The notes below the pieces were generated by a model. It saw only the letters and a list, made by a program, of their open reading frames with translations. It had not been told where the DNA came from and did not search any database. From a virus: a stretch of DNA of 64,000 nucleotides. The translations under genes and the position numbers were made by a program. The stretch lies in UHGV virus genome UHGV-0057186. One strand, 5' to 3'. This document shows positions 1 through 64,000 of the stretch, piece after piece; position 1 is the first letter of the stretch, and each line of letters begins with the position of its first letter.

Positions 1-205
1 CATTAACTAGCGACAGAATACCGAGAAAACCGTTCAAATCGTAAATTGCTACATCAAAATCAATAACGTCAGAAATATTCGCTTCTGCATAAGTTGTACC
101 ATTAACCGCACGAGTCATAATAAATTGACCGGATTTAAGCATAATACCAGAGTTAATAGTAGCGAAATTTTTCAGCAGAGCAGTAGTATCTTTAGACAGT
201 TTCAT
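1..205 (-). CDS. 45: Sliding clamp gp45, N-terminal part (gene continues beyond window start)
   Basis: Reverse reading from ATG 205..203 gives MKLSKDTTALLKNFATINSGIMLKSGQFIMTRAVNGTTYAEANISDV..., matching the T4 gp45 N-terminus as I recall it; open to position 1. Confidence 0.85.
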   Translation of the reverse strand, partial: MKLSKDTTALLKNFATINSGIMLKSGQFIMTRAVNGTTYAEANISDVIDFDVAIYDLNGFLGILSLVN

Positions 206-260
206 GTAATTTCCTTCAATTCAAATGAGATTTAATTTTATAACTAATTAAATAAAGCAA

Positions 261-650
261 TTAACGATTAAAATCAGCTGCGATTGTTTCGGCAACAATT
301 TGAGCAGCAACAATTAGACGTTCATCTGCATTACCGCAATATTCATCTTCAAGGCGTTCACCACATGAAGTCATAATAAATTTAGCACCGGCGTTTAGAG
401 ATTCTGTAGTATGTTTGCGCATTAGTTCAATCCATTTATTACTTACTTCATGATCGATAGCTTCATAATACGCATGACGAGCAGGTGCAGATTTAATTTT
501 GTTCTGAATAACTTCCATTGCGTTATCAGAAAGAGACAAAACCCATGCTCGACGAATTTTATTTTGGTTTTGTGGATTTGATTCAGAACGCACGTGTTTT
601 GGCTGAATATCTTTTACATCAACAGTATAATTCACAGTAATTTTAGTCAT
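261..650 (-). CDS. rpbA: RNA polymerase-binding protein RpbA
   Basis: 129-aa ORF, same length and position (between 45 and 46) as T4 RpbA. Confidence 0.75.
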
Positions 651-659
651 AATACACCT

Positions 660-848
660 TTAGTCATAATAATCAGTAACAGTCCAAGCTTCATTTCTAT
701 TGGACATTATTTTTGTATATTCTGCTTTAAATGCATTCCTAAGCATAGATTCAGTAACTATATGCTCTTCATTAGAAAAATTATTTCTCAGAATATATCG
801 TTTTATTTCAGGAATAGTTAATAGATGTTGTCCAGTTGAATATTCCAT
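660..848 (-). CDS. Small hypothetical protein (45.2 position)
   Basis: 62-aa ORF tiled between rpbA and 46. Confidence 0.5.
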   Translation of the reverse strand: MEYSTGQHLLTIPEIKRYILRNNFSNEEHIVTESMLRNAFKAEYTKIMSNRNEAWTVTDYYD

Positions 849-903
849 GTTTTTCCTCCACAGAGATTATACTCTAATAAATTAAAGCATAATCTCTTAT
901 AAA

Positions 904-2586
904 TTAAACCATTACAGTAAATCGACCAACTTTCTTCATTTGAAGGTGCTGACCATATGCTTGTGGGTCATGATCTCTATGCGAAATAACAAAAACATTA
1001 GTATTTTTTAAACTATCTAAAATAGTTGAAATAGCTTTTACACCTTCAACATCGGTCGCTGAATCAAAAACTTCATCAAGAATTAGTGTGTTTATTTTAA
1101 CACCTGAAACTTTTTCAGCAATATCACGCCAAGTAAATAAAAGAGCAATATCAATTCGTGCTTTTTCACCTTGACTGAATGAAGCATAACTAAAATCTTC
1201 ACGACCACGGGATTTAATTGTCTCATTAAATTCTTCATCTAATGTAAACACATAATCCGCTTCCATTATTTTAAGATAATGGTTAATCTGCTTATTAAAT
1301 AATGGAATGTACTTTTTAATAATAGCACCTTTAATACCAGAATCTTTGAGCATATCAGTCAAAATTCCTCGGTGGTATTTTTCCATTACTAAATTAGTTT
1401 TTGTCTTAACAATTTTATCAAGTTCTTCTTGAAGCAGTGCTATTTCATCAGCATGGTCAATAAACTCAGAAGATGCTTTTTCTATAGCCGCTTTAACTTT
1501 TTTAGCTTTATCTACCGTCGTGATTAGAGATTGCTTTTTATTGCGAATATCATTTGCCAACGACTGCTGGGTTTTAATATTATCTCGGTATTCATCAACA
1601 AGAACTTTTAAATTATCACGATGTGTTGAAAGCTGTTCAAACGAATGCGTGCATTCAGAAACTTTATCTTTAATTTTAGAAACAACTTTATCACCGGAAC
1701 TTAATTGTGACAAACAGGTTGGACATAATCCACCTTCGTGATACATATTAATGACTTTATTATACGAGTCAATTTTTGATTTAATTAAAAATGCTTCTTG
1801 ACCGATTTTATTAAATGCATCAGTCGGGTCTTCATCTAAAACAATATTAACTAATCTTTCATTAGCTTCTTCTATTTCCGATTTTAGCGTTCTAGCTTCT
1901 TTTGCCAAATCATCATACATATTTTGAAGACGAGTAAGGTTGTCACCCGTTAATTTTTTCTGGCGTTCAACGTTATCATTATATATTTTAATTTGTTGGA
2001 TAATACTATCTTTTTTAACATCAAGCACTTGGTTTTGTGAATTTAATTCACGTATTAGTGCTTTATTAAGCTTATCCATTTCAGCTAATGTTCCTACCTC
2101 AAGCAGGTCTTCCACAAGCTTTCTTCGTGCAGGGGTCGACAAACCCATGAAAGGGGTATACCCTGCTGTACCAAGGACAACAATCTGCTTGAAACTGGCA
2201 TATGACATTCCGATAAGCTGTTCAAATTCTGCTTGGAAATCTTTACTGCTGGCAGATTCATTAAGACGTGTACCGTTAACGGTGATTTCGAAAACGTTTG
2301 GTTTTTGTCCTCTTTTGATATAGTACTTTTTCTCATCATATTCCATCCACAGTTCAACTAAAAGTTCTTTCTTATTTGTGCTGTTTATTAATTGACCTTT
2401 CTTTACATCACGAAATGGCTTACCAAAAAGCCCAAATGTGATGGCTTCTAGCATAGTAGACTTACCACCGCCATTTCGTCCAGTAATAAGAGTTTTTTGA
2501 ACCTTATCTAATTGAATGTCAATAGGATTTCCACCTACTGACATTATATTTTGATACCTAACTCGGTTTAGTTTAAAATTCTTCAC
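904..2586 (-). CDS. 46: Recombination/repair nuclease subunit gp46 (Rad50/SbcC-like ATPase)
   Basis: 560-aa ORF; Walker A GRNGGGKST near N-terminus, long coiled-coil middle with CPTC zinc hook-like motif, C-terminal signature/Walker B (ILDEVFD); length equals T4 gp46. Confidence 0.93.
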   Translation of the reverse strand: MKNFKLNRVRYQNIMSVGGNPIDIQLDKVQKTLITGRNGGGKSTMLEAITFGLFGKPFRDVKKGQLINSTNKKELLVELWMEYDEKKYYIKRGQKPNVFEITVNGTRLNESASSKDFQAEFEQLIGMSYASFKQIVVLGTAGYTPFMGLSTPARRKLVEDLLEVGTLAEMDKLNKALIRELNSQNQVLDVKKDSIIQQIKIYNDNVERQKKLTGDNLTRLQNMYDDLAKEARTLKSEIEEANERLVNIVLDEDPTDAFNKIGQEAFLIKSKIDSYNKVINMYHEGGLCPTCLSQLSSGDKVVSKIKDKVSECTHSFEQLSTHRDNLKVLVDEYRDNIKTQQSLANDIRNKKQSLITTVDKAKKVKAAIEKASSEFIDHADEIALLQEELDKIVKTKTNLVMEKYHRGILTDMLKDSGIKGAIIKKYIPLFNKQINHYLKIMEADYVFTLDEEFNETIKSRGREDFSYASFSQGEKARIDIALLFTWRDIAEKVSGVKINTLILDEVFDSATDVEGVKAISTILDSLKNTNVFVISHRDHDPQAYGQHLQMKKVGRFTVMV

Positions 2587-2846
2587 AAAAGATTCCTTTT
2601 AATGTATCTTTTAGACCATTCTATCATATCATCATAATCTAAAAAGTATTCATCAAATTCAGCCACGCAAACAACGCCTTGTGCTGTTTTTGATGTAATA
2701 TAAATTATTCCAACATATCTAGAATCTTCTTCGGTATAATCAATATTTGCTATGAATTCATCATTAATGTCAAATGTCGAAAACTTCACAGTATGCATCC
2801 TTAATACAAGATACAGCCATATCTTGTAATGATTTAGGTGTGTCAT
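2583..2846 (-). CDS. Small hypothetical protein (46.1 position); start probably internal
   Basis: 87-aa ORF, 4-nt overlap with gene 46 start. Confidence 0.45.
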   Translation of the reverse strand: MTHLNHYKIWLYLVLRMHTVKFSTFDINDEFIANIDYTEEDSRYVGIIYITSKTAQGVVCVAEFDEYFLDYDDMIEWSKRYIKRNLL

Positions 2847-3033
2847 TATCTAAAATGTTGAAGTTAAAAGATACAGCCCAGTCAGTGCAGACCGTAACCT
2901 TTTTAATACAATTATCTTCAACCTCTAGCGGTTCAAACCAATATTCAATAATTTCTTTATGACCAATATCATCTTTTACTTCGCATTCAAAATGCTGACT
3001 CATCATAACATTTTTAAATTCATCAAAAGTCAT
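2770..3033 (-). CDS. Small hypothetical protein (46.2 position)
   Basis: 87-aa ORF, stop overlaps gene 47 start region. Confidence 0.45.
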   Translation of the reverse strand: MTFDEFKNVMMSQHFECEVKDDIGHKEIIEYWFEPLEVEDNCIKKVTVCTDWAVSFNFNILDNDTPKSLQDMAVSCIKDAYCEVFDI

Positions 3034-4049
3034 TGTGTTGCCTCTACATATAGCTGATTCGCATATTGAATAAGTGCTTCACGGTCAGAATCAGTGATGT
3101 CTGGAATTGCATTAATGTATTCTTCCATCAACGTCTGAAGAGATTGAACTTCAACTTCTTCACTTTCATCTGACTCGACAGAGTTATCAATTTTTGACAC
3201 AACTCGTAATGAATGCACAACTTTTTCTAGTTCAGATTCGAACTTCGTCAGATTTTTGTCTACCTCAGTTACTATAACACGTACTGATAGATTTGTAAAA
3301 TCTTTATAGTCAATTTTTCCTTTAAATGGATAATGAATTCTACGATGCCAGGTAGTATTGTTTGGAATAAATTCCATTCGTTCTGTTTCTGTATCAAACA
3401 TCCAGAACCCACGAGGGTCATTCTCGTCACCTGCAGTTAGTGTCCATGGTGTCCCAATATATCTGACGTTAGCAGCCTCAGAGATAGTATGGAAGTGACC
3501 AGACCACACTTCCTTATAAGTCTTAAGGAAATCAGGTTCAAGACCGTGAGATTTCATTCCTTTATAAAAATAAAATCCGTTCAGTTCCCAGTGACCAACG
3601 CAAAAAGAAGCAGATGAAGTTTTGATGTGTTCAAGAATTTCACCAGTATTTTCTTCACACATCCAAGGAATTAAATCAATTAAACATCCGTCAAAATCTA
3701 CTGTAGTAGGCTTATCATATACTTTAACATTAGGATATTTAGCCAAAAGCTCAGTAGAGGCATTTGGAGTTAAAGTATTTTTAAAGTGCATATCATGGTT
3801 TCCTACAACAGTATGTAGGGTAATACCAGCATCATCAAGCATTTGAACTATTTCACGAGCGAACTCCATAGTTTTATGCGTGATTGCTTTTCGCACATCA
3901 AAAATATCGCCGTATTGAATCCATGTAGTAATTCCATTTTTCTTAGAATATTCTATTGCTTGTTTAATTCCATCCAACTGAATGGATTGAACCCACTCAT
4001 CATCGGCTTTAACGCCTAAATGCCAATCACCTAAATTTAAAATTTTCAT
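3030..4049 (-). CDS. 47: Recombination/repair nuclease gp47 (Mre11/SbcD-like phosphoesterase)
   Basis: 339-aa ORF with calcineurin-like phosphoesterase motifs GDWHLG, GDIFD, GNHD; length equals T4 gp47. Confidence 0.93.
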   Translation of the reverse strand: MKILNLGDWHLGVKADDEWVQSIQLDGIKQAIEYSKKNGITTWIQYGDIFDVRKAITHKTMEFAREIVQMLDDAGITLHTVVGNHDMHFKNTLTPNASTELLAKYPNVKVYDKPTTVDFDGCLIDLIPWMCEENTGEILEHIKTSSASFCVGHWELNGFYFYKGMKSHGLEPDFLKTYKEVWSGHFHTISEAANVRYIGTPWTLTAGDENDPRGFWMFDTETERMEFIPNNTTWHRRIHYPFKGKIDYKDFTNLSVRVIVTEVDKNLTKFESELEKVVHSLRVVSKIDNSVESDESEEVEVQSLQTLMEEYINAIPDITDSDREALIQYANQLYVEATQ

Positions 4050-4225
4050 ATATCAAGAACCGTCATTGAAATGCAAAATAAAATTATTGAAATAAACCCA
4101 TCTGGCGTGCTAAAGAACCCAATCCAACATGCTCTAGTGAATAGATAAAATGCAAGAAAAAGTATCACATATCCAAGAAATATCATTATATCAAACTCCG
4201 TATAAAGCTAAAGGGCCAAAGCCCT

Positions 4226-5428
4226 TTATTTTGTAATAATGTCAAACTGTTCTTTAAAGCAGAAGCTTGAATCTTGATGCTGATACAAAAATTCATAAGC
4301 TTTTTCGCGTTCGCGGTCATAAAGAGTTCGATCAGATGACAGTTCTTTAATACGTTCAAATGTTGATTCCATGTCATTTTCATCAAACCAAATGATACCG
4401 CTATCATGCGAGGTCAAAGGAGTATTATCAACACGGAATTTTAAATTTTCGCCAGTAGATTTCCAAAATACCGGAATTGTTCCACATGCACCAAGCTCGA
4501 GATGAGTATATTCTAAAGAACGTTGTAGATATTTTTTATCCAACTTACTCAACTGATAACCAAAACCGGATTTACTCATACGTTCAAGCATTTCGCTATT
4601 TACATAACGGTCAAGAATTTGCGTTGGCAAATTAGAAGCAATTTTAATTTGGTCTACTTGATGAAGACGATAATACTCGTATGGAATTCCTTTTTCTTTA
4701 ATAGGAATGAACGCTGGAGAACGTTCCAGACCTTCCATAATAGTACTTAGTCCTGCAGGTTTAAGATGTTTTTCATGAAAATCAAACATCTGATAAAAAC
4801 CTTTCCATGTGGTCGTACGACCAATCCAACGGTTGATATTCATGTTAATTTCAGAAACATCTTTCCAGTAGGTTGACCGAACCTTCGCAATATCCATAGG
4901 AGGCTGAAAGTTATATACTGTCGGTGCTTCTTCAATATCATCAAACAGAGAAACTGTTTCAGGATACCATTCTTTCATCAGAACTTTATTAAAATCACCA
5001 TTATCAGAATGGCTAAAAATAACATCAGCTCGACGAACAGTTTCTTCTAATCCCAAATTTCGGCGCAAAGAAAGAGAAGAATGGTCATGTTGATAAACTA
5101 CAACACGAACAGAAGGTTTAATGTTATCAATAATTTTTTTATAGTTATTAATAGTGTCTTCTTCAACCGAAGTAGCAGGAACTGAATTGATAATTAGAAT
5201 ATCACAATCATTTACCAGCTTAAGTGTTTTATCATATTCTTTTGCCAATAAAACCGGAATTGAAAATGATTTATAATCATGCGCGCAATTACGAGTAAAT
5301 GATTTATCTTTAGCATAAACCAAAGTTACTTCATGACCATTCTTAATAAACCAATCACGTTGCTCAAGAGAAAATTTAGTTACACCACAACCTTCAAGAC
5401 CTCTAGCCATAAAAATACATACTTTCAT
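4226..5428 (-). CDS. a-gt: DNA alpha-glucosyltransferase (hmC-DNA glucosylation)
   Basis: 400-aa ORF MKVCIFMARGLEGCGVTKFSLEQRDWFIKNGHEVTLVYAKDK..., matches T4 AGT as I recall it in sequence and length. Confidence 0.88.
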   Translation of the reverse strand: MKVCIFMARGLEGCGVTKFSLEQRDWFIKNGHEVTLVYAKDKSFTRNCAHDYKSFSIPVLLAKEYDKTLKLVNDCDILIINSVPATSVEEDTINNYKKIIDNIKPSVRVVVYQHDHSSLSLRRNLGLEETVRRADVIFSHSDNGDFNKVLMKEWYPETVSLFDDIEEAPTVYNFQPPMDIAKVRSTYWKDVSEINMNINRWIGRTTTWKGFYQMFDFHEKHLKPAGLSTIMEGLERSPAFIPIKEKGIPYEYYRLHQVDQIKIASNLPTQILDRYVNSEMLERMSKSGFGYQLSKLDKKYLQRSLEYTHLELGACGTIPVFWKSTGENLKFRVDNTPLTSHDSGIIWFDENDMESTFERIKELSSDRTLYDREREKAYEFLYQHQDSSFCFKEQFDIITK

Positions 5429-5469
5429 TTAATATCCTCTTTGTTTTGGTTTATTTTACCAAAAATTTA

Positions 5470-5498
5470 TAAAGCAATATAGGAGCCGAAGCTCCTAT
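5470..5498 (-). terminator. Hairpin (ggagccgaagctcc) followed by T-rich tract on minus strand
   Basis: Inverted repeat 5482..5495 with GAAG loop; T-rich 3' flank on minus strand. Confidence 0.4.
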
Positions 5499-5671
5499 CC
5501 ACATAATACGCCATACAGAGGCTCGTTAGAACTTTTAAATTTTATGCGCTTATATTTTATAGTTCCTTCTGCTTTAGCTTTATCATGAGACTCTTTAAAG
5601 CGTCTCATCATTTCCTCTTTAGAGGAACGAATTTTATTATAATCTATTTCAGAAGTCTGGGTGTTCATCTT

Positions 5672-5878
5672 TCATAACTGCCACCATTTTTTGACTTGAT
5701 AAGAATCAACCCACACTTTCATATTAGGGTCTGCTCTTACAATAGGAGGATTAACTTCTTTAATTGAACTATCATGGTATTCTTTTTCAGAAATTTTCAC
5801 ACAAAGATGACCATTCAAAGATTCAGTAAATCCTGCATTAATTTTAAGACGCTTGAATTTTACGTGTGTAAGCATCAA
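5672..5878 (-). CDS. Hypothetical small protein
   Basis: 68-aa ORF; overlaps next ORF by 35 nt, start uncertain. Confidence 0.35.
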   Translation of the reverse strand: MMLTHVKFKRLKINAGFTESLNGHLCVKISEKEYHDSSIKEVNPPIVRADPNMKVWVDSYQVKKWWQL

Positions 5879-6161
5879 TCATATCCTCAATTTGCGATCT
5901 AGTAGTCTTCCAAAGAATACTGATGAGTTCATCGTTATATGGCTGTTTCAGAATATCCCGACTTTTCTTGATAGCATATTCGTATTGAGCAAAATTATTG
6001 TTTTCAGCTGCGATCTGAGCGTGCTTATAAAGACGATTCAGTTCGCGTTTGTTTTTAGACAATAACTTATTTGCTTTTCTTTCTGCTTCAAGACGGTTCT
6101 TTTCTTCAATAGAAGAAATAAGCTTTTCCACTTCATCATTAATTTCGGGTTTATCAGTCAT
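5844..6161 (-). CDS. Hypothetical protein
   Basis: 105-aa ORF tiled between a-gt and 55. Confidence 0.5.
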   Translation of the reverse strand: MTDKPEINDEVEKLISSIEEKNRLEAERKANKLLSKNKRELNRLYKHAQIAAENNNFAQYEYAIKKSRDILKQPYNDELISILWKTTRSQIEDMIDAYTRKIQAS

Positions 6162-6162
6162 A

Positions 6163-6381
6163 TTATTTCTCTAATATAAAATAAAAATCATCATCTGTTA
6201 AATGATACCGATAGTTTAATTCTACACCATTAGATTTAAAAGCGGTATCATACGGATTTTCTGGATCAATATCAATGTCAAGAGCTAAAACTTCCCTGAG
6301 ATACATTTTAAGTAAATAGGGAATAGCTTCAACTTCAGGTATTTCTTCCAAGAATCCGGAGAGGTTAATCGTTAGCCTCAT
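6163..6381 (-). CDS. Hypothetical protein
   Basis: 72-aa ORF immediately downstream of gene 55. Confidence 0.5.
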
Positions 6382-6922
6382 ATAAAAAATCCAAACTAGG
6401 AGAATCGTCTACAACACTTTTCTTTTCAGCCCCCGGTGTTCTATAGGTTGATTCTTCGTAATGCGTCATTTTATCGTAGATGTCTTGAATAAAAGTTTCA
6501 TCTACTAACGCAACCATATCGTCGTCACGACTGTCATAGACATTGTGAACGAAGTAACTATATTTCTTTGCAACTTCCTTACGTTCTTTTTTAATACGTT
6601 GGACGAATGCATTAAAACAAGCTTGAGTTATATATGCATGTGGGTTTTTATATTTCGTTTCATCAAAATTGTGAAGCCCCTTAATAGAAGCTTCTATACC
6701 ATCTGCAATCATTTCTTGTTTCCAAGACTGGGTGTATCCTGAAAAGTTGAAACGCTTAGATAAGCCTTCTGCAATAAGCATAATGGCTAATCCGATAGTA
6801 TCATTCTGACGAACTACTTTATTTGGGTCTTTATTATTTGCTAATTCTGTTTTCCAATCAATAATAGCTTGTAAAAGCTCTTTATTGTTTACGTAATTAT
6901 ATTTAGGCTTAGTTTCTGACAT
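6365..6922 (-). CDS. 55: Late-transcription sigma factor gp55
   Basis: ORF track start 6928 is GTG; ATG at 6922 preceded by aagaggtgaaa gives 185 aa [33 protein letters not shown]..., matching T4 gp55. Confidence 0.9.
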
Positions 6923-7000
6923 TTTCACCTCTTAGCTCAATTCATAGATCTATTATATCATAATATTTGAAGATCTATCTTAAAGCATAGAGGATATCAG

Positions 7001-7270
7001 TTATCTAAGTAAACAGTATGCTTGGAATACTTTCTCCATCATCTTTTTAAATTCATGAATATCTATATAATGACTAGTTAGATCAGCATGATATAAAAAG
7101 TCTAAAAACTTTTCATGTGTACTAACATATTCACTTTCATTTAATTCAGAAACATGGCTTTCCCAATATCCAACACCAGTCTTATTTGGGAAAAATGAAA
7201 TTTTCATGTATTGGTCAACATAGAAAATGCCATAATTTTCAATAGTAATAGAAATATTAATAAATTTCAT
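7001..7270 (-). CDS. Hypothetical protein
   Basis: 89-aa ORF. Confidence 0.45.
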   Translation of the reverse strand: MKFINISITIENYGIFYVDQYMKISFFPNKTGVGYWESHVSELNESEYVSTHEKFLDFLYHADLTSHYIDIHEFKKMMEKVFQAYCLLR

Positions 7271-7482
7271 ACATTCATCAACTTAGCCGCTCCAAGAGCT
7301 GCATCTAGTGAATCAAATTGGTCAACATATTCAATCAATTCGCCGTAATTGGCATATAACCACCATTGGCTAAATTCATACTCAAGGATGAATCCATTTC
7401 CTTCAATTTGAGTTAAACCATTGCCGTTTGTATTTACTTCATATCCGGCAAGACGCAAATCGTTAATAAGAGCTTCGTTCAT
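7267..7482 (-). CDS. Hypothetical protein
   Basis: 71-aa ORF, 4-nt overlap with downstream ORF. Confidence 0.45.
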   Translation of the reverse strand: MNEALINDLRLAGYEVNTNGNGLTQIEGNGFILEYEFSQWWLYANYGELIEYVDQFDSLDAALGAAKLMNV

Positions 7483-7484
7483 AA

Positions 7485-7811
7485 TTATACCTTAGTAATT
7501 TTCAGGTCTGCAAATTTTTTCTTGCGTTGATTTTTCATGCGACGAATAGTTTTATCGGAAATTTCATGCTTTTGATAAGCTTTAGATTCTACACCAAAAG
7601 CTTTAACATCAAATTCTGACAAGATATATTGAACCAACAATTCACGGACAGTATTGCGTCCAATCTTCTGATCATTCTGTTTCATCATTTGATGAAGCTC
7701 TTTTTCCCATTTATCCAAAATTTGAGGAGTTACAATATCGCCTTTTTCTAGCAAAGAAACTACTTTATCATATGCGTAAGAATTGATGGCGTTTTTAATT
7801 TGAATAGTCAT
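7485..7811 (-). CDS. Hypothetical protein
   Basis: 108-aa ORF. Confidence 0.5.
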   Translation of the reverse strand: MTIQIKNAINSYAYDKVVSLLEKGDIVTPQILDKWEKELHQMMKQNDQKIGRNTVRELLVQYILSEFDVKAFGVESKAYQKHEISDKTIRRMKNQRKKKFADLKITKV

Positions 7812-7845
7812 ACATTATCCTCAATTGCGTTAAAATTTTATTATC

Positions 7846-7865
7846 CAAAAAGGGCCGAAGCCCTT
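7846..7865 (-). terminator. Intrinsic terminator (gggcttcggccc + TTTTT on minus strand)
   Basis: Hairpin agggccgaagccct 7851..7864 followed on minus strand by TTTTTGG. Confidence 0.55.
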
Positions 7866-8064
7866 AGCTAAACTTTTTGGCACCCTTCCAGCCTTCGTAC
7901 ATCATTGCGACTGACAATGACAAAGCTCCTTCGCATGCTGTGTACTTATTATTCCAGAACCAATTTAGAAAAACTTCGTCCTCAATACCATTGTGTTTCA
8001 TGTTCTGGAAAAATTTGGCGCGTTCTTCACGAAGCTTTTGCGATAACATAGATTCAGGATTCAT
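7864..8064 (-). CDS. Hypothetical protein
   Basis: 66-aa ORF. Confidence 0.45.
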   Translation of the reverse strand: MNPESMLSQKLREERAKFFQNMKHNGIEDEVFLNWFWNNKYTACEGALSLSVAMMYEGWKGAKKFS

Positions 8065-8280
8065 TTAAATTTCCCAATTACCATTTTCATCAATGAATTT
8101 AATCCAGTCATTTACTGACCACTTAGTTGTATCGCCTTTTGGAGTAACATTTAAAGTGTATAACCCCTGCTTAAAAAGCATTCGTTTGATATTCATATTT
8201 TCCTCAGCTGTAACGATAACACTCGTTTGATTTGCGCTTAGCAACTCGTTGAGATGTATTATAATCAAAATCATCGTCAA
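8065..8280 (-). CDS. Hypothetical small protein (true start probably internal, near 8196)
   Basis: ORF track 71 aa; overlaps upstream ORF. Confidence 0.35.
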   Translation of the reverse strand: MTMILIIIHLNELLSANQTSVIVTAEENMNIKRMLFKQGLYTLNVTPKGDTTKWSVNDWIKFIDENGNWEI

Positions 8281-8593
8281 TGTAAACTGATTTTTTCAAC
8301 TTTCTTACTTCACCACGCAGTTGACGATTCAATTCATTCTTAACCTCTGAATCAACACCTCGCATACGTCGCCATTTATCTGAACGAAAAATGTTTTCAA
8401 CCATATCTTTATGACTTACCCCATCAGGAGCTTTACGCTTTCCGAAATAGTCATAATCACGAACTTTCAAGTCTTTACGACGATACGTTTTACCCATGGA
8501 GTTTAATTTCCTTAGCAACTGAACTAAATACAGCACGATCACAAATAATGTGTTTATGTAACTTAAGTATAAGATAATAAACATCATAACCAT
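8204..8593 (-). CDS. Hypothetical basic protein (true start probably MGKTYRR at about 8497)
   Basis: 129-aa ORF; N-terminal 32 codons overlap neighbouring ORF. Confidence 0.4.
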   Translation of the reverse strand: MVMMFIILYLSYINTLFVIVLYLVQLLRKLNSMGKTYRRKDLKVRDYDYFGKRKAPDGVSHKDMVENIFRSDKWRRMRGVDSEVKNELNRQLRGEVRKLKKSVYIDDDFDYNTSQRVAKRKSNECYRYS

Positions 8594-8672
8594 TTACGTA
8601 AGTAACACGAACAACATTACCATTAATAAAATAATATTGTCCCTTTTTAATTTCTTTATCAACCACAACCAT
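8490..8672 (-). CDS. Hypothetical small protein
   Basis: 60-aa ORF with gaggaa RBS upstream of ATG 8672. Confidence 0.4.
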   Translation of the reverse strand: MVVVDKEIKKGQYYFINGNVVRVTYVNGYDVYYLILKLHKHIICDRAVFSSVAKEIKLHG

Positions 8673-8702
8673 ATCAATTCCTCAAAGGTAATTCATATGT
8701 TA

Positions 8703-8731
8703 ATAATACCACGGTTTGAACTTGTTGTAAA
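8703..8731 (-). promoter_or_regulatory. T4-type early promoter (sigma70; -35 TTTACA, 17-bp spacer, TGG-TATTAT extended -10)
   Basis: Minus strand reads GTTTACAACAAGTTCAAACCGTGGTATTAT; AT-rich UP-like region upstream. Confidence 0.6.
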
Positions 8732-8804
8732 CAACTTTGTGAAAAATATTTTAGGGAATGACAAGAAGGGAACGATAGCTTAGAATGGTAATATACAGAA
8801 TGTA

Positions 8805-8826
8805 AGAAAGAAAGGCCCAGAGGGCC
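8805..8826 (-). terminator. Intrinsic terminator downstream of nrdH-like gene
   Basis: Hairpin ggccc-aga-gggcc 8814..8826, followed on minus strand by TTTCTTTCTT. Confidence 0.5.
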
Positions 8827-8830
8827 CGTC

Positions 8831-9283
8831 TTAGTCTTCTATGATATCTCTATCATATCCAAGTGAAATGAGAGTTTCTTTGAAGTGTTTAATGTTCTTT
8901 TGTCTAGAATCATTGATGAAAATGACTGGATAACAAATGTTAAGAGATGTGAATCCAGCGCGTTTAGCAAGAGATACAATCAGTGGACGATCATACTCAA
9001 TCTTACCATTATTTGTAAGAACTTTATAGAAAGTAAAAGGAGCATTAAGCTCCTTTAGAAGTTTTGTAACTGATTGACATCCAGGACAACGACCTACTTC
9101 ATCTGGAATTCCATAGACTTCAATCTTATTCTTTAAGTTCGAGTTTTGTTCCACGAGAAATAATTCCTTGATAAGCCCAGTATGGCGGGTTAACAGAATC
9201 ATCGCCAGAATTTTCTTCAGGAAAATAAACCTGGATAACAAATCCAGATGCATCAAAGGTAAAATAAACCGTAGGTAATTCAC
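8831..9283 (-). CDS. nrdH: Glutaredoxin-like protein (NrdH-like); start uncertain, probably internal (about 9130-9140)
   Basis: C-terminal ~95 aa contains KIEVYGIPDEVGRCPGCQSVTKLL (thioredoxin-fold CxxC active site); 5' part overlaps another ORF in a different frame. Confidence 0.6.
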   Translation of the reverse strand: MNYLRFILPLMHLDLLSRFIFLKKILAMILLTRHTGLIKELFLVEQNSNLKNKIEVYGIPDEVGRCPGCQSVTKLLKELNAPFTFYKVLTNNGKIEYDRPLIVSLAKRAGFTSLNICYPVIFINDSRQKNIKHFKETLISLGYDRDIIED

Positions 9284-9437
9284 CTAACAATTCAGCGCGG
9301 TTATTAATTTCTTCAAGTTCTCGTTCTCGTCCAGCCCAAAAACTAGGATTTAGACTACATTCATAGAAATAATAGTCATTACCGAACATATCAAAACCCT
9401 TCCAACTCTCTACCACATATCGCTCAAAACTAATCAT
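9126..9437 (-). CDS. Hypothetical protein
   Basis: 103-aa ORF upstream of nrdH-like gene. Confidence 0.45.
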   Translation of the reverse strand: MISFERYVVESWKGFDMFGNDYYFYECSLNPSFWAGRERELEEINNRAELLGELPTVYFTFDASGFVIQVYFPEENSGDDSVNPPYWAYQGIISRGTKLELKE

Positions 9438-9439
9438 AA

Positions 9440-9655
9440 TTAGGCCTTTTTATCAAGAACAGCATTCAGTTTGTTAGTAATTTTATCCAGACGCTCATTG
9501 AACTCGCTAGAAGATAAGCCTTTTTCTGGAGAAATTAAGCTAATCACGAAAAATATAGCAATAAAAGGAATAAGAAAAATAGCACCAACTGCCATAAACA
9601 AAAAGAACGTTACAGTTGTAAGAAAATCAGCTAAACCTTTACGAAATTTATACAT
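9440..9655 (-). CDS. Small single-pass membrane protein
   Basis: 71-aa ORF with hydrophobic segment FFLFMAVGAIFLIPFIAIFFVISLI. Confidence 0.45.
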   Translation of the reverse strand: MYKFRKGLADFLTTVTFFLFMAVGAIFLIPFIAIFFVISLISPEKGLSSSEFNERLDKITNKLNAVLDKKA

Positions 9656-9664
9656 ATTTTACCC

Positions 9665-9889
9665 TTAATTGATTAACCAAGCATTGATAAGCACTAAACT
9701 ATATTGCGAATAAAATTCTGGACCAAAATGAAAAATCATATCATTTATAGTATCCATAATGTAATTCAATTTAATCATGTGTCCACACCCCATCGGTATT
9801 TGACCAAAGTCGCTGATTATCTGATCCTCGCCACAGCTTTTTGGTCGGAAGATTTTTCTCATACTTCCCATCAATAATAACATCAACAT
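9665..9889 (-). CDS. Hypothetical small protein; 5' end overlaps nrdG, true start probably internal
   Basis: 74-aa ORF in different frame from nrdG 3' end. Confidence 0.3.
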   Translation of the reverse strand: MLMLLLMGSMRKIFRPKSCGEDQIISDFGQIPMGCGHMIKLNYIMDTINDMIFHFGPEFYSQYSLVLINAWLIN

Positions 9890-10241
9890 ATTTAAGCATT
9901 TCTAGTTGTTTAATATCTTCAAACTTATATCCTGTCCACAACCAAATGCTTTTATTGGGATAAAGATTTTTAATAGTTTGAACCACAGAGTGAATCACGT
10001 CTCTGTTATCAGGATAGAGAGGGTCACCTCCGGTTATAGTCAATCCTTCTATATAATCATTATTCAAACATTCAATTAATTGTTCTAGTGTTTCACCAGT
10101 GAATGGAACACCATTTCTAGCATTCCATGTTGATTTATTATAACACCCTTCACATTTATGCAAACAACCTGTAACGAAAAGAACGGTCCTGCAGCCAGGA
10201 CCATTAACAAAATCGCAAGGATAAAATCTATCATAATTCAT
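9771..10241 (-). CDS. nrdG: Anaerobic ribonucleotide reductase activating protein (radical SAM)
   Basis: 156-aa ORF with CxxxCxxC radical-SAM cluster motif (GCLHKCEGC); 4-nt overlap with nrdD stop. Confidence 0.9.
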   Translation of the reverse strand: MNYDRFYPCDFVNGPGCRTVLFVTGCLHKCEGCYNKSTWNARNGVPFTGETLEQLIECLNNDYIEGLTITGGDPLYPDNRDVIHSVVQTIKNLYPNKSIWLWTGYKFEDIKQLEMLKYVDVIIDGKYEKNLPTKKLWRGSDNQRLWSNTDGVWTHD

Positions 10242-12055
10242 TGGTGCTTAACCCTATGCATGATTTCTTTATTTTTGCCGAGATTAAATCCGCGTTCGTT
10301 CGGATTTCCCAAATAACCACATGTTCTTCTTATTGTGTTCATCTTTTTAGGATCAGTTTCTCCACAAATAGAACAAACAAATCCGTTTTCAGTAGGAGTC
10401 ATTTCATGGGTACTTCCACATGTAAAACATTTATCTACTGGCATATTAACACCAAAATAATCTAAATGTTGTGCAGCATAATCCCAGACAGCCTCAAGAC
10501 CTTTTAGGTTATTTTTCATATCAGGAAGTTCAACATAAGAAATGTGACCACCTGTCGCAATGAAATGATATGGGGCTTCGCGAGAAATCTTTTCAAACGG
10601 AGTAATATTTTCTTCTACTGAAACATGGAAACTGTTAGTGTACCATCCTTTATCGGTAACATCTTTTACACTTCCATATTTTTCGGTATCAAGTTTACAG
10701 AAGCGATAACAAAGGTTTTCAGCAGGAGTCGAATACAAACTAAAAGCAAACCCAGTTCTTTCAGTCCACTGTTTAAGACGAGCATTCATTTTAGTCAAAA
10801 TTTCTTGTCCAATATCACGACCGACAAGAATATTCAATTCATGAATACCAATGTATCCTAGGGACACTGAACTTCTACCGTTTTTAAATAACTCAATTAT
10901 GTCGTCATCAGGTTTAAGACGAACCCCGAATGCACCTTCTTGGTAAAGAATAGGAGCAACAGTCGCTTTAACTCCTTTTAAGGAATTGATTCTACACATC
11001 AAAGCTTCAAAACACAGATCCATTCGTTCATTGAATAATTCAACAAATTTCTGTTCATTGAATTGTGTTCCAATATAAGAATCTAACGCGATGCGAGGAA
11101 GATTCAGTGTTACAACACCAAGATTATTACGTCCATCAAGAATTTCATTACCAGTCGAATCTTTCCATACGCTCAAGAAACTACGGCAACCCATTGGAGA
11201 AACAGGAATAGATGAACCAGTGATAGCTTTATTGTTCTTAGCTGAAATAATATCAGGATACATTCTTTTGCTTGCACACTCTAGAGCAAGCTGCTTAATA
11301 TCATAGTTCGGATCGTCTTTATAAAGATTAACACCTTCTTCAACGAACATAACAAGCTTAGGGAAAATAGGAGTTATTCCATCACGACCAAGACCTTTAA
11401 TGCGGTTTTTAAGAATTGCCTTCTGAATCATTCGTTCAGTCCAGTCAGTTCCCGTACCAAATGTAATTGTCACAAAAGGCGTTTGTCCGTTTGAACTAAA
11501 GAGAGTATTTACTTCATATTCATAAGCTTGGAATGCGTCATAGACATCTTTTTCTGTCTTAGATTGAGCATAATTCAACGCATCAGCGATTTGCCATTTT
11601 TCTGCATCTTCAACATGTTTTGCATAGGTGCGTTTAACATAAGGAGAAAGAACTTTATCGACATTCGCAAATGTAGTTCCGCCATACTGATGTGAAGCAA
11701 CCTGTGCAGTAATTTGTGCCATAATTGCAGTAGCAACGCCAATTGATTTAGGAGTTTCAATCTGCGCATTACCAAGCTTAAATCCGTTCTCAAGCATTCC
11801 TTTTAAATCTACTAAACAGCAATTAGTAAAAGGCAATGATATACTGTAATCTAAATCATGAAAATGAATTAATCCAACATTATGGGCATTTACAATATGA
11901 CTTGGAAGAATACGACAAGCGATATGTTTAGAAACAATACCGGCCATTAAATCTCTTTTTGTTGGAAAGACGCGAGAATCTTTGTTGGCGTTTTCTGTAT
12001 TTAATTCTTTATCTTTATTTGAAATAAAATTTAAAACATCTTTTTCTAAAGACAT
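10238..12055 (-). CDS. nrdD: Anaerobic ribonucleoside-triphosphate reductase NrdD, uninterrupted (no intron)
   Basis: 605-aa continuous ORF; C-terminal glycyl-radical motif RRTCGYLG and Zn-ribbon CFTCG...CSICG. Confidence 0.92.
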   Translation of the reverse strand: MSLEKDVLNFISNKDKELNTENANKDSRVFPTKRDLMAGIVSKHIACRILPSHIVNAHNVGLIHFHDLDYSISLPFTNCCLVDLKGMLENGFKLGNAQIETPKSIGVATAIMAQITAQVASHQYGGTTFANVDKVLSPYVKRTYAKHVEDAEKWQIADALNYAQSKTEKDVYDAFQAYEYEVNTLFSSNGQTPFVTITFGTGTDWTERMIQKAILKNRIKGLGRDGITPIFPKLVMFVEEGVNLYKDDPNYDIKQLALECASKRMYPDIISAKNNKAITGSSIPVSPMGCRSFLSVWKDSTGNEILDGRNNLGVVTLNLPRIALDSYIGTQFNEQKFVELFNERMDLCFEALMCRINSLKGVKATVAPILYQEGAFGVRLKPDDDIIELFKNGRSSVSLGYIGIHELNILVGRDIGQEILTKMNARLKQWTERTGFAFSLYSTPAENLCYRFCKLDTEKYGSVKDVTDKGWYTNSFHVSVEENITPFEKISREAPYHFIATGGHISYVELPDMKNNLKGLEAVWDYAAQHLDYFGVNMPVDKCFTCGSTHEMTPTENGFVCSICGETDPKKMNTIRRTCGYLGNPNERGFNLGKNKEIMHRVKHQ

Positions 12056-12867
12056 AATTCTAATTTATCCTTTTGAAATTCTTCGTCTAAATATGGGTTC
12101 CAACCCATTTTAAACCTTTTGATGAAATTATCAATTCTAAATTTTGGTAAGTTTAAATCCGCAAAAATAGATGATTTACTTTTAAAATCTGGACTTAAAT
12201 AATCATATAAAATTTCTGCGTATTTTAACCATAATATACAAGTACCAGATTTAATTGCTCTCGGAGTTTTCCAAGGTTTTACACCATACATCGGATTTCC
12301 ACTTCCTTTATGCCTGATAGAAGATGAAATTCCAATTTTAATTTTAGCTTCCTTTGTATGCGAAAATCCACGATGCGGATTTTCTTTCCAGTATTTTTTA
12401 GAAGCTTCTGATATTTTCTTTCTGGCTAAATTAGTATGATGCTTTCCATAAAATCCATGATTTTTGCCTTTATTACGATTTCTTTTAATCATGGTTATTG
12501 ATTGCTTTTCTCTAGTTTCTTTAGAAGGAGAAACACCGTACGTTGTAAATTGACCATCAGCATATGCTAAATTAAAATACTCTTTATTCCATACATCTTT
12601 TTCTATATTCTTTTGAAATTCAGCTTCAATGCTAGTTATTTGTTCATCTCCGACTAATTGAAAATATAATATTTCAACTTTCGGCGTTTCTTTCAACAGG
12701 GCTTTTTGAAATTCGGAAGATGACGAAGACGAATAATAAAATTTACCATTTTTATCAATAATATTCGTTCCGTCAAAAGTGCAATTAGTTTTACTTCCAA
12801 TGTAATAATATGGCGGGGTTTTAGCATTAATTCTATTAATAAATGATAGTTTATATACTACATTCAT
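12046..12867 (-). CDS. Free-standing GIY-YIG homing endonuclease (Seg-like)
   Basis: 273 aa; N-terminal VYKLSFINRINAKTPPYYYIGSKTN (GIY...YIG), downstream NUMOD-like repeats (GKNHGFYGKHHT, GFSHTKEAKIKIGISSS, GSGNPMYG); 10-nt overlap with nrdD start. Confidence 0.75.
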   Translation of the reverse strand: MNVVYKLSFINRINAKTPPYYYIGSKTNCTFDGTNIIDKNGKFYYSSSSSSEFQKALLKETPKVEILYFQLVGDEQITSIEAEFQKNIEKDVWNKEYFNLAYADGQFTTYGVSPSKETREKQSITMIKRNRNKGKNHGFYGKHHTNLARKKISEASKKYWKENPHRGFSHTKEAKIKIGISSSIRHKGSGNPMYGVKPWKTPRAIKSGTCILWLKYAEILYDYLSPDFKSKSSIFADLNLPKFRIDNFIKRFKMGWNPYLDEEFQKDKLELCL

Positions 12868-13337
12868 TTTAAACTCTTTCTAAGCTGCTTCTTGAATGAA
12901 GCTATTAATTGTGTTTTGGTGTCAGATTCATTATATTCAAATCCTCTTTGAAGCATCTCAGCCATCATTTCCTCTTTTCCTAAACGAGAAAATTCCTTTG
13001 ATTTATCTCCAACAAAGTTAGGGTGAATATTATTTTGGGTGTAATCGGATTTTAAATAAGTAAGTAAATTTTCTAACCATTCAAGATAATCAACACCTTG
13101 TCCCTTTAAGCCAGAACGATTAAATTTATGCTTCATTTGACCTTCTGCGGCATTACAGAGATTACAAAGCAATCCACGTACCTTTCCTGCTTTTGGTCCA
13201 TTTAATTCATGGTCATGGTCGAGGTGATTAGCTTGAACATCAGGATTTAGTTCTCGTTGGCAAATTAAGCATTTACCGTTTTGTGCATCATAAAATTTCT
13301 GTTTTTCTTCTTTATATAATTTGCCAGTCAATAACAT
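12864..13337 (-). CDS. 49: Endonuclease VII (Holliday junction resolvase)
   Basis: 157 aa; CLICQRELN...HLDHDHELNG...CNLCN motifs and length as in T4 gp49. Confidence 0.9.
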   Translation of the reverse strand: MLLTGKLYKEEKQKFYDAQNGKCLICQRELNPDVQANHLDHDHELNGPKAGKVRGLLCNLCNAAEGQMKHKFNRSGLKGQGVDYLEWLENLLTYLKSDYTQNNIHPNFVGDKSKEFSRLGKEEMMAEMLQRGFEYNESDTKTQLIASFKKQLRKSLK

Positions 13338-13378
13338 AATAAACCCTTACCTTAAATAGATAAGGGTATTTATTATTT

Positions 13379-13882
13379 TCAAGTATTGTAAAACATTTGA
13401 TTCAATCGCTTATATTGCCGAATCTTTTGGTCAGAAAAAGAAATTTGAGTTTCAAGCCATTCAATGTACTCTGCGGCAGCTTGCATTAAATTTCCTTCAT
13501 AGCCATCGTTATTTTCTTGTGCAGCTAATTTAGCTAATGCGTATGAAATACGTTCACCTTGAAAATCGGCTTTAGGCTTCTGAACAACTTGATTAGTTCG
13601 CTCTACAACTTCTTCAATTTCGCCATTTTCGACTGATTCAGTATTCCACAAGCACCAATACGTAATTGGCTTATCGTAGATGTTAATAATCTTTCCGCCG
13701 GAAAGTTCAATTTCAATAATTCCAGTATCAGGTTCTATATCATCTTCGCATTCTTTTGCAAGTTCACGAACTTTAAAGACAGTACCTGCACTAAGTTCCG
13801 GCCAGTAATTACACAGCCCTGTATCAGCACGATTAATTCTAAACCACTTATCTACTGTAATCATGTCCCATCTCCATATCAA
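13379..13882 (-). CDS. Hypothetical protein at the pin position (possible protease inhibitor Pin; start may be internal)
   Basis: 167-aa ORF immediately downstream of gene 49, as pin is in T4; identity by position and approximate length only. Confidence 0.45.
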   Translation of the reverse strand: MIWRWDMITVDKWFRINRADTGLCNYWPELSAGTVFKVRELAKECEDDIEPDTGIIEIELSGGKIINIYDKPITYWCLWNTESVENGEIEEVVERTNQVVQKPKADFQGERISYALAKLAAQENNDGYEGNLMQAAAEYIEWLETQISFSDQKIRQYKRLNQMFYNT

Positions 13883-13986
13883 TTAAGTCATTTATCGTTG
13901 GTTCATTATATACTGTTTCTTCATCAGTGTAAACCGGTTCTTCCGGCTCTGGCTCTACAGTTTCCCATCTAGCCGCCCACCAAGGT

Positions 13987-14181
13987 TTAACCCCGAAGCT
14001 TATTAAGTTCTTCATAACCAATCCAGGATTCTAATCCTGATGGCAGGTCACATTCAATTTCCCAAAGAAGTTCTTCAATTTTCTGAAGACGATCTAGTTC
14101 TTCAGCTGGAATAGTAACCATTGATGGAGTTCTTGATACACTAATATCGTAAATCATATTTACCCCAGTTTGACCATGCAA
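13987..14181 (-). CDS. Hypothetical small protein
   Basis: 64-aa ORF. Confidence 0.4.
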   Translation of the reverse strand: MHGQTGVNMIYDISVSRTPSMVTIPAEELDRLQKIEELLWEIECDLPSGLESWIGYEELNKLRG

Positions 14182-14375
14182 TCACCGTATTTCCACTTAG
14201 AAATAGACTTTTCACCATTAGAATAATAAACTTCGAGTTTAGCACGATTATTTTTAATTTGAATAACCTTGGCTGTCATCAAAGTTCCATACCCATAGTA
14301 AACTGCAACTTCATCACCTACATATACCGCGCTTCCGCGGTAATCATGGATATAATCAGTTCCTTCGAGCATCAT
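14160..14375 (-). CDS. Hypothetical small protein
   Basis: 71-aa ORF, overlaps nrdC stop by 4 nt. Confidence 0.45.
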   Translation of the reverse strand: MMLEGTDYIHDYRGSAVYVGDEVAVYYGYGTLMTAKVIQIKNNRAKLEVYYSNGEKSISKWKYGDCMVKLG

Positions 14376-14635
14376 TTAAAGTATTCCCGCAATTGGTCAA
14401 ATCCACCAATATGACTTCCATCAGGAGCAAATACCTGAGGCATCGTCAAGCCGATTTGAGTATCACGACCTAGTTTAGTCAGAAGCTCAGCGATTTTCTC
14501 ATCATCAAAAACACCTTTTTCCGGCATAATGTTGATAAATTCAAACGGTTGTTTCTTCACAGTCAAGAGACGTTTTGCATTATCGCAATACACACATTTA
14601 TGGATGTTGCTATCATAACCATATACTTTAAACAT
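14372..14635 (-). CDS. nrdC: Thioredoxin/glutaredoxin NrdC
   Basis: 87 aa MFKVYGYDSNIHKCVYCDNAKRLL..., matches T4 thioredoxin as I recall it (CVYC active site). Confidence 0.92.
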   Translation of the reverse strand: MFKVYGYDSNIHKCVYCDNAKRLLTVKKQPFEFINIMPEKGVFDDEKIAELLTKLGRDTQIGLTMPQVFAPDGSHIGGFDQLREYFK

Positions 14636-14636
14636 A

Positions 14637-14879
14637 TTATTCCTTAATTCCTAGTACTTGTTTAAAAGTCTCGTCGTAATCAAGACTTTGACCCGTTTGT
14701 TCTTTATGTTTGTATATAATATCACTTACTTCTGATAGCATATTTTTGTATGAACGAGTTAAAGCAGATTTAAGCACGCTGTATCTATCAGGAAATTTAC
14801 CATGTTCATTATAATAAGCTATTGCTAATTCACGGACTGCCTTTTCGGCAGTCTCCATATATTCTTTACGCTTGGTCAT
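14637..14879 (-). CDS. Hypothetical protein
   Basis: 80-aa ORF. Confidence 0.5.
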
Positions 14880-14881
14880 TT

Positions 14882-15250
14882 TTAATCCAAAATATTATTA
14901 GGCATTGGTTGAACACTCGCAAGTTCTTTAAAGAACTCAGTAGAGTCAGGTAATTTAACCATTTCCGGAGCATGCTTACTAAATTTATGTTTACAATGAC
15001 GACATTTATATTCAAGCTCTGGTTTACGCCAGTTAATCAATTGGACCTGTTCAGTACCGCACTCAGGACAATTAGGAACGTTTTTAGAAGCCCTTTCGCG
15101 ACGTTCAACCATAACCATAATAGCGTCCCATGCTGGAGGTTTAAAATCTAAATCGTCAGTAACTAGCAGTCCTTTATCAAACCCAGCGCATGGAGTCCAT
15201 TCAGGAAAATCTGAAGCTTCGGCAATATCTTCTAATAAGCGCTTTTTCAT
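14882..15250 (-). CDS. Zinc-ribbon protein (CPECG...CRHCKHKF)
   Basis: 122-aa ORF with two CxxC pairs. Confidence 0.5.
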
Positions 15251-16173
15251 TTCAGTACCTCAATAGCATCACGTAAACCATTTGCTTTGGCGGTTAAAGC
15301 CTTAATAACTTTAGTATGCTCTTCAATCTGTTTTTCAACTTCAATCAAACGGGCACTGAGATATTCGCGTTCTTCTTTCATAGTATCATTCCCATGATTG
15401 GGCTTTGGCGTAGGTTTAAATTTATTAGGGTCCTTTAACTTAATAACAACTTTAGTTTCAAACAGTGAAAGACCATAATTCGTATTATCATCAAAGGATT
15501 CAACTACGTCCATTTTAGACAATAACGTACGAAGATTATAAGTCAAAGAACGAATCGTTTTATTATGTTTATTAGCTTCACATGGTTTCATATATGGAAG
15601 ATTTTTATATATTTCATGCGGAGCACAAACAATAATTGACAATTCAAATGGTCCATTCTGTGATGATGGAATGAATTTAGCCGTAACCCAATCTTTTACA
15701 TTTACATTAATAGTACGATCATCGCCATGACAAAACAGTCTACGAGAATGCTTAAAAAGCATATTCACATTATTATTAAATTCGTGTGAAAACTCACTGG
15801 CAAATTTTTCTTTACTATTTTTAGAAAACCATTCTTCTAAATAAGTTCTTTTCACGTCGTTAATAATATTAAATGTAACAACATTAGCATTTGATACATT
15901 AGTCTCAATGTAGCTTGGATACATAAATTTTTTAACATTATTAACAGCTATCACAGAAGATAGTAATCGGGAACGTTTGAACCACTCGAGCAAAGAACCA
16001 AGAGAATGTGAATACGCATTTTGTGTATCTTTACAAATATGGTTTTCCCATCCAATATAGTCTAAAAAATCACGAAGAATATTATTGATTACTGCTCTGT
16101 GTCCGATCTGATAATTACGATGTTTAGTAATAAGACCATCAAAATAATCAATATAATGTTTACGAGTTTTCAT
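15247..16173 (-). CDS. Hypothetical protein with C-terminal coiled-coil tail
   Basis: 308-aa ORF; see paralog-array finding. Confidence 0.55.
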   Translation of the reverse strand: MKTRKHYIDYFDGLITKHRNYQIGHRAVINNILRDFLDYIGWENHICKDTQNAYSHSLGSLLEWFKRSRLLSSVIAVNNVKKFMYPSYIETNVSNANVVTFNIINDVKRTYLEEWFSKNSKEKFASEFSHEFNNNVNMLFKHSRRLFCHGDDRTINVNVKDWVTAKFIPSSQNGPFELSIIVCAPHEIYKNLPYMKPCEANKHNKTIRSLTYNLRTLLSKMDVVESFDDNTNYGLSLFETKVVIKLKDPNKFKPTPKPNHGNDTMKEEREYLSARLIEVEKQIEEHTKVIKALTAKANGLRDAIEVLK

Positions 16174-16225
16174 GTTCTTCTCACTTGGTTAATGGTTTAT
16201 ACTCCGAGCCATCCTTGGCTTTAAA

Positions 16226-17227
16226 TTACTTAATTAACTGTAAAGCTTGTTCAAGACGATCCAGGCGATTAACAGATTCTTCCCAAATCCTTTTAGCTTG
16301 CTCATATTCTTTCTGTGCTTTATTAGAAATTTCTAGAACTTCTTTATAAGCTTTTTCTAGTGCAATAACTTCTGGACGAATTTCTACTGGTTCAGGCGAA
16401 TCGTCAAGACATTCCATTAGTTCCTCAAGGGTAGTTTCTTCTTTAGGAGTATTCACAATTTCATCACATTTTTGTTGGTAAATTTCTTTATCAGTCGGTG
16501 AGTACGCACACTTTACTTCACGGAGACTAACTACAATTTTATATCCTTCCCAACCGCATATATTCTTAAAAGGATAAGTATGAATATTTTCTACTGTTTC
16601 CATACAAAGTAATGCGGTCTCTAACTGACGAGTTATATCGCTAGCAATTGAGAAAAATTTATTAATGTTCTTTTGATTAGCTTCTGGTGTAAAAAATTCA
16701 TAATTCACAAAAATAGCTGCTTTATTTTTATCAAGCTCATATTCTTTTATGATAATCATATCAGAAGCCCAAGGATGGATTTGACGATAATCACCATAGC
16801 ATAATTTAGAAGCTGATTTTAGAATTTGCTTCTTGAAAAGTCTAAAATTACTAATCCAACGACGAGTAAAAATATTCTCAGGGTCTTCTTTATTATTAAG
16901 ATGATAAGAATTAACATCACCGAACCAACTGTATCCTACTACATCTTTAGTTCGTTTAATTTCTTTCCCAAATTTACCAAGAATATCTTGATTAACTAAA
17001 TATGAAAGAAGACGAGAACCTTTAAAAGTTTCCTTAATATCATCTTTATATTCGCGACTAGAAATTTTATGAACTTCATGAATAAATTTGCTTGAAGAAA
17101 CAATACTTGCATCAATATTATTGAGCCATTGATTGATAATGGAAATAACACTATTCTGACTAAACACAGGTTTAACTTTATCATCAATAACGCTATTGAA
17201 TGATTTGATATATTCGTTACGAGTCAT
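16226..17227 (-). CDS. Hypothetical protein with C-terminal coiled-coil tail (start refined to ATG 17227, MTRNEYIK)
   Basis: ORF track start 17278 lies upstream of the promoter -10; ATG 17227 has gaggag RBS. Confidence 0.55.
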   Translation of the reverse strand: MTRNEYIKSFNSVIDDKVKPVFSQNSVISIINQWLNNIDASIVSSSKFIHEVHKISSREYKDDIKETFKGSRLLSYLVNQDILGKFGKEIKRTKDVVGYSWFGDVNSYHLNNKEDPENIFTRRWISNFRLFKKQILKSASKLCYGDYRQIHPWASDMIIIKEYELDKNKAAIFVNYEFFTPEANQKNINKFFSIASDITRQLETALLCMETVENIHTYPFKNICGWEGYKIVVSLREVKCAYSPTDKEIYQQKCDEIVNTPKEETTLEELMECLDDSPEPVEIRPEVIALEKAYKEVLEISNKAQKEYEQAKRIWEESVNRLDRLEQALQLIK

Positions 17228-17256
17228 ATTAATCTCCTCAGTAGAAAGTAAGAACA

Positions 17257-17285
17257 TTATACCACATCCTTGTGGCAAAGTAAAC
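17257..17285 (-). promoter_or_regulatory. T4-type early promoter (GTTTAC ... TGG-TATAAT)
   Basis: Minus strand GTTTACTTTGCCACAAGGATGTGGTATAATG. Confidence 0.6.
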
Positions 17286-18304
17286 TAGTTTAGTGCATTT
17301 AGTGCATTGTTCAGTTTAGAACGTTGCTTCGTAAGATTTTTGACTTTTTCTTGAGCTTTTTCTAGCATCTTTTCAGCTTCTAACACTTCATTAGTTGCTT
17401 TAACGAGTTCATCATCTACTGCCTTGATAGACTTCTCAATCGCATCCGCGTGCCATTTTTCAACAGGTTTAAAACTCGGATTTTCAACAGGAAGAAAATT
17501 CACTTTATTGAATTTCCATGTATCTTTATTACCTGAACTATACATCCAAAATTTAGGATCGTTTGATGAGTAATTGGATAAATTTAAGATATCTTGCACT
17601 TCCTGCTTTTTCTCTTGCGGGACTTCGTCCTTTCTCAAAAAATCGTATTTAAATGAAACGATCATATCAAGTTCATACGTTGTTGTATGTTCCCAATTTC
17701 GCTCAAAATGAGGTAAAATCTTAGACTGAACCGCGGCAACTACATCCATATACTTAAATGCTTCTGTCAACTGTGATTTAAGGCATTCACAAATTGAAAG
17801 AGAATTTTTTGTATTAGGTTTAAAGCTAATTCGTGCAGTTCTGTTATTTTCTTTTAATGGTCTTACTTCCATCTGAAGAGTATAACCATCAAATTTCAGA
17901 TTCTTTAAGTTAATATCAGAACCTTTTAATCGACTAGCCGTCGACAAAATTTGCTTTAATTGTTTACGGAATAGAGCAATAAATCTCCACTCAATACGAT
18001 AATGATTTGGATTGAAAAATCCAGATGATAAATCGACCTTACTCTGACCAACACCTTGAACAAATAGAGGATTTTTATAATCAATAGTTTTACAGAAATC
18101 AGTGAGCTGCTCACGAGCAGTCATTTGTGTAATATACCCCGCTTTACTAAAATGACGTAATAATTCACTGCTATTTAGATATTTAAAGTGAATAGCACGA
18201 TTAACTTTATCAGGGTCTAAATTATTTTCACACAAAAATGTCATAACATTACGAGTATCGCTGCCAGTACGAACCATATCTTCAATTTGAGAACGAGTTT
18301 TCAT
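17285..18304 (-). CDS. Hypothetical protein with C-terminal coiled-coil tail
   Basis: 339-aa ORF. Confidence 0.55.
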   Translation of the reverse strand: MKTRSQIEDMVRTGSDTRNVMTFLCENNLDPDKVNRAIHFKYLNSSELLRHFSKAGYITQMTAREQLTDFCKTIDYKNPLFVQGVGQSKVDLSSGFFNPNHYRIEWRFIALFRKQLKQILSTASRLKGSDINLKNLKFDGYTLQMEVRPLKENNRTARISFKPNTKNSLSICECLKSQLTEAFKYMDVVAAVQSKILPHFERNWEHTTTYELDMIVSFKYDFLRKDEVPQEKKQEVQDILNLSNYSSNDPKFWMYSSGNKDTWKFNKVNFLPVENPSFKPVEKWHADAIEKSIKAVDDELVKATNEVLEAEKMLEKAQEKVKNLTKQRSKLNNALNALN

Positions 18305-18312
18305 GGTGTTCC

Positions 18313-19215
18313 TTAAGATTTAAGTAAATCAACAATTTTAATTAACTTTTCACGCTCAGATTTAGCTTTACTACTCAGTCCAGATAGTCTGAAAATTTCA
18401 TCATCATATTGTTGAATAGAAATATTCAGCTCTTCAATCTGTTTATTAAAATAATCAATTTGTTCAGAATGTTTTTCGTTACTACGAACTGGTACAGGTT
18501 TTGTAGGCAATTTAGTTGAACTGGATTCATCCGGGCGATAAATTAAAACACAACTTGAACCAATAGGGCATTTTGCACCAGATGAATATTCTAATGTTCC
18601 AGCTTCTTTTAAAACTTCAAAAGCTAAACAGAGATGATGCCCCATATTAACATAATCTGTAGAGTGAGCTCTGATATAATAATCATCGCCACGAATACTA
18701 AATTTAAAGCATTTAAGGTCTTCTGTATTATTGGTCTTAAAAATCATTTGTTTATCTAGACCTTTAGCTAATCGAGCGCCTAATGCTAATAATCGTCGTT
18801 GATTTTCCCACAAATCTGCGATCATTTGGTCAAATGATAATTTCGGCATTAGTCGACCATAAAGGTCATATCCTTTATTATAATTGCGAAGGATTTCACT
18901 CGCATTAATACGAGACAACGCTCCAATTTTATTAAGGGCTTTCATGATGCGATTAGATAAACCCATTCCAGATCCGTTTGTTCGTTGCAAATGTTTATCT
19001 AATCCAAACCCAATATCAACTTTAAATTTATCTAAAATTTCAGCATGAACATCTCTGTCAATAACATTCAAATCCAAAGTTGGGTTAAATCTATGAAAAA
19101 ATTTATCTGGCTCTCCACGACGAAGTACAGTCCATTCATTTAATTTTTTATTAACTAAAGATTTAATTACTGCATTGACATTATTAATTACTACTGACAT
19201 ATTTTTCTCACTCAA
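18313..19215 (-). CDS. Hypothetical protein with C-terminal coiled-coil tail
   Basis: 300-aa ORF. Confidence 0.55.
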   Translation of the reverse strand: MSEKNMSVVINNVNAVIKSLVNKKLNEWTVLRRGEPDKFFHRFNPTLDLNVIDRDVHAEILDKFKVDIGFGLDKHLQRTNGSGMGLSNRIMKALNKIGALSRINASEILRNYNKGYDLYGRLMPKLSFDQMIADLWENQRRLLALGARLAKGLDKQMIFKTNNTEDLKCFKFSIRGDDYYIRAHSTDYVNMGHHLCLAFEVLKEAGTLEYSSGAKCPIGSSCVLIYRPDESSSTKLPTKPVPVRSNEKHSEQIDYFNKQIEELNISIQQYDDEIFRLSGLSSKAKSEREKLIKIVDLLKS

Positions 19216-19616
19216 TTTTCAATTTTACTAAATACACAGAATATGATGGAAAAGACTATATAAGCACCGAATACAGATTGAACTAATACCATTCCAAAGA
19301 ACCAAACAATATTATCAAACAATGTCTGTTTTACGTCGAAAGGACGTAAACTTACAGTAATATTATCACCTTTTTCTATTGAAGAATACATCTCTGGGGA
19401 AATATATTCACTAAATCTATAACCGTCTTTGAGTTCATATACAGCAATAAACGATAAACTAGACCCCTTTCCTTGAGTTCCTGTAAAGGTATTAACTACA
19501 GTAACATCATAATCTTTATAATGCATATAATCATTAATAGCATAATAACCATATGCAACTACTACACATAAACAACATATCAATAAATTCAATCTTTTAA
19601 TTATCAACTGTTTCAT
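19212..19616 (-). CDS. Membrane protein (N- and C-terminal hydrophobic helices)
   Basis: 134-aa ORF; LLICCLCVVVAYGYYAI and FFGMVLVQSVFGAYIVFSIIFCVF segments. Confidence 0.5.
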   Translation of the reverse strand: MKQLIIKRLNLLICCLCVVVAYGYYAINDYMHYKDYDVTVVNTFTGTQGKGSSLSFIAVYELKDGYRFSEYISPEMYSSIEKGDNITVSLRPFDVKQTLFDNIVWFFGMVLVQSVFGAYIVFSIIFCVFSKIEN

Positions 19617-19645
19617 AATAATCTCAATTAAAAGGGCTTAGAACC

Positions 19646-19669
19646 ATTATACCATCCTTGGTATAAAGC
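19646..19669 (-). promoter_or_regulatory. Candidate MotA-dependent middle promoter (GCTTTA box 12 bp upstream of TATAAT)
   Basis: Minus strand ccGCTTTAtaccaaggatggTATAATgg; spacing fits T4 middle-promoter architecture. Confidence 0.4.
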
Positions 19670-19671
19670 GG

Positions 19672-20199
19672 TTATGCGAGTACCGTCTTTAACCGTTCTT
19701 CAAACTTCCGAAGAGTATTTTGGCGTTCAGCTCTTTGCTTTTTGTAAGTTTCAATACGCTCTGAAATGAGAGTGTATCGTTCATTTACTGATTCTTTCAT
19801 AAAATCAGGAATTTCATGAGAAGCTTTAATCTCGTCAAATTTATCAATAACTGCTTGCTCTTCAGCAATTAAGTTATCATACATCAAAATATCTTTCTTG
19901 ATGAACTCAATATCTTCTTGAGTTACACGAGATAATTTAGATGCTTTATCCTTTTTGTACTGTTCGTTAGTATCACGAGACCAGTGTAATGTACGATTTT
20001 TATTCGTATTCTTGTAAATTTCTACAATACCAATCTCATCGATAATAACGATCCAATTCCAACGAGATTTGTAAATTTGTCCTCCGTCAACCGTGATTTC
20101 ACCTCCGATTGAGATGTCATTAAAGAACTTGCTTTGTGCTTCAGATTTAAATTTACCATCGTTGTAATTTACCAGGTTGAAAATATCTTTAGCGTTCAT
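19672..20199 (-). CDS. Hypothetical protein
   Basis: 175-aa ORF with ggagga RBS. Confidence 0.55.
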   Translation of the reverse strand: MNAKDIFNLVNYNDGKFKSEAQSKFFNDISIGGEITVDGGQIYKSRWNWIVIIDEIGIVEIYKNTNKNRTLHWSRDTNEQYKKDKASKLSRVTQEDIEFIKKDILMYDNLIAEEQAVIDKFDEIKASHEIPDFMKESVNERYTLISERIETYKKQRAERQNTLRKFEERLKTVLA

Positions 20200-20227
20200 T
20201 TTGTGTTCCTCCGTAGTTGATAGTTGT

Positions 20228-20256
20228 ATAGTACCACAGAGGAACAGTCTTGTAAA
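20228..20256 (-). promoter_or_regulatory. T4-type early promoter (GTTTACA...TGG-TACTAT-ACAACTATCAAC)
   Basis: Conserved -35/extended -10/start-region family shared with >10 other sites in window. Confidence 0.6.
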
Positions 20257-20259
20257 CCA

Positions 20260-20574
20260 CTAAAAGAAACTTCTTTCACAATTTTTTCCACTGAACCACG
20301 CGCTCACTGCTTTCTTAGTCTCAGGAGCAGTGTTATCCATAAACCATTCAAAGGCAGCCTTTTTATGATTCTGGAGGGCTTCTCGGGCTTTAATCTGCTC
20401 ACGGTCTATTAACACTAACATATGAGCCTTTCTTGTCACCATGGGCTTCTTATGATTTTTTGAATATTCCCAATCATTTGTCCATCGCATCGTTGTTGCG
20501 AATTGAAGTACAGCTTCTTTAATTTTAGTTTCGTAAATTTCACGAGCCTTTGAGTATAACATCATTACCTCCAT
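20260..20574 (-). CDS. Hypothetical protein
   Basis: 104-aa ORF. Confidence 0.5.
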   Translation of the reverse strand: MEVMMLYSKAREIYETKIKEAVLQFATTMRWTNDWEYSKNHKKPMVTRKAHMLVLIDREQIKAREALQNHKKAAFEWFMDNTAPETKKAVSAWFSGKNCERSFF

Positions 20575-20663
20575 TCACCAGTTTAATTCTAGTCATCTTT
20601 TTGATGGCAGTCCATATAATCTATTTCTGAACTGCCTTTTTGTCATAGAAGTCCTCTTATGAA

Positions 20664-21632
20664 TTATTTCAGAAGAGTAACCTCAGCGATTTCTTCCCAA
20701 CCGTTTTTGTCGGTCATAATAAAGTCAGCAAGATAAAGAGCAGTACGCAGTGAAACATTGCGTAAACGATTAACATTGACTTTCATCCATGATAATGCTT
20801 TATAAGTTTCTTCATCAGAAAGACCGCGTTTTTGCATCATGTCAGTTGAAAGAATAACATCTTCAACCCTGACCATAATTTCTTCATTAGTGTGAACACC
20901 CAAATCTAAATAAACTGAGCGGGACACTAATGCTTGTAAATGTGGAGCAAGTTTAGTACCACGGTCTAATTCGCGGTCAATGTCAACGTTTGTGATAAAA
21001 ACAATCGTTCCTTTAAATTCAAACTCACGCTCAATGCCTTTTTCTTCTAAGTAAGAAGACGCAGTACTCCAGCAGACTTTACGGGTCTCTCCAGTGTCCA
21101 GAGCGGCTTTTAGAAGATTAAGAATGTCCATATCAGAGAAAACATCCACATCATCAATCAAAAGGACAGAATTCTCTTCACGATTATTCCAAAGCTGCTC
21201 ATAAAGACCAATACCAGAGATTTTACCATTAATGCTTTTATATTCAATGTATCCAATATCATTTGCTTTATTTAAAGCTTTATCTAAAGAATACGTTTTA
21301 CCAATACCTGCTGCGCCAGAGATAATTAATGAACGAATATTTCCATTAATAATACCATTCGTCATCATTCCCATAACATTAAATCTTTTATTAATGCGGG
21401 TTTTCATATCTTCATACGATTCTTTAACTTCTTCAACTTTTACACCATCATATGAAATGTCTGATTTGTAAACCCAAACACCGCGACGTTTACCGTCAAT
21501 TTCAACAAAAACTTTACCATCTCCTTGTGCATCTACCGGAGCATTATCTGGGAACCATTCGCCTAAAAGCTCAAAAGTTCCAGAGATTTCTTTACCGAAG
21601 TAGATACCCTTATTGATAGTTACAGTTTTCAT
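20664..21632 (-). CDS. P-loop ATPase (Walker A GAAGIGKT, Walker B VLLIDDVD)
   Basis: 322-aa ORF with both NTP-binding motifs. Confidence 0.6.
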   Translation of the reverse strand: MKTVTINKGIYFGKEISGTFELLGEWFPDNAPVDAQGDGKVFVEIDGKRRGVWVYKSDISYDGVKVEEVKESYEDMKTRINKRFNVMGMMTNGIINGNIRSLIISGAAGIGKTYSLDKALNKANDIGYIEYKSINGKISGIGLYEQLWNNREENSVLLIDDVDVFSDMDILNLLKAALDTGETRKVCWSTASSYLEEKGIEREFEFKGTIVFITNVDIDRELDRGTKLAPHLQALVSRSVYLDLGVHTNEEIMVRVEDVILSTDMMQKRGLSDEETYKALSWMKVNVNRLRNVSLRTALYLADFIMTDKNGWEEIAEVTLLK

Positions 21633-21659
21633 TTTATTCTCCTTTGATTTGATAGGACT

Positions 21660-21688
21660 ACTATAACATAGTCCTATCAGTTTGTATA
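21660..21688 (-). promoter_or_regulatory. Early promoter, weaker -35 (TG-T-TATAGT extended -10, CTATCAAA start region)
   Basis: Minus strand ...actatgTTATAGTagtcctatcaaa. Confidence 0.4.
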
Positions 21689-21689
21689 C

Positions 21690-21890
21690 TTATTTTGACA
21701 TTTCTTCGATGTCACGACGATACCCGTCACGAACTTCACGAAGAGCTTCAAGGCCACACATAGGCTCGATACCAGTAATGTGAACTTGATTAATCTGATA
21801 CTCTACATCTTCTAACTGAGCGAAAACATAACGACGTTCAGCTGCACAACCAGATTTAGCTTTACCGAAACGTTTATTCAAAGTAGTCAT
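21690..21890 (-). CDS. Hypothetical small protein
   Basis: 66-aa ORF with ggag RBS. Confidence 0.45.
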   Translation of the reverse strand: MTTLNKRFGKAKSGCAAERRYVFAQLEDVEYQINQVHITGIEPMCGLEALREVRDGYRRDIEEMSK

Positions 21891-21928
21891 TTTGTATCTC
21901 CAATTTACTCATTTGTTTTGATAGGTCT

Positions 21929-21957
21929 ATAGTATCAACAACTACAGACCATGTAAA
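21929..21957 (-). promoter_or_regulatory. T4-type early promoter
   Basis: Minus strand GTTTACATGGTCTGTAGTTGTTGATACTATAGACCTATCAAAA. Confidence 0.6.
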
Positions 21958-21961
21958 CAAT

Positions 21962-22225
21962 TTATTTTAATTTTCGCCAAATTTTTACTGCTTCTCGCCT
22001 CGATACTTCTACGGCGCCAAGTTCTATAGCTTTTTGACGACGACTTGCACGTAAGTCATAATGTTTAATGCGTTTATCTTGAAACCAAGAACGTTTCATT
22101 CCTATTGCTTCTGCCATTTCGTGAAGCTCTTCAATATCTCCATCAGTGAACATATGACAATTTTTAGTTGGATGACCGCGAAGTTTCCATCCATGATTCA
22201 TTAAAACATCTACGTAAACTGTCAT
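21962..22225 (-). CDS. Hypothetical basic protein
   Basis: 87-aa ORF. Confidence 0.5.
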   Translation of the reverse strand: MTVYVDVLMNHGWKLRGHPTKNCHMFTDGDIEELHEMAEAIGMKRSWFQDKRIKHYDLRASRRQKAIELGAVEVSRREAVKIWRKLK

Positions 22226-22407
22226 TGATTCTTCTCCAAATAAGTTTCGATAATTTTCTGGGCGAGATAAACCGCGTTATCTTCAGTTGCGTCTTCTAAG
22301 AAACTTTCAAAACACTCTGAAATTTCTTCTGTATCAATCAACTTTTTTACTTCAATTGGTGTAATTTTCATTTTGTTTTCCGTTTAAGTGTTTGTTTTGA
22401 TAGTTGT

Positions 22408-22436
22408 ATAGTACCATAAAGCTTTATGCTTGTAAA
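22408..22436 (-). promoter_or_regulatory. T4-type early promoter adjacent to terminator (PeSL-like cassette)
   Basis: Minus strand GTTTACAAGCATAAAGCTTTATGGTACTATACAACTATCAAAAC. Confidence 0.6.
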
Positions 22437-22461
22437 CAGTTTTGTGAAAAATTTTTGAAAT

Positions 22462-22485
22462 AAAAAAGGGAGCCCGAAGGCTCCC
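22462..22485 (-). terminator. Intrinsic terminator (gggagccttcgggctccc + TTTTTT)
   Basis: Perfect 7-bp GC stem with CGAA/TTCG loop followed by T-run on minus strand, 3 nt after the NTase gene stop. Confidence 0.7.
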
Positions 22486-22487
22486 TA

Positions 22488-23501
22488 TCATTTATAATAG
22501 CTTCGGTGGTTTTCAAGATAAACCTTCTCAAGGAAGTCATCCCAGAAACCCATGTCTACTTTTTGCTGCATACCGTTCTTAGAAGCTTCAGTAGATGCTG
22601 CTTCTACTTGATCGACCACATCTTCCAAAAACTCTTGAACTGTTTTAAATGGATGTTTACCCAACTTCACGTCGAGAATAAATGGAGCATCTTGGAGTGG
22701 ATAAACCAAGTCACCAGTTTTGTAAATTTCCAATAGTTGGAGTCCACCACGGCAGGCATGGCTCAGAGCTTTCCAGTCAATGCCTTCATTGGCTTCGGCC
22801 TTACGAGCGCGTTCACCGTATTCAGCATCTAATTTGTTCAGTGACTGCTTAAGCTCAATAAGAGAAAGCGTTGTCTGATATTTACGACCCAACACAGTGT
22901 AGAACGTTTGTGGGCCTGTTTTCTCATGATTATGGAACACCCATTCACAGAATTCGTTTTCTGGAAGACGATGCTTAATATCTTCAACTTTAGTACGACG
23001 CTGCTTAATAGAACCATCTTCTTGGTAATCAATCCATTGCTCAGGGATTTGATTAACTACTTTCAATACATCACGTAATGCAGCCAAACGAGAACCCTTG
23101 ACGCCATATTTAGAAGCTTGCTTACGGACATATCCTAAATAGGATTTCATGTTAGTCGTATAAAAACGAGAACGGTTGTCTTGAATAAACTTCCACACAT
23201 CAGGCAAATCAGATTTAACCACTAGTTCAGGTGGAGTGTGAAGCATATCCAATGCTACGGTTTCACCATCTGCTGCTAATTTAAAGAAATATTTAAGACT
23301 GTATAGTTCATGGTCAATATCATCTTTAGTGTTTTTAGATGATGTGTTGTTAGTGTTTTTACTCATATGCTCTTTGACATTTCCGATAAGAATATCGCGA
23401 GCAGGAGGAACAAAGATTTCTTTAAAATCTACATCAGATTCTGGGGTAGAAGTTCCATAAAGATGACTACCAAAATAGCTTTTCATTACTGTTTTCATCA
23501 T
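22488..23501 (-). CDS. Pol-beta-superfamily nucleotidyltransferase-fold protein (function unknown)
   Basis: 337 aa; N-terminal YFGSHLYGTSTPESDVDF (G-S-x11-D-x-D) and later ALDML acidic motif; start overlaps upstream stop in ATGA. Confidence 0.6.
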   Translation of the reverse strand: MMKTVMKSYFGSHLYGTSTPESDVDFKEIFVPPARDILIGNVKEHMSKNTNNTSSKNTKDDIDHELYSLKYFFKLAADGETVALDMLHTPPELVVKSDLPDVWKFIQDNRSRFYTTNMKSYLGYVRKQASKYGVKGSRLAALRDVLKVVNQIPEQWIDYQEDGSIKQRRTKVEDIKHRLPENEFCEWVFHNHEKTGPQTFYTVLGRKYQTTLSLIELKQSLNKLDAEYGERARKAEANEGIDWKALSHACRGGLQLLEIYKTGDLVYPLQDAPFILDVKLGKHPFKTVQEFLEDVVDQVEAASTEASKNGMQQKVDMGFWDDFLEKVYLENHRSYYK

Positions 23502-23971
23502 TCAGCCTTATATTCAATAACAGGACATACTTTAGCTTTACGCGCTTTTAAAAATTCGACGATAATAGATTTCTTGGGTTGAATAGGAGGTAAACCTTTA
23601 TACGCCCTATCAATATTTTCTACATGTAAAGCATAATCCTTTTTCCATTTATAATCTTTATATTTTTCACGCAGTTGTGCAGGAATAACAAATGAACCGA
23701 TAATAAGTAAAACAAGCAAAATGGCAAGTATAAATGCTGATGGAATAAGAGTCCATAAACTACCAAAAATAAGCCATTTCTGCATGATTTCTGCGCAGAT
23801 AATAGTTAGACCTACGAGTATAGTACATCCGAAAAAAGAAACGAAAAATGTAGGAATAACAATAGACCAAAAATACGCGCACAGTGTCTTAGGTCGTTGC
23901 CATTCATCGTTAAACAATTTGAATAATTTATAGTGCCAAGAGTTTTCATTAATAATCATAATTATAATCAT
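23498..23971 (-). CDS. Small polytopic membrane protein, translationally coupled to downstream NTase
   Basis: 157 aa; hydrophobic stretches YFWSIVIPTFFVSFFGCTILVGLTIICAEI and LIFGSLWTLIPSAFILAILLVLLIIGSFVIP; basic C-terminal tail. Confidence 0.55.
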   Translation of the reverse strand: MIIIMIINENSWHYKLFKLFNDEWQRPKTLCAYFWSIVIPTFFVSFFGCTILVGLTIICAEIMQKWLIFGSLWTLIPSAFILAILLVLLIIGSFVIPAQLREKYKDYKWKKDYALHVENIDRAYKGLPPIQPKKSIIVEFLKARKAKVCPVIEYKAE

Positions 23972-24489
23972 CCTTTCATTGAAGGCGTAACGGTTGTTAA
24001 ATACTTAATCATAGCTTCAGCTTCTGATTTTGATAATGAAATTTCTCCATTGTTTTGACGAATAGAAATAAAATCCGGATGACGGTCACCACCGGCTTTT
24101 AAAACACACATATAAGTATCAGTTTCATCTTCAATATTTGAAATGATTGAAGCAGTTCCACACGAATGTGGTTTTTGATAAATCAATACAGCTTTTCTTC
24201 CACCATTTGACTGTTCATAAACTTTTAATACATCAAACAAATCACTTCTTTTATCAATAGCTAAAATGTTGTTTTCATCTTCAATGTTAAATCCTTCGGA
24301 TACTTCATAAAGTGTCACCCATAAATCACCTATATCGATAGTAGCATTTTCCTTTCCATGACTTTCAAGAGCATGACAAATTTTCTTGATTTCGTCATAA
24401 CTCATTTTAATAATATCATCTCCTTGACTAAGAAAGATGTCATTTTTAAATTCAACACGAATTAAACCGCTTCCACTTGAAATAAACAT
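23968..24489 (-). CDS. Hypothetical protein, paralog B of tandem pair
   Basis: 173 aa; C-terminus SKSEAEAMIKYLTTVTPSM resembles neighbour. Confidence 0.55.
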   Translation of the reverse strand: MFISSGSGLIRVEFKNDIFLSQGDDIIKMSYDEIKKICHALESHGKENATIDIGDLWVTLYEVSEGFNIEDENNILAIDKRSDLFDVLKVYEQSNGGRKAVLIYQKPHSCGTASIISNIEDETDTYMCVLKAGGDRHPDFISIRQNNGEISLSKSEAEAMIKYLTTVTPSMKG

Positions 24490-24495
24490 ATTTCC

Positions 24496-25038
24496 TCACT
24501 TTGAAATCATAGTTGGAATGACAGAATCAAGATAAGTCTTTAACGCAATAGCTTCGTCTTTGGTAAATGTGACAATATGCGCTCGAAAATCATCAATTTG
24601 ACGAATAGTTAAGACATCTCCATCTTCATAACATTTTGATACATTTAAAACAGTTTCATCATTCTGATCGCACTGATCGCAAGCGTTAGTAATAATAGCA
24701 TTGCAATTTTTAAGCCATTTTAAACTATGTTTTCTTTCATTAGAATAATAAAAATATTTAATGTAAGTTATAAAATTATCCCAATTATTAATTGATAAGC
24801 ATATTGACTCGCTTTCAATGTTAAATCCTGGGCATAAAGAATAGAAATGAATTTTATGCTCATCATTAATGCTTACAATTTTATCAGTGTAAGGTTTTTC
24901 AATTTGGGTTAAATGAATAATTTCGCTAGGCGTAAAATATAGCATATCGTCTTCTTGCGTCAAACGATACATATTATTTACTTTTTCTATAGCCAATTCA
25001 CCAAAAAATGAACTAACTTCTAATACTAATCGTTTCAT
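24496..25038 (-). CDS. Hypothetical protein, paralog A of tandem pair
   Basis: 180 aa; shares GFNIE motif and C-terminus TKDEAIALKTYLDSVIPTM with neighbour. Confidence 0.55.
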   Translation of the reverse strand: MKRLVLEVSSFFGELAIEKVNNMYRLTQEDDMLYFTPSEIIHLTQIEKPYTDKIVSINDEHKIHFYSLCPGFNIESESICLSINNWDNFITYIKYFYYSNERKHSLKWLKNCNAIITNACDQCDQNDETVLNVSKCYEDGDVLTIRQIDDFRAHIVTFTKDEAIALKTYLDSVIPTMISK

Positions 25039-25039
25039 A

Positions 25040-25318
25040 TTAATCCTTTTTATTTGCGCTGATTTGTTCTAAAATTTTAGAGTATTCCTTTGTATCAGAT
25101 TTACGTACAATTGATACACTATAAGGCATACTATCGGTGTCTTTTATAAAGCGTTCCAAATGACACTCTAACAAAATTTCTGGATTATAAATCGTGTACA
25201 TCAAATTACCTGTTGCTCCACGATATTGGCAGATTTCTACTGATTGAACACCATTCCATAATTTTGTTAAAACTAAGTCACCTACTTCTAATTTAGGAAA
25301 ACTCATATTATTCACCAA
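25040..25318 (-). CDS. Hypothetical protein
   Basis: 92-aa ORF. Confidence 0.5.
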   Translation of the reverse strand: MVNNMSFPKLEVGDLVLTKLWNGVQSVEICQYRGATGNLMYTIYNPEILLECHLERFIKDTDSMPYSVSIVRKSDTKEYSKILEQISANKKD

Positions 25319-25493
25319 TTAAAGTTTCAATATAAGAATCAAGATTTACTTTAGCTTCTTCCATAAGAGTTTTGTATTTAATCTTGTTAGCATGTCCGGA
25401 GAAAGCTGATTCATCAATAATTGTTGATGTATGAACAGCTTTACTATACGTCTCAATTAATTCTCTTAATTTAAAAGCCTGCTCACTTGTCAT
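25308..25493 (-). CDS. Small helical protein (member of local small-paralog family)
   Basis: 61 aa; aggag RBS 7 nt upstream of ATG 25493. Confidence 0.5.
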   Translation of the reverse strand: MTSEQAFKLRELIETYSKAVHTSTIIDESAFSGHANKIKYKTLMEEAKVNLDSYIETLIGE

Positions 25494-25625
25494 TACATAC
25501 TCCTTTGAATAATATCAATAATGTTGTTCACCAGATTATAAGTAAACATTGGGTAATTATATTGAATCATCACATACACAACAAACAAAACTTTCATTCT
25601 CTTCTCCTTGGCAGTTGACAAGATT

Positions 25626-25655
25626 ACTATACCATAACCTTGCCAACTTGTAAAC
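25626..25655 (-). promoter_or_regulatory. T4-type early promoter heading the accessory cassette
   Basis: Minus strand GTTTACAAGTTGGCAAGGTTATGGTATAGTAATC. Confidence 0.6.
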
Positions 25656-25820
25656 CATTAAATGACGTTTTCAATAAAATTCTGAAGCTTTGTGTGAGCA
25701 TCAACCATGATTTTCATTTCTTCTTTTGCGAAAGCTGTACCTCTTTCCCGAGCAGAATACTCATAGTCAGAAACTGCATTAGCATATTCTTCAATTAGTT
25801 TCATTAAAAACATCTGCTTT

Positions 25821-26015
25821 TCAGTTTTCATTATTCCACCTAATCATTTCAAGATATTGAACTAACTTAGCTTTAGATTTATCCAAATCCTTTTTAGCTG
25901 CTTCTATACCGTCGTATGAATATCCTTCACAATGCTCAACTGCTAATTGATATGAATCTATTTCAATATCACGTGCTAATTTAATGATTTTTTCAAACTG
26001 TTCGCGTGTTAGCAT
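25821..26015 (-). CDS. Small helical protein (small-paralog family)
   Basis: 64-aa ORF. Confidence 0.45.
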   Translation of the reverse strand: MLTREQFEKIIKLARDIEIDSYQLAVEHCEGYSYDGIEAAKKDLDKSKAKLVQYLEMIRWNNEN

Positions 26016-26017
26016 AC

Positions 26018-26257
26018 TTAAACTCTCGTATTATGATCGATAATTTCATCAAGAAACATATCTAACGCTTCTAAAGCATTATCCACTTTAGTTTCAAAGT
26101 CTTTAATGCCTTTATTCGAAATACCCGATGAATACCAAGCAAAGTTAATGCGCTCCTCGTCTGCTTTACGAATTAAAGCTACCAATTCCTTAATTTTATC
26201 AGCTTGTTCGATACTAATCATTATTCCACCACATATGAAAGAGAGAATATTGCACAC
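26018..26257 (-). CDS. Small helical protein (small-paralog family)
   Basis: 79-aa ORF. Confidence 0.45.
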
Positions 26258-26454
26258 GCCATATGAGTTGCAACTTCATCACACATATTATAACGTTTCT
26301 TGAGAAATTCTACAAGTTCTTCACTAGTAACTTCATCCATGTCGACGAAAAAATCACCATTAATGATGACGTAGATATTTCCTTCTTGATTGAGTGCTTC
26401 AATTTTCATGATGTTCTCCTCTTTATCCGATGGTTGTATAGTACCACAGCTCAA
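26221..26454 (-). CDS. Hypothetical small protein
   Basis: 77-aa ORF. Confidence 0.4.
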
Positions 26455-26467
26455 ACGGAAAGTAAAC
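26438..26467 (-). promoter_or_regulatory. T4-type early promoter adjacent to terminator (PeSL-like)
   Basis: Minus strand GTTTACTTTCCGTTTGAGCTGTGGTACTATACAACCATC. Confidence 0.6.
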
Positions 26468-26477
26468 CGGTAAAATG

Positions 26478-26500
26478 AAAAAAGTCTCCCGAAGGAGACT
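26478..26500 (-). terminator. Intrinsic terminator downstream of rI.-1
   Basis: Hairpin gtctcc-ttcg-ggagac followed by TTTTTT on minus strand. Confidence 0.7.
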
Positions 26501-26504
26501 AATG

Positions 26505-26891
26505 TTATTCGAGGGAAAGAAGATACTTACTTTGGTAAAACATTCCAGTAATATCATCTATCGTGCTTTGGATGGCTGGAGGCATTTCTTTATAAATGCT
26601 GTTAGATTGGTCTAGTATGCGATCAATCATTTTAATTGTGTCGGTAGGAAGTTTACTAGCATCTGGAATTGAAGGTGTGTATTTTCTACCAGAATACCCC
26701 AAATATTGCTCACCAAATTTATCAATCAAATCTGGCAACTCGGAGAAAATAAAATCGTATGCTTTGTGTCTAGCATAACTTTTAGTTTCAAAATGTGCAG
26801 AATGAAAATAAGCTTGTGCAGCCATTAATAAACCTAAGTATTCATCTGCCTTTGAAGGTTTTCCACTTTGTGAAAAGTCGCTGAATTTCAT
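26505..26891 (-). CDS. Hypothetical protein (rI.-1 position)
   Basis: 128-aa ORF, 4-nt overlap with rI. Confidence 0.55.
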
Positions 26892-27181
26892 TCAGTCTCC
26901 AATTTAATGTTCATAATTCTAGCGTATGATTGTGCCATCTCCGCGCCTCGTTCTATACATTCAAAATCAGAAGAGCACGGGTCATTTTTATAGGTCGTTC
27001 TCATAAAACTATAGAATTGTTCAGACGATTCTACGCTTTTATTTTCAAAAAGCATATAAACGTGCCTAATACCAGATTCCATAAATTTATCAAAATGAGG
27101 ATCGACATTCACTTCAATCGGTGGAGATAAAGCAAACGCTAATCCTAGCATGGCAAATAGTGCCGTTGCTTTTAAGGCCAT
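26888..27181 (-). CDS. rI: Lysis-inhibition regulator RI (antiholin)
   Basis: 97 aa MALKATALFAMLGLAFALSPPIEVNVDPHFDKFMESGIRHVYMLFENKS..., matches T4 RI as I recall it; N-terminal signal-anchor. Confidence 0.88.
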   Translation of the reverse strand: MALKATALFAMLGLAFALSPPIEVNVDPHFDKFMESGIRHVYMLFENKSVESSEQFYSFMRTTYKNDPCSSDFECIERGAEMAQSYARIMNIKLETE

Positions 27182-27193
27182 AAAGGCCTCCTA

Positions 27194-27406
27194 TCATTTT
27201 TGTCCTGTATTTACTTTATGCCGATGCACGGCCTTAACTTTATCAAGGTATTTTTCAAAATTTCGCAATCTAGTATAGTCTGCCGGAGATTGGTTGAGTG
27301 ATACTTCTCGACGCAAAGCTGAAATGATATTTCCAACTTCCCTACGAATTTCATCTAATTGAAGAACGGTAAGATTGCGAAGTTGCTTTTCAGTTAATTG
27401 TAGCAT
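27194..27406 (-). CDS. Hypothetical protein (rI.1 position)
   Basis: 70-aa ORF. Confidence 0.5.
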
Positions 27407-27432
27407 ATATACCCCTTTAGTTAGATAAACCT

Positions 27433-27440
27433 ATTTATAA
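27433..27440 (-). promoter_or_regulatory. Late promoter TATAAATA
   Basis: Exact TATAAATA on minus strand about 25 nt upstream of ATG 27406. Confidence 0.5.
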
Positions 27441-27448
27441 CTTTTGCA

Positions 27449-28030
27449 CTAACCGAGCTTTTTAGTTAATTCATTCCAATGTTTTCTACACAAAGAAACA
27501 TAAATTTCATCACCAATACAGATTTGATTACCTTCTTTAACTGGTGTTCCATCTTCCATTAATCGAGCTGTCATAATAGCTTTTTTACCACAATGACAAA
27601 CTGCCTTTAGTTCAATAAGTTTATCTGCAATCGCCAAAAGTTCTTTAGAACCTTCAAATAATTTTCCAGCGAAATCAGTCCTTAGTCCATAAGCCATAAC
27701 AGGAACATTATATGTATCAACAATTCGGCTTAATTGATGCACTTGTTCAGTTTTTAAAAACTGAGCTTCATCTACAAATACACAATGAATATCTTTTTGT
27801 GCTTCAGCCCATTTATAGAACTCAAAAATATCCATATCATCCGTAATAATATTCGCTTCCTGTTTAATTCCAATGCGAGAAACGACTTCACAGACAGAAT
27901 CGCGAGTATCAATAGCAGGCTTAAGAACTAATACACTCATTCCACGTTCTTTATAATTATGCGCAGCAGTCAAAAGAGAAGCAGATTTTCCAGCATTCAT
28001 TGCTGCATAAGTAAAAATTAAACTCGCCAT
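27449..28030 (-). CDS. tk: Thymidine kinase
   Basis: 193 aa; P-loop AMNAGKSASLL, Zn motif CHCGKKA...CRKH, length as in T4 Tk. Confidence 0.92.
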   Translation of the reverse strand: MASLIFTYAAMNAGKSASLLTAAHNYKERGMSVLVLKPAIDTRDSVCEVVSRIGIKQEANIITDDMDIFEFYKWAEAQKDIHCVFVDEAQFLKTEQVHQLSRIVDTYNVPVMAYGLRTDFAGKLFEGSKELLAIADKLIELKAVCHCGKKAIMTARLMEDGTPVKEGNQICIGDEIYVSLCRKHWNELTKKLG

Positions 28031-28039
28031 ATCACCTTC

Positions 28040-28225
28040 TTAAAGCGTATTCACATAAGCTATTAATTCATTTTCTTTCTTATCAAACCGATCAGCAAAT
28101 TCTTCCTGCTGTTCAGGAGATAGCGGGCCGTATTCATCATAAAAGGTGTTTGCTTCTGTATGCTCATCTAGAAGTTCATGGATAAGCTCAAACAATTTAT
28201 CTTTTTGTTCTTTGCTTAGGCTCAC
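28040..28225 (-). CDS. Small helical protein
   Basis: 61-aa ORF. Confidence 0.45.
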   Translation of the reverse strand: MSLSKEQKDKLFELIHELLDEHTEANTFYDEYGPLSPEQQEEFADRFDKKENELIAYVNTL

Positions 28226-28394
28226 AGTATGTCAATCCCCAAAAGTTTTAAAATGACTCGTTTCTGATTCATAACCGCTACGATTGAATGACCGTTGGGG
28301 TCTTTTTGACCTGATCCAATTATAAATCCTTTTTGCGCAGAAAGTTTAATCAAAACATCAAGTTCACGTAATAATTGATATTTTAAATCATCAT

Positions 28395-28622
28395 TCATTT
28401 TGGTTTACCTTCTTTAACGAAATCAGGATAAGGATAAAATCCTGAATAAAATCCTTCACCTTTATGATTGATGCATCCTTTATTAGAACAATAGCACCAA
28501 TAATCGAAATCACAAGTCATTTCATCGTTGCATAAAGCAAAAACAACCGGCCACTTACACTTTTCGCAGTGGGCATTTTTAAGAATACTAGTTTGGCTCA
28601 TAACCATGTAACCTTTAAGCAA
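28395..28622 (-). CDS. Cys-rich small protein (putative Zn ribbon)
   Basis: 75 aa with CEKCKW...CNDEMTCDFDYWCYCSNKGC. Confidence 0.45.
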   Translation of the reverse strand: MLKGYMVMSQTSILKNAHCEKCKWPVVFALCNDEMTCDFDYWCYCSNKGCINHKGEGFYSGFYPYPDFVKEGKPK

Positions 28623-28825
28623 TATTCTTCTACATGTTGTTTACGACCTTTCTTATCAATAAAGGTATATTCAACGAATGTTCCAATGTAGTCTTTATCT
28701 ACATCATGTGGACTATTAATTGGACATTTAGTACGGCAAATGCGTTCCCATTGACGAATAATTACTGCCTTATTCTTTGGGTCATACGGATGTGGATAAT
28801 GTATATTCATAATAACGGTTCCCAA
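28598..28825 (-). CDS. Hypothetical small protein
   Basis: 75-aa ORF. Confidence 0.45.
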   Translation of the reverse strand: MGTVIMNIHYPHPYDPKNKAVIIRQWERICRTKCPINSPHDVDKDYIGTFVEYTFIDKKGRKQHVEEYCLKVTWL

Positions 28826-29274
28826 TCAACAATCACAATTTCTAATTTAGAGGAATATGTATCTAAAATCCCCTCAATAATATCCCAGTTCCCTTTACCT
28901 ATGCCTGCACCAATCCTAGGCATATAGATTGTAGGTTTAATCAGTTTATTTTCACCAAACTCATTTAATTCTAACATACAATTCATTAAAGCGGAATACT
29001 CAAAATTTGGCCCCGGTTGAAATTGAGTATAAAGATTGAAGCAGTAAGCTTTATGAGTCCTAAAGTATTTTTCATAGACTGAGTAAGAACCGAGTTTAGT
29101 TACATCGCCCCATTCTGTCTGTAATTTATCAGCTTCCAAAATTTTAGGGAAAGCTTTAGTTAATTGACCTGCGACTCCAGCTTTCATCGTGTGAAAACAA
29201 TTACATCCATGCGCAATATTTTTACCTTCAGCGAAAAGGGCGACAATATCGCCCTTGATATATTTTACAATCAT
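28807..29274 (-). CDS. Macro-domain protein (ADP-ribose binding/processing fold)
   Basis: 155 aa; KGDIVALFAEGKNIAHGCNCFHTMKAGVAGQL and PRIGAGIGKGNW resemble macro-domain Gly-rich loops. Confidence 0.6.
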   Translation of the reverse strand: MIVKYIKGDIVALFAEGKNIAHGCNCFHTMKAGVAGQLTKAFPKILEADKLQTEWGDVTKLGSYSVYEKYFRTHKAYCFNLYTQFQPGPNFEYSALMNCMLELNEFGENKLIKPTIYMPRIGAGIGKGNWDIIEGILDTYSSKLEIVIVDWEPLL

Positions 29275-29618
29275 CTAGTACTCAATCCTCGATTATAAGA
29301 ATCTACCAAACGGTCAACCATTGAATGACAAGCGGCTTTATCTTTTTCCTCCGCAACTGAACATTCTAAGGTATTCCACTTTTTAGCATATCGTTTTAAC
29401 AATGTATCATTTTTGTATCTGCTTGATTTATCTCTTTCTCCGTCTTTATATGCATATATTAATTTCTGCGCAAATTCAGCTTGGCATGCTTTATTTTTCC
29501 CGCAATAATCCGCTGCAGTACGGTTTACATACTCTCTAATTTCAGTATATGATGTATCTGCTAACGCAGAAGCAGAAAATGAAATTAATCCTATACATAA
29601 AACCAAAATTTTAGTCAT
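29271..29618 (-). CDS. Secreted Cys-containing small protein (signal peptide)
   Basis: 115 aa; N-terminal MTKILVLCIGLISFSASALA signal peptide; 4 Cys. Confidence 0.5.
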   Translation of the reverse strand: MTKILVLCIGLISFSASALADTSYTEIREYVNRTAADYCGKNKACQAEFAQKLIYAYKDGERDKSSRYKNDTLLKRYAKKWNTLECSVAEEKDKAACHSMVDRLVDSYNRGLSTR

Positions 29619-30156
29619 TTACTATTTCCAAAAGTTTATTATTTTTAAGGTAATTAGCCTTTTCTAGGACTTCAGAAGCATATTTAGAACCAGCTTTAAC
29701 ATTCCATCCCGAATTATAAGAGGATATTGCTTTTCTTATATCGCCCTTATGTATATTTAACCAATAAGAAAGTTCAATGTACGCCCAGGAAGCTGAATTG
29801 GATCGTTTATTCAACATTCTTTTTATTTCAGCATCGGTCATATTATAACCAAGTTCCTTAACTCTCGCTCGCATAGTAGGCAAATAATTTTGGAACATTC
29901 CGTAGGCGTGATGCTTTGGTTTAGATTTTAAATTAACTCCGCCAGAGCTTTCTTGCCATAAAATGGCTGCCATTATATGACCTAATCCGCTCTTGTGGAT
30001 ATTTTTGTGTGTTTTATATTTTCCATCCTTAGAAAATTGTTCCCCGAATTGATACGCGTAACGCATGTTATCGAGTTGGACATTACTGAAAGTATGCTCG
30101 GAGCTATGCGCCATCATTGAAATGGCCAATAGACCAGCGAGTAGTGCTTTTCTCAT
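29611..30156 (-). CDS. Secreted lytic transglycosylase-like protein (SLT domain)
   Basis: 181 aa; signal peptide MRKALLAGLLAISMMAHS; motifs AAILWQESSGG, AYGMFQ, SYNSG. Confidence 0.6.
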   Translation of the reverse strand: MRKALLAGLLAISMMAHSSEHTFSNVQLDNMRYAYQFGEQFSKDGKYKTHKNIHKSGLGHIMAAILWQESSGGVNLKSKPKHHAYGMFQNYLPTMRARVKELGYNMTDAEIKRMLNKRSNSASWAYIELSYWLNIHKGDIRKAISSYNSGWNVKAGSKYASEVLEKANYLKNNKLLEIVND

Positions 30157-30163
30157 GCTTACC

Positions 30164-30625
30164 TCATTGAGTTTTAATTACTGCTTTAGAAGCCTTTCCT
30201 GGTAAACGACGACTGTTAATAATTGCCATCCTACATTGAAGTGACGGGTCTTTGAACTTCGCGTTAGGTTTACAAACTGTAAATCCAAGCCAAAGATTTC
30301 CATCTGTGATTTCTAAACGTCCAGGACGATATTCAACCCCATCAATAAAATCCTCGTCAATGTCAGGGCGCGGAGGCATACTCAGGAATTCATTAACTTC
30401 TAAAACATGGTCTTTTATTTTATGGAATAATTCAAAAACATATGTCTCGTCAATCTCCCGTTGAATTGCACGATCAAGAAGATGCTGAGAATATTTTAGA
30501 TGAAACGATGAGACCCCTGCTGCTTTTGATGCCTCACGAATCTCATTGTTAATTTGACGAAACTCCGACTCAAAGTGACGACGAAGCTTATTTCGACGGA
30601 TAAAAACTTCTGTATTGATAGTCAT
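30164..30625 (-). CDS. regB: Endoribonuclease RegB
   Basis: 153-aa ORF with RBS aagaggag; length/position as T4 RegB; early promoter immediately upstream. Confidence 0.8.
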   Translation of the reverse strand: MTINTEVFIRRNKLRRHFESEFRQINNEIREASKAAGVSSFHLKYSQHLLDRAIQREIDETYVFELFHKIKDHVLEVNEFLSMPPRPDIDEDFIDGVEYRPGRLEITDGNLWLGFTVCKPNAKFKDPSLQCRMAIINSRRLPGKASKAVIKTQ

Positions 30626-30652
30626 GTTATTCTCCTCTTAACTGATAGAAAA

Positions 30653-30682
30653 ATTATACCACAGTCAAGAGGAAAAGTAAAC
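30653..30682 (-). promoter_or_regulatory. T4-type early promoter of regB
   Basis: Minus strand GTTTACTTTTCCTCTTGACTGTGGTATAATTTTTCTATCAG. Confidence 0.65.
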
Positions 30683-30684
30683 AG

Positions 30685-30963
30685 TTATTCTTTAAATCTA
30701 ATCAATTTATTCATAGACTTTGAAACTTCTGCACGAACCTCATGTAGATTTTTGAGCTGTTCAAGACGCTGCTCATAGTAAGCAATTTCATCTTCTTCGA
30801 GACAGTCCTGTGAATCTTCTTTAAGATAACGTGCATAGTCCTGGAAAGCGTTACGAACTACTTCCTGGAAGTCATCAAGACTTTGAATTTTCTTAGGAGC
30901 AACAGATACACGACGAGGGGCAGTATAATACTCATAACCAAACCCTGCGCTTAATTGAGCCAT
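30685..30963 (-). CDS. Hypothetical protein (vs.3 position; start refined to ATG 30963)
   Basis: TAATG overlap with upstream gene stop. Confidence 0.45.
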
Positions 30964-31229
30964 TAATATTTTTCCTCTGGTTGGAACACAGCACGACAAG
31001 CCCACATACTGGCTTCTTTGAGTTTCGTTTTAGCAATAGTTAACTGATCGAGGCTTTCGGCGTAATTCTTCGCGAGTTCATCATCTTCACAGCTATCAAA
31101 TGCTTCCCAAAATTCATCGTATAAAGCATCAAAGATAAGTCCTAAACGAACTTCAGCGTCTTTAATAGCATTTACTTTACCGATTTTTTCGTCGGTATGT
31201 GGCTTATAACCTTTAATATCTTCAATCAT
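30963..31229 (-). CDS. Candidate Acb2-like cyclic-oligonucleotide sponge (vs.4 position)
   Basis: 88 aa from ATG 31229 (RBS gaggaag): [44 protein letters not shown]...; second gene after regB as vs.4 is in T4; assignment from memory of T4 Vs.4. Confidence 0.45.
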
Positions 31230-31443
31230 ATTTGACTTCCTCACCAGTACATAAATCGTATTCAACTAAACGAATAGGTTCATGAATGCCATATCCTTGA
31301 ACAGAAATTTCTGTAGTAGGATAAATTCCATTAATATCACCCATGTTCCATGCTTCGTTAAATTGCTGTTCGCCTGAATTACTAAACCATTCGGCGAAAG
31401 CATTTAGCACATCTTTAGAACCTTCAATAATTATCTTTGCCAT
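31222..31443 (-). CDS. Hypothetical small protein
   Basis: 73-aa ORF, stop overlaps downstream start. Confidence 0.45.
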   Translation of the reverse strand: MAKIIIEGSKDVLNAFAEWFSNSGEQQFNEAWNMGDINGIYPTTEISVQGYGIHEPIRLVEYDLCTGEEVKYD

Positions 31444-31805
31444 TACAAACTCTCAGTAAAGGTACGAGCGATAACGTCGCGCTGCTGTTCCGGAGTCAGA
31501 GAGTTAAAGCGAACTGCATAACCGGATACACGGATGGTCAGCTGCGGATATTTTTCCGGATGCTTAACTGCATCTTCCAGAGTTTCACGACGCAGAACGT
31601 TAACGTTCAGGTGTTGACCACCTTCAATTTTAACTGTAGGCTGTTGCTCAATTTCAATTTCACGGGCATGCAAACCGTAGAAAATTTCTGGGTCTACAAA
31701 AGAGTCCTCTTTAAAGGTTTTAGAGACAATAATTCGTGCTTGAATACCATCTTCAAAATAAATAGTACCTTTATGTGTGCCTTCAAGAATTTGATATGCT
31801 TTCAT
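31443..31805 (-). CDS. Autonomous glycyl-radical cofactor-like protein (GrcA/YfiD-like)
   Basis: 120 aa; C-terminal [25 protein letters not shown] glycyl-radical motif of the PFL family. Confidence 0.65.
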
Positions 31806-31812
31806 ATAAACC

Positions 31813-32193
31813 TCAATTAGAAAATAAATTTATCCAAGATTGTTCTTTAATTAAAAATGGCTCAGAATCATATGCCATTAAACTCTGTGTGATTAGTCCT
31901 TTAAAAGGCCCATCAATAAATTCCATGGTAAAATATGGAATTTTATTCATTAGCCGTGCATTAGGAGCAGTACACAAAACTCTGCATCCTTTGAATACGC
32001 CTTTTTGTAATTTGTATTGCTTAGGATAAAATTCGCTCAAGACGTTGTTATTTGCCAAAATTTCAAAATGATTCACCAATTTATTTTTAATAGTTTTTGG
32101 CGAAAAATAAAGATATTCGAAAAGCTGAGTGTCTGTCATCATTGCATTCCGATTACGAAAAACTGTGGACGAGTAATACCACCAATGCAACAT
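31813..32193 (-). CDS. Hypothetical protein
   Basis: 126-aa ORF; start probably internal. Confidence 0.4.
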
Positions 32194-32726
32194 TTAATAT
32201 TACAGCAGCAGTGTACAGTGTCAATATGGACACTATAAATCTTATCCATATCAGGAGATTTGACAGGCTCATCAATTATATACAAAATTCGCGAAAGCGA
32301 TAAACCTCTGAACTTGCTTCCTTTATTACCGATAAAACTGCGCACAGAATCAGTAAATAAACGAAAACGTATATCATCGCTAGAATAACGAGAAAATTCC
32401 TTTTTAATGTTATTTGCAGAAATTTTAGCGTAAGCTGAAGTATTAGAAAGAACAATAACTGTTCCGCCATCATACAACCAATTAGCAGCAAAGTTAGTCA
32501 CAGCAATTGATTTACCAGATTGACGTCCACCATCTAGTCGAAGTGTGCAGTACTGTTTAAGTAATTCTTCAAATGGCGGGATATAATCGTTTTTACAAAT
32601 TTCTTCTACTCTAGCATCAGAATGGTGTGTAAAAGCATTCATCAGGGATAGATAAGGACCAGTTAAAAATGTTCTCATTTTATTCTCTCTAAATTTGGGC
32701 CATTCCATGGCGCATGAATTGTCCAT
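32139..32726 (-). CDS. P-loop NTPase-like protein
   Basis: 195 aa; GGRQSGKS Walker A-like and LYIIDEP Walker B-like. Confidence 0.45.
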   Translation of the reverse strand: MDNSCAMEWPKFRENKMRTFLTGPYLSLMNAFTHHSDARVEEICKNDYIPPFEELLKQYCTLRLDGGRQSGKSIAVTNFAANWLYDGGTVIVLSNTSAYAKISANNIKKEFSRYSSDDIRFRLFTDSVRSFIGNKGSKFRGLSLSRILYIIDEPVKSPDMDKIYSVHIDTVHCCCNIKCCIGGITRPQFFVIGMQ

Positions 32727-32831
32727 TTCTGTATTTACCCATTACCGCACTTGGGCTCGACCTTATTACAGGTTGGCGGGAATCCCTCATAGAATCATGA
32801 GGTCCAGCTTGTTCCCATATTTCTTATTTGC

Positions 32832-33305
32832 TTATTTGAATGATTTGACGTACTGAATAGAACCTTTACTATTCACGAAAGCGATTTTACCATTTTTATT
32901 ATACATGGTAGCAGTACGCTGATAGCCATAAGTTTGTTTACCAGATTGATAACCAACTAATGCGAAATTATCTTCACCCATTTTATTCTGTTTAGCGCGA
33001 ATACGTTCATGACCGTGTGCCATAAGAACCTTAGCATCACCAGTTGAAATTGATCTACGAGTTTTTTCATCTTCAACTGTATTAACAAAGTCGTCAAATG
33101 AATCAAATTTAGCATGGGATTTATTATACAGTTTTCCATCTACTGCATAATTATATCCCTGTACATCCATCTCAACTTCTGTACCATCATCCAATACAGC
33201 AGTAATTTTTTGACCTTTTTTAAATTTCAAAAGATCAGTAAAAGATTCAGCAATAATTTGAGAATTAATAGCTGCTTCAGTGATAAATTCTTGATATGTT
33301 TTCAT
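32832..33305 (-). CDS. Internal (capsid-targeted) protein, 157 aa
   Basis: N-terminus MKTYQEFITEA is the T4 capsid-targeting sequence with LxE prohead-protease site. Confidence 0.65.
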   Translation of the reverse strand: MKTYQEFITEAAINSQIIAESFTDLLKFKKGQKITAVLDDGTEVEMDVQGYNYAVDGKLYNKSHAKFDSFDDFVNTVEDEKTRRSISTGDAKVLMAHGHERIRAKQNKMGEDNFALVGYQSGKQTYGYQRTATMYNKNGKIAFVNSKGSIQYVKSFK

Positions 33306-33361
33306 ATGTTTCCTTTAAATGTAAATATTTTTGCCGTAATACTTGTACCAGTGTGGCTTCA

Positions 33362-33730
33362 TTAAAATTTTTCATCGAGTCGTTGTTGACTCAATTTAAT
33401 AGCTGATTTGCATGGATTATAATCATTTTTCCATTCTGCTGGAATATCGCTGATGTCAGGAACTTCAGTATCTTTTATACTAAACCCACGTTTTAAGCAT
33501 TCCGTTATAATGTCTGATTGACGCTTTCGCAAAAATTCTAACTTATCGTAAAAGAACGTAACATGACCAGAGCCTAAAATAAACTCGGAAGATATTTTAA
33601 AATCTTTAACCCGCTTACCATTTGCCACATGTTTACGAACTATACCAAAAACACGCGGCAATTCACGATACTCAGCCATAAGATGTTGGTCGGTCAGTTC
33701 AGAAACAAGTGTTAAATTGATACGAGTCAT
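33362..33730 (-). CDS. denV: Endonuclease V (pyrimidine-dimer DNA glycosylase), C-terminus lost by apparent -1 frameshift
   Basis: [29 protein letters not shown]... from ATG 33730 (RBS ggagga); ends ...QQRLDEKF*, while [15 protein letters not shown] is in the +1 frame at 33315..33362. Confidence 0.8.
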
Positions 33731-33757
33731 AATTTCCTCCAAGTAGTTGATGAATGT

Positions 33758-33787
33758 ATAGTATCAAAGTCCTTGGAGGAAGTAAAC
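33758..33787 (-). promoter_or_regulatory. T4-type early promoter of denV
   Basis: Minus strand GTTTACTTCCTCCAAGGACTTTGATACTATACATTCATCAAC. Confidence 0.6.
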
Positions 33788-33788
33788 A

Positions 33789-35029
<1,241 letters not shown>

Positions 35030-35048
<19 letters not shown>

Positions 35049-35533
35049 TCAGTGATAAAGCTATTTAAATTTTGAGCATATTTCTTTTCATCATAAATCT
35101 TTTGCTGTCTGCGTAAACGCCATGGCATTTCAATGAACACGCACCATATTCCTGATAGTACTGCTGCTGTAAAAATATTAACAAGTATAATTAAAAGAAT
35201 CCAATCTTCCGTTCTGCCTACTGGACTTTCTCCAAAGAAGCAAAATACAAATGATGTCACAGGAAAACTAATAATATACCACAGAATAACCTTCTTATCT
35301 GTGAACCAATCAGCGTTCGTTAACTTAGCACGACCATTTTGAATACACACGAATTTATCATCTGTTACAGTAGATGGCTTAACTGCTTGATATCCCATTC
35401 TAAACTCCCTAATTAATCGTTTCTTTGTATCTTCAGAACAGCCGCTCCAGTCAACTCTATCGACTGAAATGCCATCGTCCCCATCATCTAAATCATACCA
35501 GCGAGTTTTTAAAATCATTTGATTTTCCTGCAA
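35030..35533 (-). CDS. Membrane protein (family of three tandem paralogs)
   Basis: 167 aa; TM segment(s), C-terminal ...ITECRKLK. Confidence 0.5.
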
Positions 35534-35889
35534 TCACTCACAAACTCTTTCATTGATTCATTTTCAATATAAGATATGTAGTTATTATATTCTTTTAATT
35601 GTATTTTGTAATCCTTTTTTCTTTGCCAATTTATTTTAAAATTATCATAATGAAAATATAAAATAATACCAAAGAATGAAAATAATGAAATTGCTATAGT
35701 ATAATGAAGTTCACTCCAAACTTCTATTATATCTACTATACCGCTGACGTTACTGCGGATGTTTAAAATAAAACAGTCAATTAACAATCCAATAAGACTA
35801 CCCGCAAGAGCTGCAGCCAATGCCACAGCAAAAATTAAAAATGACTCAGAAAAAGAATATTTGACTTTATTTAGTTTTGGCTTTTGCAT
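35515..35889 (-). CDS. Membrane protein (tandem paralog)
   Basis: 124 aa; two TM segments, C-terminal ...VSDCRKIK. Confidence 0.5.
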   Translation of the reverse strand: MQKPKLNKVKYSFSESFLIFAVALAAALAGSLIGLLIDCFILNIRSNVSGIVDIIEVWSELHYTIAISLFSFFGIILYFHYDNFKINWQRKKDYKIQLKEYNNYISYIENESMKEFVSDCRKIK

Positions 35890-36284
35890 CGTGATTCCTT
35901 AACAAATTTCATAATTTCATTAAATTCATACATATCTAGTTTAAGCTGATGTTCCTTTTTAATCTTTTTACACTGAGCTTTCCATTCACGTACGCGTTTA
36001 CGATAATGTCTTCCTTGATACCAGTATCCTACCCAATTTATAGGTACTAATAAAAATGGAACTACAAATGGAAGAATTAATACTAACAGAAATATTACGT
36101 CAGATTCAATATCAGTCATAAAGTCTATAACCATTCCAACAATCAATAGAATTACAAATGATATAGCTGTCACAGGACCTATTAATATATCAGTAGGAAT
36201 TAGCTGGCGCTTTAATTCATACTTCACAGGTTTACTTGGAAGATACATTGATGGCTTTGACATATTCTCTACATTCCTTAACAA
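35871..36284 (-). CDS. Membrane protein (tandem paralog)
   Basis: 137 aa; two TM segments, basic C-terminal tail. Confidence 0.5.
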   Translation of the reverse strand: MLRNVENMSKPSMYLPSKPVKYELKRQLIPTDILIGPVTAISFVILLIVGMVIDFMTDIESDVIFLLVLILPFVVPFLLVPINWVGYWYQGRHYRKRVREWKAQCKKIKKEHQLKLDMYEFNEIMKFVKESRCKSQN

Positions 36285-36840
36285 ATTTTTCTAGTAATAA
36301 ATCGCTTTCAAAACTAGGATTTTCCACGAATTTATCAAAAAGATCATCAACAATAGTTAAGATATTCTTTTTACTAAGAATACGCTTATTTTCATATTTT
36401 GTTTCAGAGTCAACTATAAGAGTAAAGAAATATTTCTTTCCCTGAAATTTTACCGTAGTATCAATATAAAATAAATTTGACTTTTGTAAATTACGTTTAA
36501 ACCATGCGTCACTTAAACTATAAACGCCAAGATAATCAAAATCGTCGTTTAAATAACATACTGTCCATTCAGGAGAAATGAAATCAGTAAATTCAACATC
36601 AAAATCACACGTCAATGAATGAATTGATTCAATACTGTTAATGAGTATTCCAGGACGTATTAAAGACTTTTTACCTCTAGAAAATCTTCCGGAAAGGCTT
36701 TCATCAGTTTCATATGAAGACCCCCAATAGTAATTACGTCCTTCTGCCATGCGTTTAAGAGCATTTAGTAATTGGTCTGGAACATCAACCTGTCTTTGGA
36801 ACTCTTCAAACATTGAATTGAAATCACTTTGCATTTTCAT
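36232..36840 (-). CDS. Hypothetical protein
   Basis: 202-aa ORF. Confidence 0.5.
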   Translation of the reverse strand: MKMQSDFNSMFEEFQRQVDVPDQLLNALKRMAEGRNYYWGSSYETDESLSGRFSRGKKSLIRPGILINSIESIHSLTCDFDVEFTDFISPEWTVCYLNDDFDYLGVYSLSDAWFKRNLQKSNLFYIDTTVKFQGKKYFFTLIVDSETKYENKRILSKKNILTIVDDLFDKFVENPSFESDLLLEKFVKECREYVKAINVSSK

Positions 36841-36881
36841 TCCTATTTACTCCAAGTATAAGGGGCCGAAGCCCCTTATCA

Positions 36882-37475
36882 TTATTTCAGAGAATTAATG
36901 TATTCCTGAACATCGGCAGAGGTAGTTTCAACCCCAGAAATATTACCGTTAAAGGTTTCAACTCGAGCAAGGGTATCTTCAATATCAACCTTAGTCAGTG
37001 CTGCAATTTCAACTACATCATCAGCAGTACTAATTCCAAGGGCATTTGCTGCACGAGTTTCACGGATATATTCCAATTTAACCGCAAGTTCTTGACGAGC
37101 ATCATCTAACTCAACTACTTTCTTGGCGATTTCAATTCGCATTTCAGCATAACCGTCAGCCTTAGTAGTCAACTGCTCAGCTGTTCGACGATATAGTAAA
37201 CCGAGTTTAGCATGCATTGTTACATCTTGGCCTTCGGAAAGAAGTTTACGAATTTCACGCTCTTTTGATTCGGCCTGTCGATTCTTTTCGATAACAAGTT
37301 CACGAATACGTTTTTCTTCGTTAATAGATTTAACAGAAGCAGTTTTTAGATCTTTAATTTTATCAAGTAGTTTTGCTGCTGCAGCAGTATACTGTTCTTC
37401 GACAGATAGATTTTTAGCCATAGCAGAACCAAGTTTAGTGCGAATAAACTCAACAATTTTCTTCAGTGTGTTCAT
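36882..37475 (-). CDS. PspA/IM30-like coiled-coil protein (tentative)
   Basis: 197 aa, extended helical heptad pattern; N-terminal amphipathic start and overall size resemble PspA family; by eye only. Confidence 0.4.
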
Positions 37476-37579
37476 AGTATTTCCTTAGGTTGATTAAGAT
37501 TTAAAATCCGTAAAAGTAGTATTATACTCTATCATCAAGTTACAGGCTCATAATATCTCAATCATGAGCCTATGTAAAC

Positions 37580-37843
37580 TTATTTCATATTATTAAAATA
37601 TTCTTCTGCGATTTCGTCGTTATCGTGGTAAACTTTAGAAGACAGTTTAACATAACCTTCAGCAGTGAACATATTAATCACAACCTTTACAGTATACCAC
37701 TGTCCGTCTTCATTACCCATTACTGCGTAAGTTTCAAACATCGGATGGTCAGGACCGATAACTTTAATATCATTCACTGTACGACCAAAATCTTCTGAAA
37801 CGCATTTCATAAAGAAGTTGAACAGTTCGCCGTAATTATCCAT
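37580..37843 (-). CDS. Hypothetical protein (start refined to ATG 37843, MDNYGELF)
   Basis: ORF track start lies inside the promoter; ATG 37843 has ggag RBS. Confidence 0.45.
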   Translation of the reverse strand: MDNYGELFNFFMKCVSEDFGRTVNDIKVIGPDHPMFETYAVMGNEDGQWYTVKVVINMFTAEGYVKLSSKVYHDNDEIAEEYFNNMK

Positions 37844-37887
37844 TTCATTCTCCAAGTTGTTTTTCTGTATCAGTAGTTGATAGTTGT

Positions 37888-37916
37888 ATAGTACCATGGA
37901 AGAACAGTCTTGTAAA
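37888..37916 (-). promoter_or_regulatory. T4-type early promoter
   Basis: Minus strand GTTTACAAGACTGTTCTTCCATGGTACTATACAACTATCAAC. Confidence 0.6.
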
Positions 37917-38049
37917 CCATTTTGTGAAAAAAAAATTTTTAAAAGTTTTAGGGAATTCTAGGGAGGGATGGGCAATTAAAGGATAGGATAATATATTATA
38001 AAGGGTATAAACTAAATGATGCCTAGAGAGGTCCAGAAAGGCCTAGATA

Positions 38050-38075
38050 CCAAAAAGCCCTATCATTTAGATAGG
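38050..38075 (-). terminator. Intrinsic terminator
   Basis: Hairpin ccctatc-taaat-gataggg then CTTTTTGG on minus strand. Confidence 0.6.
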
Positions 38076-38084
38076 GATTTAAAA

Positions 38085-38369
38085 TTATTTGCTTAGTTTA
38101 GTTATTATAGCTTCTGCGGCAGCTTTTAGCTTAGATGCGGTGTTAATACGATTTTTAATTTCAGTATACGCATCGCCAAGAACATCAAGGCTATCGGAAT
38201 AAACACTTACACTATTGCGTTCGCTATTTGAAATAGAACCTTTAGTTTTGCGATCAAAATCGGTGTACACGTCTTGAAGATCACGGGCTGCCTTCTTTGC
38301 ATCATCCAATGCCATTGCTTCCATGGCCCAGTGTGTTTCAGGGTCTATGTTTTCAATCTCACGGGTCAA
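38085..38369 (-). CDS. Hypothetical protein (non-ATG start in ORF track; start uncertain)
   Basis: 94-aa ORF beginning TTG. Confidence 0.4.
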   Translation of the reverse strand: MTREIENIDPETHWAMEAMALDDAKKAARDLQDVYTDFDRKTKGSISNSERNSVSVYSDSLDVLGDAYTEIKNRINTASKLKAAAEAIITKLSK

Positions 38370-38490
38370 TGCAACTCCCAGGTCTTTTGCAAATTTTTGT
38401 TATTCAGGAGTTAATGAATCATATAACTTTTTCATTTCTTTATCTTCAATATTCATAATATTTTCCTCAAGGGGCTTTCGCCCCAATCAT

Positions 38491-38868
38491 TTAGATTTTA
38501 TTTTCCTGCACACCATAATACAGTTCATCAGACACGATATTCAGGATGCGGCGAACATATTCATCATGGTAACGACATTCAAAATCAAATTCAACTGTAG
38601 TTTCTGCTTCACGAGTAAATTTAACAACCACATTCAGGTGGTTAACAACTTTAGTAAAGCTGTCAGTAAAGAACTCTTTTGCTACTGCTTGTTGTACTTG
38701 TACTTTATACTTTGTATTGCGAATCATGTTTTCAGCTGATGCGAAATTACCAGTTTTATCAAAGTCAACAAGCGCCAGGTTGATGATGAATTTCATTTTA
38801 TTATCCCGTTTGTTTATTTGGTAACTCAGTATGGGATAATTATACACCCGGTCAATTCGGATGTACAC
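38491..38868 (-). CDS. Hypothetical protein (start probably internal, MKFIINL)
   Basis: 125-aa ORF. Confidence 0.45.
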   Translation of the reverse strand: MYIRIDRVYNYPILSYQINKRDNKMKFIINLALVDFDKTGNFASAENMIRNTKYKVQVQQAVAKEFFTDSFTKVVNHLNVVVKFTREAETTVEFDFECRYHDEYVRRILNIVSDELYYGVQENKI

Positions 38869-38904
38869 TACTTTTTGAAGAAAATTTCAAATTTATTCGG
38901 GGTA

Positions 38905-38934
38905 TAAAAAAGCCCCAACCTTTTGGTCGGGGCT
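38905..38934 (-). terminator. Intrinsic terminator downstream of IPI-like gene region
   Basis: Hairpin agccccgacc-aaaa-ggttggggct + TTTTTT on minus strand. Confidence 0.6.
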
Positions 38935-39078
38935 AAGAATGTTATTTGATTTGTTTAGCAGACCAAATGCGGTCTTTGATGATTTTTTGGAGGTCTTCAA
39001 CATACTCTAGGTCATGAGCATGTGGATTATCTTTAAAACTATAAGCTCGCGCAAGTTTCTGGCCTTCGGTCTTAATTA

Positions 39079-39402
39079 TCAAAAGTTCTTTAAGAATTGC
39101 TTCATACCTAGAGATAATTCCTTTAGCAATATTTTTTCTTGTGCTGCTTTAGGGTCAGCCTTAGGAGCAGGTTTACCAGAAGGTTTTTCGAAAGCCGCGC
39201 CAGTAGCAACCAGGCTTTTCCAGGCGGTGGTAACATAGTTACCCACAAAGCCTTCAGCTCTCATATCGTCGTAGAACTTGTACCGAGATTCGTCAGAAGC
39301 ATCTTTATAAGAATATTTACCAGCTTTAATAGCAGCAGTTGCTACAGCGCGAACATCTGAAGCGGATGCTTCGGTCATTAAAAATTGAGCATAAGTTTTC
39401 AT
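39079..39402 (-). CDS. Internal (capsid-targeted) protein, IPI-like
   Basis: 107 aa; N-terminus MKTYAQFLMTEA capsid-targeting sequence; late promoter and RBS aggaaat upstream. Confidence 0.6.
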   Translation of the reverse strand: MKTYAQFLMTEASASDVRAVATAAIKAGKYSYKDASDESRYKFYDDMRAEGFVGNYVTTAWKSLVATGAAFEKPSGKPAPKADPKAAQEKILLKELSLGMKQFLKNF

Positions 39403-39429
39403 TGTTATTTCCTGTGTTAATTAACTCAT

Positions 39430-39437
39430 CTATTTAT
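39430..39437 (-). promoter_or_regulatory. Late promoter TATAAATA for IPI-like gene
   Basis: Minus strand TTTTTGGTATAAATAGATGAG... 28 nt upstream of ATG. Confidence 0.6.
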
Positions 39438-39439
39438 AC

Positions 39440-39468
39440 CAAAAAGCCCCAACCTTTCGGCTGGGGCT
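39440..39468 (-). terminator. Intrinsic terminator following stable-RNA/tRNA region
   Basis: Hairpin agccccagcc-gaaa-ggttggggct + TTTTT on minus strand. Confidence 0.6.
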
Positions 39469-39518
39469 AAGCCTTGCGGCAACCTTGTCGGGGTTCCACC
39501 TGCTAAGGCAAGTGTTTG

Positions 39519-39676
39519 TACGAAACGCCGGGATTCGAACCCGGTTATTAAGTAGTTGACGCTACTCAATATTTTTAAAAGGCCATATCTCGACCATATC
39601 CGAACGTTCCGTCAAAAACGCTACTCGGCTTATGGCAAAGATATTTCCTCGAATCGATAATTCGGTGCGCCGTTTC
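39519..39676 (-). ncRNA. Candidate tRNA-like stable RNA (T4 species 1/2-type); boundaries approximate
   Basis: Perfect T-arm CCGGG-TTCGAAT-CCCGG (rc of 39527..39543) followed by 7-nt segment that can pair with a segment about 150 nt upstream; no ORF; no encoded CCA. Confidence 0.35.
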
Positions 39677-39755
39677 TGCTGTGATGTAAGAGGGCATCAA
39701 TAAACGTAAAGATTATTAACGCAATTCCTTACTCAGGGAACATCAGTCCGACGAC

Positions 39756-40310
39756 TTACCGGTAGCGACCCGGTTTCTCATTTGGTATTTCAAATTGTGT
39801 AGATTTAGTATCTAATTTTTTAACTATGGAACTTATGTCATGAAAGAAAAACCATTCGCCATTTATATGGTCCTGATTATAAATGCTGTGCATATATTTT
39901 TCAAGTTCTACTGCATCCTGGGAATATCTAAATGATACTATTTTAAAACTTTTAAACGGTGAAAATGTATTTGCTGTTATAACTCTAACATCAGGTTCTA
40001 TACTTCTTCCTATTTTATAATAATTAGGATTTGTAGTATCTACCATTATGTATACGAAAGCCTGTCGATAGCTTTTTTCTATATCAAATTCATCTTTAAA
40101 TTTCAAAAGATTTAGGGCGGCAGTCCTACAAAATACTTTCCATTTTGACAAGCGTTTGGCTTCAGTCATAGAAAAGAATTTTTTCTTATCTGTTATTTTA
40201 AGAAAAGCAACATTTTCAATTAGTTCTTGTGTTATTTCAAAATTACCACGGTATATTAATCCAGCTTTTATAGCCAAATTAATTTGGTCCCAGTCTACAT
40301 CACTTCTCAT
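39756..40310 (-). CDS. GIY-YIG-type (T5orf172-like) domain protein, putative homing endonuclease in tRNA cluster
   Basis: 184 aa; central FVYIMVDTTNPNYYKIGRS...R...E...N pattern. Confidence 0.55.
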   Translation of the reverse strand: MRSDVDWDQINLAIKAGLIYRGNFEITQELIENVAFLKITDKKKFFSMTEAKRLSKWKVFCRTAALNLLKFKDEFDIEKSYRQAFVYIMVDTTNPNYYKIGRSIEPDVRVITANTFSPFKSFKIVSFRYSQDAVELEKYMHSIYNQDHINGEWFFFHDISSIVKKLDTKSTQFEIPNEKPGRYR

Positions 40311-40330
40311 AATATTATTCTCTCAATAAT

Positions 40331-40407
40331 TTGGCCAGGGTGAAAGGATTCTAACCTTTAACCTGCGGTTTAGAGGACCGCTACTCTATACAATTGAGTT
40401 ACACCCC
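40331..40407 (-). tRNA. tRNA-Arg (anticodon UCU)
   Basis: Hand-folded: acceptor CGGGGTG/CACCCTG, anticodon stem GCGGT/ACCGC loop CCTCTAA, T-arm AAAGG-TTAGAAT-CCTTT, encoded CCA. Confidence 0.7.
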
Positions 40408-40533
40408 GTAATTAGTTCACAGCAATACCTACTCCAACAATCAAGATGTCTTCACACGAAATTAAGAGAAGAGTGATCAGTTTAACCCCTATAATCGCGT
40501 CAAGTGATATTAATGTGACAACTGTCACAAGTT

Positions 40534-40608
40534 TGGCGGACGTGATAGGATTCGAACCTATAACAAATCGCTTAACAGGCGATCGCTCTGCCATTGAGCT
40601 ACACATCC
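40534..40608 (-). tRNA. tRNA-Asn (anticodon GUU)
   Basis: Acceptor GGATGTG/CACGTCC, D-arm GCTC-AATGGCA-GAGC, anticodon loop CTGTTAA, T-arm ATAGG-TTCGAAT-CCTAT, CCA encoded. Confidence 0.7.
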
Positions 40609-40612
40609 AAAT

Positions 40613-40699
40613 TGGTGGGGAGTGATGGAGTCGAACCACCCGAGTCGCAATGACAATGGATTTACAGTCCACACCGCTACCTCTACGGGATAACTCCCC
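40613..40699 (-). tRNA. tRNA-Tyr (anticodon GUA), class II with long variable arm
   Basis: Acceptor GGGGAGT/ACTCCCC perfect, anticodon loop CTGTAAA, T-arm GGTGG-TTCGACT-CCATC, CCA encoded. Confidence 0.65.
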
Positions 40700-40708
40700 A
40701 AATTAATT

Positions 40709-40783
40709 TGGTGGCCCTGGGTGGAATTGAACCACCATCTGGCGATTATGAGTCGCTTGCTTGAACCTTCCAGCTACAGGGCC
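40709..40783 (-). tRNA. tRNA with CAU anticodon (Ile2-lysidine type or Met)
   Basis: Acceptor GGCCCTG/CAGGGCC, anticodon loop CTCATAA, T-arm GGTGG-TTCAATT-CCACC, CCA encoded. Confidence 0.7.
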
Positions 40784-40784
40784 T

Positions 40785-40860
40785 TGGTGCTGATTGACGG
40801 AATCGAACCGCCGACCTTCTCATTACAAGTGAGTTGCTCTACCTACTGAGCTAAATCAGC
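40785..40860 (-). tRNA. tRNA-Thr (anticodon UGU)
   Basis: Acceptor GCTGATT/AATCAGC, D-arm GCTC-AGTAGGTA-GAGC, anticodon loop CTTGTAA, T-arm GGCGG-TTCGATT-CCGTC. Confidence 0.75.
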
Positions 40861-40865
40861 AAAAC

Positions 40866-40955
40866 TGGCGGAGGCGATAGGATTTGAACCTATGAGTCGC
40901 CGGAGCGACTGCCGGTTTTCAAGACCGGTGCATTAAACCACTCTGCCACGCCTCC
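40866..40955 (-). tRNA. tRNA-Ser (anticodon UGA), class II
   Basis: Acceptor GGAGGCG/CGCCTCC, anticodon stem CCGGT/ACCGG loop CTTGAAA, long variable arm, T-arm ATAGG-TTCAAAT-CCTAT. Confidence 0.75.
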
Positions 40956-40957
40956 AG

Positions 40958-41031
40958 TCTCCATACAAGGATTTGAACCTTGGACCTCCTGATCCCAAAT
41001 CAGGCGCTCTACCAAACTGAGCTACACGGAG
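40958..41031 (-). tRNA. tRNA-Pro (anticodon UGG)
   Basis: Acceptor CTCCGTG/TATGGAG, D-arm AGCTCAGTTTGGTAGAGC, anticodon loop TTTGGGA, T-arm CAAGG-TTCAAAT-CCTTG; abuts tRNA-Ser with 2-nt spacer. Confidence 0.7.
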
Positions 41032-41041
41032 TAAATTAAAT

Positions 41042-41115
<74 letters not shown>

Positions 41116-41120
41116 AAATT

Positions 41121-41207
41121 TGGTGCGAGAAGTGGGACTCGAACCCACAAGGAAATCATTCCGCAGCATTTTAAGTGCTGTGCCTTTACCAATTTGACCA
41201 TTCTCGC
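41121..41207 (-). tRNA. tRNA-Leu (anticodon UAA), class II
   Basis: Acceptor GCGAGAA/TTCTCGC, anticodon stem CAGCA/TGCTG loop CTTAAAA, T-arm GTGGG-TTCGAGT-CCCAC. Confidence 0.75.
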
Positions 41208-41208
41208 G

Positions 41209-41281
41209 CTGGGAATAAAGGACTCGAACCTTTGCATCCTGGAATCAAAATCCAGTGCCTTACCAACTTGGCTAATTCCCA
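41209..41281 (-). tRNA. tRNA-Gln (anticodon UUG)
   Basis: Acceptor TGGGAAT/ATTCCCA, anticodon stem CTGGA/TCCAG loop TTTTGAT, T-arm AAAGG-TTCGAGT-CCTTT; abuts tRNA-Leu with 1-nt spacer. Confidence 0.75.
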
Positions 41282-41367
41282 ATTATTAACAAAGGCTCTT
41301 AAGCAAGAACCCTTGATGATAGAGGGTATTAATCAGTGCGATATGAGTTAATAATAACAAATAATTC

Positions 41368-41883
41368 TTAAAGCAAATTAAACATTTTAACGGTCGGCAA
41401 AACAATTTCTTCTTCTATATAAGAGTATTTAACACTCTCAACTACACGCAAAAAATCATAATCATAATACTCAGAAGCATTACCTAAAATATTAATAAGT
41501 CCTTCAAGCACTTTATTACCATTCACAAAGAATAAGTCAAATACACGTTCTTCATCTTCTTCAGATTTATTACCAAGATCAACTTCTATGCGAAAGACCT
41601 TTTTAATGAATTCTGGATAAAGCTGGTCTGAGAACAGTCCTTCAACTAAGTATTCATAAATAAAAAGAGATTGCTCGCTGAACAAACCATTACCACAATA
41701 GCGCTCAATTTTAGTACTAGAATATCTGCTTTTAAACTTCTTTAAAAGATACTGAAATTGTAAGATTTCATGCTCTTCTACGCCAAACAGTGTTTTGGTT
41801 TTATAGTTGTCACCATCATTTTCCCAGGTAGTGACATCAATTACGTAGCCCTGCGGAATTGTAGTACCTAAACAAATATTCAT
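41368..41883 (-). CDS. Hypothetical protein
   Basis: 171-aa ORF. Confidence 0.5.
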   Translation of the reverse strand: MNICLGTTIPQGYVIDVTTWENDGDNYKTKTLFGVEEHEILQFQYLLKKFKSRYSSTKIERYCGNGLFSEQSLFIYEYLVEGLFSDQLYPEFIKKVFRIEVDLGNKSEEDEERVFDLFFVNGNKVLEGLINILGNASEYYDYDFLRVVESVKYSYIEEEIVLPTVKMFNLL

Positions 41884-41886
41884 TTT

Positions 41887-42183
41887 TCACCACGCTGCGT
41901 TAATGTAAGTATATTTAATACATTCAAGACCCAAAGGATTCTTGAAAATATCATATTCAAGAGGACCTTTTTCTGTTTCAATAAAGAAATCAAAATTTAC
42001 TGTATTAAATTTACGGTCTTCCTTCACTAATTTAACTTGTGAAGATGAACGGTCAATGTAAACCTTTTCAACTTCAAAACATGTTAAAATGCCATAATCA
42101 TCAATCAAGGCTTTAGCTGCTTCTTGATCATATTTATATCCATTTTCAATGGATGATACTTTAGCATAAAGAATCATTATCAA
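41887..42183 (-). CDS. Hypothetical protein
   Basis: 98-aa ORF. Confidence 0.5.
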   Translation of the reverse strand: MIMILYAKVSSIENGYKYDQEAAKALIDDYGILTCFEVEKVYIDRSSSQVKLVKEDRKFNTVNFDFFIETEKGPLEYDIFKNPLGLECIKYTYINAAW

Positions 42184-42581
42184 CCTTCATCAACAACAGT
42201 ATGCGTATTGGCATTTACGATTTGCCACCAATCAAAGCGATTAGAACCATACATCGGTTTGTTTTCATTTTCTTTGATAATGTCACGGAGTTCATCTTCA
42301 GAGAATGCTTTAGCGATTAAATCGGTATACCCACCACGTGGATAATAATTATCACCTGCAAACAAAAGGAAATTTACCTTCCCGGAAGGAACATACGCTT
42401 CCTTAGGATACTTGTTTCCTGCGTGGTCAACCACTTCAATATAACGGTAAGGAATATCGGTTCTTTCAACCCATTGCCATGCCGCTGCAGGGGAATCGAA
42501 AGCATCTACACCTAAACGATTATCTTCATCTTTAGACGGATTATTTTCGTAATCCGCATATACATAATATTCAACGTTCAT
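42180..42581 (-). CDS. Hypothetical protein
   Basis: 133-aa ORF. Confidence 0.5.
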   Translation of the reverse strand: MNVEYYVYADYENNPSKDEDNRLGVDAFDSPAAAWQWVERTDIPYRYIEVVDHAGNKYPKEAYVPSGKVNFLLFAGDNYYPRGGYTDLIAKAFSEDELRDIIKENENKPMYGSNRFDWWQIVNANTHTVVDEG

Positions 42582-42766
42582 TATTCACCTTTAGAAATTT
42601 TATCCATAACGATAGCAATTAAACCAATTAAAAATGCTACTACAAGTGAAAAAACATTTTCTGCCGTAGTCAATAATCCGCATATAAATCCAACAAACAT
42701 TGAAAAACTGAAAGCGGAAGCAGAAATTGCAATAGCAACATTTCGAATTAATTCACAGCGTTTCAT
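42581..42766 (-). CDS. Small membrane protein (start refined to ATG 42766, MKRCELIR)
   Basis: 61 aa with gaggag RBS; ORF track start lies upstream of the promoter. Confidence 0.45.
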   Translation of the reverse strand: MKRCELIRNVAIAISASAFSFSMFVGFICGLLTTAENVFSLVVAFLIGLIAIVMDKISKGE

Positions 42767-42794
42767 TTTATTCTCCTCAGTAGTTGATAGGGTA

Positions 42795-42824
42795 ATAGTA
42801 TCACTACCCCATCTAAAAGTAAAT
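42795..42824 (-). promoter_or_regulatory. T4-type early promoter
   Basis: Minus strand ATTTACTTTTAGATGGGGTAGTGATACTATTACCCTATCAAC. Confidence 0.55.
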
Positions 42825-43058
42825 TTATTTTTTACGAAAAATTGATTTATTTTCTGCTGCCCATTTTTCAATAACTGCAGCAGGACCAGTAACAACAATT
42901 TTATCACCGTAATCTTCTGCGGCGAGTTGACCGAAATTATCTAATGCATCACGAAGAACTCCATGAGGCATTTCACCCATTTTATCTTTCTTGCCGGTGT
43001 AAATAAACTCAACTTTTGCATCAGAAGATTCAGCGATAAATTCTTTGAAAGTTTTCAT
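42825..43058 (-). CDS. Internal (capsid-targeted) protein, 77 aa
   Basis: From ATG 43058: MKTFKEFIAES... capsid-targeting sequence. Confidence 0.55.
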   Translation of the reverse strand: MKTFKEFIAESSDAKVEFIYTGKKDKMGEMPHGVLRDALDNFGQLAAEDYGDKIVVTGPAAVIEKWAAENKSIFRKK

Positions 43059-43095
43059 TTTAGTTTCCATTCGATTGTTTTGTTTTGATAGGGTA

Positions 43096-43124
43096 ATAGT
43101 ATCACAACTAAAACCCTATGTAAA
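43096..43124 (-). promoter_or_regulatory. T4-type early promoter
   Basis: Minus strand GTTTACATAGGGTTTTAGTTGTGATACTATTACCCTATCAAAAC. Confidence 0.6.
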
Positions 43125-43149
43125 CAACTTTGTGAAATTATTTTAAATC
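43118..43149. repeat. 32-bp perfect direct repeat, copy 1 (gene 3' end + promoter -35 region)
   Basis: atgtaaacaactttgtgaaattattttaaatc identical to 43448..43479. Confidence 0.85.
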
Positions 43150-43395
43150 TTCTAATCGTTTCTTCATCTTAGAACCATTTTTAGCAATTTCTCCTGCATC
43201 GGAGCATAATGCTAAAAGTGCTTTAACTTTAGTTTGGTCTCCTTTAAAAGATGAAGGATCGACTGCAGCAGCAAGTTCTTTAATACGAGAGAAAAGACGC
43301 TCAGCTTCAGCTAAAGCCATTCCAAGCTTTACTTCCATACCGTGAGAAGATTCAGTGATAGTAGTTTTTGTAGCAAACTCTTTGAAAGTTTTCAT
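43138..43395 (-). CDS. Internal (capsid-targeted) protein, 85 aa
   Basis: MKTFKEFATKTTITESS...; central region clearly similar to 33789..34070 product. Confidence 0.55.
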   Translation of the reverse strand: MKTFKEFATKTTITESSHGMEVKLGMALAEAERLFSRIKELAAAVDPSSFKGDQTKVKALLALCSDAGEIAKNGSKMKKRLEDLK

Positions 43396-43425
43396 TTTAT
43401 TTTCCTAATTAATTTTGATGAGATA

Positions 43426-43447
43426 ATAGTATCACTATCTCATCAGC

Positions 43448-43454
<7 letters not shown>
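43426..43454 (-). promoter_or_regulatory. T4-type early promoter
   Basis: Minus strand GTTTACATGCTGATGAGATAGTGATACTATTATCTCATC. Confidence 0.6.
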
Positions 43455-44164
<710 letters not shown>

Positions 44165-44165
<1 letters not shown>

Positions 44166-44890
44166 TATAGTACCTTTAGTGTATTTTTAATTTTAGAAAA
44201 AAGTTCTTCAAGAGAACCATCGTTTGTAATTACTAAATCGCCATCACGAATTGGCAATCCAGCTTCTGTAATATGTGTATCATTGGATTTTTGACCAGGA
44301 CGAACTACATGAATTACTGTAGCACCCATCGCCCTAGCCGCATCCATTTCATGATCTTGACGGGTATCAGGAACGATATAATAATCATAACCTGAGTTAA
44401 ATTTATCAAGATAATCTAAAGCAAATAATTTTACCCAGTACATGCGGTCGAAGTTATTAACAATCAAATCCGTACCTAGGGCTTGCATCAGACGACGGAC
44501 TGACCATTGATCTTCAATATTATTTATAACGTCAGTAATTTTGTTAAATGCTACGAAATTAACTGATTCTTTTCCTTCGTCGTCAAAAACAAACACGCCT
44601 TTAATCGGGCTTTTACTATTAAGATAGCAAAATGCTTGTTCCATAATCATAATTACTTCTAATTTAGTCAAATTCAAATTAGTCTCACGATCATAGTCAA
44701 TTCCTTCAAACTCTTTACGAGTTAAGCAAGGATAATCATTGTTTGCAGCAAATACACCCCATGCATAAGCCAATGCATCCTTAATAGGACCAGCAAGTTG
44801 ATATTTAACTGCAGAATAATTATTCATGATAAAATCTGCAGTAGTATCTTTTCCACTACGCTTTACACCACTTAAAAAGATTAGTTTCAT
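44165..44890 (-). CDS. 1: dNMP (hmdCMP/dTMP/dGMP) kinase gp1
   Basis: 241 aa; P-loop GVKRSGKDT; length as T4 gp1. Confidence 0.88.
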
Positions 44891-44939
44891 GTGTTTCTCC
44901 TCAAATTTAGTTAAGATTATAACACATGAAACTGAAGCA

Positions 44940-45470
44940 TTAAACTTCTGCTATAATTTTGCCATCTTTTTCTACTTGAAAATACGTATAAGGAATCGTT
45001 GCTGTGCATACTAAAGCCGGGTCTGAATCTTCCGTGTAGCTAAATTCTACTTCAGACAGGTCAGAAACCCAGGGCTTATAAAAATTTATTGACATCACGA
45101 TTTCAGTTTTACTATTATCTAAAATGTAAAGCGTAATGTATTCAGGACCTGTTTTTTGGGCAGTATTTTCGCCTGTAAGATAGTTACTAGTTCCTAACAT
45201 CCATTCATACATTCCTATCCACGACTTAAGTTCTTCATCAACTATAAATCTCACAATGAGTGGATCATACTCAAATGTAACACCTGGACGTTGTGCTCGA
45301 CCCAGGCCAAATGGCCCAGTCACGGTATCAGTAACAGGTATCCTAATTCCTGGAATAGGAACTGACTGAGCATTTAAAGTAAAAGCAGATGTAGTATTAC
45401 TATGCGGTATTGATACTACAAAGTTAGTTGTATTTGCTTGGTTAAAAATTTGTTGCAGTGCTTGCGACAT
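44940..45470 (-). CDS. 3: Tail sheath stabiliser/tail tube terminator gp3 (start refined to ATG 45470)
   Basis: 176 aa from ATG with gaggaa RBS; position between 1 and 2. Confidence 0.75.
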   Translation of the reverse strand: MSQALQQIFNQANTTNFVVSIPHSNTTSAFTLNAQSVPIPGIRIPVTDTVTGPFGLGRAQRPGVTFEYDPLIVRFIVDEELKSWIGMYEWMLGTSNYLTGENTAQKTGPEYITLYILDNSKTEIVMSINFYKPWVSDLSEVEFSYTEDSDPALVCTATIPYTYFQVEKDGKIIAEV

Positions 45471-45576
45471 ATATTCCTCATAATGCTTTATAAATGTTGG
45501 TGGTATAATGGGTCTAAGTCCCTTCCATTCAATTCCAATTAGAACAAACAATAGAAAAGAATGGAAGATAATAGAA

Positions 45577-46401
45577 TTAGATATTTGACCAGACTTTGTT
45601 TGCAGAGAAACGTTTTCCTTTTGAAACGAACTGCTGAAGTGGCATTAACACAACGTTCGCCCAGTCTTTCGGGGCGATTTCAACAAGGCTACCCATAATA
45701 TTACCGGGGATATATGCCTTAATCATTTGGTCTGCACCCCTAAATCCTTTCACTTGACTCCAATCAATTTTTAATTTCGTTTTATTAGTAATAGTAGGTG
45801 TATTTGAATATTGCTTTAAAAGCTCTTCTAGGAATTGCTGGCGAGCTTTAGGTGGAATATAGTGCAAGTTCAATCCGTACATTAAATTATGCTTACCTAA
45901 ACCAAGGTAAATTATTAAAGGAAATTTATCCCAGTAAGGAAGAGTTTCCTTGTGTTTAGCATCATAAGCAAAAGCATATATTCGTCCCGGCTGCGGGCGA
46001 ACAACTTTATGTCCTTTTACTTGCTTAATAGTTTCAGCAAACCACTTTCTGGTTTTATTATTAATTGCTGCACCTTCATTACGAATTTTATCACGCAATG
46101 TTTGTCTGAATGAATTTATCATAAGCAGTTGTCTTTCTTGCTTATTGAGTTTATTCATTGGTTTTGATTCAAGCTTTTGAATCTTTTCAGCCGTTTTAAT
46201 TCCTGAAGCATATTTTGACATTGCTGAAGTAAACGTAGAGTATTTGATTCCTCTTTCTTCAGCAAATTGCTTTCCTGTCATTCCTTTTGCTTTGGCCTTT
46301 TTATATTCAAGACCTATCTGAATCCATTTCTTTTCGTTTAATGATTGCTTAACCTTTGGAACTTGGGGAGTGCTTTCATTAATTATTTGAAAAATAGCCA
46401 T
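45577..46401 (-). CDS. 2: DNA end-protector protein gp2
   Basis: 274-aa basic protein; length/position as T4 gp2; ATGA overlap with gene 4. Confidence 0.8.
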
Positions 46402-46853
46402 TATGCCCCCTTAAAGCCAAGAGCTCGTAATCCATCTTCTGTTAAAATTCTAAATTTTATTCCACGCTTTTCAGCTAAAGATTGTGCTGCTTTCCATTTG
46501 TCGGTGTTAACAGACCAGGTATAAATTTCATTCATAAATCTTTTCTTCGCTGCGGTTGTTAGATGCGCCGGTTTAACTGGTGGTTGTGTTTCTTTTTTAG
46601 GTTTTATTTCAATAAAAAATTCTTGTCCAGAAGAATCTTTCATCCAAATATCCATGAAGTATCTACGTTTTTTCCCTTCTGCATTACAAAAATAAGGAAT
46701 TACTGCTGTTTCACTACCCCATGCAATAATTTCTGGATTTTTATCTAACCATTCAAAAAAGAATTTTTCCCAATTTGATCTATACGTAATTTTTTTAGGG
46801 TCACCTCTATACTTTGATATATTTTTAGGAACCCATTTTCCAGAATATGCCAT
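46401..46853 (-). CDS. 4: Head completion protein gp4
   Basis: 150-aa ORF; length/position as T4 gp4. Confidence 0.8.
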
Positions 46854-46864
46854 TGGATTCTCCT

Positions 46865-46872
46865 TATAAATA
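46865..46872 (+). promoter_or_regulatory. Late promoter TATAAATA for gene 53
   Basis: Exact TATAAATA 29 nt upstream of ATG 46901. Confidence 0.6.
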
Positions 46873-46879
46873 GATAATA

Positions 46880-46887
46880 TATTTATA
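46880..46887 (-). promoter_or_regulatory. Late promoter TATAAATA for gene 4 (divergent)
   Basis: Exact TATAAATA on minus strand upstream of ATG 46853. Confidence 0.55.
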
Positions 46888-46900
46888 AACAGGAGGGCCC

Positions 46901-47491
46901 ATGCTCTTTACATTTTTTGATCCGATTGAATATGCGGCCAAAACGGTGAATAAAAACGCGCCGACTATTCCTATGACAGATATTTTTAGAAACTATAAAG
47001 ACTATTTTAAACGCGCTCTTGCGGGATACCGCTTACGTACTTATTATATCAAAGGTTCACCACGCCCGGAAGAATTAGCAAATACTATATATGGAAATCC
47101 ACAGTTGTATTGGGTTTTATTGATGTGTAATGATAATTATGACCCGTATTATGGATGGATTACTTCACAAGAAGCAGCTTATCAAGCATCTATACAAAAA
47201 TACAAAAATGTAGGTGGAGACCAAATAGTATATCATGTGAATGAGAACGGTGAAAAATTTTATAATTTAATATCATACGATGATAATCCATATGTTTGGT
47301 ATGATAAAGGTGATAAAGCTAGAAAATATCCTCAATATGAAGGAGCACTTGCTGCTGTTAATACGTATGAAGATGCTGTTCTTGAAAATGAAAAACTTCG
47401 TCAAATAAAAATAATAGCAAAATCAGACATTAATTCATTTATGAACGACCTTATACGTATAATGGAGAAATCTTATGGAAATGATAAGTAA
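46901..47491 (+). CDS. 53: Baseplate wedge protein gp53
   Basis: 196 aa; length/position as T4 gp53. Confidence 0.85.
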   Translation: MLFTFFDPIEYAAKTVNKNAPTIPMTDIFRNYKDYFKRALAGYRLRTYYIKGSPRPEELANTIYGNPQLYWVLLMCNDNYDPYYGWITSQEAAYQASIQKYKNVGGDQIVYHVNENGEKFYNLISYDDNPYVWYDKGDKARKYPQYEGALAAVNTYEDAVLENEKLRQIKIIAKSDINSFMNDLIRIMEKSYGNDK

Positions 47492-49202
47492 TAACCTTAA
47501 TTGGTTTGTTGGTGTTGTTGAAGATAGAATGGACCCATTAAAATTAGGTCGTGTTCGTGTTCGTGTGGTTGGTCTGCATCCACCTCAAAGAGCACAAGGC
47601 GATGTAATGGGTATTCCAACTGAAAAATTACCATGGATGTCAGTTATTCAACCTATAACTTCTGCAGCAATGTCTGGAATTGGAGGTTCTGTTACTGGAC
47701 CGGTAGAAGGAACTAGAGTTTATGGTCATTTTTTAGACAAATGGAAAACTAACGGAATTGTCCTTGGCACGTATGGTGGAATAGTTCGCGAAAAACCGAA
47801 TAGACTTGAAGGATTTTCTGACCCAACTGGGCAATATCCTAGACGTTTAGGAAATGATACTAATGTATTAAACCAAGGCGGAGAAGTAGGATATGATTCG
47901 TCTTCTAACATTATCCAAGATAGTAACTTAGACACTGCAATAAATCCCGATGATAGACCACTATCAGAGATTCCAACCGATGATAATCCAAATATGTCAA
48001 TGGCTGAAATGCTTCGCCGTGATGAAGGATTAAGATTAAAAGTTTATTGGGATACCGAAGGATATCCGACAGTTGGTATTGGTCATCTTATCATGAAGCA
48101 GCCAGTTCGTGATATGGCTCAAATTAATAAAGTTTTATCAAAACAAGTTGGTCGTGAAATTACTGGAAACCCAGGTTCTATTACGATGGAAGAGGCGACG
48201 ACTTTATTTGAACGTGATTTGGCTGATATGCAACGGGACATTAAATCACATTCTAAAGTAGGACCAGTCTGGCAAGCTGTCAACCGTTCTCGTCAAATGG
48301 CGTTAGAAAATATGGCATTTCAGATGGGTGTTGGTGGTGTAGCTAAATTTAACACAATGTTAACTGCTATGTTAGCAGGAGATTGGGAAAAAGCGTATAA
48401 AGCCGGTCGTGATTCATTATGGTATCAACAAACAAAAGGCCGTGCATCCCGTGTTACCATGATTATTCTTACGGGAAATTTAGAATCATATGGCGTTGAA
48501 GTGAAAACCCCAGCTAGGTCTCTATCAGCAATGGCTGCTACTGTAGCTAAATCTTCTGACCCTGCTGACCCTCCTATTCCAAATGACTCGAGAATTTTAT
48601 TCAAAGAACCAGTTTCTTCATATAAAGGTGAATATCCTTATGTGCATACAATGGAAACTGAAAGTGGACATATTCAGGAATTTGATGATACCCCTGGGCA
48701 AGAACGATACAGATTAGTTCATCCAACTGGAACTTATGAAGAAGTATCACCGTCAGGAAGAAGAACAAGAAAAACTGTTGATAATTTGTATGATATAACC
48801 AACGCTGATGGTAATTTTTTGGTAGCCGGTGATAAAAAGACTAACGTCGGTGGATCAGAAATTTATTACAACATGGATAATCGTCTTCACCAGATAGATG
48901 GAAGCAATACAATATTTGTACGTGGCGACGAAACGAAAACTGTTGAAGGCAATGGAACTATCCTAGTTAAAGGTAATGTTACTATTGTAGTTGAAGGTAA
49001 TGCTGACATTACAGTTAAAGGAGATGCTACCACTTTAGTTGAAGGAAATCAAACTAACACAGTAAATGGAAATCTTTCTTGGAAAGTTGCTGGGACAGTT
49101 GATTGGGACGTTGGTGGTGATTGGACAGAAAAAATGGCATCTATGAGTTCTATTTCATCTGGTCAATACACAATTGATGGATCGAGGATTGACATTGGCT
49201 AA
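47475..49202 (+). CDS. 5: Baseplate central spike/cell-puncturing protein gp5 with lysozyme domain
   Basis: 575 aa; N-terminal OB-fold region, internal T4L-like lysozyme domain (MAEMLRRDEGLRLKVYWDTEGYPTVGIGHLI), C-terminal beta-helix VxGxxxxx repeats. Confidence 0.93.
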   Translation: MEMISNNLNWFVGVVEDRMDPLKLGRVRVRVVGLHPPQRAQGDVMGIPTEKLPWMSVIQPITSAAMSGIGGSVTGPVEGTRVYGHFLDKWKTNGIVLGTYGGIVREKPNRLEGFSDPTGQYPRRLGNDTNVLNQGGEVGYDSSSNIIQDSNLDTAINPDDRPLSEIPTDDNPNMSMAEMLRRDEGLRLKVYWDTEGYPTVGIGHLIMKQPVRDMAQINKVLSKQVGREITGNPGSITMEEATTLFERDLADMQRDIKSHSKVGPVWQAVNRSRQMALENMAFQMGVGGVAKFNTMLTAMLAGDWEKAYKAGRDSLWYQQTKGRASRVTMIILTGNLESYGVEVKTPARSLSAMAATVAKSSDPADPPIPNDSRILFKEPVSSYKGEYPYVHTMETESGHIQEFDDTPGQERYRLVHPTGTYEEVSPSGRRTRKTVDNLYDITNADGNFLVAGDKKTNVGGSEIYYNMDNRLHQIDGSNTIFVRGDETKTVEGNGTILVKGNVTIVVEGNADITVKGDATTLVEGNQTNTVNGNLSWKVAGTVDWDVGGDWTEKMASMSSISSGQYTIDGSRIDIG

Positions 49203-49236
49203 TATACTTCCAATGAGCGCTGATTTAGGAGAATCC

Positions 49237-49731
49237 ATGGAAGGTTCTTCTATCGACGTCACCTTTACCGCTCAATTAGAAACAGGTGAAACGTTAGTAT
49301 CTATAAATATAACTAGTTACGAAGAAACTCCTGGGGTTTTAGTAGAAGAAAATCGCTTATATGGAACATATGAATCTGTGTTTGGATTTGGAAATGACGC
49401 GTTGAAATATCGTTTAGGCGATGAATTTAAAACTGCTGCTTCATGGGAAGAACTTCCTACTGATTCTGATACTCAGTTGTATTTGTGGAAAGCTCCTCAG
49501 AACCTCCAGAAGACATTCACTTACGAAGTAACATTAATATATGACTACCAAGAACAAAGTGAATCTGGAGGTTCTGGCAGTAATTCTAGGTCATCTTCTG
49601 ATACTACTGAACCGACAGATCCTCCTGCTCCAGTAAGAAAAACTCTCGTTAAAAATTATACTAAAACTATAGTTGGAAATTGGAGTCGTTGGGCTAATAA
49701 ATTAAGAAGCTATGTGTATGAGAGGTCATAG
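49237..49731 (+). CDS. Hypothetical protein at the 5.1 position (ORF track start 49174; ATG 49237 has aggag RBS)
   Basis: Acidic Ser/Gly-rich protein between 5 and 5.4. Confidence 0.5.
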
Positions 49732-50025
49732 ATGTCAGGATTAAGTTATGATAAGTGTGTTACTGCCGGCCATGAAGCATGGCCTCCAACAGTTGTGAAT
49801 GCTACACAAAGTAAAGTATTCACTGGAGGAATTGCTGTTCTCGTAGCAGGTGATCCAATTACAGAACATACAGAAATTAAAAAGCCATATGAAACACATG
49901 GCGGAGTGACACAACCCAGAACTTCTAAGGTATATGTCACTGGAAAGAAAGCTGTTCAAATGGCTGATCCAATATCATGCGGTGATACTGTGGCTCAGGC
50001 ATCATCTAAAGTATTCATTAAATAG
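49732..50025 (+). CDS. 5.4: PAAR-repeat spike-tip protein gp5.4
   Basis: 97 aa; PAAR-like segments ([17 protein letters not shown]). Confidence 0.8.
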
Positions 50026-50033
50026 GATTTAAA

Positions 50034-52016
50034 ATGGCAAATACCCCTGTAAATTATCAATTAACAAGAACAGCAAATGCTATTCCCGAGATATTCGTCG
50101 GGGGTACGTTTGCTGAAATAAAACAAAACCTCATTGAATGGCTTAATGGCCAAAATGAATTTTTGGATTATGATTTTGAAGGCTCAAGATTAAACGTTCT
50201 GTGCGACCTTTTGGCTTATAATACGCTGTACATTCAACAGTTTGGTAATGCTGCTGTGTATGAAAGCTTTATGCGTACTGCTAACTTACGAAGTTCAGTT
50301 GTTCAAGCTGCACAAGATAACGGATATTTACCTACTTCAAAATCCGCTGCGCAGACCGAAATTATGTTAACATGCACCGACGCATTGAATAGGAATTACA
50401 TTACTATTCCTCGCGGAACTCGCTTTTTAGCATATGCAAAAGATACTTCTGTTAATCCATATAACTTCGTTTCTACCGAAGACGTTATTGCTATTCGTGA
50501 TAAAAATAACCAATATTTTCCGCGTTTAAAATTGGCCCAGGGACGTATAGTAAGAACTGAAATCATTTATGATAAATTAACACCTATTATCATTTATGAT
50601 AAAAATATTGATAGAAACCAGGTTAAATTATACGTTGATGGAGCAGAATGGATTAACTGGACAAGAAAGTCAATGGTTCATGCTGGTTCTACATCAACAA
50701 TTTACTACATGCGTGAAACTATTGATGGAAACACTGAATTCTATTTTGGTGAAGGTGAAATTTCTGTTAATGCTTCTGAAGGAGCTTTGACCGCTAATTA
50801 TATCGGAGGTCTCAAACCTACTCAGAACTCTACGATTGTTATTGAGTACATTAGTACTAATGGTGCTGACGCGAACGGAGCAGTCGGATTTTCATACGCA
50901 GATACATTAACAAATATAACTATCATCAATATTAATGAAAATCCAAACGGTGACCCAGATTTTGTTGGGGCAGATGGAGGCGGTGATCCAGAAGATATTG
51001 AGCGTATTCGCGAATTGGGTACTATTAAACGCGAAACCCAGCAACGATGCGTAACTGCGACTGACTACGATACATTCGTTTCAGAGAGATTTGGTTCTAT
51101 TATTCAGGCAGTTCAGACTTTCACTGATTCTACTAAACCTGGGTATGCATTTATTGCTGCTAAACCTAAATCAGGTCTGTATTTAACTACTGTACAGCGT
51201 GAAGATATTAAAAATTATCTCAAAGACTATAATTTAGCTCCTATTACGCCATCAATTATTTCTCCTAATTATCTTTTTATTAAGACTAATTTAAAAGTCA
51301 CATATGCTTTAAATAAACTACAAGAATCCGAGCAGTGGCTTGAAGGTCAAATAATTGATAAAATTGATCGCTATTATACCGAAGATGTAGAAATTTTTAA
51401 CTCGTCTTTCGCTAAATCTAAGATGTTAACTTATGTAGATGATGCAGATCATTCTGTCATTGGTTCATCAGCGACTATTCAAATGGTTCGTGAAGTACAA
51501 AACTTCTATAAAACACCTGAAGCAGGTATTAAATACAATAATCAAATAAAAGATCGTTCTATGGAATCTAATACGTTTTCATTTAATTCTGGACGAAAGG
51601 TTGTAAATCCTGATACTGGTTTAGAAGAAGATGTATTATATGATGTTCGTATAGTATCAACAGACCGAGATTCTAAAGGAATTGGTAAAGTTATTATTGG
51701 TCCATTTGCTTCTGGCGATGTTACAGAAAATGAAAACATTCAGCCATATACAGGCAATGATTTTAATAAATTAGCAAATTCTGATGGACGCGACAAATAC
51801 TATGTTATCGGTGAAATAAATTATCCGGCTGACATGATTTATTGGAATATCGCTAAAATTAATTTAACATCTGAAAAATTTGAGGTTCAGACTATTGAAT
51901 TATATTCTGACCCAACCGATGATGTTATCTTTACCCGTGATGGTTCACTGATTGTATTTGAAAATGATTTACGTCCGCAATACTTAACTATCGATTTGGA
52001 GCCTATATCACAATGA
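50034..52016 (+). CDS. 6: Baseplate wedge protein gp6
   Basis: 660 aa; length/position as T4 gp6. Confidence 0.9.
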   Translation: MANTPVNYQLTRTANAIPEIFVGGTFAEIKQNLIEWLNGQNEFLDYDFEGSRLNVLCDLLAYNTLYIQQFGNAAVYESFMRTANLRSSVVQAAQDNGYLPTSKSAAQTEIMLTCTDALNRNYITIPRGTRFLAYAKDTSVNPYNFVSTEDVIAIRDKNNQYFPRLKLAQGRIVRTEIIYDKLTPIIIYDKNIDRNQVKLYVDGAEWINWTRKSMVHAGSTSTIYYMRETIDGNTEFYFGEGEISVNASEGALTANYIGGLKPTQNSTIVIEYISTNGADANGAVGFSYADTLTNITIININENPNGDPDFVGADGGGDPEDIERIRELGTIKRETQQRCVTATDYDTFVSERFGSIIQAVQTFTDSTKPGYAFIAAKPKSGLYLTTVQREDIKNYLKDYNLAPITPSIISPNYLFIKTNLKVTYALNKLQESEQWLEGQIIDKIDRYYTEDVEIFNSSFAKSKMLTYVDDADHSVIGSSATIQMVREVQNFYKTPEAGIKYNNQIKDRSMESNTFSFNSGRKVVNPDTGLEEDVLYDVRIVSTDRDSKGIGKVIIGPFASGDVTENENIQPYTGNDFNKLANSDGRDKYYVIGEINYPADMIYWNIAKINLTSEKFEVQTIELYSDPTDDVIFTRDGSLIVFENDLRPQYLTIDLEPISQ

Positions 52017-55000
52017 CAGTAAAAGCACCTTCAGTCACTAGTCTCAGAATTTCCAAGTTATCCGCAAATCAGGTGCAAGTACGCTGGGATGACGTTGGTG
52101 CTAATTTCTACTATTTTGTAGAAATCGCTGAGACAAAAACAGACTCGGGGGAAAATCTCCCGAGTGATCAATATCGTTGGATTAATTTAGGATATACAGC
52201 AAACAATAGTTTCTTTTTTGATGATGCTGATCCACTAACATCATACATCATTAGAGTAGCTACAGCTGCACAAGATTTTGAGCAATCTGATTGGGTTTAT
52301 ACGGAAGAGTTTGAAACTTTTGCTACGAATGCTTACACATTTCAAAACATGATTGAAATGCAATTAGCCAATAAATTCATTCAGGAAAAATTTACTCTTA
52401 ACAATTCTAATTATGTCAATTTTAATAATGACACTATAATGGCTGCATTGATGAATGAATCGTTCCAATTCAGCCCATCATATGTTGATGTTTCATCAAT
52501 CAGTAATTTTATTATTGGTGAAAATGAGTATCATGAAATACAAGGTTCCATTCAGCAAGTATGTAAGGATATTAACCGAGTTTATTTGATGGAATCAGAA
52601 GGGATTCTATATCTTTTTGAGCGTTATCAACCCGTGGTTAAAGTATCTAATGATAAAGGACAAACCTGGAAAGCTGTGAAGCTCTTCAATGACCGTGTAG
52701 GATATCCTTTATCTAAGACAGTATATTACCAATCTGCGAACACAACATACGTTCTAGGATACGACAAGATTTTCTATAGCCGTAAATCGACTGACGTTAG
52801 ATGGTCAGCAGATGATGTCAGATTCAGTTCGCAGGATATAACATTTGCTAAACTTGGCGACCAGTTACATTTAGGATTTGATGTAGAAATCTTTGGTACT
52901 TATGCGACTTTACCAGCGAATGTATATCGTATAGCTGAAGCCATTACTTGTACGGATGATTATATCTATGTTGTTGCCAGAGATAAAGTTAGATATATAA
53001 AAACGAGTAATGCACCTATAGATTCTGACCCGTTATCACCAACATACTCGGAAAGACTTTTTGAACCTGATACAATGACTATAACTGGAAATCCTAAAGC
53101 AGTATGCTATAAAATGGATTCTATCGGTGATAAAGTTTTTGCTCTTATTATTGGTGAAGTTGAAACATTAAATGCCAATCCGAGAACTTCAAAAATAATT
53201 GATTCTGCTGATAAAGGAATATATGTTTTAAATCATGACGAAAAAACATGGAAAAGAGTTTTCGGTAATACCGAAGAAGAAAGAAGACGTATTCAACCTG
53301 GATACGCAAACATGTCAACTGACGGTAAATTAGTTTCTCTGTCTTCGAGTAATTTTAAATTTTTAAGTGATAATGTTGTTAATGACCCTGAAACTATGGT
53401 GAAATATCAGTTAATCGGTGCTGTTAAATATGAATTTCCCCGTGAATGGTTAGCTGATAAGCATTATCATATGATGGCATTTATAGCGGATGAAAAATCT
53501 GATTGGGAGACTTTTACTCCTCAACCAATGAAATACTACGCAGAACCGTTCTTTAATTGGTCTAAAAAATCTAACACACGCTGTTGGATAAACAACTCTA
53601 ATAGAGCTGTAGTAGTTTATGCTGATTTAAAATACACTAAAGTTATAGAAAATATTCCGGAAACATCACCAGATAGATTAGTTCATGAATACTGGGATGA
53701 TGGTGATTGTACGATAGTAATGCCAAATGTTAAATTCACGGGATTTAAAAAATATGCGTCTGGGATGCTTTTTTATAAATCTTCTGGTGAAATAATTTCT
53801 TACTATGATTTTAACTATCGTGTGAGAGATACAGTAGAAATTATTTGGAAGCCGACTGGAGTATTTTTAAAAGCATTTTTACAAAACCAAGAGCATGAGA
53901 CTCCTTGGTCACCAGAAGAAGAGCATGGATTAGCTGATCCTGATTTAAGACCATTAATTGGCACAATGATGCCTGATTCTTATTTGTTGCAGGATTCGAA
54001 TTTTGAGGCATTTTGCGAAGCATATATTCAGTATCTTTCTGATGGATATGGAACTCAGTATAACAATTTACGAAATTTAATTCGTAACCAATATCCACGA
54101 GAAGAGCATGCGTGGGAATATTTGTGGTCAGAGATATATAAAAGAAACATTTATTTAAATGCTGATAAACGTGATGCTGTTGCGAGATTCTTTGAATCAC
54201 GTAGCTATGATTTTTATTCTACTAAAGGAATTGAAGCATCATACAAGTTTCTTTTTAAAGTTCTTTATAATGAAGAAGTTGAAATTGAAATTGAATCTGG
54301 GGCCGGTACTGAATATGACATAATCGTTCAATCTGATTCTTTGACTGAAGATTTAGTAGGACAAACGATTTATACGGCAACAGGAAGATGTAATGTTACT
54401 TATATAGAAAGAAGTTATTCTAATGGTAAATTGCAATGGACCGTAACTATTCATAATCTTTTGGGAAGATTAATTGCTGGTCAAGAAGTTAAAGCAGAAA
54501 GACTCCCTAATTTTGAAGGCGAAATTATTCGTGGAGTTAAAGGAAAGGATTTGCTTCAAAACAATATAGACTATATTAATAGAAGTAGATCATACTATGT
54601 AATGAAAATTAAATCCAATTTACCTTCTTCCCGCTGGAAATCTGACGTTATTCGTTTTGTTCATCCAGTAGGATTTGGATTTATAGCAATTACCCTTTTA
54701 ACGATGTTTATTAATGTTGGTTTAACTCTTAAACACACAGAGACAATAATTAATAAATATAAAAACTATAAATGGGATTCTGGATTGCCTACTGAATATG
54801 CTGATAGAGTAGCTAAATTAACTCCAACCGGTGAAATTGAGCATGATTCAGTAACAGGCGAAGCAATTTATGAGCCTGGCCCAATGGCTGGTGTAGAATA
54901 TCCTCTTCCTGATGACTATAATGCTGAAAATAATAATTCAATATTTCAAGGTCAATTGCCGTCTGAACGACGTAAATTAATGAGTCCTTTATTTGATGCA

Positions 55001-55111
55001 TCTGGAACAACATTTGCGCAATTTAGAGATTTAGTTAATAAACGTCTAAAAGATAATATAGGAAATCCAAGAGACCCTGAAAATCCAACACAGGTTAAAA
55101 TAGATGAATGA
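52013..55111 (+). CDS. 7: Baseplate wedge protein gp7
   Basis: 1032 aa; length/position as T4 gp7. Confidence 0.9.
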   Translation: MTVKAPSVTSLRISKLSANQVQVRWDDVGANFYYFVEIAETKTDSGENLPSDQYRWINLGYTANNSFFFDDADPLTSYIIRVATAAQDFEQSDWVYTEEFETFATNAYTFQNMIEMQLANKFIQEKFTLNNSNYVNFNNDTIMAALMNESFQFSPSYVDVSSISNFIIGENEYHEIQGSIQQVCKDINRVYLMESEGILYLFERYQPVVKVSNDKGQTWKAVKLFNDRVGYPLSKTVYYQSANTTYVLGYDKIFYSRKSTDVRWSADDVRFSSQDITFAKLGDQLHLGFDVEIFGTYATLPANVYRIAEAITCTDDYIYVVARDKVRYIKTSNAPIDSDPLSPTYSERLFEPDTMTITGNPKAVCYKMDSIGDKVFALIIGEVETLNANPRTSKIIDSADKGIYVLNHDEKTWKRVFGNTEEERRRIQPGYANMSTDGKLVSLSSSNFKFLSDNVVNDPETMVKYQLIGAVKYEFPREWLADKHYHMMAFIADEKSDWETFTPQPMKYYAEPFFNWSKKSNTRCWINNSNRAVVVYADLKYTKVIENIPETSPDRLVHEYWDDGDCTIVMPNVKFTGFKKYASGMLFYKSSGEIISYYDFNYRVRDTVEIIWKPTGVFLKAFLQNQEHETPWSPEEEHGLADPDLRPLIGTMMPDSYLLQDSNFEAFCEAYIQYLSDGYGTQYNNLRNLIRNQYPREEHAWEYLWSEIYKRNIYLNADKRDAVARFFESRSYDFYSTKGIEASYKFLFKVLYNEEVEIEIESGAGTEYDIIVQSDSLTEDLVGQTIYTATGRCNVTYIERSYSNGKLQWTVTIHNLLGRLIAGQEVKAERLPNFEGEIIRGVKGKDLLQNNIDYINRSRSYYVMKIKSNLPSSRWKSDVIRFVHPVGFGFIAITLLTMFINVGLTLKHTETIINKYKNYKWDSGLPTEYADRVAKLTPTGEIEHDSVTGEAIYEPGPMAGVEYPLPDDYNAENNNSIFQGQLPSERRKLMSPLFDASGTTFAQFRDLVNKRLKDNIGNPRDPENPTQVKIDE

Positions 55112-56108
55112 TTCAAGTGTTATCTATCGTGCGATAGTTACTTCAAAATTTAGAACAGAAAAAATGTTGAATTTTTATAATTCAATTGGAAGTGGTCCGG
55201 ATAAAAACACTATCTTTATCACATTTGGAAGATCAGAACCGTGGTCATCAAATGAAAATGAGGTGGGCTTTGCCCCACCTTATCCAACCGATTCTGTATT
55301 AGGCGTAACTGACATGTGGACGCATATGATGGGAACAGTAAAGGTTCTTCCATCAATGCTTGACGCAGTTATTCCTCGTCGAGATTGGGGAGATACTAGA
55401 TATCCGGATCCATACACATTTAGAATTAACGATATTGTAGTGTGTAACTCAGCTCCTTACAACGCTACTGAATCAGGCGCAGGCTGGTTAGTATATCGTT
55501 GTTTAGATGTTCCTGATACTGGAATGTGTTCAATTGCATCTTTAACTGATAAGGATGAATGCCTTAAATTAGGCGGAAAATGGACACCTTCTGTTAGGTC
55601 AATGACTCCTCCTGAAGGTCGAGGAGATGCTGAAGGAACAATTGAACCTGGGGACGGGTATGTATGGGAATATCTTTTTGAGATTCCGCCTGATGTATCT
55701 ATAAATAGATGCACGAATGAATATATCGTGGTTCCTTGGCCTGAGGAATTAAAAGAAGACCCGACTAGATGGGGGTATGAAGATAATCTCACTTGGCAGC
55801 AAGATGATTTTGGATTAATTTACCGTGTTAAGGCAAATACTATCCGTTTTAAAGCATATTTAGATTCAGTTTATTTTCCTGAAGCTGCATTGCCAGGAAA
55901 TAAAGGATTTAGACAAATATCAATAATCACGAATCCTCTTGAAGCTAAAGCTCATCCAAATGACCCAAACGTTAAAGCTGAAAAGGATTATTATGACCCA
56001 GAAGATTTAATGAGGCATTCGGGCGAAATGATTTATATGGAAAATAGGCCACCTATTATTATGGCAATGGATCAAACAGAAGAAATCAATATTCTGTTTA
56101 CATTTTAA
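55104..56108 (+). CDS. 8: Baseplate wedge protein gp8
   Basis: 334 aa; length/position as T4 gp8. Confidence 0.9.
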   Translation: MNDSSVIYRAIVTSKFRTEKMLNFYNSIGSGPDKNTIFITFGRSEPWSSNENEVGFAPPYPTDSVLGVTDMWTHMMGTVKVLPSMLDAVIPRRDWGDTRYPDPYTFRINDIVVCNSAPYNATESGAGWLVYRCLDVPDTGMCSIASLTDKDECLKLGGKWTPSVRSMTPPEGRGDAEGTIEPGDGYVWEYLFEIPPDVSINRCTNEYIVVPWPEELKEDPTRWGYEDNLTWQQDDFGLIYRVKANTIRFKAYLDSVYFPEAALPGNKGFRQISIITNPLEAKAHPNDPNVKAEKDYYDPEDLMRHSGEMIYMENRPPIIMAMDQTEEINILFTF

Positions 56109-56113
56109 ATTAA

Positions 56114-56139
56114 GGGAGCCCATGGGCTCCCTTTTTCTT
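56114..56139 (+). terminator. Intrinsic terminator after gene 8
   Basis: Hairpin gggagccc-atg-ggctccc followed by TTTTTCTTT. Confidence 0.7.
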
Positions 56140-56147
56140 TATAAATA
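56140..56147 (+). promoter_or_regulatory. Late promoter TATAAATA for gene 9
   Basis: Exact TATAAATA 25 nt upstream of ATG 56172. Confidence 0.65.
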
Positions 56148-56171
56148 CTATAAACTCATAAGGAAACCGCT

Positions 56172-57038
56172 ATGTTCATTCAAGAACCAAAGAAATTGAT
56201 TGATACCGGCGAAATTGGTAACGCTTCTACTGGTGATATCTTATTCGACGGTGGTAATAAAATTAATAGTGATTTTAACGCAATTTATAATGCGTTTGGC
56301 GATCAGCGTAAAATGGCAGTAGCAAATGGCACTGGAGCAGATGGTCAAATTATCCATGCTACTGGGTATTATCAAAAACACTCTATTACAGAGTACGCAA
56401 CTCCAGTGAAAGTTGGCACTAGACATGATATTGATACCTCTACTGTAGGTGTTAAAGTTATTATTGAAAGAGGCGAACTCGGCGATTGTGTTGAATTCAT
56501 TAACTCTAATGGATCAATATCAGTTACTAATCCTTTAACAATTCAAGCTATTGATTCAATTAAAGGTGTTTCAGGTAATTTAGTAGTAACTAGCCCATAT
56601 AGTAAAGTAACTTTACGCTGTATTTCATCTGATAATTCTACATCGGTTTGGAATTATTCTATTGAAAGTATGTTTGGACAAAAGGAATCACCGGCTGAAG
56701 GTACATGGAATATTTCTACATCCGGATCAGTTGATATTCCACTATTTCATCGCACTGAATACAATATGGCTAAATTGTTAGTTACGTGCCAATCGGTAGA
56801 TGGAAGAAAAATTAAAACGGCAGAAATAAATATTCTTGTAGATGCTGTTAATTCAGAAGTCATTTCTTCTGAATATGCTGTCATGCGGGTTGGAAATGAA
56901 ACAGAAGAAGACGAAATCGCTAATATTGCATTTAGTATTAAAGAAAATTATGTAACGGCAACTATAAGTTCTTCAACTGTCGGTATGAGAGCAGCAGTTA
57001 AAGTTATCGCTACGCAGAAAATCGGGGTGGCTCAATAA
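56172..57038 (+). CDS. 9: Baseplate protein gp9 (long tail-fibre socket)
   Basis: 288 aa; length/position as T4 gp9. Confidence 0.9.
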   Translation: MFIQEPKKLIDTGEIGNASTGDILFDGGNKINSDFNAIYNAFGDQRKMAVANGTGADGQIIHATGYYQKHSITEYATPVKVGTRHDIDTSTVGVKVIIERGELGDCVEFINSNGSISVTNPLTIQAIDSIKGVSGNLVVTSPYSKVTLRCISSDNSTSVWNYSIESMFGQKESPAEGTWNISTSGSVDIPLFHRTEYNMAKLLVTCQSVDGRKIKTAEINILVDAVNSEVISSEYAVMRVGNETEEDEIANIAFSIKENYVTATISSSTVGMRAAVKVIATQKIGVAQ

Positions 57039-58843
57039 TGAAACAAAATATTAATATCGGTAATGTTGTAGATGATGGTACCGGTGACTACCTGCGTAAA
57101 GGTGGTATAAAAATAAATGAAAACTTTGATGAGCTTTATTACGAGCTTGGTGATGGAGATGTTCCATATTCAGCCGGTGCCTGGAAAACTTATAATGCTT
57201 CATCAGGACAAACATTAACAGCAGAATGGGGAAAATCATATGCTATTAACACTTCATCTGGAAGAGTAACTCTACAACTTCCTAAAGGAACCGTTAATGA
57301 TTATAATAAAGTAATTAAAGCTAGGGATGTATTTGCAACATGGAATGTTAATCCAGTTACTCTAGTAGCCGCTTCTGGTGATACTATTAAAGGATCATCG
57401 TCATCAGTTGAAATTAATGTTCAATTTAGCGATTTAGAGTTAGTTTATTGTGCTCCAGGACGTTGGGAATATGTCAAAAACAAACAAATTGACAAAATTA
57501 TTAGTTCAGATATTAGTAATGTAGCACGTAAAGAATTTTTAGTCGAAGTTCAAGGACAAACAGACTTTTTAGATGTTTTCCATGGAACTAGTTATAATGT
57601 CAATAACATCAGAGTAAAACACCGCGGTAACGAATTATATTACGGCGATGTATTTAGTGAAAACAGTGACTTTGGCTCTCCGGGGGAAAATGAAGGAGAA
57701 TTAATTCCTCTTGATGGATTTAATATTAGGTTAAGACAGCCTTGTAATATTGGCGACACTGTTCAAATTGAAACGTTTATGGATGGTGTATCACAATGGA
57801 GAAGTTCATATACAAGACGCCAAATAAAAGTACTGGATTCAAAACTAACATCAAAGACTTCTTTAGAAGGAAGTATTTACGTTACTGATTTATCAACAAT
57901 GAAATCAATTCCATTTTCAGCTTTTGGATTAATTCCTGGCGAACCCATTAATCCTAATTCTCTTGAGGTTCGTTTTAATGGAATTTTACAGCAACAGGCT
58001 GGAACAGCTGGGTATCCTCTGTTTTTGTGCGAAGGCGCTAATTCAGATACGCAAGAAGGATGTATATCTCTTGGTGGCGAATGGAAAGAATCAAACACAG
58101 ATTATTCTATAGAATATGAAGATGGAAAACCTGTCAGTCTTTTATTTGATAGAAAATTTGAATCAGGTGATATAATCGTTATAACATGGTTTAATAATGA
58201 TTTAGGAACTCTTTTAGAAAAAGATGACATTATTGAATTAACTGATGACCGTTATGTTAGTAAAGGATCATCTACTGAAGTTACTGGGGATGTAGCCTTA
58301 ACAGATTTTGATAAAATCGGTTGGCCAAATGTTGAAAAAGTTGATTCTTATACTAGAACGTATAATTCAATATCATCTATTTTCGATAGCATTTATCCTG
58401 TAGGTTCAATTTATGAAAATGCTATAAATCCAAATAATCCGGTGACTTATATGGGATTTGGTTCATGGAAATTATTTGGTAAAGGACAAGTTTTAGTAGG
58501 ATGGAATGATGATGTTACGGATCCAAACTTTGCTTTAAACAATAATGATTTAGATTCTAGCGGAAATCCTTCACATACTGCCGGTGGAACAGTTGGAACA
58601 ACATCGGTGACACTTGAGAACGCAAATCTTCCTGCGACTAAAACTGATGAAAAAGTTTTAATTGAAGATGAAAACGGATCAGTTATTATTGGAGGTTGTC
58701 AATATGACCCAGACGAAACTGGTCCTATATATACAAAATATCGTGAAGACTACGCAACAACAAACTCTTCACATACTCCTCCTGCTAATATTAGTAATAT
58801 TCAACCGTCTATTACTGTATACCGTTGGATAAGGATTGCATAA
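57038..58843 (+). CDS. 10: Baseplate wedge protein gp10
   Basis: 601 aa; TAATG overlap with gene 9 stop. Confidence 0.9.
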
Positions 58844-59502
58844 TGAGTTTACTTAATAATAAAGCGGGAGTTATTTCCCGCTTAGCAGATTTTCTTGGTT
58901 TTAGAACTAAGAAAAATGATATTTCGGTTATGAATAATCAGCCAGTAGGCGCTGTAACAATTTCACAAATAGCAAAAGGTTTTTATGACCCGAATGTAGA
59001 ATCTGCTATCAATGATGTTAGAAATATGGCAGAGCAACAGGTTGGAGCTGTATTAGTTAATATAAGCGGCGTATCTCCTACTGGCGTGCAACAAACAGAC
59101 TATTGGTCATTTGAAGGAACCGTTACTGATACTTCAGCCAAACCAGGTGATCCAGTTATTGTTAACATGTTTGGTATTCCAGTTAAAGCTACTAATGGAA
59201 TGACTTCAATCGAATTCACTAGTGCCGTTAGAATAGCTCTACAGGAAATGGTTGTAAAATTTATTGCAATTGATTCGTTTGAAGACCATCCTACCATAGG
59301 AAATAAAATACAAGTTAAGTATTTAGATAACCAAGAACATATCTTAGAACAATACTCTGATAAAGGAATTACTTTCAAACAGGAAATAATTTCTCCTTCT
59401 AAACCTGGGTACGGAACTTGGCAATTATTAGGTGCGCAAACTGTCACGCTAGATAGTCACACACAACCTACAGTATTTTATTATTTTGAGAGAATAGCAT
59501 GA
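58843..59502 (+). CDS. 11: Baseplate protein gp11 (short tail-fibre attachment; start refined to ATG 58843)
   Basis: 219 aa [20 protein letters not shown]...; TAATG overlap with gene 10. Confidence 0.88.
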
Positions 59503-61049
59503 GTAACAATACATATCAGCACGTATCAAATGAATCAAAATATGTTAAATTCGATCCAGTAGGATCGAATTTTCCTGACACTGTTACGACAGTGCAGTCT
59601 GCATTATCAAAAATAAGCAATATCGGCGTAAATGGTATTCCTGATGCAACTATGGAAGTTAAAGGAATAGCAATGATTGCGTCAGAACAAGAGGTTTTAG
59701 ATGGAACTAATAATTCTAAAATCGTTACCCCAGCTACATTAGCAACAAGATTATTGTATCCAAATGCTACTGAAACTAAGTATGGTTTAACGCGCTATTC
59801 AACAAATGAAGAAACATTAGAAGGATCAGATAATAATTCATCAATAACGCCACAAAAACTGAAATACCATACTGACGATGTGTTCCAAAATAGATATTCG
59901 TCTGAGTCATCAAACGGGGTTATTAAAATATCATCTACACCTGCAGCTTTGGCCGGCGTAGATGATACTACGGCAATGACTCCATTAAAAACCCAAAAAC
60001 TTGCAATAAAATTAATTTCACAAATAGCTCCTTCAGAAGACACTGCAACAGAATCGGTGAGAGGAGTAGTTCAATTATCTACTGTTGCGCAAACTCGTCA
60101 AGGAACTCTCCGCGAAGGATATGCAATTTCCCCGTATACCTTTATGAATTCTGTTGCAACACAAGAATATAAGGGTGTTATACGTTTAGGAACACAATCG
60201 GAAATTAACAGTAATTTGGGAGATGTTGCAGTAACAGGTGAAACACTAAATGGTCGAGGAGCTACTGGTTCTATGCGCGGAGTAGTTAAATTAACGACGC
60301 AAGCCGGTATTGCCCCTGAAGGTGATAGTTCTGGAGCATTAGCATGGAACGCAGATGTAATTAATACTCGTGGTGGACAAACTATTAATGGTTCTTTAAA
60401 TTTAGACCATCTTACAGCAAACGGAATTTGGTCGCGCGGCGGAATGTGGAAAAATGGCGATCAACCTGTTGCCACTGAAAGATATGCGTCCGAAAGAATT
60501 CCAGTTGGGACTATTATGATGTTTGCAGGTGATTCAGCACCTCCAGGTTGGATTATGTGTCATGGTGGAACCGTGTCAGGTGACCAATTTCCTGATTATA
60601 GAAACGTAGTTGGATCAAGATTTGGTGGTGATAGGAACAATCCTGGTATTCCTGATATGCGAGGTCTTTTCGTCAGAGGAGCCGGTACTGGCGGTCATAT
60701 TTTAAATCAACGAGGACAAGATGGTTATGGAAAGGATAGACTTGGTGTAGGATGTGACGGAATGCATGTTGGTGGTGTCCAGGCACAACAAATGTCATAC
60801 CATAAACACGCCGGTGGTTGGGGGGAATATATCAGAAGTGAAGGCCCATTTGGCGCGTCTGTTCATCAAGGATATCTTGGAACTGGAAAACATGCCGACT
60901 GGGATAATGCTTCATACTTCACTAATGATGGATTTGAATTAGGCGGACCGAGAGATGCCCTTGGTACACTTAATCGTGAAGGATTAATTGGTTATGAAAC
61001 TAGACCATGGAATATATCATTAAACTATATTATTAAAGTTCATTACTAA
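59499..61049 (+). CDS. 12: Short tail fibre protein gp12
   Basis: 516 aa; position after gene 11; C-terminal receptor-binding domain with HxH motif ([10 protein letters not shown]). Confidence 0.9.
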
Positions 61050-62519
<1,470 letters not shown>

Positions 62520-62522
62520 CAT

Positions 62523-62538
62523 GGGGCCGCAAGGCCCC
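62523..62538 (+). other. GC-rich hairpin after wac (possible weak terminator/RNA stabiliser)
   Basis: ggggccgcaaggcccc inverted repeat, no clean U-run. Confidence 0.35.
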
Positions 62539-62550
62539 AAAGGATTTTAA

Positions 62551-64000
<1,450 letters not shown>

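Follow-up and report, generated by a model that had tools for sequence, protein, structure and literature searches.

Internal proteins of T-even phages are classic anti-defence proteins that are delivered into the host cell together with the genome. IPI* is an injected inhibitor of GmrSD-CT596 (PMC3012670; PMC9026906), IPIII is needed by T4 on ECOR17 (PMC9391042), and each of Ip1, Ip2 and Ip3 blocks one distinct GmrSD type IV nuclease, with Ip2 acting on GmrSD-ECOR21 and Ip3 on GmrSD-ECOR17 without cross-protection (PMC12373910). The families of such proteins number at least ten, a count attributed to Repoila et al. 1994 (PMC12373910). The locus studied here lies in a stretch of 64,000 nucleotides from the virus genome UHGV-0057186, which is referred to as the window in the following, and raises the question whether an open reading frame of 157 codons close to denV, the product of which begins like an internal protein, adds a new cargo to this repertoire and what such a cargo could do in the infected cell. 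The original prediction, made without database searches, held the gene to be novel, placed it upstream of denV and proposed its product as a candidate injected anti-defence protein.

Identification of the gene as ip4

The reading frame is present on the minus strand as claimed (32832..33305), starts with ATG and ends with TAA after 157 codons. According to the ORF list and the sequence, the product has the N-terminus MKTYQEFITEAA; its opening residues are also given as MKTYQEFITEAAINSQIIAES in the translation of 32832..33305 on the minus strand. The ribosome-binding site AAAGGAAAC (33308..33316, minus strand), which was recognized in the sequence and by alignment with the phages Kha5h, ime09, Bas42 and T4, is a good match to the Shine-Dalgarno sequence and its end is located 5 bases from the start codon. 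That the frame is under strong purifying selection is evident from codon comparisons; in the three with the greatest divergence, synonymous and non-synonymous differences number 16 and 1 for T2, 21 and 2 for Bas44 and 13 and 1 for Bas42.

Database comparisons left little room for novelty. The protein matches the Pfam family DUF7412 (PF24183) with 318.2 bits at a cut-off of 27 (E=1.3e-95), residues 1-157 aligning with profile positions 1-158, and PHROG 3155, 'internal virion protein', with 338.6 bits (E=1e-101). A T2 protein annotated as ipIV (NC_054931) and the proteins designated 'Ip4' in RB14 and 'Ip4 protein' in AR1 are each 99.4% identical to that of the window, and the names Ip4 or ipIV are carried by 99-100% identical proteins in T2, RB14, AR1, Kha5h and ime09. 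The Kha5h record uses ipIV with the depositor's remark 'similar to RB51 RB70 RB32 RB14 and T2L', and the ime09 record uses Ip4. More generally, the T-even Ip4/IpIV proteins of T2, K3, RB14, RB32 and AR1 share with the window an amino acid identity of 98-100%, the length of 157 residues, the leader and the locus. It is therefore virtually certain that 32832..33305 is the Ip4 gene of the DUF7412 family, a named gene of T-even phages and not a new one, and the claim of novelty has to be withdrawn. A clear orthologue among characterized internal proteins had been named as counter-evidence to the original prediction; this applies only in part, as Ip4 is named and catalogued but functionally uncharacterized. 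The gene, its name and the anti-defence hypothesis are all already published. In our literature search, no open paper linking 'Ip4' with T-even or T4-like phages was found and the matches were otherwise papers on inositol phosphates.

Genetic environment and transcription

The window originates from a Tequatrovirus. A locus of 2.5 kb around Ip4 is 100% identical to that of Escherichia phage vB_Eco_EL and 98-99.8% identical to those of slur03/08/14, Kha5h and ime09. All genes of the region lie on the minus strand and follow each other, in the order of transcription, as nudE (34593-35048), e for lysozyme (34067-34555), a gene for a leader-bearing internal protein of 93 amino acids, here termed IP93 (33789..34070; PHROG 3499, 'internal head protein', 1.4e-46), denV for endonuclease V (33362..33742; Pfam Pyr_excise, PHROG 1183), Ip4 and vs.8. 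Ip4 is thus located directly 3' of denV and, in terms of transcription, downstream of it, so that its position had originally been described the wrong way round.

Gene order between e and vs.8 differs from phage to phage. It is e-ipIII-ipII-denV-vs.8 in T4, e-Ip4-vs.8 in T2 and Bas44, e-denV-Ip4-vs.8 in Bas42 and e-IP93-denV-Ip4-vs.8 in the window. While ipIV of T2 directly follows e, its counterpart in the window is preceded by a frameshifted denV, and the locus there also encodes the 93-amino acid internal protein. Compared with T4, the Ip4 insertion lies precisely between the stop codon of denV and the conserved sequence GGGAACAA(C/G)CTGGACCTCATGATT, which contains the vs.8 start in T4. Where denV is intact in related phages, its stop codon (33315-33317) overlaps the Ip4 ribosome-binding site, as revealed by alignment with Kha5h, ime09, Bas42 and T4. 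The e-vs.8 region is a variable hotspot for internal-protein cassettes, and Ip4 is one of these cassettes.

Some peculiarities of the neighboring genes should be mentioned. The A-run at 33368-33372 within denV comprises five adenines in the window and six in Kha5h, ime09, Bas42 and T4, equivalent to a deletion of one nucleotide; as identified by alignment, the resulting frameshift truncates DenV to 122 instead of 138 residues, the protein ending with ...LDEKF and being deprived of WYKYYGK at its C-terminus. The cause may be either a true frameshift or a mistake in sequencing the homopolymer for the source record; in T2 and T4, slippage-prone repeats are reported to act as contingency loci (2025 preprint, PMC12633550). 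On the other side of Ip4, the first 33 codons of a T4-type vs.8 (MRDSRQPVIRSSPSAVMGKYRNGQF...) form a separate short reading frame in the window (32689-32790, minus strand), the main vs.8 frame (32139-32726, minus strand) being another one that is read from about MRTFLTGPYL, and in the public annotations of related phages vs.8 starts at differing ATGs, with lengths of 540-660 nt. For IP93, the mature form of which has a pI of about 6.3, the ORF list gives an extension to a TTG start at 34085. The ATG of IP93 overlaps the TGA of e (ATGA), and this arrangement suggests that its translation may be coupled to that of e.

Two tandem T4 late-promoter boxes TATAAATA, both exact matches, are located upstream of e (34569-34576 and 34582-34589, minus strand) and represent the nearest consensus late promoters able to transcribe e-IP93-denV-Ip4. 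Late-promoter boxes with zero or one mismatch were not present in the intergenic regions between the e promoters and Ip4; three boxes with one mismatch occur at the start codon of e and within the coding sequences of e and Ip4. A late or MotA-type promoter serving Ip4 itself was also considered, and rejected as none was found in front of the gene. Terminator-like sites were absent from the minus strand between 32000 and 35200. A structured RNA or terminator 3' of Ip4 was likewise discarded: the hairpin present there has a folding z-score of -0.12, and the corresponding region of T4 is the vs.8 start. As no terminator intervenes and the promoter arrangement of the window is identical to those for ipIII and ipII in T4, the products of which are abundantly packaged, and for ipIV in T2, it is reasonable to assume that Ip4 is co-transcribed late from the e promoters. 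In line with established T4 biology, its transcript would then appear late together with those of e, IP93 and denV.

Capsid-targeting leader and predicted processing

Residues 1-10 of Ip4, MKTYQEFITE (33276..33305, minus strand), resemble the leader of T4 IPII and IPIII and close with a candidate site for the prohead protease gp21, I8-T9-E10. Compared with MKTYQEFIAE in the two T4 proteins (taken from NC_000866), nine of ten positions are identical and A9T is the sole difference. In IPIII, residues 1-10 are enough for head incorporation, also of foreign proteins, and mutagenesis has assigned residues 4 and 7 to targeting and residues 8 and 10 to processing, gp21 cutting after Glu in L/I-x-E (PMC9026906). 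Y4, F7, I8 and E10, and hence every residue with a role defined by mutagenesis in IPIII, are all present in Ip4, and M1, K2, F7 and E10 are invariant in an alignment of 13 family sequences. The assignment of the N-terminus as a T4 capsid-targeting sequence, as originally proposed, therefore stands.

How easily such a match could arise was judged by scanning all six frames of the window with a loose leader pattern. It retrieved six ORFs, among them lysozyme e as a false positive. Since the other five start with MKT[YF] and map either to the two known Ip loci or to the interval between them, the likeness of the Ip4 leader is not due to chance and, as far as sequence can tell, it is a bona fide T4-type capsid-targeting sequence with an I-x-E site. 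In addition to Ip4 and IP93, leader-bearing frames encode proteins of 107 amino acids (MKTYAQFLMTE; 39079-39402, minus strand; PHROG 2280, where no function is assigned), 77 amino acids (MKTFKEFIAE; 42825-43058, minus strand; PHROG 8111) and 85 amino acids (MKTFKEFATKTTITE; 43138-43395, minus strand; PHROG 3499), so that the phage appears to encode five candidate packaged proteins. The 85-residue protein and IP93 both belong to PHROG 3499, which means that paralogues with differing types of leader are present in the two Ip loci. Outside these loci, a frame of 273 codons with a NUMOD3 motif (12046-12867, minus strand), probably for a homing endonuclease, adjoins nrdD for anaerobic ribonucleotide reductase (10238-12055) and overlaps the start of the latter by 10 bases.

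The leader is followed by a linker, AAINSQIIAE (residues 11-20; 33246..33275, minus strand), at the end of which a second candidate gp21 site, I18-A19-E20, is found. E20 is invariant and an [LIVM]-x-E motif occurs at positions 17-21 in every enterobacterial member of the family, while the linker itself is variable. T4 IPI sheds a propeptide of 19 residues (PMC3012670; PMC9026906). Because both E10 and E20 are invariant and IPI loses 19 residues, we infer by analogy that Ip4 may be processed at E20 as well, either in two steps or alternatively, as in IPI. The mature part of Ip4 is free of internal L/I-x-E, which is not significant in itself as shuffling yields P(0)=0.61. Taken together, the leader makes it very probable that Ip4 is directed to the prohead, cleaved by gp21 and injected. 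The targeting sequence of ten residues would dock on the prohead's scaffolding core of gp22, gp21 would cut behind E10 and, probably, a second time behind the invariant E20, and the released protein would remain in the DNA-filled head until it is ejected into the cell along with the DNA.

Distribution of Ip4 and its homologues

Among 50,697 phage records, tblastn detected Ip4 in 471. Identity was at least 95% in 307 records, namely those from phages of Escherichia, Shigella, Yersinia and Citrobacter. The 2.5-kb locus as a query matches 855 phage records, compared with the 471 for Ip4. Homologues of 60-71% identity occur in phages of Klebsiella, Salmonella and Serratia. An Ip4 homologue from the Klebsiella phage vB_Kpn_AM_K5 (P0014) has 184 residues, departs completely from the Ip4 sequence past residue ~134 and has the look of a frameshifted or chimeric product.

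DUF7412 accounts for only 14-16 clusters among 5.8 billion clustered proteins, and an exhaustive profile search of 1.84 billion representatives returned seven matches, three of which are homologues from metagenomic contigs with about 35% identity to Ip4. One of the ~35% identical homologues is flanked by Acb1/57B and vs/rI in an accessory region of T4-like type; a locus for a distant homologue with ~35% identity was mapped to positions 6001-6561 of the metagenomic contig ERR6050427_5810. Close relatives of these distant proteins were not seen among isolated phages. Their N-termini, MNFEQFLNES, MNFKDFLNES...LNES and ..FSLNES, all retain L-N-E sites at their ends. The distant homologues (P0015, P0016 and P0017, from uncultured T4-like phages) thus bear a variant leader of the type MNFEQFLNES/MNFKDFLNES and not MKTYQEF. 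As called, P0017 comprises 186 residues with an N-terminal extension of 35 residues, probably owing to a wrong start.

Conservation over such distances bears on the proposal that the Ip4 leader is vestigial, the protein being made and left unpackaged, or that the reading frame is a decaying cassette without function. It would agree with this proposal that our literature search retrieved no virion proteomics or cleavage data for Ip4 and that the gene has no late promoter of its own, the latter being equally true, however, for the abundantly packaged products of T4 ipII and ipIII. With strong purifying selection on the gene, with leader residues and both Glu sites invariant across homologues of 60-99% identity and with L-N-E still present near the N-terminus of the ~35% identical metagenomic proteins, we consider such decay highly improbable.

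The Ip4 carrier lineages sampled all have dCMP hydroxymethylase (gp42), as illustrated by Klebsiella phages with 135 Ip4 records versus 137 gp42 records and by the Salmonella phages Melville and STP4-a and Klebsiella phage 15882-1, which were matched in both searches. The phage of the window also encodes an alpha-glucosyltransferase.

Properties and fold of the mature domain

The predicted mature cargo domain (residues 21-157; 32835..33245, minus strand) has a mass of 15.5 kDa and a pI of 9.3 and contains neither Cys nor Trp. With 22 Lys and Arg in 137 residues it is basic and small, as are IPI*, IPII and IPIII. When the whole protein was modelled by AlphaFold together with 13 close homologues, the result was unusable (pLDDT 54), whereas trimming of the propeptide and addition of two homologues of 35% identity resulted in a model of the mature domain with a pLDDT of 93. 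Its sole significant neighbor in BFVD is UniProt Q38388, 'Ip4 [Enterobacteria phage K3]' (TM 0.98, 98% identity). None of the solved structures resembled the model and no match to an enzyme-like fold was obtained; scans with NCBIfam and PADLOC gave sub-threshold noise only, and Pfam, fold, NCBIfam and PADLOC searches together did not reveal any enzymatic motif. According to the model, the mature domain is a compact alpha/beta orphan fold without a functional clue. Its invariant polar residues are K58, N61, K62, N107, K108, Q120, Y128 and T131. Two apparent relatives were rejected, both as repeat artefacts that trace back to a single beta-hairpin: the PDB sequence match 7on6, a designed Kelch-like repeat protein, and an RTX/Big_13 adhesin of 1879 residues (P0019) with eight matches to profile positions 36-55.

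The original prediction had been unable to recognize IPI, IPII or IPIII in the portion following the leader, and our comparisons bear this out. BLASTP did not produce any match between mature Ip4 and T4 IPI, IPII, IPIII or the neighboring 93-residue protein, and hhalign no significant similarity. In profile-sequence comparisons by hhalign, the leader alone aligned with IPII, a stretch of 33 columns aligned with IPIII at 32% probability, and the leader plus about 30 residues aligned with IPI at 62% probability. A weak match to PHROG 4363, the IPI family, was also noted in the PHROG scan (E=0.007). When propeptides were removed and family profiles were used on both sides, the alignment with IPI comprised 48 columns with 29% identity, a probability of 1.3% and P=0.038; we regard this as not significant and rejected it as support for homology of Ip4 and IPI. 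Neither profile nor fold similarity placed mature Ip4 in the IPI family (PF11634, IPI* fold). What Ip4 has in common with IPI/IPI* is a propeptide of ~19-20 residues ending with I-x-E, a small basic mature protein, the nature of an accessory cassette in an Ip hotspot and, weakly, the first ~48 mature residues with the motif K..KG..K...L.DG.E....V. IPII and IPIII resemble Ip4 in the leader (9/10), the e-denV-vs.8 hotspot, the presumed late transcription from the e promoters and the basic character, but show no likeness past the leader; IPII, IPIII and Ip4 reside in the separate PHROGs 7857, 5341 and 3155.

A small basic protein inside a head filled with DNA could serve a mainly structural or physical purpose, as a DNA-associated counter-ion and component of the scaffold core that aids assembly, condensation or ejection without a specific host target. 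Such a role finds support not only in the charge of mature Ip4 but also in the contacts of T4 internal-protein lysines with DNA phosphates (PMC3012670), in the slower head assembly of IPIII mutants with a burst of about 40% of normal (PMC9026906), in the T2 e-vs.8 locus, which contains ipIV and neither ipII nor ipIII, so that Ip4 may be the bulk internal protein there, and in the lack of GmrSD inhibition by ip4-10 (PMC12373910). Nevertheless, we judge it improbable, for several reasons. Ip4 is an accessory, mobile cassette that is absent from T4 and found in fewer records than its locus (471 versus 855); a T4 mutant lacking all three internal proteins is viable on standard hosts (PMC9026906); IPIII has a specific anti-GmrSD role despite its assembly phenotype (PMC12373910; PMC9391042); and a well-folded, conserved domain with invariant polar residues suggests specific recognition over charge neutralization.

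Considerations on the function of Ip4

For an action of Ip4 on type IV restriction systems, a precedent apart from Ip1, Ip2 and Ip3 is provided by Bas37_0260, an internal protein of phage Bas37 that is recognized by the same N-terminal leader and, like Ip4, is absent from T4. It has been shown to be an anti-restriction protein that inhibits McrBC (bioRxiv 10.1101/2025.11.20.689424) and differs from Ip4 in being encoded at the ipI locus. It exemplifies what a functional assignment of Ip4 could resemble.

Tests of the kind originally suggested have been published and are the sole functional data on record; their outcome was negative. In a 2025 study, ten ip genes were combined with newly found active GmrSD systems and no new inhibitory interaction emerged; apparent interactions of ip4-10 in Supplementary Figure 9 were not reproducible (PMC12373910), 'ip4' of that study being equated with Ip4 by the shared name alone. 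Furthermore, T2 is restricted by GmrSD-CT596, GmrSD-ECOR21 and GmrSD-ECOR17 (PMC12373910), the last two being the targets of Ip2 and Ip3, which T2 lacks. As T2 is a natural carrier of ipIV, we infer that none of these three variants is the target of Ip4. On the other hand, the diversity of GmrSD far exceeds the 15 groups sampled, eight of which were active (PMC12373910). The proposal of an injected anti-defence protein thus coincides with the current view in the field, based on Ip1-3 and Bas37_0260, and is not backed by reproducible GmrSD inhibition in the case of ip4-10.

These same results invite the alternative that Ip4 acts as an injected effector on a target outside the type IV nucleases, such as BREX-associated, Druantia, Septu or Mokosh-type systems, exonucleases, or host functions subject to take-over. 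The negative outcome for ip4-10 on the GmrSD panel and the restriction of T2 despite ipIV (PMC12373910) point in this direction, as does the orphan fold, unrelated to IPI*; moreover, the example of Alt, a leader-processed head protein that ADP-ribosylates RNA polymerase, illustrates that packaged proteins are not all nuclease inhibitors (PMC9026906). Yet all small leader-bearing internal proteins with a known target (Ip1, Ip2, Ip3 and Bas37_0260) hit type IV systems, Ip4 is found in lineages of phages with hydroxymethylcytosine (hmC), neither an enzymatic fold nor an enzymatic motif is apparent and the GmrSD groups that have been sampled are a small part of the existing diversity, and on balance we regard this alternative as rather unlikely.

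We favor the explanation that Ip4 is a cassette protein that is packaged, processed and injected and inhibits a host defence directed against glucosyl-hmC DNA, and consider this account as a whole moderately probable. By analogy with the characterized internal proteins, Ip4 itself is fairly likely to be an anti-defence inhibitor. Once ejected into the cell, the compact basic protein of ~15.5 kDa with its orphan alpha/beta fold would act, as we propose with moderate to low confidence, as a stoichiometric inhibitor of a first-line defence that attacks the incoming glucosyl-hydroxymethylcytosine DNA. The leading candidate for its target would be a modification-dependent (type IV) nuclease variant outside those tried so far. 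The idea of a type IV target builds on the analogy with Ip1-3 and Bas37_0260 and fits the hmC lineages and the alpha-glucosyltransferase; it is put forward tentatively, as somewhat less likely than not.

A further reading, which we regard as possible though somewhat doubtful, is that Ip4 is injected, has an orphan fold and inhibits a defence that no one has so far connected with the internal proteins of T-even phages, be it a class of modification-dependent nuclease outside those sampled or a non-restriction defence. If this were true, the target would be widespread among Enterobacteriaceae, unlike the strain-specific targets of Ip1-3, since conservation of Ip4 extends from phages of Escherichia and Shigella through hmC phages of Klebsiella, Salmonella and Serratia to metagenomic T4-like phages.

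Significance

Internal proteins with targets now number four, all of them directed against type IV restriction systems, and at least six named families including Ip4 are still orphans. Within this group, Ip4 is among the more widespread, being found in T2 and roughly half of the sequenced relatives at the e-vs.8 locus. To what has been published, the present analysis adds a confident model of Ip4 that resembles no known fold, a second protease site that is conserved, remote homologues from metagenomes in which the leader is altered, the observation that hmC phages are the carriers of Ip4 and the argument that the three characterized GmrSD variants, as they restrict T2, cannot be its target. 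Carriers of Ip4 homologues in Klebsiella, Salmonella and Serratia include therapeutic phages, and knowledge of the Ip4 target would aid the prediction of host range.

Follow-up and report, generated by a model that had tools for sequence, protein, structure and literature searches.

The window (the whole 64,000-nucleotide stretch of the virus genome UHGV-0057186 analyzed here) carries denV, the gene for endonuclease V, in an unusual state: the reading frame stops early, and the codons for the C-terminal tail of the enzyme follow in another frame. DenV is a pyrimidine-dimer DNA glycosylase/AP lyase, and the locus raises the question of whether this phage has a broken repair gene, still obtains the complete enzyme in some other way, or merely appears to have lost a base in a poorly covered assembly.

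One missing A in denV

The denV frame begins with an ATG at 33730..33728 and ends with a TAA at 33364..33362, both on the minus strand, and direct reading of its 3' end (CTC GAT GAA AAA TTT TAA TGA AGC) gives a product of 122 amino acids that ends in LDEKF, with the stop codon exactly where the earlier note had placed it. This product consists of endonuclease V residues 1–121, which are 100% identical to those of DenV from phage vB_Eco_EL, followed by F in place of I122, and its residues 1–86 score 52.5 bits (cutoff 23) with the Pfam model PF03013 (Pyr_excise). The orphaned tail is read from 16 codons (ATG AAG CCA CAC TGG TAC AAG TAT TAC GGC AAA AAT ATT TAC ATT TAA), the first of which begins at the A of the denV TAA, position 33362, so that the stop and the ATG overlap as TAATG. 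The earlier note was right about the location of this segment and its homology to T4, but it called the frame +1; it is in fact −1 (equivalent to +2), which we regard as a slip of labeling. Ahead of denV, a GGAGGA motif may serve as a ribosome-binding site, and the start codon of the next gene, at 33305, lies 57 nt past the premature denV stop. The features of the locus are collected in Table 1.

Table 1. Coordinates of denV and its neighbors in the window
Feature	Position	Strand	Remarks
Gene e, T4-type lysozyme, 162 aa	34067..34555	minus	anchor of the locus; ORF; Pfam PF00959 label
Internal-head-protein-like gene, 93 aa, intact	33789..34070	minus	between lysozyme gene e and denV; CDS of 282 nt in relatives
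Shine-Dalgarno-like GGAGGA	33736..33741	minus	~6–11 nt upstream of denV ATG; direct reading (acttggaggaaattATG)
Truncated denV ORF	33362..33730	minus	122 codons + TAA; ends QQRLDEKF; direct reading
A5 run, site of the one-base deletion	33368..33372	minus	A6 in relatives: GAT GAA AAA ATT TTA ATG
Orphaned C-terminal coding segment	33315..33362	minus, −1 frame	residues 124–138 of the intact protein
ipIV-like internal virion protein gene, DUF7412, 157 aa, intact	32832..33305	minus	ORF; annotations of relatives; Pfam label

The cause of the early stop became apparent from comparison with cultured phages. A megablast search with positions 33200..33850 of the window matched 660 phage records, and in the best of these 652 record bases corresponded to 651 query bases. 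In alignments with vB_Eco_EL, Kha5h, ime09, and SH_GT there was a single gap: the window has five As (33372..33368) where all four isolates have six. The A6 version of denV is 417 nt long, encodes 138 amino acids, and is annotated as endonuclease V in each of the four. Across 1.7 kb (32700..34400) the window equals vB_Eco_EL but for the missing A. The difference is thus a one-unit indel in a mononucleotide run with its flanks unchanged relative to vB_Eco_EL, as in a slippage allele, and the earlier claim that the junction is one nucleotide short holds. No A5 was seen in the cultured isolates examined. A search with the 91-nt junction matched 163 phage records, none of them at 100%, and the best 40 of the 163 all span 92 nt. 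Likewise, neither 17 T4-type records nor IMG/VR contained an A5 version of the T4-type junction.

With the A put back, the 138-residue protein matches T4 endonuclease V (PDB 2END, residues 1–137) with an E value of 1.4e-69; its tail has the same length as that of T4, without gaps, and the protein is also colinear with structure 1VAS. Since the match to 2END is at E ~1e-69, the resemblance of the tail to that of T4 is not due to chance. In the comparison with T4, T2, and T6 denV that had been suggested in the earlier note, T4 aligns with the restored protein gaplessly, and T2 and T6 have no denV around gene e.

The phage collection searched does not contain the window itself, and the best match in a 25-kb comparison was slur03 (97.6%). 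Elsewhere in the window, 10 clustered tRNA genes (Arg, Asn, Tyr, Met, Thr, Ser, Pro, Gly, Leu, and Gln) occupy positions 40332..41281; the tRNA-His that slur03 and vB_Eco_EL have annotated between those for Asn and Arg went undetected in this cluster.

Consequences of the frameshift for the enzyme

We assessed conservation in an alignment of 28 sequences, including 26 full-length homologs down to 56% identity. Residues M1, T2, R3, E23, R26, and R117 are invariant in this alignment and K121 is at least 90% conserved; all of them, as well as R22, are present in the protein encoded by the window. We take the alpha-amino group of Thr2 to be the nucleophile, Glu23 to be catalytic, and R3, R22, R26, R117, and K121 to be basic DNA-binding residues. 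What the window DenV lacks is the last 17 residues (122–138), including P126-x-W128-Y129-K130. Conservation reaches at least 90% for P126 and Y129, and nearly all of the 26 homologs have W128 and K130; in the window, none of these four is in frame, the ORF stopping after residue 122. Because P126, W128, Y129, and K130 are conserved among homologs, the lost segment is under purifying selection across the family. Mutagenesis of W128, Y129, K130, and Y131 in the Lloyd laboratory reportedly showed that the aromatic segment contributes to dimer-specific binding. The truncation removes the end of helix 3 together with conserved aromatic residues that, from crystal structures and mutagenesis, are presumably needed for such binding.

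Conservation and this mutagenesis lead us to expect that a protein truncated at 121 would be inactive. We consider it likely that A5 is a loss-of-function or strongly hypomorphic allele, with pyrimidine-dimer glycosylase activity lost or severely reduced. Some residual activity is conceivable, because the catalytic N-terminus and most of the DNA-contacting basic residues are retained. Among the explanations put forward in the earlier note, a denV pseudogene in a UV-sensitive phage is thus the best supported one in its first part, the frameshift being real and family-conserved residues being lost; UV sensitivity itself would be the expected phenotype.

Could useful amounts of full-length DenV still be produced from the A5 allele? 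A ribosome might slip by −1 with tRNA-Lys on A_AAA (33373..33368), or RNA polymerase might add an A. A single −1 slip at A_AAA gives back the wild-type protein residue for residue, tRNA-Lys on A-runs is a classic slippery combination in E. coli (dnaX, IS elements), and the A5 allele persists on several haplotypes with its tail ORF undecayed. On the other hand, the junction (G AAA AAU UUU, in the register GAA AAA UUU UAA) offers only A_AAA_UUU and no X_XXY_YYZ heptamer: tRNA-Phe would be mispaired on AUU, so that re-pairing in the A site is disallowed. No stimulatory structure was found downstream, where 67 nt fold with −4 kcal/mol (z = +0.52), no better than shuffled sequence; the only hairpin near the junction lies upstream and is also present in the in-frame alleles. 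Reading of the sequence near the junction revealed no upstream stimulator resembling a Shine-Dalgarno sequence either. In-frame A6 alleles have exactly these flanks, and therefore nothing has evolved there to promote shifting. The two-frame arrangement is not conserved, close isolates being in frame with A6, and five As are too few for appreciable transcriptional slippage. The yield of −1 slippage is probably basal, below 1%, and we regard a useful supply of full-length enzyme by this path as improbable.

It seems similarly improbable that the shortened enzyme works by itself, or that it is one half of a split enzyme, with reinitiation at TAATG yielding a 15-amino-acid peptide that re-associates with the core. 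Such stop/start overlaps are used for translational coupling in T4-type genomes, the TAATG is precisely at the end of denV, the core keeps Thr2, Glu23, R3, R22, R26, R117, and K121, and the A5 allele has been found repeatedly in nature. However, the ATG of the tail is no more than the codon for Met124 in the in-frame ancestor, and other haplotypes have Ile or Gln at this position; thus, the overlap is fortuitous. No Shine-Dalgarno sequence precedes the tail ATG, non-covalent complementation by a 15-mer would be unlikely at phage expression levels, and the truncation takes the end of helix 3 and the conserved aromatic residues, to which published mutagenesis reportedly assigns a role. The suggestion in the earlier note that the tail is made by another route thus finds no support: relatives have the tail in frame, and the junction has neither an X_XXY_YYZ heptamer nor a structure downstream of it. 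Slippage by −1 on A_AAA at a basal level is conceivable, as is reinitiation at TAATG.

Distribution and origin of the A5 allele

An exact-sequence look-up showed that the very same 122-residue DenV product is encoded by at least 10 contigs. Four of these (L011, L012, L015, and L016) match the window at 100%; run ERR414484, labeled human gut metagenome, is the source of L012 and L016, and L011 is a 167,713-bp SPAdes node with a k-mer coverage of ~4. These four are probably the same phage as the window and do not count as independent evidence for A5. Four further contigs come from other runs or assemblies: L013 (SRR7532976), L014 (SRR36302486), L017 (SRR36302467), and L018 (ERZ27235506). They are 95.5–98.6% identical to the window, that is, 1.4–4.5% divergent from it, and differ in the lengths of neighboring genes, and all four have the same one-base gap. 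A second 122-residue variant (P0127), with four different residues and the ending LNEKF, is on record from 5 contigs, one of them 168.6 kb long; its junction is deduced from the protein alone. The exact full-length counterpart of the window protein (P0147) occurs on 53 contigs; the truncated DenV, with its 10 or more contigs, is therefore a minority allele, yet not a rare one. We conclude that A5 is a genuine allele segregating in natural phage populations on several haplotypes.

An exact-pattern scan of IMG/VR, JGI metagenomes, and GTDB genomes gave no match to the A5 junction. The A6 control pattern, in the same kind of scan, was found at only 2 + 2 loci; these collections sample this lineage poorly.

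To see how the A5 versions relate to one another, we compared haplotypes over a 1.26-kb region around denV. The haplotype of the window differs from its nearest A6 isolate, vB_Eco_EL, at one position only, namely the indel; the haplotype shared by L014 and L017 is nearest to Kha5h (4 differences), and that of L013 and L018 is nearest to slur07 (10 differences). Compared with one another, the A5 groups show 10–18 differences and are not monophyletic. When the indel is combined with polymorphic sites 33204 and 33572, which lie no more than 200 nt to either side, all four allele combinations are present. Because the A5 haplotypes do not group together, the pattern points either to slippage from A6 to A5 that has recurred at a hot spot or to an allele that arose once and was spread by recombination. 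Intense recombination is typical of T4-like phages.

The tail ORF is unchanged, with no decay, at every A5 locus. Its intactness fits a recent origin of A5 and also continued use, and carries no information on selection. The lack of A5 among the cultured isolates examined is, with so few independent A5 strains, statistically compelling in neither direction. One could imagine that the A6 tract acts as a reversible contingency switch, with gut phages toggling to A5 and being able to revert, and with A5 perhaps also supplying a low level of full-length enzyme when ribosomes slip by −1 on A_AAA, or a split enzyme when they reinitiate at TAATG. If so, the A5 allele would be a state open to tuning and not a dead gene, but we give this idea little credence.

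The remaining explanation is that the A5 run is an error of sequencing or assembly, a homopolymer under-called at low coverage in a genome with A6 and an intact denV. This had been the leading idea at first, as the isolates all have A6 and the window has a second frameshift in an A-run (39138), and it was rejected when the exact truncated protein was found in independent, diverged contigs. In its favor, the contig name gives a k-mer coverage of only ~4, and both the frameshift at 39138, which is private to the window, and an intergenic difference at 22461 are changes from A7 to A6. The junction also has no 100% match among phages (the best 40 of 163 matches all being 92 nt against 91 nt), nor was exact A5 present in the IMG/VR, JGI, and GTDB collections scanned. 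Against it, the identical truncated protein with A5 is found in contigs of at least four other runs or assemblies, and these belong to different, divergent phages; it is thus not confined to one assembly or read set. The 122-residue variant P0127 adds a further case, several assemblers applied to ERR414484 concur on A5, and the A6T4 tract is not a typical context for short-read errors.

We also checked the entire window for broken genes by comparison with slur03 and vB_Eco_EL, covering all reference ORFs of at least 50 amino acids. Only two genes are uniquely broken in the window, denV and a gene at 39402..38942. At ~7488, a one-base difference splits a 181-residue slur03 ORF in two; because vB_Eco_EL is split likewise (72 + 109 amino acids), this is a natural fused/split polymorphism that is not specific to the window. 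Since denV and the gene with the 39138 frameshift were the only genes found uniquely broken, and the split at 7488 is shared with vB_Eco_EL, the window assembly is not riddled with indels. With the same allele in other runs, on phages 1.4–4.5% divergent, the error in an A/T homopolymer that the earlier note had considered is effectively refuted, and we deem it highly improbable.

The other broken gene (38942..39402, minus strand) encodes an internal-protein-like product and is a homolog of slur03 RB32ORF133c and vB_Eco_EL EL_144 (157 amino acids). A change from A7 to A6 near 39138 shifts its frame, so that it reads AAQEK and then continues out of frame. Its nearest relatives (RB27, VEc20, and ZCEC15; 99.4%) are one base longer, and the only contigs found to encode the truncated product of 107 amino acids are those identical to the window; this frameshift is either a private mutation or a low-coverage error. 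Two other A-run contractions relative to vB_Eco_EL and slur03, A7 to A6 at 22461/22468 and A4 to A3 at 13340, both seem to lie between genes. Taken with 39138, they point to either slight homopolymer under-calling in a ~4x assembly or ordinary slippage polymorphism.

Comparison with known systems

We propose the following explanation for the denV locus. In a T4-like (Tequatrovirus) phage whose genome was assembled from a human gut metagenome, denV has lost one A, from A6 to A5, a frameshift of the classic replication-slippage type. Because of this change, translation ends two codons later at a TAA, giving a 122-residue protein in which Thr2, Glu23, and the basic residues as far as Lys121 are retained but the conserved tail is missing. 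Its pyrimidine-dimer glycosylase activity would most likely be lost or severely reduced, the phage would then rely on host repair and be UV sensitive like v− mutants of T4, and relaxed selection in the dark gut may let the A5 allele persist. Neither T2 nor T6 carries denV at the e locus, so the gene is dispensable in the T4-like group. The event is of a familiar kind and reveals no new mechanism; its added interest is that the lesion recurs in wild gut phages.

What looks like a homopolymer "error" in a metagenome-assembled phage is thus a real allele of several wild T4-like phages, and because it is real and shared, annotators should not silently repair it. The allele also offers a natural example of the decay of an accessory DNA-repair gene in gut phages, which presumably gain nothing from UV repair in the dark, and a natural truncation for probing the role of the aromatic tail of endonuclease V.

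Other irregular versions of DenV are on record. Four protein entries (P0043, P0141, P0143, and P0003) are 113–121 amino acids long and start at Met18 or later (MAEYRELP); one of them comes from a T4 genome record (UJD20068.1). There are hints here of N-terminal lesions or miscalled starts, that is, of other breakage or misannotation of denV. Another entry (P0134; vB_EcoM_G2540, QBO63362.1), a "pyrimidine dimer DNA glycosylase" of 195 amino acids, consists of DenV residues 1–97 joined to an unrelated Tequatrovirus protein of 92 amino acids, and it looks like a deletion or rearrangement that destroyed denV in a cultured isolate.

Among the closest known systems is T4 endonuclease V itself (DenV; PDB 2END and 1VAS; PF03013), to which the window protein is ~77% identical, gapless over 137 residues, after the A is restored. 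In T4, denV lies near gene e, as it does in the window, and has the same GAT GAA AAA ATT A6 run; in the window, by contrast, the frame breaks after Lys121, and the product of 122 amino acids lacks residues 122–138 with WYKYY. For the v− (denV) mutants of T4, textbook knowledge leads us to expect the same phenotype as for the A5 phages, namely no dimer-specific incision by the phage and higher UV sensitivity.

The earlier note had likened the window phage to the classical v-minus T-even phages, and the likeness holds for the expected phenotype but not for the lesion, because T2 and T6 have no denV at the e locus rather than a frameshifted copy. With tblastn, no denV was detected in the 12–14 kb around e in T2 (AP018813, 58–70 kb) or T6 (AP018814, 58–72 kb). 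In T2, gene e is followed after ~85 nt by an ipIV-like gene, so that ~750 bp (the gene for 93 amino acids plus denV) are replaced by ~85 bp; in T6, regB comes immediately after gene e. T2 and T6 presumably depend on host repair as well, and the absence of denV from their e locus fits the UV sensitivity historically ascribed to them. In the window, unlike in T2 and T6, the whole gene is still present and only a single base short of intact.

With regard to mechanism, a close parallel is slippage of the Streisinger type at A-runs of T4 (the hot spots in rII and lysozyme), through which slippage mutagenesis came to be defined in T4: the window has likewise lost one unit of an A6 run, and this has been found on several haplotypes, as a mutational hot spot would predict, although recombination could produce such a pattern too. 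Those cases come from collections of laboratory mutants, whereas the A5 allele of denV is a natural polymorphism in metagenomes. Finally, the locus shares with programmed −1 sites (dnaX A_AAA_AAG, IS911, and the G/GT genes of the phage tail chaperone) two ORFs offset from each other by −1, with an A_AAA tract at their junction; however, denV has neither the tandem-slippery heptamer nor the stimulatory structure of such sites, and the great majority of its relatives are in frame.

Follow-up and report, generated by a model that had tools for sequence, protein, structure and literature searches.

An ORF of 184 amino acids in the tRNA operon of a T4-like phage probably encodes a free-standing T5orf172 homing endonuclease, which sits 3' of the tRNA-Arg(UCU) gene and would take the neighbouring tRNA allele with it through co-conversion. 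Free-standing homing endonucleases have their classic model in the T4-like phages, and the present phage (UHGV virus genome UHGV-0057186) is a Tequatrovirus as judged by its matches to phage records. Throughout, the window denotes the whole stretch of 64,000 nucleotides that was analysed, and positions refer to it.

A conserved gene inside the tRNA and stable-RNA operon

The ORF starts with ATG, and in the ORF list its 184 codons, together with the stop codon, exactly fill positions 39756-40310 of the minus strand. It is preceded by a ten-gene tRNA cluster (Gln, Leu, Gly, Pro, Ser, Thr, Met, Tyr, Asn and, beyond a 125-nt spacer, Arg(UCU)), detected with ARAGORN and in agreement with Rfam, and is followed by homologues of the stable-RNA genes rnaD and rnaC, the window being 97% identical to T4 over positions 39436-39788. 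A strong terminator-like hairpin (39468-39445) ends the tRNA/stable-RNA transcription unit that contains the ORF. These positions bear out the initial annotation in placing a 184-aa ORF between tRNA-Arg (40332-40408) and a region of stable RNAs. The features of the locus are as follows.

39756..40310, minus strand: 184-aa ORF (stop codon included), T5orf172/MUG113-type protein of the GIY-YIG superfamily (ORF list; Pfam and PHROG; AlphaFold2 pLDDT 94.9; dN/dS 0.07-0.29)
40071..40310, minus strand: N-terminal helical region, residues 1-80, with a conserved AALNLLK helix and without a Zn finger (model secondary structure; conservation)
39795..40070, minus strand: T5orf172/GIY-YIG-like nuclease core, residues 81-172, with invariant Y87, K99, G101, R109, E137 and E152
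39756..39794, minus strand: low-confidence C-terminal tail, residues 173-184 and stop codon (pLDDT ~52 for the last block; T4 alignment)
40311..40331, minus strand: 21-nt leader from the CCA end of tRNA-Arg to the ATG (AATTATTGAGAGAATAATATT), with a GAGAG Shine-Dalgarno-like motif (junction comparison)
40332..40408, minus strand: tRNA-Arg(UCU), divergent allele with U19:A56 replacing G19:C56 (ARAGORN, Rfam; allele comparison)
39782..40417, minus strand: near-identity island of ORF, leader and tRNA-Arg allele (identity to phages sutha and LF82-9; homology breakpoints)
39664..39781, minus strand: homologue of rnaD (species 2 stable RNA), its 5' end overlapped by the ORF (97% identity to T4 rnaD)
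39519..39657, minus strand: homologue of rnaC (species 1 stable RNA) (alignment to the T4 and Aplg8 annotations)
39445..39468, minus strand: intrinsic-terminator-like hairpin followed by a T-run (terminator scan)

The ORF is a real gene and not a chance reading frame, given that its product matches PHROG 5032 over its full length and the MUG113 and T5orf172 families of Pfam, and that dN/dS is 0.07-0.29 (about 0.1-0.2 being typical) by the Nei-Gojobori method. For the window ORF the ratio is 0.12 against Gaprivervirus VR7, 0.13 against Mosigvirus AV110 and 0.21 against X20, and X20 compared with KpV477 yields 0.07; the ORF is under purifying selection, and its protein has therefore been kept functional.

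A nuclease core in the T5orf172 mould

Membership of a Pfam family was taken as a score over the curated gathering threshold of the family profile. The ORF protein exceeds that threshold for MUG113 (PF13455; residues 85-155, E=2.6e-9, 38.0 bits versus a cutoff of 22.3) and for T5orf172 (PF10544; residues 85-155, E=3.4e-6, 27.9 bits versus a cutoff of 20), so the GIY-YIG/T5orf172 relationship that the initial annotation had read from the letters, and had proposed to check by profile search, was indeed found. The canonical GIY-YIG profile (PF01541) stayed below its cutoff for this protein (E=0.13, 13 bits versus 22.6). The match to PHROG 5032, a family of unknown function, runs from end to end (E=2.7e-59), and all 80 homologues from the profile search carry either the same Pfam domains or no domain on record.

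At the centre of the protein the motif FVYIMVDTTNPNYYKIGRS spans residues 85-103 and contains GIY-YIG-like twin motifs, F85-V-Y87 and Y98-K-I-G101, on strands 84-91 and 97-103. Y87, K99, G101, R109, E137 and E152 are invariant in an alignment of 74 sequences; T115, S117, P118 and W153 are nearly invariant in homologue alignments of 13 and then 74 sequences, over which R109, E137, H141 and E152 are invariant or nearly so. A central motif followed by conserved Arg, Glu and Asn positions had been noted beforehand, and of this the motif, R109 and the Glu positions stand, but no invariant Asn follows E152 in either the 13- or the 74-sequence alignment (the canonical residue being N90 of I-TevI). 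Conservation of N114 is confined to the closest subfamily, the T5-like paralogues having Gln in its place, and an F-x-[IL]-P motif near the C-terminus is kept among homologues. The T5orf172 member Odn has Glu-dependent nuclease activity (PMC10448857), and from this dependence we infer a catalytic or metal-binding Glu in the ORF protein, in which R109, E137 and E152 are all invariant.

An AlphaFold2 model built on the 74-sequence alignment was confident (pLDDT 94.9, pTM 0.89), with only the last ~10 residues poorly predicted. Four N-terminal helices (residues 7-15, 28-36, 42-47 and 50-74) lead into a beta-beta-alpha-beta-alpha core at 84-170 that has the GIY-YIG-like alpha/beta fold. In a Foldseek search of predicted viral structures this two-part architecture matched T5orf172 proteins of T5-like phages and of Aeromonas phage 44RR2.8t, with a TM of ~0.7 over 160-178 columns. 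The initial annotation had singled out the mid-protein position of the domain as a departure from Seg proteins. The core does lie there (residues 81-172), yet this is no oddity: it is the standard layout of the T5orf172 subfamily, since the T5-like T5orf172 proteins and T5's own 172-aa ORF share it.

The helical N-terminal region, which is conserved within the tRNA-cluster clade, is presumed to be the target-recognition module. No NUMOD or HTH match was found in the protein by Pfam, the N-terminal region showed no recognisable DNA-binding fold and no convincing match in the PDB, and its 80 residues used alone as a query drew almost no relatives from outside the family. An ankyrin-repeat protein and one other long repeat protein that came up as possible relatives were judged artefactual, and the PDB sequence search matched protein G only, which is spurious. 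The protein also has no Zn finger, in contrast to 87% of the T5orf172 homing endonucleases surveyed by Barth et al. (PMC10448857). As side observations, databases label the domain 'T5 Orf172 DNA-binding', and PADLOC returned only weak domain-level matches to PDC-S57 and PD-Lambda-1, so that membership of a defence system was tried and set aside.

Insertion on the 3' side of tRNA-Arg

On the transcribed strand of T4 the order is tRNA-Ile, segB, tRNA-Arg, a single nucleotide, rnaD and rnaC, segB thus lying between tRNA-Ile/Met and tRNA-Arg and upstream of the latter. The window ORF lies downstream of tRNA-Arg, within the tRNA-Arg/rnaD junction that is 1 nt long in T4; segB itself is absent from the window, where its slot is the 125-nt spacer. 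The initial annotation had put the ORF at the T4 segB position, and synteny with T4 corrects this to the neighbouring 3' slot, on the opposite side of tRNA-Arg.

The start codon stands 21 nt past the CCA of tRNA-Arg, after the GAGAG motif, and the 21-nt leader is homologous in all T4-like carriers. At the other end, the last 8 codons and the stop codon (39756-39781, 26 nt) form the 5' end of the rnaD homologue, and in the model this overlap is the poorly predicted tail. GAA ATA CCA, the final codons native to the ORF, coincide with the 3' terminus of T4 tRNA-Arg (GGGATACCA), and after them come the exact T4 junction nucleotide and rnaD; in AV110, ATACCA likewise precedes a T2L-type small ORF. 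We considered ATACCA as the remnant of a disrupted tRNA-Arg, but it is more probably native coding sequence: the codons at this place in X20 and KpV477 (TTG CCG) form no tRNA 3' end, and F-x-[IL]-P is conserved.

The stop codon of segB overlaps tRNA-Arg, the T5 F-Tfl genes are arranged alike, and processing of the RNA precursor has been proposed to limit expression (PMC2330249). By analogy with segB, such processing-limited expression may hold for the ORF. A hairpin occluding the translation start, as in segB, was not significant for the ORF (z = -1.3).

Carriers, empty sites and a shared island

Eleven of the 1,052 phage records that match the region cover the ORF locus (~12 of ~1,000 related phages), a small minority among phages that are nearly identical elsewhere, and DNA of the ORF is present in 32 records from at least six genera. 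Sixteen records have the ORF at ≥90% identity, and exactly these sixteen possess the window tRNA-Arg allele at ≥97.6%; in Tequatrovirus and Gaprivervirus carriers this allele is inherited together with the ORF. Between carriers the ORF and the tRNA-Arg allele form an island of 99-100% identity, whereas the flanks are 82-98% identical. Against phage sutha, the ORF is 99.2% and the leader with tRNA-Arg 100% identical, compared with 90.7% for rnaC/rnaD, 91.0% for the left flank and 93.2% for the other tRNA genes; against LF82-9, the ORF and the leader with tRNA-Arg reach 99.6% and 99.1%, the flanks 82.0-98.3%. With Gaprivervirus VR7 the block from rnaC through rnaD and the ORF to tRNA-Arg is shared at 93.7%, its flanks being 70-81% identical or unalignable. 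On the strength of these comparisons we take the island at 39782..40417 to be the recently transferred unit.

JK1 is a near-isogenic ORF-less backbone whose flanks are 99% identical to the window, and which has its own, different tRNA-Arg in place of the window's spacer, tRNA-Arg allele and ORF; T4 and Aplg8 also have the locus without the ORF. Among the Klebsiella Jiaodavirus phages 7 records are filled and others empty, and there the ORF alone is the indel, beside the same tRNA-Arg allele, so that the event is seen at nucleotide resolution:

Shark_ER15, empty site: ...GGGGTACCA-AATTTAAATCAC-tRNA-Thr (CCA-AATTTAAATCAC)
KpV477, filled site: ...GGGGTACCA-AATTTA[TGAGGATAAAATT-ATG...ORF...AG]ATTTAAATT-tRNA-Thr (CCA-AATTTA[TGAGG...)

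The ORF of Mosigvirus AV110 is no closer to that of the window than its flanks are (about 80%), which makes the gene an old one in the subfamily, besides being recently mobile. The copy in Aeromonas phage phiAS4 is frameshifted, possibly a sign of decay. Truncated copies of 68 aa in UFV-AREG1 were also considered as evidence of decay and dropped, the current record having an intact ORF. Taken together, the scattered occurrence, the island shared at 99-100% identity, the spread from genus to genus and the contrast of filled with empty sites support a mobile ORF, and comparison thereby sustains the earlier suggestion that a different lineage of mobile endonuclease occupies a niche analogous to that of SegB.

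A recurrent partnership with tRNA genes

Among carriers in Tequatrovirus, Gaprivervirus, Mosigvirus, Winklervirus, Jiaodavirus and Muldoonvirus, the start codon is invariably found 15-21 nt past a tRNA-Arg(UCU), and the downstream neighbour of the ORF varies, being rnaD, tRNA-Thr (with a 10-nt overlap) or a CDS. The tRNA-Arg allele differs between genera, with an ordinary T4 type beside the ORF in X20, KpV477 and Muldoon, and the ORF is therefore linked to the gene slot and not to one allele. We had entertained the aberrant tRNA-Arg as an immunity variant specific to the ORF; this is ruled out by those three T4-type neighbours, and also by the U19:A56 lineage occurring beside segB (RB32, SG1) and without any homing endonuclease gene (VR20).

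A systematic sample of 45 IMG/VR loci, searched with the 13-sequence alignment, extends the pattern. All 19 T4-like or T5-like loci are inside tRNA clusters, the upstream tRNA usually ending 15-25 nt before the start codon and, at 16 of the 19, the next tRNA starting -33 to +4 nt from the end of the ORF. None of the 26 distant environmental loci has a tRNA within 2 kb. Groups of T4-/T5-like paralogues have different tRNA partners (Lys, Glu, Asp, Asn and Pro), the ORF of T5 itself is flanked by tRNA-Cys and tRNA-Asn, and the same arrangement is seen in Vibrio phage Hades (Asp-ORF-Pro) and in phiAS4 (Tyr-ORF-Lys). The closest T5-like homologues (My1 and Kenya-K38; 39% identity) sit upstream of tRNA-Arg(UCU), which they overlap by ~33 nt, i.e. 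in the opposite order.

The tRNA-Arg slot is a hot spot, because its flanks in relatives are filled by other nuclease genes, namely segB (T4, RB32, SG1) and a RAP/REase_MTES_1575-like CDS (Shark_ER15), as well as by a 116-aa ORF without a Pfam match that occupies the junction in Aplg8, T2L and AV110. The window ORF was also considered as one of the T2L 'ORFs of unknown function' of the SegB paper and found to be distinct, as the T2L primers match the Aplg8-type 116-aa ORF and a JK1-type tRNA-Arg. No description of a tRNA-cluster habit of the T5orf172 family was found in the literature searched, which was itself incomplete, and the habit appears to be undescribed so far.

Discussion

We favour a homing endonuclease that would work as follows. 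The ORF would be co-transcribed with the tRNAs in the tRNA/stable-RNA operon, and its mRNA released through tRNA processing; processing of the rnaD 5' end may down-regulate it, as proposed for segB, because such processing would remove the stop codon of the ORF. In a mixed infection the protein would cut genomes that lack the ORF, on the 3' side of tRNA-Arg or close to it, and through repair of the break the recipient would acquire a copy of the ORF, often together with the adjoining tRNA-Arg allele. Carriers would be protected from cutting, since the insertion or allele differences would disrupt the site.

Counting for homing is a geometry common to known homing endonuclease genes of tRNA clusters, in which the 3' end overlaps the next stable-RNA gene. 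Several observations count against it: the absence of Zn-finger DNA-binding domains and of a recognisable DNA-binding fold in the N-terminal region, the canonical GIY-YIG match of only E=0.13, and the canonical Asn that is not conserved. The ORF of AV110, no more window-like than its flanks, weighs on the same side, and lasting purifying selection with constant adjacency to tRNA-Arg across genera whose dS is saturated would also fit a useful, vertically retained gene.

It is unlikely, in our judgement, that the protein is instead a retained and beneficial nuclease that cuts DNA in or near tRNA genes and is selected for rearranging, amplifying and exchanging tRNA clusters, for example for dosage versus tRNA-cleaving defences; this would overlap with homing, and both could hold together. 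SegB sets a precedent here: it causes the tRNA-Tyr locus to undergo segmental amplification, and it co-localises with tRNAs (PMC13096335). The 19 of 19 T4-/T5-like loci within tRNA clusters, joined by the Hades and phiAS4 copies, are in keeping with such a role, as are dN/dS values of 0.07-0.29 over deep divergence and a tRNA content and order that vary around the ORF (teqskov lacks four tRNAs, and the Arg and Leu genes of Jiaodavirus are rearranged). However, the window shows no amplified arrays, and such rarity of the ORF inside every genus would not be expected of a gene with broad benefit.

Less probable still is an RNA-directed role tied to tRNA-Arg, in which tRNA or pre-tRNA would be the substrate that the protein processes, modifies or cleaves, for instance by attacking the host tRNA-Arg(UCU) with the phage tRNA-Arg serving as a resistant replacement. 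The paralogues abut many tRNAs (Lys, Glu, Asp, Asn, Pro), which sits poorly with such a role in spite of the 15-21 nt that separate the ORF from tRNA-Arg(UCU) in six T4-like genera and the abutment of the closest T5-like homologues on the same tRNA in opposite order. The unusual elbow (U19:A56) of the linked tRNA-Arg allele speaks for an RNA-directed role, but this allele is found in the absence of the ORF too, and in X20, KpV477 and Muldoon the tRNA-Arg beside the ORF is an ordinary one. Likewise, although the ORF protein has no recognisable DNA-binding domain, characterised GIY-YIG and T5orf172 enzymes act on DNA (PMC10448857, PMC2330249), and the patchy, island-like distribution fits mobility better.

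We give very little credence to a non-catalytic DNA-binding or regulatory protein derived from a homing endonuclease, comparable to CapR of PLE satellites, which comes from homing endonuclease DNA-binding domains. Domestication of homing endonuclease parts is documented (PMC10448857) and the database label 'T5 Orf172 DNA-binding' points the same way, but what was retained in the documented case is the DNA-binding domain and not the T5orf172 core, and here the Tyr, Arg and Glu of the putative active site do not vary over the 74 sequences. That the ORF is inert filler, passively carried by ordinary recombination among variable tRNA clusters, is hardly credible: T-even tRNA clusters are known recombination mosaics, but purifying selection, invariant active-site-like residues and a sharply bounded island of 99-100% identity that includes the ORF all speak against it.

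As a homing-type gene the ORF is a fairly ordinary addition to the known T5orf172 class, and the part worth follow-up is how regularly this small T5orf172 clade accompanies tRNA clusters in two families of phages. We would tentatively raise the possibility, doubtful as it is at present, that the small Zn-finger-less T5orf172 proteins are a clade specialised for tRNA clusters, recognising tRNA-gene DNA and taking neighbouring tRNA genes (here tRNA-Arg(UCU)) as cargo, and that, next to SegB, they make up a second independent homing endonuclease lineage through which tRNA genes are shuffled, spread and perhaps amplified among phages, even across the divide between the T4-like and T5-like families. 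Were this so, the clade would shape phage tRNA repertoires and resistance to tRNA-targeting defences. Although T4 has been said to lack it, the T5orf172 lineage does occur in T4-like phages, a minority of them, where it occupies the tRNA operon beside the SegB slot; if the ORF protein is active, it would offer a second, unrelated means of mobilising tRNA genes, which is relevant because SegB has recently been shown to amplify tRNA genes against tRNA-cleaving immunity. The strict embedding in tRNA clusters (upstream gap of ~15-25 nt, downstream RNA-gene overlap) would also make a simple system for expression from tRNA precursors and for target choice without Zn fingers.

Relation to known nucleases

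The 172-aa ORF of T5, which we take to be the namesake of Pfam T5orf172 (PF10544), is homologous to the window ORF over its full length (29% identity over residues 14-170 by tblastn) and likewise has its T5orf172 core behind a helical N-terminal part, the domain spanning residues 75-158. The paralogues of T5-like phages are of similar size and ~29-39% identical to the window ORF (Foldseek TM ~0.7 over 160-178 columns), and they too start ~15-25 nt after one tRNA gene and abut or overlap the next with their 3' end. They belong to Demerecviridae and the window ORF to Straboviridae, where its upstream partner is tRNA-Arg(UCU) and its downstream overlap is with the stable RNA rnaD instead of a tRNA. 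Experimental work on the T5 ORF or on the tRNA-cluster paralogues was not found in the literature searched.

In proteins of the Seg type (SegA-G) the GIY-YIG catalytic domain is N-terminal and the DNA-binding region (NUMOD/HTH) is C-terminal. Like the window ORF, segB of T4 is a free-standing gene of the GIY-YIG superfamily in the same tRNA operon, beside tRNA-Arg, with a 3' end that overlaps the next stable-RNA gene (PMC2330249) and a variable presence among T-even phages that is linked to exchange of neighbouring tRNA genes (PMC2330249, PMC13096335). The two differ in that segB is 5' and the window ORF 3' of tRNA-Arg, and in that the window ORF belongs to another subfamily (Pfam GIY-YIG E=0.13), with reversed domain order and without the NUMOD/HTH C-terminal domain. 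SegB is a proven homing endonuclease whose recognition motif is the T-psi-C-encoding GGTTCRANTCC and whose cuts fall at tRNA-gene 3' ends (PMC2330249); cleavage and homing are demonstrated for SegB, while the window ORF encodes a putative homing endonuclease. A 2026 study, in which T5orf172 goes unmentioned, reported that SegB amplifies tRNA genes as a counter to the Septu defence and that it co-localises with tRNAs (PMC13096335).

T5orf172 has been described as a GIY-YIG subfamily of putative homing endonucleases whose homing is experimentally unverified, and T4 has been stated to have no T5orf172 genes (PMC10448857). The putative T5orf172 homing endonucleases of ICP1 and others, together with Odn (Barth et al. 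2021, 2023), share the Pfam nuclease domain with the window ORF, and the ICP1-type genes resemble it further in their variable presence, the high nucleotide identity between copies and their position adjoining conserved genes. Those genes, however, mostly have CapR, DUF723 or DUF4397 Zn-finger DNA-binding repeats and lie near essential protein-coding genes, in contrast to the small helical N-terminal region without a Zn finger and the tRNA-gene surroundings of the window ORF. The F-Tfl genes of T5 are also site-specific endonuclease genes within a phage tRNA cluster, for which down-regulation through tRNA-precursor processing has been proposed (PMC2330249), but their nucleases have an unrelated fold (HNH / His-Me finger). 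For the core itself, the GIY-YIG catalytic domains of SLX1/HIGLE, I-TevI and UvrC, whose structures are solved, are among the closest known systems.

The tRNA-Arg(UCU) gene and the segB position

window 40409-40533: 125-nt spacer between tRNA-Asn and tRNA-Arg, the place of segB in T4
window 40332-40408 (-): tRNA-Arg(UCU), D-loop AATTGTATA, T-loop TTAGAAT

The spacer (window 40409-40533) contains no tRNA and no Rfam match, and is kept in Aplg8, which lacks the 184-aa T5orf172 ORF, as well as in the carriers sutha and LF82-9, while it is missing in ORF-less JK1. The G19:C56 elbow pair is near-universal in tRNAs; in the tRNA-Arg(UCU) of the window it is apparently replaced by U19:A56, which looks like a compensatory double change. 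This change also breaks the SegB core motif GGTTCRANTCC in this gene, and the core is kept in 8 of the 10 tRNA genes of the window. The U19:A56 lineage of tRNA-Arg adjoins segB in RB32 and SG1, and stands without any homing endonuclease gene in VR20.

Variation among carriers and family members

L069 1744-2116: tRNA-Arg/ORF cassette region, phage teqskov
L018 2001-2660: homologous ORF, phage VR26
L066 1501-2021: T5orf172 family member between tRNA-Tyr and tRNA-Lys, Aeromonas phage phiAS4

The carrier teqskov lacks tRNA-Thr, Met, Tyr and Asn, and its cassette lies ~208 nt after tRNA-Ser, which shows a deletion or rearrangement adjoining the cassette. In VR26 the homologue appears to extend to 219 codons, and thus the stop position within the rnaD region differs among carriers. 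The phiAS4 member is split by an apparent frameshift into two overlapping CDSs, and could represent either a decaying gene or a sequencing error.

Other elements near the ORF

window 39876-39904 (-): sigma-70-like promoter match within the ORF, TTGAAA-17 nt-TATAAT, 11/12
window 38907-38937 and 39441-39471: two copies of a terminator-like hairpin, forming direct repeats of 31 nt with 90% identity
window 39079-39402: 107-aa CDS between the two repeats

The promoter-like match lies ~95 nt upstream of rnaD, and the region as a whole holds no more such matches than expected from shuffled sequence. The 107-aa CDS and its repeats may constitute another small insertion cassette; the same arrangement is annotated in RB32 as 'flanked by 34 bp imperfect direct repeat'.

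Other ORFs at tRNA-Arg in related phages

L002 1913-2263 (Aplg8) and L007 2136-2480 (AV110), also in T2L: ORF of 114-116 aa (MKGNVYLVVHD...)
L064 756-1412: 218-aa CDS with RAP / REase_MTES_1575-like matches, Klebsiella phage Shark_ER15

In other T-even phages the tRNA-Arg/rnaD junction is filled by the MKGNVYLVVHD... ORF, which has no Pfam match and is distinct from the T5orf172 ORF; in AV110 the order is T5orf172 ORF, MKGNVYLVVHD... ORF, rnaD. The Shark_ER15 CDS represents a third putative nuclease family at tRNA-Arg. It overlaps the tRNA-Arg 5' end, a geometry that it shares with segB.
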